Source: Wallemia ichthyophaga EXF-994 (Eukaryota; Fungi; Basidiomycota). From it: DNA of 32,000 nt. Position numbers and translations under genes: made by a program. Shown here piece after piece: positions 1-32,000 of the stretch (its first letter is position 1; each line of letters begins with the position of its first letter). The stretch is taken from assembly GCF_000400465.1 (NCBI RefSeq), contig NW_008806282.1:360001-392000 (forward strand). Reading direction: 5' to 3'. The notes below the pieces were generated by a model that saw only the letters and a program-made list of their open reading frames with translations, had not been told where the DNA came from and did not search any database.

Positions 1-155
1 TTGGTGAGCCAGCGCCTTGAACCGCGCAAATGCTTCTGCGTACAAATGGATGATCCTTCCTCCACATCTTCTTCTCTTCCATAAGTCTAGTGCGGGCGAC
101 GCCTGACCTGTGGCTGTGTTATTTACTGGGTAGCATTTACAGTGTGTTGGTACAT
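1..155 (-). CDS. UBC9: SUMO-conjugating enzyme Ubc9, 5' end (gene continues off the left edge)
   Basis: Hand-spliced model: AT (155-154), intron 153-108 (46 nt, gtacc..cacag), exon 107-44, then an intron starting gtacgc at 43. Translation MSGVARTRLMEEKKMWRKDHPF matches the recognisable Ubc9 N-terminus (RL.EERK.WRKDHPF). Confidence 0.85.
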
Positions 156-194
156 GATTGTATTTAGTTAAGGGGTGTATTGTACAAATTATTC

Positions 195-1617
195 TTAGTT
201 GTGCTTATTCATCGCAGACGTCAGCTGGTCTGTGTAGTACTCGATTTGTTCCTCCAGCGTTACCCACGTTGATTGCAACGCGTTCATTTCTTGTTCGTGG
301 CTTAACTCCAGTTCGCGAGTCTAGGTTTGTGTGTCAGTAGCGATTTACTCAATATAGCACTCCCTCACATCCTGCTCCAACTTGGAGTTACGTTCCAGCT
401 TCCCCTCGTACTCTTTCCGCCGTTCCGTCCTCTCAGTGGAGATAACCTCGTGCTCGCTGCGGAATGCTGCCATCTGAGCGCGAATAGCCTCACGTTTCTC
501 TGTAGCCGTGCGCTGTGTGCGTTCGAGTCTTTCACGCGCGTTATCGACCTGTCTCGAAAGCTGTTGGAAGCGAACGGAGAGTGCGGTGTGATCTTTCTGT
601 TTCTGATCGATCCCATCACGCAAATGAGCTGAGTGTCTATAAGCACCGTCAACTCTACCTTGCTCGACTTCTATGACGTTTAAGACAGCGATACAAGCCT
701 GAATGTCATTGTTAAACGAGTCCATGTATTCGAGACGAATTTTGAGGTCCTTGGTGCGTTTCTCGAGCCCTGCTTCAGCTGCACGTTCGGCAGCTAGCTC
801 GTCTCCCATATCTGCGATAGCGCGTTTTTGGCGGTCAGGCGATTGCACAAGGCGAGCGGTGGAAGTGTGACCGATTTGCTGTGCATTGTGCAACAGACTC
901 TGATAATGCGTGATAGCCTTGTTGAGCTCCCCTTTGTGATTTTTCAGTTTATCAATCTCGCTCGCGAGGACTGTCTGGTGTTGCTTGAGGCGGGATAGTT
1001 CACTGAGGGCTTGCTCCATCTCTACGCGCGCTTGTTTCGCCTGTGGTTCATCTTGAGCGCGTTGTTCACGCAGCTGTGCAGTCGCACTGCGCAATCGCTC
1101 ATTCTCTCCAGCTAACTCACCCCGCCGCTCTTTCAACGCTTCGCTGCGCGCTGCCACACCGTCAACCGTCGCCTGTCGCTCTTGTTTGAACTTAGCAAAA
1201 TTCACAAGCGCGGATAAGATCTTGCGCGTGCGTGCGGCGTCTGGCCGCGTTAGGTCCTGCAGAGTGAAGAAATCGACCTGGGCGATCTTGGTGAGGTTGG
1301 TGACGTGCTGGTGGAACATCATAAGGGGGACAGAGTCAGCGAAGAGTTCCTGATAGCGTCACTTAGTCGATTGTCCTCGCACTGGAATAAACACCCACGG
1401 GAAATTGCATCCTGCCAAGCAAGAGCGTCTTGGGAGCCTCGAGGGACTCCGGACGTAGCCCCATGAAGTAGTCCAGACACGCCGCGTATATCATTTGTAC
1501 CACTTGCGGCGTCGGCCGGTTGATGTCGTCGGCGGAGATGCGCAGGTTGAAGTACTGGGGATCGCAGAGACACTGGACAAGCTCAGTGACCTTGAAGGCA
1601 GGCAGAACTACAGACAT
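195..1617 (-). CDS. NUF2: Kinetochore Ndc80-complex subunit Nuf2 (about 441 aa, 3 exons)
   Basis: Exons 1617-1399, 1349-369 and 320-195 join in phase 0 (introns 49 and 48 nt). N-terminal Nuf2 CH-type region (ELVQCL..ISADDINRPTPQVVQMIY; FTLQDLTRPDAARTRKILSALVNFAKF) followed by a long coiled coil. Confidence 0.9.
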
Positions 1618-1668
1618 TTGGTTTGCTGGATTCAATTTTTAATTTCTTATCGTCGTCGTCCTGGTGCA

Positions 1669-1682
1669 ACGCGTCGACGCGT
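1669..1682. promoter_or_regulatory. Tandem MCB-like elements (ACGCGT x2, perfect 14-bp palindrome) upstream of NUF2
   Basis: ACGCGTCGACGCGT lies 52-65 nt upstream of the NUF2 ATG, with a further GCGCGT at 1689-1694. ACGCGT is the MBF site in fungi; function here is inferred. Confidence 0.35.
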
Positions 1683-2691
1683 CGACGAGCGCGTTTAGGG
1701 GCGACAACGACGACGACGACGAATAAAAATAAAAATCACAGCCACAGAGACACACGGACATCACCGGCACAGCACTCCCAATGCGCCACTCCCCGCTACA
1801 GCTGGTAATGCACCCACACACTCAGCGGGACCACTCCGTCTTCCACAACATTGCGCCACGGGCGTATCACCTAACCTGAGGTAGAATATCGGTCAATGTT
1901 GAGGAGGTGTTTGTAAGGCCCTTGGAACCACGGCGTGGCTACGCACGTTCCCAGTCTCCCTATGCACCAGATGCACCAGACACACCACTCAACGACCACA
2001 TCTACACGCTGGGATGTGTTGGCTTTAAGTAGCACGCACACCAAGTTGCCAGTAGCGTATTCCTCCTTCTTGGAGTGTTTCTCCGCCGCTCTGAAGTCTC
2101 TGGTTCCCGCGTGTGGTCCCCGTCTTAACTGATGGTTTAGCTGTGGCCATGGAGTGCCTGGCAGGAGCTCTGGAGTGCTTGTCTGGGCGATAGTTTCCTT
2201 AGTCGGTGGTGTTAGTCTGCCGTCGCTGAGTTTGGTACTCGCATCACTAAATTGCCTCTGGAGCTGTCGCAGTCATCGGCTGTTGCTACGGTGCTTGGTG
2301 CGGTGCTCCTCTCAACGACAGCGCTGGACACGTCTCACTCGTGTAGAGTTTCGTACTCGCCTTCTCCCAGCAGAGAGCTGTTCACGAGTCGAGCACCTAT
2401 CACGCAACGCCCACGCTTGCTCGTGGCTCTGTCACGTAGCGCTGCTCAATGAGGTTGCTATTTGCAGGCAACAATGATAATCGGGTGGTGATGTTATTCA
2501 CGGGCAGTCCCCGTACTGCTGGAAGGTGCTGCGTTGGTGTGTCTGTCTCTCTCGCTGGAGTAGCTTCCTGCGTGCACCTTCCCCCCTCTTGTCTGTTAAG
2601 TACTAATCCCTGCACACAACTTGGTCTTACTAACTCTACTAGCGCGGTATCTAACATAAATATCTGCTACACGATGCAATTCATCCTTATT

Positions 2692-3189
2692 TCATTCGTT
2701 TTTCGCGTGCCCCCGTCTAAACAGGCAGCTGAGTATATACACGAATCCAGCCAGCGTGATTGCAGTGGTGGTGGCTGCGACCACAAATCTATGGTTACTG
2801 GATCCGGTGGGTATGTATACAGTAGAGGTGTCTTGTGTGCTTTGCGTGCTTGGTGTGCCCATGCAAGAATGGAACGTGCTAACCAGAGTACTCTCACTAA
2901 CGCCTGCGCGCTGTTTGAGGAGCGGGTATCTCGCGTGCACAGGCAGGGTGATAGACTGGCCATAGAGTTGTAATCTCAGTATAGTGTCTTGATTCGAAGC
3001 AACTTGCGGTATTTCAACGTCTGTGTCCCCCTCCACCAATTCAACAATCTCAGTAGCCCTATCCAGTCTAGAAATCTCATCCCAATCGACGTACAAACTC
3101 GATGGCAGTGTGAGTGTACTACAGTCCTCCTTCCCGCTGCCATCCAGCGTAACTTTAAAATGCATTGACTGGGCTGGATATATCTTCAT
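2692..3189 (-). CDS. PIGX: GPI mannosyltransferase I stabilising subunit, PIG-X/Pbn1-like (short form)
   Basis: Motifs LPSSLYVDWDE, GDTDVEIP, LPVHARY and IPTG, plus a C-terminal TM segment (VVAATTTAITLAGFVYILSCLF). ATG at 3189 (alternative 3165); single exon. Confidence 0.7.
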   Translation of the reverse strand: MKIYPAQSMHFKVTLDGSGKEDCSTLTLPSSLYVDWDEISRLDRATEIVELVEGDTDVEIPQVASNQDTILRLQLYGQSITLPVHARYPLLKQRAGVSESTLVSTFHSCMGTPSTQSTQDTSTVYIPTGSSNHRFVVAATTTAITLAGFVYILSCLFRRGHAKNE

Positions 3190-3199
3190 CGTTGTTGTA

Positions 3200-4726
3200 A
3201 TGCCACCACCAAAATCAATTTCAATCATCGGCGCTGGCATTTCTGGGCTCACCGCTGCATACCACGCCACGCGGCTATTCCCCGGCACAGCCATCCATCT
3301 ATTCGAACAGAGTGATAGATTGGGCGGGTGGATAGACAGCCAGCGTATTGATCTCGGCAGCCACGGCAGTGCGCTGGTGGAAAGTGGACCGCGCACACTA
3401 CGGCCGAGTGGCGTAGGCGGAGCGCTCCTGCTTGACCTGATCGACAAGCTACATCTAGAGAAAGAGCTGCTGACGTCCTCCAAAACCTCATCAGCAGCTC
3501 GCAACCGCTACATATACCACCCCGACAACTTGAACCGGCTTCCGTCGTCGCTGCTCGCCATCCCCGGTGCCTTACTCAGGCACAAGACATTGCGCTCTAT
3601 TCCGCGCGCTATCTGGAATGACCTCACCACACCACCCCAGCAGCAGCAGCACGACGAGCACGACGAAAGCGTCGACTCCTTCTTCCGGCGCCGCTTCGGG
3701 GATAGAATCGCAGACGACATCGCTAGTGCGGTAATACACGGCATATACGCAGCCGACAGTCGACAACTATCTCTCCGCTTCGCCTTCCCGCTGCTGCACA
3801 AGCTCGAGCAGCGCGCTGGATCGGTGGTCCGCGGTGCGTTTAGAGGTGTCGGTGTGGATGCGCGCGAGAAGGCGCTAGAGGAGGACATACGCAGTGCTAT
3901 CTCTCCCTCACTCACTCACGCCATGCAAAATGCGAGTATTTTTGCCTTCAAAGAGGGCATTGCGCAGCTAGTGACTTCGCTAGAAGGGGCACTGCAGCAC
4001 AGCAACGTCGCTATACACACGTCGACAGCTGTGGACCGTATCAGCCGACACAAGGACGCCTATACCGTCCATACCCAGACAGGGCTCGCCGTGGAGAGTA
4101 CCCACCTCATCTCATCCGTCCCCCTACCCGCTCTAGGCATGCAGGGAAATGTGAGTGAAAGCGAGAGCTATAGCGACAGTGTACACCACCTACACCGTCC
4201 AGACGTAACAGTCGTGACACTCGTGTATCCCCGCACCCCGCTGCCGATAAATGGTTTCGGGTATCTCATACCGCGCTCGACGCCCGCTGCGAGCAACCCA
4301 CACGGAGCGCTGGGTGTAGTGATCGATTCGGATGCCATGCCGCAGCAGGATCCAGCGCCACTGACAAAGCTCACCGTCATGCTAGGCGGGCCGCATGGAC
4401 TGCGGACAGAGGATACCGCCCAGCTGCGCCAGATGGCCGTCGACACCGTCACTAGACAGCTCTCCGCGCATTTACACTCCCCGATTGCCTCTACGGTTTG
4501 CGTGCAGCGCGCTTGTATTCCTACTTACCCCCCAGGCCATCTGTCCGCTCTGCAGTCACTCCATCACTCCCTCCTCAGCCACCACCACGGCCGTCTAGCT
4601 GTCATTGGTAGCCCCTACACCGGCATCGCAGTCGGAGATTGCGTTCGAAGCGCTTGGGAGGTCGTGCAAACGCTCAACTCTACAGGCACTGCTACCGGTC
4701 TCGAGCGTTTCCAGAATGCAGTTTAA
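3200..4726 (+). CDS. HEM14: Protoporphyrinogen oxidase (about 508 aa)
   Basis: FAD-binding IIGAGISGLTAAY directly after the ATG at 3200. PPO motifs ESGPRTLR, DESVDSFFRRRFG, HGIYAAD, GFGYLIP, LTVMLGG, CIPTYPPGH and G.AVGDCV. Confidence 0.95.
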   Translation: MPPPKSISIIGAGISGLTAAYHATRLFPGTAIHLFEQSDRLGGWIDSQRIDLGSHGSALVESGPRTLRPSGVGGALLLDLIDKLHLEKELLTSSKTSSAARNRYIYHPDNLNRLPSSLLAIPGALLRHKTLRSIPRAIWNDLTTPPQQQQHDEHDESVDSFFRRRFGDRIADDIASAVIHGIYAADSRQLSLRFAFPLLHKLEQRAGSVVRGAFRGVGVDAREKALEEDIRSAISPSLTHAMQNASIFAFKEGIAQLVTSLEGALQHSNVAIHTSTAVDRISRHKDAYTVHTQTGLAVESTHLISSVPLPALGMQGNVSESESYSDSVHHLHRPDVTVVTLVYPRTPLPINGFGYLIPRSTPAASNPHGALGVVIDSDAMPQQDPAPLTKLTVMLGGPHGLRTEDTAQLRQMAVDTVTRQLSAHLHSPIASTVCVQRACIPTYPPGHLSALQSLHHSLLSHHHGRLAVIGSPYTGIAVGDCVRSAWEVVQTLNSTGTATGLERFQNAV

Positions 4727-4783
4727 AGGGTGAAATTGGAATATATTTTCATGTTGATAACAATCTTCTACCTAATACATAAA

Positions 4784-7700
4784 TCATAACGCATATGGGA
4801 TATCATTCGTTATCCTCTGAAACTCGTCGTATGCAATTGAGCGCGAGTTCTCGTGTGCGTTCCTGATGACGCCGAGCATATACGTCGACGCAGCGCGGTC
4901 GTCCAAATGCAACATAAACCTCTCTCTCAGCCTGTATATTGTTCCCTCGCCCTTGAAAGAAGGCAACTCAGTACCGAGCATCAGTTTGACGACGTTGACG
5001 ATCTCGTGTGCGTAGATTCTAGCTGCGATGAAGCCCTTGATAATTAGCTCCTGGAACATCTTGTATCCATCACTATCTCTTCCACCCATAACTGTCACCA
5101 TCTCATGACTCAGTTTGAACGAGTTGGGCTCGAATTTTATCCCACCCGGTCCTATGTCGAACAGGAACCCAAAGTCAATGTGCACAATATGGCCCTCCCC
5201 GTCTATCATTATATTCCCGTTGTGGCGGTCCTTTACTTGGAGTATGTAGCAAATGAGCGAATACGCTGCCATCGATCTGATAAAGTTCAGTCTGCTCTTC
5301 TGGTACGCGAGGCTCTCTTTCGAACCGAAAGTCTGCAAGAAATATATAGCCAGATCATTCACCTTAGCTCTACCCATTTCATCTCTAGATGTAGCATTAG
5401 GGACGACGTCAATAACGCCGCACTGCGTGTATGTTAGTGAGGTACATGACAACGAAAGCAACCTACTCCCGGTCCAGTCGCAGTAACGCGGTACGGATTC
5501 AGATACAGTGCTATCCCCGCACTCGAGAAGATGGTCTTGAAAATAGCGATAGCCTGCAACGCAAGAACGTCCTGTCTGCAATCATCTCCCACTTTGAATA
5601 TAGCTGCCTGCCATTTTTCAAGCACCTGCTTCTTTTCCTCCTGCTCCGTGTCGAGAATCCCATCCGGCGACTGTAAATTGACGAACTCCTTGCGCACCTT
5701 GAACGTTGCCATGAAGGGCGCCTTGGCATGACTCTGCAGCGGCCTGCCTGACACCTTGTCGATGTCGACGACTACCCCGTCAGGGTTGCTGGGCAGGTAG
5801 ACGCCTGGATCTACATCTATCCGTTGCATCTCCTCGTCGATTTTGCTCTGCGGGTGGTGTGGGTATGAGTATGAGTATTGGCGAGGTGACAGTATCCCCC
5901 ACTAACCTTTTTCTCTGGCTTGCTCTTTTTCACGAACGGCTTCAATTTACCGGATATCGAAGTAACCGAGTCGAAGAAGGAGAACTCGCGTTCGAAGAAT
6001 TCCTTAGCATCGCCCGATAGCGAAGACACTATCATGTTGATCATCCTCTCGAGTAGCGGTTTCATAGGATCCTCCAACTCCCCGTTATCGTCTCTGTGCG
6101 TGTTAGCTTTCATGTTCCAGATGATCTGGTGGCAGAAGAGTTGGGAGATTTTTGCAGTCTCGAAGATGAATCTCTCTACATAACCCAGTTTATCGTCGCG
6201 CAAAGCCTGCACGATCTGGGGGACGTAGAAGAAAGTGAGATCGACCGAGTGGTGTTCGAGACACTTCATAGCGTACTGCAGCACGATACTGTGATTTCTA
6301 TACTCTGGTTGGAAATACGTTAGTGCGACAGAGGGCGATACTGGTGCCCAGAAGTTGAGGAGGCGCAGCGAAGAAGGTGAGACTTCATGCACACCGCCAT
6401 CCAATAAATACTCCAGACTCTCTGACACGTTTACGAAGCAATTAGTGTGTTTCCTTGTCAGTTTTTTCACCTCGCGCGAGATAGTTGGGGACTTGAATCG
6501 ACTGGCGAGACCCATTAGCAGCTCAGGTGAATGCGACCAGGCCGTGTGGACGTGTCTGTGCCACTCAAATTCAGTTATGGTAGTGCCCTGTATGAGTGTA
6601 GGAAGGTATCCACCTCTGTCGGACTCATTGAGTGGGTCGAGCCACACTTTCAGCTTGCTTATTTCGTTGTCAAGCAACAACTCGAGCAACTTCATTTTGT
6701 TGTTGTGCGTGCTGTTGCTGTGCGACTGTATCCTACCATCCGTTTTGACATTGTGCAAAAACATCTCCAGACACTGCATATCTGACTTGAGCTGCAGTTT
6801 ATTACCACCGAAGCACCATTGCGGCTTGAGATCGAACCACGCTAGGGCGCAGTGCAGCGTCGACTCCCGCATCATCGCCTCGGATGTCTCGTCTAAGGAC
6901 GACGACTTGAGCAGTCTGAATGCCGTGTTGAGGATAGTGAAACGCACCTCACGAGATAGTGGATGTCTGCTCATCAGCCCTGACTGCATAGACCGATGGA
7001 GACATTTCGAAACTGTGACGATAGCAATTGGATCATTCGACTCGACTGTGGTGAGAAGACCGTTGATGAGGTGAATAACATAGAGGTGTGGCAGAAATGT
7101 CTTTTTGATCGATATGCAGTGGCTGTTGAGCTCCTCCTCATTCGACGGCGAGTACTCAATGCCCGCGTGGAAAGGATCCATCTCTGAAGGGGAGAAGAGC
7201 CCCTTGCGCGCTTTGATAGTACCGAGCCACTGGCTAGAGATTTCCATAATAATCTTGGTCTGGAAATCGACGCGCTCATGGAATAGCCATGTCCACACCT
7301 CGAGCGCGATGGAGATAGAGTCGCCAGTGAACACTTGGAACGGGACCGATACGAGAAAATGTAACAGTTCAAAATCGAGCTTATTTGATGCTATTAGTAT
7401 TCCTGCACATCTCCACAATAGTCGCTTCAGGTCGGGCAGTGTGAGGTCGCACTCCTTATTGTATATCCCATAGAGCAAGTCTTGCGTCTGTTTCTTCAAC
7501 CTGCGCACATCCTCTTTGGATATCTCGTTGTCTGGGATCTTGTGCATTTCGTTTACGCCTGAGGGTTGCTTGTCGTTAGATTGACACATGCGTATATCCT
7601 CACTCACCCTTCTTCAAAGCCAACCTAACGCCAGTGATCTCACCGTTGGTTTTACAGCGCAGACCGAAGCGATTAGCGAAAGCACCGGCCAGATCCTCGT

Positions 7701-9954
7701 CGAGCTGGGATTTGGACGCGAGGTGGGAGTCATTAGGTGGTATTTTGAGTGAATATCTGAGCGCGAGAGAAGCACCATAATGTGTCGGCGAAGCCTCGTT
7801 AGTTTCGTCGAGGTATGACTGGTGGCGTTGTTAGTGAAGAGGCAGGTGGGTAGATGAGCAGAGTGAAACACGCACGCTCAGTGTAGAATTCAGCTCGAGG
7901 TTAGATCCAGGAAGAGCAGAGACGATCCACCTGTCGAGTGCGCGACTCAGTCTTTCCACCAGCCCGTTCTTCACCGCGGAGCTATCGGGCAGATCGATCT
8001 GGAAAGCAGCGAGAGACGAAGCGTAGTTGAATCTGAAAGAGTATTCAAATTCCATGTGATTAGCGCATGACTGGTGTAGCAGGCTGAGTAACTCGAGGAC
8101 AGTGTAGATGACGACGCTTTTTGACACCAGATCCGGTATGGCGGTAAGCACTCTGTCAGCGAAGCGGAATGCAATAGTGCGCACTATTTCTAACCTGTGG
8201 CACGACGCTATAAGAAGCGCTTTGATGTGCTCTAACAACCGCAAGTCGATTGATTGCACCTTAGACTGTGCGATCCATTCGCTGATAAAGGTGTGCGTGA
8301 GGAGGTCCGAGATGCCCTTAAGGCACTCGGTGGAAGACGCATCACTGAAAATATCCCCATCTAGGTACGCAAGTAGTGTCGATGGGCGACAGTGAGCGCA
8401 GCGGATGCCCTCCAGCTTGTAGAGCGTAATGAGCAACACTACTTGGTCAGATGAGAGATAGCGTATGTCGCCTGCATTCCTAGGGAGTATTGTGGTGAGA
8501 AAGGCGCGTTTTTCGTTGATTGCACTGTGTGCGGTGATGTCTGCCTGTGTGAAGACAAGCGCGGGTGATTTGAGAGCTATTTCGTGTAGTGCATTGCTGT
8601 CTGGTAGAGACTGTGTAGCTACTATGATCCAGAACTTGCGAAGCTTGGCTGATATACTGTCGCTTTCAGCGTGATTGTCATCATCACGCATCAGAATGGC
8701 AATTACATCGACATATTCACCGAGAGATACCTTATTCGAGTTGTTCTGGCTGGCCTGGATGAAGAGCTTTAAATAGTGCTCAAGGACAGCTGATGAAAGG
8801 TATTTGTCAGAGAGGGACTGTTTAGCCATAGCTTTCTGTGCATTGAACGAGTCGTCGAGATGGGCAATTGCCTTGGCAATCTCGATAAAAGTGGAATGAG
8901 GGGTGATTGGAGCGAGGGCTATGAGATGATGGGCAATATCGGCCGACTTAGGATAGGTATCTAAGTTTTGGAGGAAGATGGAAGTGGAGAGGTTGGTGAT
9001 TTGGGATCTGTTGAGTTGTAGAGTGAGGTGGGTGATGAGTGCGGTGGTAGAGAAGGAGAGGTGGTTTAAGAGTGTGTGGATGGTTGACACTAGGAGAGCA
9101 TCATCACCTGAAAATTTGAAAAGAGTGAGCAAACAACGGGAAAGAGAGGCGATGATGGCGTCGTTGTGGGTTGTACTGTGTAGAATATACTCCTTTAGAT
9201 GGTCGAGCGTATCACTAATGTCAACTTTGTTGTTTTGGGTTAGAATAGTGAGACTATCGATGAGGTGGAGTGTGTTGGTATTGAGGTGGGTTGTAAGATA
9301 CTCGCACCAATCAGATTTACAGTGAGAGAGGATGAAAGAGAGGGTGGAGAGATAGAGAGCATCAATATCAGCGTGCTCCTTGTACTTGATAGAAGATTCA
9401 ATGTGAACTTTGTAGAAAAATTGAACGTGTTTGTCGAGGATTTCGGGGATTGGGTGGGATAGAAGGTTTTCAAGGTCATTAAACCCAATAGCGCTAATTA
9501 AAACGCGTAATAAGAAGGCAGAGTCTGATCTAAATGGCTTGTGTGCTCTTATCAAGTTATCTAGATTCCAATTGAAGTATTGTAGATGAGGGTATGTGAG
9601 TGGAGTGATTGAGGCATTCTCAATGAGGAAATCGAGCAAACGATCTGCAACGGATCTACCCACGTCATCTTTGGGGATTTGGGTTAAACGGTTAAGAATA
9701 GCGTTGCAGAGATGAACATGATCTTGGTAGATGTAAAGCTGATCAAATAAATCATCCACTGAGTTGTTAATTGAGTTGTAAATCAGATTGAAATCTAGCC
9801 ATTGATAACTCAGTTTGTTCTCCGTAGATGGCTTATAATCCACCAAATCACCAACATCTCCTAGTTCCTTTAAAATCAATAGATTTAAATTGTTTTCAAT
9901 TCTAACTTATAATCAGTCTAACGCCCTCTTAACCAACAACACCCACCTCGACAT
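4784..9954 (-). CDS. STT4: Phosphatidylinositol 4-kinase, type III alpha (Stt4), multi-exon
   Basis: First coding exon ATG TCG AG (9954-9947), intron 9946-9902, giving MSRIENNLNLLILKEL. At least four further introns join ORFs 7831-9879, 5817-7607, 5434-5829 and 4784-5581. PIK helical domain (TFFYVPQIVQALR) and catalytic motifs PLQSHAKAPF, FKVGDDCRQD, QVKDRHNGNIM and HIDFGF. Confidence 0.95.
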
Positions 9955-9972
9955 CGCCGTTATTCTCCAACG

Positions 9973-12671
9973 ATGAATAAAATAAAAGAATTCGATAAAC
10001 CTCCTTTGAAATTCATCAATCACATCTCAAATCCACTCATTTCCAATCTCCCTCCTTCTCAAATCTACAAGCCATTGCACATTGTCGGTAAGGGTGCATA
10101 CGGCAGTGTGTGGAAAGGCTGCCACCTCCACACGGGTTTCGTAGTCGCCATAAAAGTCATCGACTTTGATCTTTCCGGCAACACGAGCGCGATCGATGAT
10201 GACGTCGCCGACATCCAGCGTGAAGTTTCTGTTTTATCCCGACTACGCGATGTCGACAACAAGAACGTTACTCGCTACTACGGTTGTCATTTAGAGGGCT
10301 CAAAACTGTGGATTATTATGGATTACGCAGGCGGTGGTAGTGTGCGCACCCTAATGAAAGCTCAACCACGCCTAGACGAGCGTTTCGTGGTGGTGATAGT
10401 CCGTGAATGTCTCTATGCACTAAGCTTTCTACACAAGAGCGGCATCATTCATCGTGACATTAAAGCTGCTAACATACTCATCAACAGCGTTGGCCGTGTA
10501 CTTTTATGCGATTTCGGTGTCAGCGCCAGTCTCCCATCAGCCAGCAGCAAGCGAACTACTTTCATAGGTACTCCTTACTGGATGGCACCTGAAGTCATAG
10601 CACATGGTGCAGATGCCGTCAACGGTCGTGAGTACGACTCTAAAGCTGATATATGGAGTTTGGGCATTACAATCTACGAAATGTGTCAGGGTCGTCCCCC
10701 TCTCTCCGACCAAGAGGCAATGAAAGCCATTTTCCTCATCACTCGTTCACCTCCAGCTCGTCTACCTGATGATGGAAAATATAGTCGCGAAATGCGCGAA
10801 TTGGTGGGGAGTTGTTTGGTATCTGATCCTAAATCTCGTCCTTCCGCTGACGAGTTGCTAAAATGCAAGTATATTAAGAGCTCCTCGCGTGTACCGACAA
10901 GCATTCTGCGCAAGCTGCAGACTATTTACAGCGAGTGGGAGATGCGCGGTGGTCAACGCGCAAGTCTGGCTGGACAAGTATGGGATGAGGAAGAGGAAGA
11001 GGCGGCGTTTAACGCTAATTATCAACGTATGAGCGGATGGGATTACTCCTCTATCTCCCCCTCTGAAGCTGTCAATCGGCAAGTTGAAAATGATGTTGAG
11101 TTGGACGCTCCAAATAAACCTATCGCACCAAGGAATAGACTGTTGAGAATATTCGACGACCCAAATGCAGAAGATGAGAATGATATACAGTTGAACACCA
11201 GAGGATTGGGTTTAGCGCAGCATAGAAAAACACCATTACATGGTGATAGTGACGCGACTATGCGCCAGATAGACTTGAATGCAGTCGGTAGCGGTAGCGG
11301 TAATGCCGGTGGCGGTGGTGGTGATGGGATGATAGATCTCAGTGCGATAAGTGCGATAGATGACAGTAGTAGTGATTATCCAGGCATAGATTTGCCATCT
11401 GGGAGTAGTCTTCCAACGCAGTATGACGACTACGATGATTACCCTGAGTATGATGACAAAATGCAGTCGAATGGACGCACTATCCGAGCTAGTTATGGTG
11501 CATTTCAACCCGCAGCACAAATCGATACCAGTGTGAGTGCAATGAAAAACAGAAAAACACCAAAAACACCCACCGCCCATCGTCACAAATCTTCTTATGC
11601 GAGTAGTAGGAATTTCTCGACAGATTCCACGGCCAGCTCCCCGAATGATTTCTCGCCCAAAGTGGATGAACACAGTGGTAGCGCAGGTAGTGGGAGTGGC
11701 AAGGGTAGTGCCAATAGCAGTGCAAATGGCAAGAACAAGAATGTGTTTGAAGGTTCATTTGCTTTTAGAGCTAAGGGGAATAATGTGGCTAATTCAGCTG
11801 GTAACTCAGCAACCAGCTCAGCAGCTAATTCCACAACAACATCTCCACAAAGCACATGGCACAAGACCGCACAAGCAAAGGTATCACCGCAGATGAAAGA
11901 AGATACACCTGCAACACCTACAACACTAGGATCACTCTCACCTTCATTCCAATTTCCACCAATACGCAAAACACAAGAACAGCCACCGAGTTTACCCAGT
12001 TTACCCAGCTTGCCTAATCTCAGTCGCTCAGCTAGCTTGGTGAGGTCACACAGCCACAATCCTTGTTCGAGCACTGGTAGTATGTGGGAGTTGGAGGGAG
12101 ATAGTGGAGCAACTAAAATAGATGTAGGAGTAGCGGAGAGGACAAAAATGAATTCAAGACCGACGGTGATGAGGAACAGTTCAGTATCGGTGATGGAGAC
12201 AATACCGTCTCCAGACATGAAGGCGTCGGAGGTGACTAAAGATGTGGGTAGTGCAAGGAGTGCAGCACATGCAACGGTGAGTGGACAGGAACGTGCAGGG
12301 GTTCGTGGACATGGACGGAGATCAAGCCAGGCATCAGAGAGCATGAACCCAAGTAGCGCAAGGTATAGGAATATAGGAAGGAGAACGAGTCGGAGTGAGG
12401 GACAAGTAGTGGTGGGTTGAAAAGATGAGTTGAATGAGAAAAACTGATATGCTCCCAGTTAAGCACATCTATGTCATCAGAATTGGCGACGCTTTCAGAG
12501 GATGTGAGTGGTAGGAGGACACGTGAGGGACCAAGAACAGTGGAGAAGGAATACAAGCCATTGGATTACAACAGACTATGTCAAACACAAAGCAAGCAAA
12601 TGATTCAAGAAGAAATGATTACTATGTTAGATGAAGTGCAAATGCATTTGGATAACATGGCAAGATTGTAG
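9973..12671 (+). CDS. KIC1: STE20/GCK-family Ser/Thr kinase, Kic1/Nak1 type
   Basis: Kinase motifs GKGAYG, VAIK, DIQREV, HRDIKAAN, DFG and TFIGTPYWMAPE, followed by a long low-complexity Ser-rich tail. Intron 12412-12458 joins ORF 12471-12671 in frame. Subfamily assigned by motif recognition only. Confidence 0.85.
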
Positions 12672-13126
12672 ATGTACATGTAATAGACAACTGAATGAAA
12701 TGGTTAGATGGAGGTAGGGGGATAAAGCTGCTAAGCCAAGGCTGAAACATTTGTCTTCGTTTATAAGTCAGACGAAAGATGGTGTATGTTTTGTGTATCA
12801 TCATTGCAGCTTTATAGGTGTGGACTTACTTGATGGCTGTGTAAGTTGAAGAGAGAAGACATGATGAAAATCGTTTAAATAGTCGAGAAATGAATAAAAA
12901 AAATGAAATTTGAAGCGTTGAAAGGGGTAGTATAGGATGGGGTGTTGATTGTTGTAAATTCCAACCAATTTGAATCACCCAGTATTAAAAATTTCATGGG
13001 GATTAAATTTGAGTGCAAGTGGTTAAAATAACGATCATCTCTTTGGTGAGTGGGGGAGTTAGATGTAAAATAAATAGACATTTAACGCTTTAATAGTCAC
13101 CTCCTGACTCACAGAATAAATCAAAG

Positions 13127-13542
13127 ATGAGTTACGTCGCAAAGGACCAAAAGGAAGTTGAGCAAGTTCAAGTTGCCCAAACACACAAAATCCGTATCAC
13201 CTTAACATCACGTAATGTCAAGGCTATTGAGAAGTTCTCAACGGACTTAATCAACCGTGCAAAGGACAAGGATTTGCGTGTTAAAGGACCAGTGAGACTT
13301 CCAACACGTTCACTCAAGATCACCACCCGTAAGGCTGTGAGTTTTGATGTATTCCCTTGTAATTACAAATATACTCACACAACAAACAGCCAAACGGTGA
13401 AGGTTCAAAGACTTGGGACAGATACGAGCTTAAAATTCACAAGCGTTTGATCGACTTAACAGCAACCTCAGACGTTGTTAGACAGATCACTTCAATTTCA
13501 CTTGAGCCAGGTGTTGACGTTGAGGTTACCATCGCCGCTTAA
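13127..13542 (+). CDS. RPS20: 40S ribosomal protein S20 (uS10)
   Basis: HKIRITLTS and VKGPVRLPT; intron 13337-13389; exon 2 [30 protein letters not shown]. Confidence 0.98.
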
Positions 13543-13608
13543 GAATTTTGTAGCCTTTACTTGGGAATATTTATGCATATCACCCTTTGTTTATCTCAAC
13601 CACCATCC

Positions 13609-16600
13609 ATGAATTTACAAGGAGATGTTAAAAGGCATTTAGACTTGAAACATAGTAATCAATTGGCTTATAAGTTTGTTGAGGATAATGGCGTCGAGAA
13701 TACACCACTCAAGCTAGATTCCTCCTTGAAGAGACACACTACCTTCCTTAGGCGTCTCAAACTCAATTTAGGCGCTGAGAACGTTGACAATAACATCAAA
13801 GATATCCACCAACTCAGCCTATCCAAACATCTCGAAGAAATTGTCACAAACATCGTTGAAGGCGTCATCAAATGCAAATCTGAAAAGGATTCTTGGGCTG
13901 CCGTCGAGACCATCTCCGCTCTCCACCAAAGATTCCCTATCTCCTTCTCTTCTCCTCTCATTTCCCTCTTATCTTCCTCTCTATCCCCCCCTTCGAAATC
14001 TCAACTAGCCGCTCTCTCCCCCGAGCAAAGAGACAAAGAAGAAGCTGCTAGAATTAACAAGCAACGCCCTATTCTCAGAGTCGCTGGTGAATTATACCTC
14101 GTTGGCCTCATCCCCGACTCTCCCTCTAAAGATGGTCCTAAGAATTGGTTATTTGTTAAGCTTAAAGACCTTCTAGCAACCGATAAAGATCACTCAAACA
14201 CCCCGATTCTCATCTCCTTCATTAAACACTTTTCTGCTCTCATTTACGGTCTTGATGGTGATCAACACACTCTCATCGATTCTCCCTCCCAAGAACGCTT
14301 CAAAGCCCTTTCTTCCGCCTACTACGACACTCTAACAAGAAAACTCGTCAAAGAACACCTCAAACTGCAAGATCAAGATAAACGCAACCACGAAGCTTAC
14401 ATCCGCTCAGGTGAAATCTTTCAAGACAGACAGCAATCTTACGAAAAACTCACAAAAGCTTATGAAAAGCTACTTAACTCCACTCAAACCCTTTCTGAAC
14501 TACTCCATCTAGACATGCCTCAATTACCAAAAGAACAGTCAAAGGGATTAGGCGGTTTAGTCGTCGCTGATGGCTCCACCCCTTACAACAGAGATCATGA
14601 CGAGTATGATTCTACTATCGGTAAATGGGAAGATGAGGATGCCAAAAACTTTTACGAGGATGTCTTTGACTTGGCTGATGTCCTCCCTCCTGCTGTCTTC
14701 GCAAATGTCTTGGGTAAGAAGGTCGACCAGAAGGACGATATTGGCGAGTCACCAGCACAAAAAATCCAAACAGATGAGCAAATGGATAAGGAAAAAGAAC
14801 AGCTCGTCTCTACGCTCACTTCCACACCCGACGACCCAGATGAGGGTATATCTGCCGGCCCATCTGCCCAGCTCAACGCCCTCTTTGCCAGACTGCCTGA
14901 GATGAACAACCGCGCAATGATTGACCAGGTGGCAGTTGAGTTTGCCATGCTTAACTCTAAGGCTGCTCGTAAAAGGGCCATCAAGTCAATAGCCGCTGTT
15001 CCACGCAACAGGTCTGATGTCTTACCCTACTATGCGCGTTTAACTGCAATTCTCAACAAGCACATGCCCGATATCGGCAAGGGTGTGGTTGATCTTCTTG
15101 ACGATGAGTTCCGCTATTTGCAACGCAAGAAGAATTTAGTGAAGGAGCTGGCTGAGTCGCGCACCAAGAATGCACGCTTCATATCTGAGTTGACCAAGTT
15201 CAGTGTAGTCCCAACGCACTACATCCTCCACTGCTACAAGGTGTTGCTGGATGATTTTACGGGAGTCAACATTGATGTGCTGGCCATTCTTCTCGAGACG
15301 TGCGGGCGTTATCTGCTGCGCAGCGAAGAGACGGGGGAGAAGATGAAGATATTCCTCGAGCTAATGAAACGCAAGCAACAGCTACAACACCTGGATCAGC
15401 GTCAGCAACTCATCCTCGAGAACGCTTACTACCACTGCAACCCACCTGAACGGGCTAGTCGACCTGTCAAAGAACGCACGCCAACGGAGCTTTTTATCCG
15501 CCACCTCATCTACGACGTCCTCACGCGCCGGACCGTCGAAAAGGTTTCGAAGCTCCTCCGCAAGCTGCACTGGGAAGATGAGGGAGTGATAAACGTCTTA
15601 CTCAACGTTTTCACGAAAGTGTGGAAAATTTCCTACGCTTCTATCCCACTGCTGGCCATACTGGTGTATGATCTACAGCGTTTTCATCCGGCATTCTGCG
15701 TGATGGTCGTCGACCGTGTACTTGAAGACGTTAAGAGCGGTGTAGAGCAGAATATATTCAAATACAATCAACGACGGGTCGCTGCAGTGCGATACCTGGG
15801 TGAGTTGTACAACTACCGCAGTGTGCAGTCTGGGGTTATATTCGATGTTTTGTGGATGCTGGTGACATGGGGACATGTCGGTGGACGACCCCTTCCCGGA
15901 ATGGCTAGCGGGGGTGTGCGTGATGCACCCGACGACTTTTTCAGGATACGGTTAGTGTGCACTCTGCTAGATACGTGCGGAGCGTGCTTCGATAGTGGCT
16001 TGCAGAGGAAGCGCCTCGATGACTATATTGCCTTCTTGATGATGTACGTGGCTACTAAATCAACCCTGCCGATGGACATGGACTTTATGTACACGGATAC
16101 CCTCGACGCTCTCAGACCGGGGATAGCGATAAAGAGGTCGTTCGAAGACGCTGTTAGAGGCGTCGATGAAATGATGGCGGATGATCACCATCTTCTCCCC
16201 GACCAAGGTGGTGAGGAGGAGGTTGTTTATCGCGACGAGGAGAGCGGGGAGGAGGAAAACGGAGATGGTGAAGGTGAAGGTGAGGAGGGGCAGGTTGAAG
16301 CAACTGAACCTGTTGAAGCCGATGAAGCTGATGAAGGCGATGAAGAAGACGAGTCAGACTCAGACAGCGAGGTTAGTGGGCTATGGATATTGCACGCTTG
16401 ACACATACTCACACACTACAGGGTGACGCTGAGATGGACGACGACGTAGTCCTGCGCGAGAGCGAGAGAGGGAGAGAGAAAGAGGAGATACCGCCTGAGG
16501 AAGAGGACGAGTTTAACAGGGAGCTGGCAAAGATGGCTACGGACAACAGCGAAGCGAAGAAGGTGGACAAGCGCGCATTGTTCGATCTATCGCTCCCCGC

Positions 16601-16953
16601 CAAGAAGAAAACGGAGGAAGAGGGAGGTTCAGGTGACCCAAGTCAGATGAAATTCACAGTACTCACTAAGAAAGGGGCTAAACAGCAAACGCGGACGGTT
16701 GAAGTACCTTCTGAGTCCCCGCTCGCTGTTAACTCGCGCACGAATGCACTCCAGGATCAGCATGAGCAGGCACAACTGAAGAAGTTAGTGTTGGATTATG
16801 AGAAGAGAGACGCAGCACAGCAGGATGTGAATGAAAAGAAACGTGAGTTAGGGTGCTGATGGGCGTGAAGGGGATCGACTGACACCACACTCAGGCTGGG
16901 AACAACTGTCGAAAGCGACGGGAATGAAGATAAATTTCAAGCAGGATGGATAA
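13609..16953 (+). CDS. UPF2: Nonsense-mediated decay factor Upf2/Nmd2
   Basis: Three MIF4G-type regions (LDSSLKRHT..; RLPEMNNRAMIDQVAVEFAMLNSK; KLLRKLHW..RRVAAVRYLGELYNY), an acidic region and a C-terminal Upf1-binding segment (MKFTVLTKKGAKQQT). Introns 16372-16421 and 16843-16894. Confidence 0.95.
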
Positions 16954-17169
16954 AGGGATATACTTGAATAGCGTTCTACAATACCACGATTGTACATGAT
17001 CAATCGCACTGCACGGCGACGGCACCCAGCAAATACGCAGGCTAGCAGATGAGTGGATTGGTTGAATTAAATTTTGTTTTAATTAGAAAATAAAAGATTA
17101 TTTATTTCTTTGTCAAATGCAAGGGAAATGCAAGGGAGATACACGGGTTGTACACCACCCACCAAGACC

Positions 17170-17722
17170 ATGTTAACAAATCGCCTGAGCAGCAGTGGCA
17201 GTGTTAGTGTCCACGCTATCACAAAAATAAGCAAACAGAGCAGATGCCTGAGCAGCAGTGCAGTGCGTCAAGGATCCAGTGCGGGTGGATATGACGATGG
17301 ATCTGGTGAAGAGTACGCACCAGCGTGTGAGTTGAAGTTGGACTGAGATAAACATAGGCCATTCTCACACCCAAGCAGCCCTTTTGTCTCCCTCTTGGCT
17401 GCGTTTGTTCGGTTTCGCTGCTGCATCCGCCGTGGGTCTATCAGCGTACTCGTCGATGCACACGGAAGGCCAAGAACCTTTCTTAACACGCTACCTCGCC
17501 CACAACAAGCCTTCCCCAGAAACAAGCAAAGCTAACGCTGATAAACTCCTCGCTTTGAAGAAGGAACTCGCTGACGACACTCTCCTCCTCTCTGACGCAC
17601 ACCGTCCTAGGCTCCTTAGAATGTCAAATCCAGGCACTTTCGAACAGGCTTCCCCTCATAAAATTAGCCCTGGCTCTCAAGCTGATTTGTCCGATCTCAA
17701 CATCAAATCGCTTAGGGAGTAA
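17170..17722 (+). CDS. Probable mitochondrial complex I accessory subunit (fungal 17.8-kDa / NDUFB5-like)
   Basis: Arg/Ser-rich presequence-like N-terminus (..RCLSSSAVRQ). Intron 17327-17375/17378 (NAGNAG) joins ORF 17384-17722. One TM segment, then EPFLTRYL..DDTLLL..FEQASP..PGSQADL, which I recall as resembling the Neurospora 17.8-kDa subunit layout. Confidence 0.55.
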
Positions 17723-17741
17723 TACATATATTTTACATTTC

Positions 17742-20157
17742 TCATTTCTCGTTGAACACTGCGTTATCTTGGTTGGTATATGTACGCGAACTCTCCTCTC
17801 CTCCCAATTTCAATCCAAGCCCTTCTATATCACGTTGCATCACGCACGCTAGTCTGTCTGTCTCCACATCGAAACTGCTTAGAGAGAGTGATATCGAATT
17901 GCCATCTTCTAGTTTATCCGTTGTCGGCTGTTTGCTAAACGCCGTCCGGTAGCTGTCGAGCGATAATTGTGGCAGCATCCTCGTGTAGAACGATGGCGTG
18001 GGCAGTTTGTCATGTGACTTGTCATTCGATTTGTCATTCGATATTGACAAAGGTGTGGGTGGCGAGTCCATGTATATTCCAGATGATCTCTGACTGGCAT
18101 GTGCTGATGTTTCTGGATTAGTCATGTCGTCGGATATGGACTGTCTGTGTGTGTCCAAAATTTTCACGTTGGTATTCACGTTGTTAGTGCTGGGCGATTC
18201 ACCGCGTCTCTTCAACATCCCATCACTCTCCCTCTCACTCATATCACTCTGTCGACCATCGTTGCTCGGCGCTATCTGGAGATTCAGTTTATCTAGACGG
18301 TCTAACGAGTGTTAGTTGGTTAGATCAGCTACTTATCCCCAGCGCACCTGATATTATCCCAAATCTTATCTCCCAATCCTTCTCAATACGCTGCGGGGTA
18401 TGTTCATGATTGAAAGTGCACCACTGTTCGCACCACATCTGCCTCAGCTTTGCACTCTCCTCGTAGAATTTCGTCTGTATCTCAATAAAATCCCTAACAA
18501 CACCCCTTAACGCTCTCCTCATACCTTGAATAAACACAGGTAACTCCAACCTAAGCTGAAGATCTAGTGCATGGAATGACTTGAACGCTTCGTGAGCATT
18601 AAAGATGAGTTGAGTGGATGACCATCTATTCTTAGCTGGAATCATCCCAACTGAGTCGTCAAACTCCCGCTTCAACTCGTTACGTCGAGCTATAATGATA
18701 TGCGGGTTAGTCGACAGTTTCATTATTTCCTTGAGACGATAATGAATTCGACTGTCTATTTGGGTCACTAGTGCACCATATGGTATTTTGAAAATCTCCC
18801 TGATGATCCTCGCATATGCGTCTATAGTAATTGTAGATTCATTTTCATTCCCATTTACTTTCTTTATATGGGAAAAAGCATCAAGCGAAGAAGTAGCATA
18901 CCATCTCCCAACTAATTTCGCTAGCTGGTGTAATTCTAAACTAACAGTGTTAAGCCAATCGTTGATGTTTTTGGTGAACAAAGTCAGCTGGTGTAATTCA
19001 CTATCGAGCAATCGGATGATAGTGTTGGAGGCAATTGAATGCTCTTGTGAGTATACAGGTGGTCCATTTTGTTGCATATCCTCATTAGCGAGATTTTGTG
19101 TGGATTGTATGGGTGATGAAGCGATGGAGGTAGTGATGGAGTTCGGATGGGTGGTGGATTTAGATCTGCGACGCAAAAATGTTCTGCTTTTCTTTGAAGG
19201 CAGCATTGGTGGAGTCTTTTTAAAACTATTTGGCATGGAAGTTGAGGATGGTATAAGCGGTGAGCGCGCTGGACTGTCGTCGGATGTGTGCATGTGCATT
19301 AGGAGAGCATTATCGACTGAGTCTTTCCGGAATTTAGCATCGTTGATTCTCTCAGCGAGAGAGTGAAGGTGAGTGAGAGCGTTGTTTAGCGAAGGCACGT
19401 TGTTTTGATTGCATTTAATGAGATTGTTGATGAGTAGAGGATACTTGAGAATACGTTGAAAGGGTTTTACCAATAGGGAAGGTAAATCCCAAGCATTAGT
19501 GAGACCTTGAAGTTTAGCAGAGCTTTGATCGTGCCAGAGTTGAACACTTGGATCATTTTGTAAAAGCTGGATAAGCTTGTTATTTGAAGTAGTTTGCCTG
19601 GAGCAATAGTAAAGGTATAAAGGTTCAAATTTTGATGGGATATGTTGACAGAATAGGTCACCTATATTTTCACCTTTGTTGATTGCATTTTCAAGCAAAG
19701 CAACGAAATCACAAGCCCAAAGCATAATACTTTGAATATTTAAGAAGATAATTCTTAGGTTATCATTTGATAGGATTTGAGTATTAATCGGAGTACTGCT
19801 ACTCGTGCTACGTGTCTCAGTGGATGAATTTACGGATTTGGAACGACTAAGTGGAATTGGCTTATAATTCAAAGCAGATTGATAGAAAATGTTGCAAATC
19901 AATTTCAAATCAGACGCGTAAACTTTTTCAGTGTCTAACAATTCATTCAAAATATGTGAATGAGTCGATTGAATTGAATTATTTGAATTTATAGAGCTCG
20001 ACGATGAATTACCACGCATTGGATTCTTTGGATTGATTTTTGGTGGTGATGACGCATTTAGTGGGTTGCTATCTAAACCAATGGGCGTATGATGAGGAGA
20101 CAGAGGTGGCAATGGCAGTGGTTTACTTGGTGGTGGTTTCTGTTGTGGTAAGGACAT
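17742..20157 (-). CDS. RhoGEF with DH domain plus probable BAR domain (Gef1/Tuba-like)
   Basis: DH motifs ELLDTEKVY, IFLNIQSI and LPSLLVKPFQRILKYPLL, followed by a BAR-like helical region (LDLQLRLELP). Intron 18347-18302 joins ORF 17742-18242 in frame as the last exon. Confidence 0.8.
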
Positions 20158-20239
20158 TTGATCAAATTGAATGAATATTTTATTCAAATTCCCTCTAACG
20201 TGGCTGTAACGGTTCAAGCCATCCACCTCACACCCAACA

Positions 20240-21106
20240 ATGGCGGACAGAAAAGTACTTAACAAATATTACCCACCTGATTATGATCCTTCTATTATTC
20301 CTCGTATGAAGCGTGGTAAAGAGCGTCAGCAGCAAGTCAGGCTTATGACTCCTTATAGCATGCGTTGCTTAAAGTGCGGTGATTTCATCTATAGGGGTAA
20401 AAAATTCAACGCGCGTAAAGAAGAAGCTGTCGGTGAGGATTACTTTGGTGTAAAGGTGTTCAGATTCTACATCAAATGTCCCCTTTGTTCCTCTGAAATT
20501 ACATTCAAAACTGATCCAAAGAACACGGATTACGCTGCAGAGCATGGTGCAACGCGTAACTACGATAATTCTATTCAAAGGGAGCCAAAGAAAGATCTAG
20601 ATGAATTAGCTAAAGTTGATGATGATCACCCAGAAGAAGTTGAGGAAGATCCTATGAAGCAATTAGAACAGCGCACTCTCGATTCTAAGCGTGAAATGGA
20701 AATAATGGATGCTTTATCTGATATACGCACACGTAACGCTAAGAATGAGAGACTTGACGCTCAAGATATTCTCGATAAAGTTGGTAAACGTTCTACCCAC
20801 GAGTTGAACGAGGAAGACGTACAAAAGATTCAACTCGAGCAGCAGGATGAGGATGAAGTGGCAAAAGTCTTTGGTAAACTTAAACGTGGCAATGATGATG
20901 ATGATCACTCGGCGCAAGTAAACGTAAAACGCAAGCTCGATGAACCTACGCTTGAATCACTACTCTCTGAAAAGGCTAAAGCGAGTATTGGAGTATCAAA
21001 ATCATCATCGGGAGCGGTCCAACCATCAAACACAGCACACTCAGCACTTCCCCGGAAAAAGGAGAGCAAGCTAGGTGTTAAGCTTGGTGTTAAAGTGAAA
21101 AAGTGA
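20240..21106 (+). CDS. YJU2: Splicing factor Yju2/Cwf16 (CCDC94)
   Basis: MADRKVLNKYYPPDYDP, zinc ligands CLKC and CPLC, KFNARKE and ITFKTDPKNTDY; single exon, 288 aa. Confidence 0.95.
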   Translation: MADRKVLNKYYPPDYDPSIIPRMKRGKERQQQVRLMTPYSMRCLKCGDFIYRGKKFNARKEEAVGEDYFGVKVFRFYIKCPLCSSEITFKTDPKNTDYAAEHGATRNYDNSIQREPKKDLDELAKVDDDHPEEVEEDPMKQLEQRTLDSKREMEIMDALSDIRTRNAKNERLDAQDILDKVGKRSTHELNEEDVQKIQLEQQDEDEVAKVFGKLKRGNDDDDHSAQVNVKRKLDEPTLESLLSEKAKASIGVSKSSSGAVQPSNTAHSALPRKKESKLGVKLGVKVKK

Positions 21107-21198
21107 TATTACAAAGTAAGACTACCAACTTATGTACTACTACTAACTTTCTTGTATAACAATGCATATTTACACACAAACTACCCACTCTATTCACC

Positions 21199-22830
21199 TT
21201 ACTGATGGAAACTCTCAGTTTGATTGCAGCTGTATAACGCGTTACCATCACTTGATCCCTCCAACCCAGCTTGTATCTTCTTACAAAGAGCTCTCTTTAA
21301 GAATTGCTCTCTCGACAACTCTCTCACTGCTCTCAAAACTTTCTCCAAATCCACTTTACCCGCATTGAGTGCTCTACCAAGATGATACATAGTGTCTTCG
21401 ATAGCTCTATCCTCAGCAATGAGATCGAGTAACTGATTAGACACGAGGTTATCAGCACATACTATTTCATCTACCCCGATATCCCCCCTCCGTCTACCAA
21501 CTTCCAATCCAGCAATACCTTGATTAACAGTATCATTAACTTTGGCTGCAACGCTTGTGCATATCTCGTTAACACTCTCTAAACGTGCACTCTCATCCAC
21601 TATCACTTCTCGAGCCCTTTCAAGATCTCCCTTAAGGGTTTGTTGAGAATCGTGTAATTGTTTGTGATTCTCCAATGACTGAGCTACTTTTTGTGACAAT
21701 ATCGCGTGGATGGTTGCATGTAGCTTAACTGTATTTGGATTAAGTGGTCTTGTTGGTTTAGATGAGGGTGTTATACTCTCACTACTGCTCGCTTTCATTT
21801 GTGTTCGTGATTGCGATTTTATTTGTGTCGGTGATTGTGTTTGCGTTGCTTGTGATTGTGGTATATGCTGATAAGGTATGCTGTCTGGTTCTGTCGTTAG
21901 TAAATCCGTTACACTTCCTGATACTGCCAATGGCTGAGGTGATGCTTGTCGTTGTGCGTATGAAGGTGTAAGCGTAGGTGCAGGTACAGGTGCTGGTAAG
22001 TCATACGATCTCGATGGACTCGACAACCCACCAGCACCAATCGGAGGAGGTCTTTGAGGGGGTGACTGTGATTGTGATTGTGATGTGCCTGCTGCATTCC
22101 CGTGTTCATTTCTCCAACTTAACGGTGTCTGAGCAGCGTAGTCAGTATTATCCAGCAACCCACCCAAGAACTCCCACTCACGATAGTCGGAGACATACTA
22201 AACGAAGGCGGCTTGTATGGTCTAGTAGGTGCTTCGTGACTGCTGCTCCTTGGAGAAGTTGCCGACTTTGGCGACTGCTGCTGCTCCTCTTCTCCTATGT
22301 GAGCAACAGGTTTTGCGTAGAGTGGAGGAAACATCTCGAAGCTATTTCTAAGTGCATAAGCCAAGTCAACGAGGTTGCACGCCTTCGAAGGGGAATTAGA
22401 TAAGCGATAAGCGGAGTCAAGCGCCAACACTCACTTCAGGTTTTCTAGCCCAATCGAAGACATAAGGGCTGCGCACAAGCCCACTGCTTTCGACGCCGTG
22501 TCCAGCCCGCACGAGCATCGTCGCTGTCGGCACAACGTACACCCACGGCGGAGAAGCTGGGTAATCGAGCGGAAGCCATAGCGAAAGAGGAATATTGTAC
22601 GTAGCATCTCTGAACTGTATCGGTAGCGTGCCGTAAACATTCACTAGCAGCTCAGAACGGCCGTTGTCGTGCGTGTATACCTCCGTGCGCGGTGATAGCG
22701 TCTCATTCATCTCAAGGAGACCACAAACATCCCTGCTCACACGCGACTGCTCGCGGTAATGCGTCGTTACTTCCCCCAGCCATCGAATCACCACGTCAGA
22801 CAACATGATCGTCGTGTGCAAAGAAGTCAT
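21199..22830 (-). CDS. VPS23: ESCRT-I subunit Vps23/TSG101
   Basis: UEV domain (GTLPIQFRDATYNIP..WLPLDYPASPP), Pro-rich linker, coiled coil and steadiness box (AEDRAIEDTMYHLGRAL..VRELSREQFLKRAL). Introns 22434-22383 and 22181-22129. Confidence 0.9.
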
Positions 22831-22949
22831 GTATCATAATTATATAAAAGTGCTAGAAAAGTAAAGTATCGCTGAATATCAAAGTGTGTTTTGTATTATA
22901 TTAGACGTGATGATTGTTTCGTCCTTTTATGTCAAAATTTTCATCCACT

Positions 22950-24954
22950 CTAGTTGGTCGTGAACTTGTACTCATCGTCAATGTTTAAGTTGCTAAGGTT
23001 CTTCTTCATTGTCTCCGGAGTGTTGAATGGGAAGAGCGCGTAGACACTGTCTGGGCTGAGCGTGTTTGGAAGGGTGTTAGCAAGGAGCGTAACAAGCATA
23101 CCACCGAAAGCCTTGTTTTCGTTGTCTGGTTGGATGTAGTTGAAACCCCATGTGGTGAGTGCCTTAGGCGTGCAGTCGTTGGTGAGGAATCTGTCACTAC
23201 GAACCAATGAAACGGCATCTGAAAGAATAGCTCTTGAGACGGTGAATCCTGGACAGAGACCGCTGCCTTCAATTGGTGGCTTTTGCTCCTCTGCAAGTAA
23301 ACCTGGGTATAATTCGAGGTTGTCAATGTGACCATACAACTCTCTGGCTGCTTGGGCAACCTCTTTGTCAGAGTTCCACTCTTCAAATGACTTGAACGTG
23401 GTTAATGACATGGCCTTTCTGAACTCGTTCATGGTACACAAGCCCCAAACATCTCTGGCTTGCTTCATACCCATCATATCAACAACCTTCAATACGGTTG
23501 GTGTACCTCTTGCTCTGAATGATGCAGCTGGTTCATCAATGGCCTGCTTCAACACACCAACAAGGTCTGTATTCTTGAATGCACCATCTGAATTACGGTG
23601 CAATCCTGGAATTTCGCGCTTGGCTGGGTCGTCTCCAGCCATCTTCGCCAAATTGTATGCCTTCTCGTGGAAGTCCTTTGGAGTGATCTTGTCAAAGTCA
23701 CAGTCTGGACCAAAGATCTTCTTGAAGAAGCCTTCAGTCCACTTGGTGTCAGACTTTGACAAAACTGAGTGCCATCTGTAGAGAACGTTGAATTCAACAG
23801 ATACAGCACCACCGTTACCAGCTTCCAATGGAGCTTGACCCATCTGGTGTACTTCAGCCCGTGGGTCGAGAACCCATGTTGACTTTGAGCGAGTAAGGCC
23901 TAAGATAGCTCTCAAGTAGTCGTGAAGGACAACATTTGCGAAGAAGGCACAGTTGACGAGCTTAGCGGTGTGGAAAAGATCTTGGTCTTGCTTCTTCTTT
24001 TGCTCGTCGTCAAGTTGGTTCCATGGCTTGTACCATCCTCTCTCGTTCTCTCTGAACAAGTTGTCGACAATGTAGTTGTGGTTTCTCGAAATAAGAATGA
24101 GGAGAGTGGTAATGGCTGGTGGCATCATGAACAATCTTGACTCGGAGATTGTGTCTGGCTTGAGTTTACCATTGTCGAATGAACGAACGGAGTGTTCCTC
24201 TTGGTCGTTGTTACCATAGACAATAGCCAAGTCGATGTATGAAGAGGTACCGTTGATGGCAGAGTTACGCGTGTCAGTTCTGAAGATGGTGTGGATAACA
24301 CAGGTAGCAAAGTTGAAGAAAAGGGCTGAAAGACCAGTTGGGTGTTCCAAGAAGTCACCTTCTCTTCTACGCAGGAGCTTGTCAAAGACATCTTCTGGGG
24401 ATGGAAGTGGTTGGGAGTAGACGTGCTTCGATGAGACATTACGCGCGTAAGCTGTAAGACGGAATTAGTTAAGCGTGTCTTACTATGACATCATATAAAC
24501 TCACGGGTGCCGGCTCTGCCCAATGAAGGCATGAATGGGTTGTTGAGCGCGCCGTCTGCGTGTCTCACACGTAAAGAACCTTGTACAACTTCGTTGCCGT
24601 TGAAAGGCTGATCACCGACGTAACAGAGTGGTGGGTGAGGAAGGTCTTGCCAGAGCATTTTAATGAATTTACCAGTGAGTTGGTCATTCTCTGGGGTTGA
24701 CTGACGTGTGTGAGTGTGTTGAGCTTGGTGAGACAATATCAACCTACAGGAATAGTTGAAAGTACACCGACCATTCTTTCAAGCAAGAACTCTCTGTCAT
24801 TCTGTGAACCGCCATTGGCAGCAGTCTTAAAGAGGTCATGCATCATGCCAATATCTTGGATAACCTTTCCACTCTTGATTTGAGAAGCAATGTTCCCAAG
24901 CAAGTTCCAGATTGGCCTAAAGACTGATTGGTTTGTTTTGTCGTTTGGTGCCAT
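22950..24954 (-). CDS. Heme fatty-acid dioxygenase of the Ppo/linoleate diol synthase family, peroxidase-cyclooxygenase domain only (about 634 aa)
   Basis: Exons 24954-24748, 24700-24505 and 24451-22950. Motifs LWQDLPHPP, R.ADG..NN..P.LG.AGTPYAR, distal His (VIHTIFRTD), SYIDLAIVYG, VEFNVLYRWH (catalytic Tyr and proximal His), ELYPGL and SDAVSLVRSDRF. Confidence 0.9.
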
Positions 24955-25379
24955 TTTTCGTTGTGGTGGAAGTTTAAGTTCAAGGAAGAGACAATTGCAC
25001 CACACAAATGTACGTCAGATTTATGACATTCCAACCTTATTCATATTTAGGTGGAGGTGAAGTTTTTATTAAAAAACGCTCTAAATGAACGAGCGTGGCT
25101 GTTTCGCATATAGATTTCACATTGAACCTGCGGCAGCTGTAAAATCTGATATGCGTGCCTTAATAAAACCCTGACGTTCATGACGCAGATACAAAGGCTG
25201 CGATGGAAATGAAGCCACGTGAACATAGCCTATATACTTTAAAGTCGTAGGAATTTTATGCAAGACAAGGCTGTTTCACTATCTGCCCGACGCACGGCCA
25301 CTCCGCATTTCAGTCGGCCAATCAGCTTTCGATCATTAATTTAAGCGCGTTTGAATATTTTACCACTCGTGCTAAGATA
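24955..25379. promoter_or_regulatory. Probable shared bidirectional promoter of the dioxygenase and heme-thiolate peroxidase
   Basis: 425 nt between two divergent ATGs, much longer than the other three divergent ATG-ATG gaps in the window (10, 18 and 82 nt). Contains TGACGT-type elements at 25012-25017 (minus) and 25172-25177 (plus). Confidence 0.5.
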
Positions 25380-26585
25380 ATGTCATCTGCAGAAACGCAG
25401 CCCAAGCCACAAGCATCTGCGTGCGAGGACTACCAAGTGAACAGGTTCTTAGGACTCTGGAACAGGATCAAAGGTGTTGTAACGTTACCACCGAAATTGC
25501 TGCCATTCCTCATCCTTCACACCCTTGATCCGATTCTATTCCTCCTCAATATCCTAACTATCCCCTTCCCAAGAGCTAAGCCTGAATCTCAACACAAATG
25601 GACGCTTGCCGATAGAATGTTGGCCAAGGCATGTCAATGGAGTGGTTGGGGTAAGATCACTGAATCTGACAAGAAGATGATCCTCTCTGCCCTCAATAAC
25701 TACGCTGCACCCGGCGAAGAAGACTCACGTTCCCCATGTCCTGGTCTCAACGCTATGGCCAATCACGGTGAGTGTAATATATGTCAGTTTACCAACGCAC
25801 TGACACACACAGGATTCATTCCACGCCACGGCAAGCACGTATCTCTCTCCGTTATCTGCGTTGCCATCAAGAAGACTTATGATTTCGCTCCGACGTTTGC
25901 ATACCAACTGACGTCAGCTGCCGGCTTCATTTCCAAATCTTCCGGCGACGGCAAGACATGGTTAGATTTGAAAGACATCGAAGCGCCAAATGTGATTGAG
26001 CACGATGCATCTTTGTTGCGTGAGTGGAGGTAGTTCTCAATTTTTCCGCTAACTAGTGTACAGGCCATGACCGCATGTTCCAGCCAAATCAAGGTGCACC
26101 AGCTGTAGACCTCTGCGAGCGCACACTCCAGTTTGCGCACCCACCAAAGCAGCCAGGTGCACCAGGCAAGAAGGGCAAGTCGTGTCTCAACACGGAATCC
26201 ATGTCCAAGGCTCTCTACGAACGTAGGCTCATTTGCTCATCCGATCAAGATCCAAACCGCGAGAACAAAGTCAGAAACGGCCAGTACTTCTTGCCAGGTA
26301 AGCTCAAGATATTCGGCGCCGGTAACTCGGCTATCCCACTCATTCTCTGGGATGGTAGACAAGATTACATCAGACCTTTCTTCGTCGAAGAGCGCTTGGC
26401 TTACAGAGAGGGATGGCACCCATACACCCGTGAAGATCCTGCTGGATTCTTCGGTCTCTCGTTCATGTACTTTATGTGAGTTAGGTACTTGCGAATACAC
26501 GCAGCTAATGATGCAACGCAGGCTTGTATTCGCAACCATCGAGCATGGCGTTGGTAACATCTTCACCAAGAAGAAAAAAGATTAA
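25380..26585 (+). CDS. Heme-thiolate peroxidase (chloroperoxidase / short unspecific peroxygenase family), about 356 aa
   Basis: Exons 25380-25767, 25813-26019, 26064-26475 and 26522-26585 (introns 45, 44 and 46 nt). Proximal motif RSPCPGLNAMANHGFIPR, IEHDASLLR.D, and FF.EERL..EGW.P. Confidence 0.9.
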
Positions 26586-26616
26586 TGCGATATCTGACGT
26601 TTAATGATGAACTTTT

Positions 26617-27788
26617 TTAATTTATCGATATGTCTTTAAATCCAATTACATGTTTCAGTATATCGCTCAGCGCGACGATACCTACGAGTGCGCCTTTCCT
26701 CCTGATTTGCCCATTAGGCAGCGTCTTATCCTCATCTTCGACCATCACCAAGCGATGAACCCTCCTCTTGGCGATGAGTGAAAAGACATTCGCCAGTGTC
26801 TCCTTTGGTGAGCAAGTGATGACACCGGGGAACTCGGCAGATCTCTGCGCTAACGCCGATGAGATTGTTAAATCGAGTGACTGATAGCTGCCTAGCCTGA
26901 CTAGCGTAATAACATCCACAGTCTCATAAAGATTAATCACTGCACCCTCCTCGTCGACGATGGGTACTGCAGAGATACCCTTGGCGGAAAACTGGTGAAC
27001 GACGTCAAAGACAGTAGTATCCATGGTGGCTACTGCTAATGGTTCAAGTGAAGTATCACTATTAGACGCGTATGTGCCTATATTCAACTCCAGTAGTGTT
27101 TTCTGTAATCCAAGTGTTTCCTTGCAATTCATGGCTATAAATTTGAGCACTCTGTACTGAGTAAGCACCGAGAGGACGACCTCAACATCCGTTCTATCGT
27201 CATGATCAATTAGGGGAAGTCTCCGGGCATGGGATGTCATTAGAATGTGACACGCTTCGAGTAGAGGACGCATCGGATGTATGGAGTGAAGAGGAGGAGG
27301 CAAAACTTCTATAGCGGTTTCGATATCTTGAATAGTCAGCCAGGCTAATGCAACAAGTCGAAACTCACCTCTGAGGTTACCTAACGTCAGCTGCTCGACA
27401 TCGTCAGCCGCGCCCTCGTAAGAGCTGGTAGTAGCATAGTAGTATTGCATCAAGTGTACTAGATCTGAAATAGTCAACATTCCAGCGAACTTGCTTTCAA
27501 CGGATGACCAAAGCGGGGCGGAGACTACGCCTGAGAGGGTATCAACAGGGGAACACTATAAGCACCCAAACACCACGCACCATTCTGAACCAAAGCATTC
27601 AAAGCCTTAATAACTTGTAGCCGCGTATCGAAAACAATCATTTTCGATGAAACGGGTAAGATTGATAAACAGTCCTTTGATTGTAGGAAAGTGCGTATAG
27701 CCTCAATAGATTTATCATGATCAACAGGCGTCCGCTGTACTGTATTCCTACGCGGTCTGCCTTGAATTGGAATAGCGGGTGTACTCAT
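26617..27788 (-). CDS. SNF4: AMPK/Snf1 gamma subunit (CBS domains)
   Basis: LPVSSKMIVFDT.L..KALNAL.QNG|VVSAPLWSS..FAGMLTISD, HPMRPL.EAC, LTQYRVLKFIA.NC, GISAVPIV and RRVHRLV. Includes an in-frame 42-nt intron at 27368-27327. Confidence 0.93.
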
Positions 27789-27865
27789 CAATGATGACGA
27801 TACGAGAGCAAGGTATTTGTGAAGAATGAGATTTATTTGAGTAACAAATGTATTTATAATCAATT

Positions 27866-28586
27866 TTAGACTGATTCTTTGGGTTTGTTAGTGGATAAAG
27901 CCATCAAGACATTAAAAACTCACGCTTAATGAGGTTGTTAAGCTTGTTTACCTTGCTAGCAACAGACAAGTCAACAGTCTTCTCACCAAACTCAACGACG
28001 AGCCCGCCAAGGAGCGCTGGGTTCACTTTGCTGACAAACTTAATCTTCTTTCCTTCTGCAGCGATTGATGAGTTTTTAAGTGTAGCTTCAAGACGTGATT
28101 GGAGCTTGGAATCGAGCTCTTGAGCTGACTCAACAACAACCTCTACATCGCCATTGTGGGCGCTGATGAGCTTCTCAAACTCTTCAACGACCTTTGAGGT
28201 TGAAGCGAGTCTACCATTCTCTGAGAGAGTAGACAGGAGGTTCTTGGTGATTTCAGACTTGGCACCAGAGAACTTGAGAGCCTCTTCAATGCCTTGTACA
28301 CGTGCATCGTTGGAGAGTGTTGGGTTGGTAATGAGGTCCAACAACTTGTCGTTCTTTGGAATCGAAGCTTTCAATCCGCTCAATTCTGTGGCAACTTGAG
28401 TGAGCGACTTTGGTGACTCCTTCAATGCCGCTGTGTACGCTGCAGTTGCGTACTTTCCTGGAAGCGAGTAGAGGGTAATTGGTGGCTAAATTTTATTAGA
28501 AAAGCCACAAAACGTTACCAAATACTCACGGAAACCTTTGCTTGAGTTGCGTAGCCTCTAACGCTGTTGAAAGATCTATTCATCAT
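27866..28586 (-). CDS. ATP5: Mitochondrial ATP synthase OSCP subunit
   Basis: Presequence MMNRSFNSVRGYA; intron 28529-28486; PPITLYSLPGKYATA, NLLSTLSENGRL, VNPALLGGLVVEFGEKTVDLSV; final intron ending at 27877, last exon QSV*. Confidence 0.95.
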
Positions 28587-29037
28587 GGTGGTTATGGTGC
28601 AGAGACGAGATATCCACAAAGAATCTTAATGGACTTGTGATCCACTCTATCACACTCACAAACCACTCACAAACTCTTTCATCCTACTTTAATCTTTTTT
28701 ACGACTCTTCTGTGTCGCTTCTGCGATGAGCTCCGAGATTGATCCATAGGGCAATCCAACTTGGAATTGACAAGTTTGATTCTTTAGTCTTTAATTTCTT
28801 CATCTTTGAAATATGTTCATCCTTTTCAAGCTGATTTTTATTTCCTGGCCACCGTCTCAACGCTATAGCTAAACATACTTGTATAATACAATGCAATAAA
28901 TTATTATTTAATAGGAACTTAAGAAACTTATTTACATCTTGACAGCAGAGATCAGCTAGTTACCGATCAAGCTTTGCTTTTCACCATTCAATCTTCTGAC
29001 TCATTTTTATACATTAATCTTTATTGTAATCATTAAT

Positions 29038-29408
29038 CTAGCATTCATCGCTGTCGTTGTATCCGCAATTCGTTGCTGCTACTTTACCTCCTTGCTTGCG
29101 ACACCATGCAGACAGACCAGCGATATCTCTGTCATTTCTTTCGAATCCGCGGTATGTCAGACGACAATAGTCACAGTTACAGCCGAACATATTACAACTG
29201 TGGCAGCTATGCCATGCGCAGGAGTTGTTTGGTACACCGCTTTGAATTCCTAGGTAATGTTAGCAAAATGAATGTCATTGAAAGACTTGTTCTTACCTGA
29301 AATGAGCTTGCCATTTGCATCTTTGCATCGATAGTCGCATCTGCCTTTGTTTTCAGCCTGGACAGCGAGAAAGATTGATGAAATGACGATAAGCTTCGAA
29401 AATATCAT
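29038..29408 (-). CDS. Small secreted cysteine-rich protein, array copy A (107 aa, 11 Cys)
   Basis: Exons 29408-29297 and 29249-29038, 47-nt phase-1 intron (gtaaga..gctaac..ctag). MIFSKLIVISSIFLAVQA/ENKGRCDYRCKDANGKLISGIQSGVPNNSCAWHSCHSCNMFGCNCDYCRLTYRGFERNDRDIAGLSAWCRKQGGKVAATNCGYNDSDEC*. Signal peptide judged by eye. Confidence 0.88.
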
Positions 29409-29836
29409 CTTGATTGTGCTTAAATAAGCCTCAATTTCAGTTCCTTGTATTTATGTCGTTGCCTCGGCACAGGTCATCACATGTGAATGAGAAATGAATG
29501 GAGTTTCAGAACATCAAACTGAGACATAAAGGCGCCAAAAGTTCGCAGTAGCGAGCCTGAAAAACATTCTTTTCTAAGAAAAAAAATATTTGTTGACCAT
29601 TAATTTCGGCCATCGATGTTAACTTCTTTCGCAGTCAAAATTTATAACTTTCCAACCAAGCCAAAGTTACCGATGACCAGCATATTCCAAGTCGTTTGAA
29701 TGCTTTCGATTGTAATTTGGTGAAGGAAAAATGTCTTCAGACCATATCTTAACGTTTTGTGTGGCGAGAATAATAGATTCAAATTTGCACATGAATGTCA
29801 TCGTTTGATTGTCATAAAGAGTTTTACAGTTATCCA

Positions 29837-30189
29837 GAATTCTTTACTAAAACAACTATCGCAGTATGTTTCTTTTATTTCACCTTCTCGTCTGTAGCAC
29901 CAGCTATCAATTTTACTAACGGGCTTATCGCTAGGGTAATTGAAAGTCGGCAATCGTCGCAGTTATTACCTAATATATTACAAATGTGGCAGCTATTCCA
30001 CTAACACCTATCGTCGTATATGGCGCTTTGAATGCCTATATATACTTTCAGTATGTTGAAGGTTTTCAAATTGTCCACTATTACCTGTAATGTGGGGGCC
30101 ATTTGAACCCATTCACCAATATTTGCACCTCTCTGCATAATAATTATGGAGATGTACAATGCAGATTTTGCGATGGTATGTTTCGTACC
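29837..30189 (-). pseudogene. Decayed copy of the small secreted Cys-rich gene family
   Basis: Same phase-1 intron position (30084-30036). The ATG is missing after the conserved ACTCGATCAAG context. TGA replaces Cys2 (30115-30113), there is an in-frame TAG (30003-30001) and a frameshift near 29943, and the terminal Cys is lost. Residual motifs: GIQSA..C*WNSCHICNILGNNCDDCRL and SWCYRREG..TYC. Confidence 0.85.
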
Positions 30190-30614
30190 CTTGATCGAGT
30201 ACTTCGTAATGCTCAGTCACCATCCTTCCTGGTGTCTCTGAATACTTTACAGTTTATATCACTGAAGCAGCATTAACAGTGAGAGTGGTTAAGGCAATGG
30301 CAATTAGTTTTGAAAAGATTTTGTTTAAAGATCTACAAGGAAAAACTATCATTTATAGCTCTGACACCTGTCATTGCGTCGATACGTCGTCACGGTAGAC
30401 AAAGCTGAGACAGGTTGTATAATTCAGGTTGTAGCATTAATGCGCTCGAAAAGCACTATTTCTACGGCATTTATTCACTTTCAGCAAACGAGGTCAAATT
30501 CTGACAGCAGAGATCATTTAGTTACCAATCAAGCTATCTTCTTATTCCTGAGACGAATACCTATTCATCGCTTTTGTTTGTTTTTACACATTACTCCTCA
30601 TTAAGACTATTCCT

Positions 30615-31002
30615 CTAGCAGTATTGGTTATCTATCCTGGTAGAGCAATTTTCAATTTCCCATTCCCCTCCTTGATGGTTGCACCACTCTTTAAAACCTT
30701 CAATATCTCTTTGGTTTCTGTTAGGCCCGCTTTCTGTCAGACGGCAGAAGTCACAGTTGTAGCCGAATATGTTGCAACTGTGACAAGCATGCGAGGAGCA
30801 GTAGCTGTCTGGTATACCGTTTTGAACTCCTAGATAATTGTAAGAAGATCAAAACTTCGAAGGACTGTTTCTTACCTGTGATTCGCGTTTCAAATTTATC
30901 ACGGCTATAGCACATGAAGGAGCATTGTGTATTTCTATGACGATTGCGAGCGTTTACTGCGAGAAACACTGAGAAAATAGCGACAAGCTTCGAAAACAAC
31001 AT
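30615..31002 (-). CDS. Small secreted cysteine-rich protein, array copy B (113 aa, 10 Cys)
   Basis: Exons 31002-30876 and 30829-30615, 46-nt phase-1 intron. MLFSKLVAIFSVFLAVNA/RNRHRNTQCSFMCYSRDKFETRITGVQNGIPDSYCSSHACHSCNIFGYNCDFCRLTESGPNRNQRDIEGFKEWCNHQGGEWEIENCSTRIDNQYC*. TATAAA at 31043-31038. Confidence 0.9.
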
Positions 31003-31701
31003 CTTGATCGAGTGAAAAAAGGCCATATTCACAACTATTTATACTTCTGTCATACGTCATTACCTCGGCACAGGCTCTCTCACAAGTGTATGACAATTGA
31101 ATGAACTTACGAAATGTCAGACTGAAACAGGAAAATCGCAATAGTTCTGCAGTACCGAGCCTAAGTTTTTGCCCTCAACTTTCGGTAAACGATGTCAAGA
31201 TCTTTGACAGCATATTAATAATTTGCCAACAAAGCTAAATTCACCGATGATTCGCTTATTTCAGGTTGTTCGAATGCTTTTGGCTGTGATGTTTCTAGAC
31301 CATGTCTTAACTTTTTGCGTGGCTAACATATTATATGCAAAGTCCCAGGTATATGTTCTGATCTCATTGTCATAGTCATTGTATAATACGTCATTGATGA
31401 AGCTTTAAATTGAGTTAAAGTTTCTGTGATTAAGTCCGATAGAATTATGGACACTATACTAAAAATGCAGCTCGTCATTACGGTAACTAGAGCTGAATCG
31501 TGTTGTACGATGTTGAAGCAAGAGCTTCAGGTGCAGCATTCACTATAAATACTTTCGAAATACACTATCTACGCTACAATCAATCCACTTTTGGCCAACG
31601 AGGTCAAATGTTTGATATTTAAGATTAATGATTTAGTTCGTATTTATGGACAAATTTATTTACTCCTTGTTCTATTATTCTCCAATTGTAGCATCCTTTA
31701 T

Positions 31702-32000
31702 TTAACATTCTCTGCTGTCATTGTATCCGCAATTGTGTTCTGCTATTCTGCCTCCTTTATTTTGACACCAATTAGTCACACGTGTAATATCTATTGAATT
31801 CTTATTTCCGTTAGAAGTGTCGCTCCCGGGTGCATAGTCCTCGAAGCGGCAGTACGTGCAGGCTGATGCGACAAAGTTACAACCGTGGCAGCTATACCAT
31901 GCGCAACTATCTTCCGGAACAGGACTTTGAATTCCTGGCTCTTATTATCAGAAAATATTAGTTTATATTTCTCATCATTACCCTTTATAACTTTGCCAGT
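31702..32000 (-). CDS. Small secreted cysteine-rich protein, array copy C (5' end outside the window)
   Basis: Partial exon 1 ..TGKVIKG (32000-31982), intron 31981-31935, exon 2 31934-31702 open to TAA: IQSPVPEDSCAWYSCHGCNFVASACTYCRFEDYAPGSDTSNGNKNSIDITRVTNWCQNKGGRIAEHNCGYNDSREC*. Confidence 0.85.

What the first reader, a model, noticed from the sequence alone, without database searches (positions are those of the whole stretch)
22950..26585. Candidate split oxylipin pathway: P450-less dioxygenase paired head-to-head with a heme-thiolate peroxidase
Seen: the two heme enzymes are divergent across 425 nt and sit among unrelated housekeeping genes. Established: in Ppo fusions a Cys-ligated heme (P450) domain converts the dioxygenase's hydroperoxide to diols, epoxyalcohols or allene oxides. 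Heme-thiolate peroxidases are also Cys-ligated and can use organic hydroperoxides. Inference: the neighbouring peroxidase replaces the lost P450 domain in trans, a non-homologous displacement giving a co-regulated two-gene oxylipin system. I do not know of this pairing having been described, but could not search.
Basis: inference. Interest (0 to 1): 0.8.

Follow-up and report, generated by a model that had tools for sequence, protein, structure and literature searches.

The report
Fungal dioxygenase paired with heme-thiolate peroxidase
In the salt-loving fungus Wallemia, a fatty-acid dioxygenase that has lost its usual P450 half sits head-to-head with an unusual intracellular heme-thiolate peroxidase, and the same pairing recurs in distant fungi, so the two probably work together to make lipid signals, though no experiment has tested this.

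Summary
The window is Wallemia ichthyophaga. A 634-aa Ppo-type dioxygenase (DOX; minus strand, 24954-22950) and a 356-aa heme-thiolate peroxidase (HTP; plus strand, 25380-26585) diverge across 425 nt among housekeeping genes. The DOX keeps its catalytic His/Tyr/His and ends at the DOX/P450 linker.

New findings:
- The HTP is not a classical peroxygenase. It lacks a signal peptide, has hydrophobic N- and C-terminal helices, and has Asn286 where UPOs have the acid-base Glu.
- The same head-to-head pairing, with the same Asn-type HTP subfamily, occurs in W. mellicola (HTP unannotated), Ceratobasidium/Rhizoctonia, Dacryopinax and one ascomycete metagenome contig. It is absent from most other Ppo loci sampled.
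- Outside Wallemia the paired Ppos are full length, and one keeps its P450 cysteine. The partnership therefore predates the domain loss rather than following it.

Best reading: a co-regulated two-gene oxylipin module in which the HTP consumes the DOX's hydroperoxide. This rests on gene context alone, confidence about 0.5. The full-text searches I ran found no description of the pairing.

The parts
22950..24954 (-). Stand-alone Ppo/linoleate-diol-synthase-type fatty-acid dioxygenase gene (634 aa; exons 24954-24748, 24700-24505, 24451-22950). It has no P450 domain.
   Evidence: Spliced model is 100% identical to P0001. Pfam An_peroxidase only, E 4e-37. Nearest solved structures are COX-2/COX-1. 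All non-Wallemia relatives are about 1000-1100 aa, many with PF00067. The protein ends at the DOX/P450 linker.
24291..24293 (-). Codon of DOX His188, the distal heme histidine (motif VIHTIF)
   Evidence: Invariant column in alignment A3; coordinates worked out by hand from the sequence and the exon model.
23769..23780 (-). Codons of the DOX Y359-R-W-H362 motif (catalytic tyrosine and proximal heme histidine)
   Evidence: Y359, W361 and H362 are invariant in A3. The motif aligns with the COX-2 'LYHWH'. YRWH is the 8-/10-DOX form and YRFH the 9-DOX form (PMC8097960).
24955..25379 (.). 425-nt intergenic region between the two start codons; presumed bidirectional promoter
   Evidence: Coordinates. 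The equivalent gap in W. mellicola is 413 nt. Conserved blocks are seen across three Wallemia sequences.
25128..25169 (.). Conserved non-coding block 1 (minus-strand reading GTTTTATTAAGGCACGCATATCAGATTTTACAGCTGCCGCAG)
   Evidence: Three-way alignment A2. The longest run of invariant columns lies inside an intergenic region averaging 66% column identity.
25026..25058 (.). Conserved non-coding block 2 (ACCTCCAC ... AAGGTTGGAATGT)
   Evidence: Alignment A2. A role in regulation is inferred only.
25380..26585 (+). Intracellular, membrane-anchored, Asn-type heme-thiolate peroxidase gene (356 aa; exons 25380-25767, 25813-26019, 26064-26475, 26522-26585)
   Evidence: Spliced model matches P0121 over its full length at a reported 100%, with one residue difference from the cluster representative (K149 vs N). 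Pfam Peroxidase_2, E 2e-36. Best PDB matches are short UPOs. AlphaFold model pLDDT 80.5 with TM-score 0.74-0.82 (target-normalised) to CviUPO, DcaUPO, HspUPO and MroUPO. Hydrophobic segments at aa 40-63 and 324-343.
25737..25739 (+). Codon of HTP Cys120 (PCP motif SPCPGLNAMANHG), the proximal heme thiolate ligand
   Evidence: Invariant in A1 and A4. Aligns to the PCP cysteine of MroUPO/MweUPO.
26324..26326 (+). Codon of HTP Asn286, occupying the position of the distal acid-base glutamate of UPOs and CPO
   Evidence: In the profile-to-PDB alignment the family consensus 'fgsgNsa' sits over 'tsyGEti' (CviUPO), 'fsiGEsv' (9tm7) and 'irssEsa' (MweUPO/MroUPO type). The per-sequence column is listed. 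The residue lies in predicted helix 277-294.

Best explanation
This is a two-gene oxylipin module driven from a shared 425-nt divergent promoter.

Step 1 (from homology): the 634-aa DOX is a heme dioxygenase of the Ppo/linoleate-diol-synthase clade. It has distal His188, radical-forming Tyr359 and proximal His362. It should abstract a hydrogen from oleic or linoleic acid and insert O2 to give an 8- or 10-hydroperoxide. Because it has no P450 domain, it must release that hydroperoxide.

Step 2 (inferred from gene context and active-site make-up): the neighbouring HTP takes that fatty-acid hydroperoxide as its peroxide substrate. The HTP is an intracellular, membrane-anchored, Cys120-ligated heme protein with Asn286 in place of the acid-base Glu that UPOs need to activate H2O2. 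It would either rearrange or cleave the hydroperoxide (diol, epoxy alcohol, or C8 + C10 fragments), or use it as oxidant and reduce it to the hydroxy acid.

History (from comparison): the Ppo-HTP partnership is older than Wallemia, or has arisen repeatedly. Having such a partner made the already often-defunct P450-like domain of basidiomycete Ppos dispensable, and Wallemia deleted it cleanly at the linker.
For: - Domain identities and intact catalytic residues of both proteins.
- Both genes are under purifying selection between W. ichthyophaga and W. mellicola: DOX dN 0.14 against dS about 1.2; HTP pN 0.12 against pS 0.76.
- The W. mellicola HTP ortholog is intact although unannotated.
- Conserved blocks in the shared intergenic region.
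- Head-to-head Ppo-HTP pairs, with 0.4-1.0 kb between the genes, also occur in four other places. These are Ceratobasidium AG-I (L006), Rhizoctonia solani AG-1 IA (L010), Dacryopinax primogenitus (L015, with both genes tandemly duplicated) and a Helotiales-like ascomycete contig (L070).
- Every paired HTP whose distal position could be read is of the Asn type (Wallemia, Ceratobasidium, Dacryopinax). All show the family's N-terminal hydrophobic segment, and the ascomycete HTP is about 84% identical to Asn-type members.
- No other HTP gene was found anywhere in about 375 kb of flanks of 80 metagenomic Ppo loci. Adjacency is therefore not a density effect.
- Three of the four paired Ppos whose status is known have no P450 thiolate in cis: Wallemia has no domain, Ceratobasidium AG-I reads GLHKTFT, and Dacryopinax reads EKTFD.
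- Precedent for Asn as a distal residue in hydroperoxide-converting heme-thiolate enzymes (PGIS, plant AOS, possibly LDS) comes from PMC13049297.
- Precedent for a stand-alone COX-like DOX working with a neighbouring non-P450 heme hydroperoxide lyase comes from Nostoc (cited in PMC9579011).
Against: - There are no biochemical, expression or genetic data for any of these pairs.
- The pairing is sporadic. It is absent at Ppo loci of Rhodosporidiobolus, Botryobasidium, Ceratobasidium AG-Ba, a chytrid and 25 of 26 non-redundant metagenome loci with at least 2 kb of upstream sequence. It is also absent at the Asn-type HTP loci of Armillaria, Gelatoporia and A. niger.
- Within Wallemia the whole block of about 10 genes is collinear, so conservation there says little.
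- R. solani, and probably the ascomycete, pair the HTP with a Ppo whose P450 looks functional, so the HTP is not simply a P450 substitute.
- Many unpaired basidiomycete Ppos also lack the cysteine, so loss of the ligand does not track with pairing.
- The trees do not show whether the pairs share ancestry.
- Whether an Asn-type HTP binds heme or turns over any peroxide is unknown. PMC9138132 raises exactly this doubt.
Confidence: 0.5

Rival explanations
1. The two genes are neighbours without any biochemical coupling. They share a divergent promoter, or merely a syntenic block, but act in separate processes. For example, the HTP could be a general intracellular peroxide or xenobiotic oxidoreductase and the DOX a self-sufficient hydroperoxide or hydroxy-fatty-acid producer.
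For: - Most Ppo loci and most Asn-type HTP loci sampled are unpaired.
- Wallemia synteny is conserved for all the neighbouring genes as well.
- In at least seven species the best-hit Ppo and best-hit HTP lie on contigs of different lengths.
- PpoC-type and CcDOX1-type enzymes work as plain hydroperoxide-forming DOXs (PMC9579011).
Against: - The same family pair, in the same head-to-head arrangement, recurs in four or five widely separated lineages.
- No HTP appears anywhere else in about 375 kb of Ppo flanks.
- My rough expectation for chance adjacency is a few per thousand loci.
Confidence: 0.3
2. Strict version of the reader's idea. After Wallemia lost the P450 domain, a pre-existing unrelated HTP was recruited next to the DOX as a non-homologous replacement performing the same isomerase reaction.
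For: - Wallemia combines complete loss of the domain with the pairing.
- Both catalysts are Cys-ligated hemes.
Against: - The pairing exists with full-length Ppos in Dacryopinax, Ceratobasidium and Rhizoctonia and with a PpoA-like gene in an ascomycete, so recruitment after the loss is not needed to explain it.
- R. solani keeps the P450 cysteine next to the HTP.
Confidence: 0.1
3. The truncated DOX or the Asn-type HTP is a decaying or catalytically dead relic, and the locus has no oxylipin function.
For: - The HTP lacks the canonical acid-base Glu.
- A motif-based survey found no UPO in Wallemiomycotina (PMC6417270).
- The DOX has lost about 40% of the ancestral protein.
Against: - Both reading frames are intact in W. 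ichthyophaga and W. mellicola, and the DOX frame also in the L003 contig, where the HTP is only partly covered.
- dN is much lower than dS for both genes.
- All heme-ligand and catalytic residues other than the Glu are retained.
- Asn at that position is conserved across the whole subfamily, not a one-off lesion.
- The truncation falls exactly at the domain boundary and keeps the last DOX helix (PMC13049297).
Confidence: 0.05

Closest known systems
Ppo / linoleate diol synthase DOX-CYP fusion enzymes (A. nidulans PpoA, A. fumigatus 5,8-LDS, G. graminis 7,8-LDS)
   Same: The DOX is a clear homolog, 43-48% identical over the whole DOX domain. It has the same distal His, YRWH catalytic Tyr/His and terminal helix.
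   Different: It has no C-terminal P450 domain at all. The protein ends where the 5,8-LDS DOX/CYP boundary lies (about R646/P647 according to PMC13049297).
DOXs with a dead P450 domain (Aspergillus 10R-DOX/PpoC; Coprinopsis CcDOX1/2; Cyclocybe DOXs)
   Same: These are hydroperoxide-releasing DOXs with no working heme-thiolate in cis, and a separate downstream enzyme is required (PMC9579011; PMC8097960). Wallemia's 'DYLRAIL' has Leu at the position that is Leu in 10R-DOX and Val in 8R-DOX (residue rule from PMC13049297, and my own knowledge).
   Different: Those enzymes keep the P450-like domain as a relic, whereas Wallemia has deleted it. Regiospecificity was not tested.
Fusarium oxysporum 9R-DOX (Sooman & Oliw 2015), a fungal Ppo-family DOX lacking a CYP domain
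   Same: A stand-alone fungal DOX of the same family (as cited in PMC8097960).
   Different: 9R-DOX enzymes carry YRFH, whereas Wallemia carries YRWH, the 8-/10-DOX form. No HTP partner has been reported for 9R-DOX, and I could not examine its locus.
Nostoc punctiforme 10S-DOX plus catalase-related 10S-hydroperoxide lyase (Brash et al. 2014, cited in PMC9579011)
   Same: A stand-alone COX-like DOX working in tandem with a separate, non-P450 heme enzyme that converts its hydroperoxide. This is the closest functional analog of what is proposed here.
   Different: The partner there is a catalase-related (Tyr-ligated) heme protein in a bacterium. Here it is a Cys-ligated HTP in fungi, and the activity is unproven.
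Short unspecific peroxygenases (MroUPO, CviUPO, DcaUPO, HspUPO) and chloroperoxidase
   Same: Same fold (target-normalised TM-score 0.74-0.82 to the short UPOs, 0.59 to chloroperoxidase), same PCP cysteine and same EHD motif.
   Different: The Wallemia HTP has no signal peptide. It has an N-terminal hydrophobic helix and a C-terminal hydrophobic helix, a roughly 40-aa insert before the PCP motif, and Asn286 instead of the acid-base Glu.
Intracellular basidiomycete HTPs such as AbHTP1 (Zamocky & Harichova 2022, PMC9138132)
   Same: A non-secreted, basal HTP clade with the Glu-to-Asn replacement. The paper itself asks whether such a protein can cleave peroxide.
   Different: No function, substrate or link to Ppo genes was proposed there.

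Membership tests
Ppo / linoleate diol synthase family (DOX-CYP fusion) | N-terminal animal-heme-peroxidase (COX-like) dioxygenase domain | tested here: met
   Pfam PF03098, E 4e-37; 43-48% identity to Ppo/LDS proteins over 91-100% of the query.
Ppo / linoleate diol synthase family (DOX-CYP fusion) | Distal His, catalytic Tyr and proximal His (YRWH motif) | tested here: met
   H188, Y359, W361 and H362 are invariant columns in A3.
Ppo / linoleate diol synthase family (DOX-CYP fusion) | C-terminal P450 (or P450-like) domain fused in cis | tested here: not met
   The protein is 634 aa against about 1000-1100 aa for relatives. There is no PF00067 hit. The alignment ends at the linker, and the next gene starts about 120 nt downstream.
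Ppo / linoleate diol synthase family (DOX-CYP fusion) | 8-, 9- or 10-dioxygenation of C18 fatty acids | not testable with these tools
   Needs an enzyme assay. The sequence gives only a hint (YRWH; Leu in 'DYLRAIL').
Unspecific peroxygenase / chloroperoxidase (heme-thiolate peroxidase, Pfam Peroxidase_2) | PCP motif with the proximal cysteine ligand | tested here: met
   SPC120PGLNAMANHG; C120 and P121 are invariant.
Unspecific peroxygenase / chloroperoxidase (heme-thiolate peroxidase, Pfam Peroxidase_2) | EHD/EGD cation- and propionate-binding motif | tested here: met
   E192-H193-D194 aligns with the EHD of MroUPO-type UPOs.
Unspecific peroxygenase / chloroperoxidase (heme-thiolate peroxidase, Pfam Peroxidase_2) | Distal acid-base glutamate (E196 in AaeUPO, E183 in CPO, E157 in MroUPO) needed for Compound I formation from H2O2 | tested here: not met
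   Asn286 occupies that column. The role of the Glu is taken from PMC6417270.
Unspecific peroxygenase / chloroperoxidase (heme-thiolate peroxidase, Pfam Peroxidase_2) | Secretion via an N-terminal signal peptide | tested here: inconclusive
   The N-terminus is polar (MSSAETQPKPQAS...). The first hydrophobic stretch is at aa 40-63, inside a long predicted helix 14-60. No dedicated signal-peptide or TM predictor was available.
Unspecific peroxygenase / chloroperoxidase (heme-thiolate peroxidase, Pfam Peroxidase_2) | UPO/CPO fold | tested here: met
   AlphaFold model pLDDT 80.5. Foldseek E 2e-11, with target-normalised TM-score up to 0.82 to short UPOs.
Two-gene DOX + hydroperoxide-converting heme enzyme modules (Nostoc 10S-DOX/10S-HPL type) | Adjacent genes for a stand-alone DOX and a second heme enzyme | tested here: met
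   The genes are 425 nt apart and divergent.
Two-gene DOX + hydroperoxide-converting heme enzyme modules (Nostoc 10S-DOX/10S-HPL type) | Linkage conserved beyond close relatives | tested here: met
   Pairs are found in Ceratobasidiaceae, Dacrymycetes and one ascomycete contig. The pairing is sporadic, however: most sampled loci are unpaired.
Two-gene DOX + hydroperoxide-converting heme enzyme modules (Nostoc 10S-DOX/10S-HPL type) | The second enzyme converts the DOX's hydroperoxide | not testable with these tools
   Needs biochemistry.
Two-gene DOX + hydroperoxide-converting heme enzyme modules (Nostoc 10S-DOX/10S-HPL type) | Co-expression of the two genes | not tested
   No expression data could be reached. 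Only conserved intergenic blocks were seen.
Stand-alone fungal 9R-DOX (F. oxysporum type) | YRFH motif typical of 9-DOX enzymes | tested here: not met
   Wallemia has YRWH. The motif rule is from PMC8097960.

The most novel reading that the evidence does not exclude
The Asn-type, membrane-anchored intracellular HTPs would be the missing fungal fatty-acid hydroperoxide-converting enzymes. They would form a third heme-thiolate solution, after CYP74 and the Ppo P450 domain, partnered with Ppo dioxygenases. In mushrooms they could include the 10(S)-HPODE-cleaving '1-octen-3-ol synthase', which was first characterised biochemically 40 years ago and was still unidentified in 2022-2023 (PMC9579011, PMC10282164). 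Wallemia, in which these searches found only one such DOX and one such HTP, would be the minimal natural version of that pathway.
Probability: 0.15. Interest if true: 0.85.

Novelty: new variant of a known kind. Interest (0 to 1): 0.66.

Why it matters
Fungal oxylipins control sporulation, development, quorum-like behaviour and interactions with hosts and insects. In basidiomycetes the Ppo dioxygenases have mostly lost their P450 activity, and the enzymes that process their hydroperoxides are unknown. That includes the enzyme that makes the 'mushroom alcohol' 1-octen-3-ol.

Separately, a whole clade of intracellular heme-thiolate peroxidases with Asn in place of the catalytic Glu has no known function. 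A recurrent, divergently transcribed Ppo-HTP gene pair links these two open problems. It gives a directly testable candidate: express two small genes and feed them 18:1 or 18:2, or 8- or 10-hydroperoxides.

If the link is real, it adds a new enzyme family to oxylipin biochemistry. It would also give peroxygenase engineers a natural scaffold tuned for organic hydroperoxides rather than H2O2. If it is not, the finding reduces to a truncated Ppo beside an orphan HTP in one genus.

Tried and rejected
- **Pseudogene or relic idea: rejected.** The reading frames are intact, dN is much lower than dS, and catalytic residues are conserved.
- **'Pair is Wallemia-specific': rejected.** Pairs were also found in L006, L010, L015 and L070.
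- **'Pairing tracks loss of the P450 cysteine': not supported.** The paired R. solani Ppo keeps Cys, and many unpaired basidiomycete Ppos lack it.
- **Ancestral versus convergent origin: unresolved.**
  - Neighbour-joining trees with bootstrap for the DOX domain and the HTPs do not resolve the deep nodes.
  - The Wallemia DOX falls outside the Agaricomycotina Ppos (100% bipartition). That fits the species tree and decides nothing.
  - A first tree attempt timed out.
  - No tool gives whole-genome access to a fungal assembly.
  - A protein search with a P450 domain would bury any Wallemia hit under hundreds of Ppos. I left the third homolog search unused rather than spend it on that.
- **Literature:**
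  - Full-text searches combining heme-thiolate peroxidase with linoleate diol synthase, chloroperoxidase with psi-producing oxygenase, and unspecific peroxygenase with fatty acid hydroperoxide found no paper describing the pairing.
  - A search for Wallemia with psi-producing oxygenase found no papers at all.
  - Wallemia with 1-octen-3-ol gave food, indoor-air and other environmental papers. I judged them from titles and abstracts only, and none offered direct production data.
  - Searches for Wallemia P450 counts were uninformative.
- **Contig-length shortcut:** Armillaria luteobubalina Ppo and HTP share a contig of the same length, but they are not within 10 kb of each other.
- **Structure prediction:** It was repeated without that sequence.


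Full report
**Observation**

The window comes from the halophilic basidiomycete Wallemia ichthyophaga. Splicing the minus-strand ORF fragments at canonical GT..AG introns gives a 1905-nt CDS encoding 634 aa (exons 24954-24748, 24700-24505, 24451-22950). This protein is identical over its full length to an NCBI W. ichthyophaga protein named 'Psi-producing oxygenase A' (P0001). On the plus strand a four-exon gene (25380-25767, 25813-26019, 26064-26475, 26522-26585) encodes 356 aa. It matches the W. ichthyophaga cluster representative P0121 over its full length at a reported 100%, with one residue different (K149 in the window, N in the representative). Pfam assigns An_peroxidase to the first protein and Peroxidase_2 to the second.

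The two start codons are 425 nt apart, and the finding's coordinates are the two stop codons. The neighbours are ordinary housekeeping genes: Nuf2, PI4-kinase, a protein kinase, Upf2, RhoGEF, Yju2 and Vps23 on one side, an SNF4-type CBS protein and ATP-synthase OSCP on the other.

**The dioxygenase**

- Its nearest relatives outside Wallemia are 43-48% identical Ppo/linoleate-diol-synthase proteins of about 1000-1100 aa, many with a recognisable P450 domain.
- In a 13-sequence alignment the Wallemia protein ends ('...EYKFTTN') where the others read '...YDFSRP' and continue into the P450 part. This matches the R646/P647 DOX/CYP boundary given for A. fumigatus 5,8-LDS, and it retains the last DOX helix that is said to be needed for expression (PMC13049297).
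- The distal His188, the Tyr359-Arg-Trp-His362 motif and some 90 other positions are invariant. COX-2 is the best solved-structure match and aligns its LYHWH over this motif.
- YRWH is the 8-/10-DOX form of the motif (PMC8097960). The Leu in 'DYLRAIL' sits where 10R-DOX has Leu and 8R-DOX has Val. That is a weak hint towards 10-oxygenation, which I did not test.
- The next gene starts about 120 nt after the stop codon, so no P450 remnant is hidden downstream.

**The peroxidase**

- It has the PCP motif (Cys120) and the EHD motif (E192-H193-D194).
- An AlphaFold model (pLDDT 80.5) superposes on short UPOs with target-normalised TM-scores of 0.74-0.82.
- It is nevertheless not a classical UPO. 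The N-terminus is polar, the first hydrophobic stretch is aa 40-63 inside a long helix, and a second hydrophobic helix closes the protein.
- A profile-to-PDB alignment places the family's conserved Asn (Asn286 in Wallemia) exactly over the acid-base Glu of CviUPO, MweUPO/MroUPO-type and another UPO.
- That Asn is conserved across the whole subfamily of roughly 270-330-aa anchored HTPs that are its closest relatives.
- Two published observations fit this picture:
  - A motif-based survey found no UPO in Wallemiomycotina (PMC6417270).
  - Intracellular AbHTP1-type HTPs carry a Glu-to-Asn change of uncertain catalytic meaning (PMC9138132).

**Within Wallemia**

- W. mellicola has the same short DOX (P0002, 83% identical, 634 aa) in the same gene order.
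- Its HTP is simply not annotated. I found it at L001 8381-9587 on the opposite strand (79-87% identical by tblastn), 413 nt from the DOX start, with an intact frame and one intron fewer.
- A third Wallemia contig (L003) also has the pair.
- Synonymous sites between the two species are near saturation while dN is about 0.13 for both genes. Both genes are therefore maintained by selection.
- The intergenic region keeps two strongly conserved blocks.
- Because about ten flanking genes are collinear as well, this conservation alone does not show a functional link.

**Beyond Wallemia**

This is the informative test, and I sampled it in two ways.

From public assemblies:
- Ceratobasidium sp. AG-I has a divergent HTP 974 nt upstream of a 983-aa Ppo (L006).
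- Rhizoctonia solani AG-1 IA has the same arrangement (L010).
- Dacryopinax primogenitus has two tandem 1034-aa Ppos facing two tandem HTPs, with 813 nt between the inner genes (L015).
- No HTP lies within 10 kb of the Ppos of Rhodosporidiobolus, Ceratobasidium AG-Ba (two tandem Ppos), Botryobasidium or the chytrid Rhizophlyctis (tblastn check).
- No Ppo lies next to the Asn-type HTPs of Armillaria, Gelatoporia or A. niger.

From a metagenome scan:
- The scan returned 80 Ppo loci, of which 26 non-redundant loci have at least 2 kb of upstream sequence.
- Exactly one of them, a Helotiales-like ascomycete contig (L070), carries an HTP. It lies immediately upstream and divergent, about 540 nt from a PpoA-like gene.
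- No HTP-family gene occurs anywhere else in about 375 kb of flanks.

Every paired HTP shows the family's N-terminal hydrophobic segment, and those whose distal position could be read carry Asn. These are Wallemia 'GAGNSA', Ceratobasidium 'SVANSA' and Dacryopinax 'SSSNCA'. The ascomycete HTP is 84% identical to Asn-type Acephala and Phialocephala proteins.

With one to a few such HTPs and one to four Ppos per genome of 5,000-15,000 genes, chance adjacency should occur at roughly a few loci per thousand. This is my own estimate; the Ppo copy number comes from PMC10282164. I found three independent non-Wallemia lineages among about 35 loci, all in the same orientation. That is strong evidence for a non-random association. 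It is equally clear that the association is sporadic rather than universal.

**Order of events**

- The paired Ppos outside Wallemia are full length.
- At the P450 heme-ligand position, Ceratobasidium AG-I reads GLHKTFT and Dacryopinax reads EKTFD (both without cysteine). R. solani reads GLHRCFS (cysteine kept).
- The ascomycete contig ends before that region.
- Unpaired basidiomycete Ppos also often lack the cysteine, as reported for CcDOX1/2 and the Cyclocybe DOXs.
- The HTP is therefore not a late stand-in recruited after Wallemia's deletion. More likely the partnership already existed, or arises readily, and Wallemia went furthest by discarding an already dispensable domain.
- Neighbour-joining trees do not resolve whether the pairs descend from one ancestral pair or arose convergently.

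**Mechanism**

Shown:
- Two intact heme enzymes, divergently arranged, conserved and recurrently linked.

Established for the families:
- Ppo DOX domains make 8-, 9- or 10-hydroperoxides.
- Without a working P450 domain these hydroperoxides are released. In Coprinopsis a separate, still unidentified enzyme cleaves 10(S)-HPODE (PMC9579011).
- In UPOs and CPO the distal Glu is the acid-base catalyst for Compound I formation from H2O2 (PMC6417270).
- Several hydroperoxide-rearranging heme-thiolate enzymes use a distal Asn (PMC13049297).

Inferred:
- The Asn-type HTP takes the fatty-acid hydroperoxide made next door. It then either isomerises or cleaves it, or uses it as an oxidant.
- Both proteins act at an intracellular membrane.
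- I put about 0.5 on coupling of some kind, and much less on any particular product.

**Comparison and novelty**

- A fungal Ppo-family DOX without a CYP domain is already known (F. oxysporum 9R-DOX), so the truncation by itself is not new.
- The closest functional analog of the proposed module is the Nostoc 10S-DOX with its neighbouring catalase-related 10S-hydroperoxide lyase.
- New here is the partner family (an intracellular Asn-type HTP), the recurrence of the pair across fungal classes, and the minimal Wallemia version.
- The full-text literature searches I ran found no description of a Ppo-HTP link.
- I classify it as a new variant of a known kind of system. It is interesting mainly because it offers a concrete candidate for two open questions: the function of Asn-type intracellular HTPs, and the identity of the enzymes downstream of basidiomycete Ppos.

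**Limits**

- There are no expression or biochemical data.
- The synteny sample is small (12 look-ups and one metagenome scan).
- I had no access to the rest of the Wallemia genome, so a stand-alone Ppo-type P450, CYP74-like or catalase-related enzyme elsewhere cannot be excluded.

Noticed in passing
L001 8381-9587 (W. mellicola CBS 633.66, GCA_000263375.1) and the same place in L002: The HTP ortholog is missing from both W. mellicola annotations, leaving a 1.7-kb 'empty' gap between the CBS gene and the DOX. The gene is intact, with exons 9587-9161, 9114-8496 and 8446-8381 on the minus strand. It lacks the second intron of the W. ichthyophaga gene.
   Followed up: yes
L015 1-11098 (Dacryopinax primogenitus): Both partners are tandemly duplicated: two 1034-aa Ppo genes on one strand face two HTP genes (P0178, P0169) on the other. 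The whole module seems to have expanded together.
   Followed up: partly
P0008 (L006) versus P0065 (L010): These are orthologous paired Ppos of two Ceratobasidiaceae. They differ at the P450 heme-ligand position: GLHKTFT (Cys replaced by Thr) in Ceratobasidium AG-I, and GLHRCFS (Cys kept) in R. solani AG-1 IA. This may be a recent inactivation of the P450 domain next to an HTP.
   Followed up: partly
window 25026-25058: Conserved intergenic block 2 contains TTGGAATGT. GGAATG is the complement of CATTCC, which I recall as the TEA/ATTS (AbaA/Tec1-type) binding site. This might tie the pair to developmental regulation, but it rests on memory and was not tested.
   Followed up: no
window 26522-26585 (HTP C-terminus): After the C-terminal hydrophobic helix the protein ends in ...NIFTKKKKD. 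This resembles a di-lysine (KKXX) ER-retrieval signal. W. mellicola ends in ...PRDKKN, which is a poorer match. The resemblance comes from general knowledge and was not tested.
   Followed up: no
window 28500-32000: Synteny with W. mellicola stops after the OSCP gene. The multicopper oxidase and Exo84 genes found there in W. mellicola are absent from the window. Instead there is an AT-rich stretch (GC 0.37-0.40) holding four diverged tandem units spaced about 790-1100 nt apart. Some of the small ORFs there begin with hydrophobic, signal-peptide-like N-termini (for example 29250-29408 and 30751-31032, minus strand) and others are cysteine-rich (for example 29038-29190, minus strand). This may be a small family of secreted proteins.
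   Followed up: partly
L013 17903-19634 (Gelatoporia subvermispora): A fatty-acid desaturase gene lies about 7 kb from an unpaired Asn-type HTP. This is probably coincidence, but it is another lipid-metabolism neighbour.
   Followed up: no
P0123/P0126 (Aspergillus section Nigri HTPs): These are the best-scoring non-Wallemia relatives of the Wallemia HTP. They carry Thr rather than Asn at the distal position ('GSGTSA') and are not next to a Ppo (L014).
   Followed up: partly
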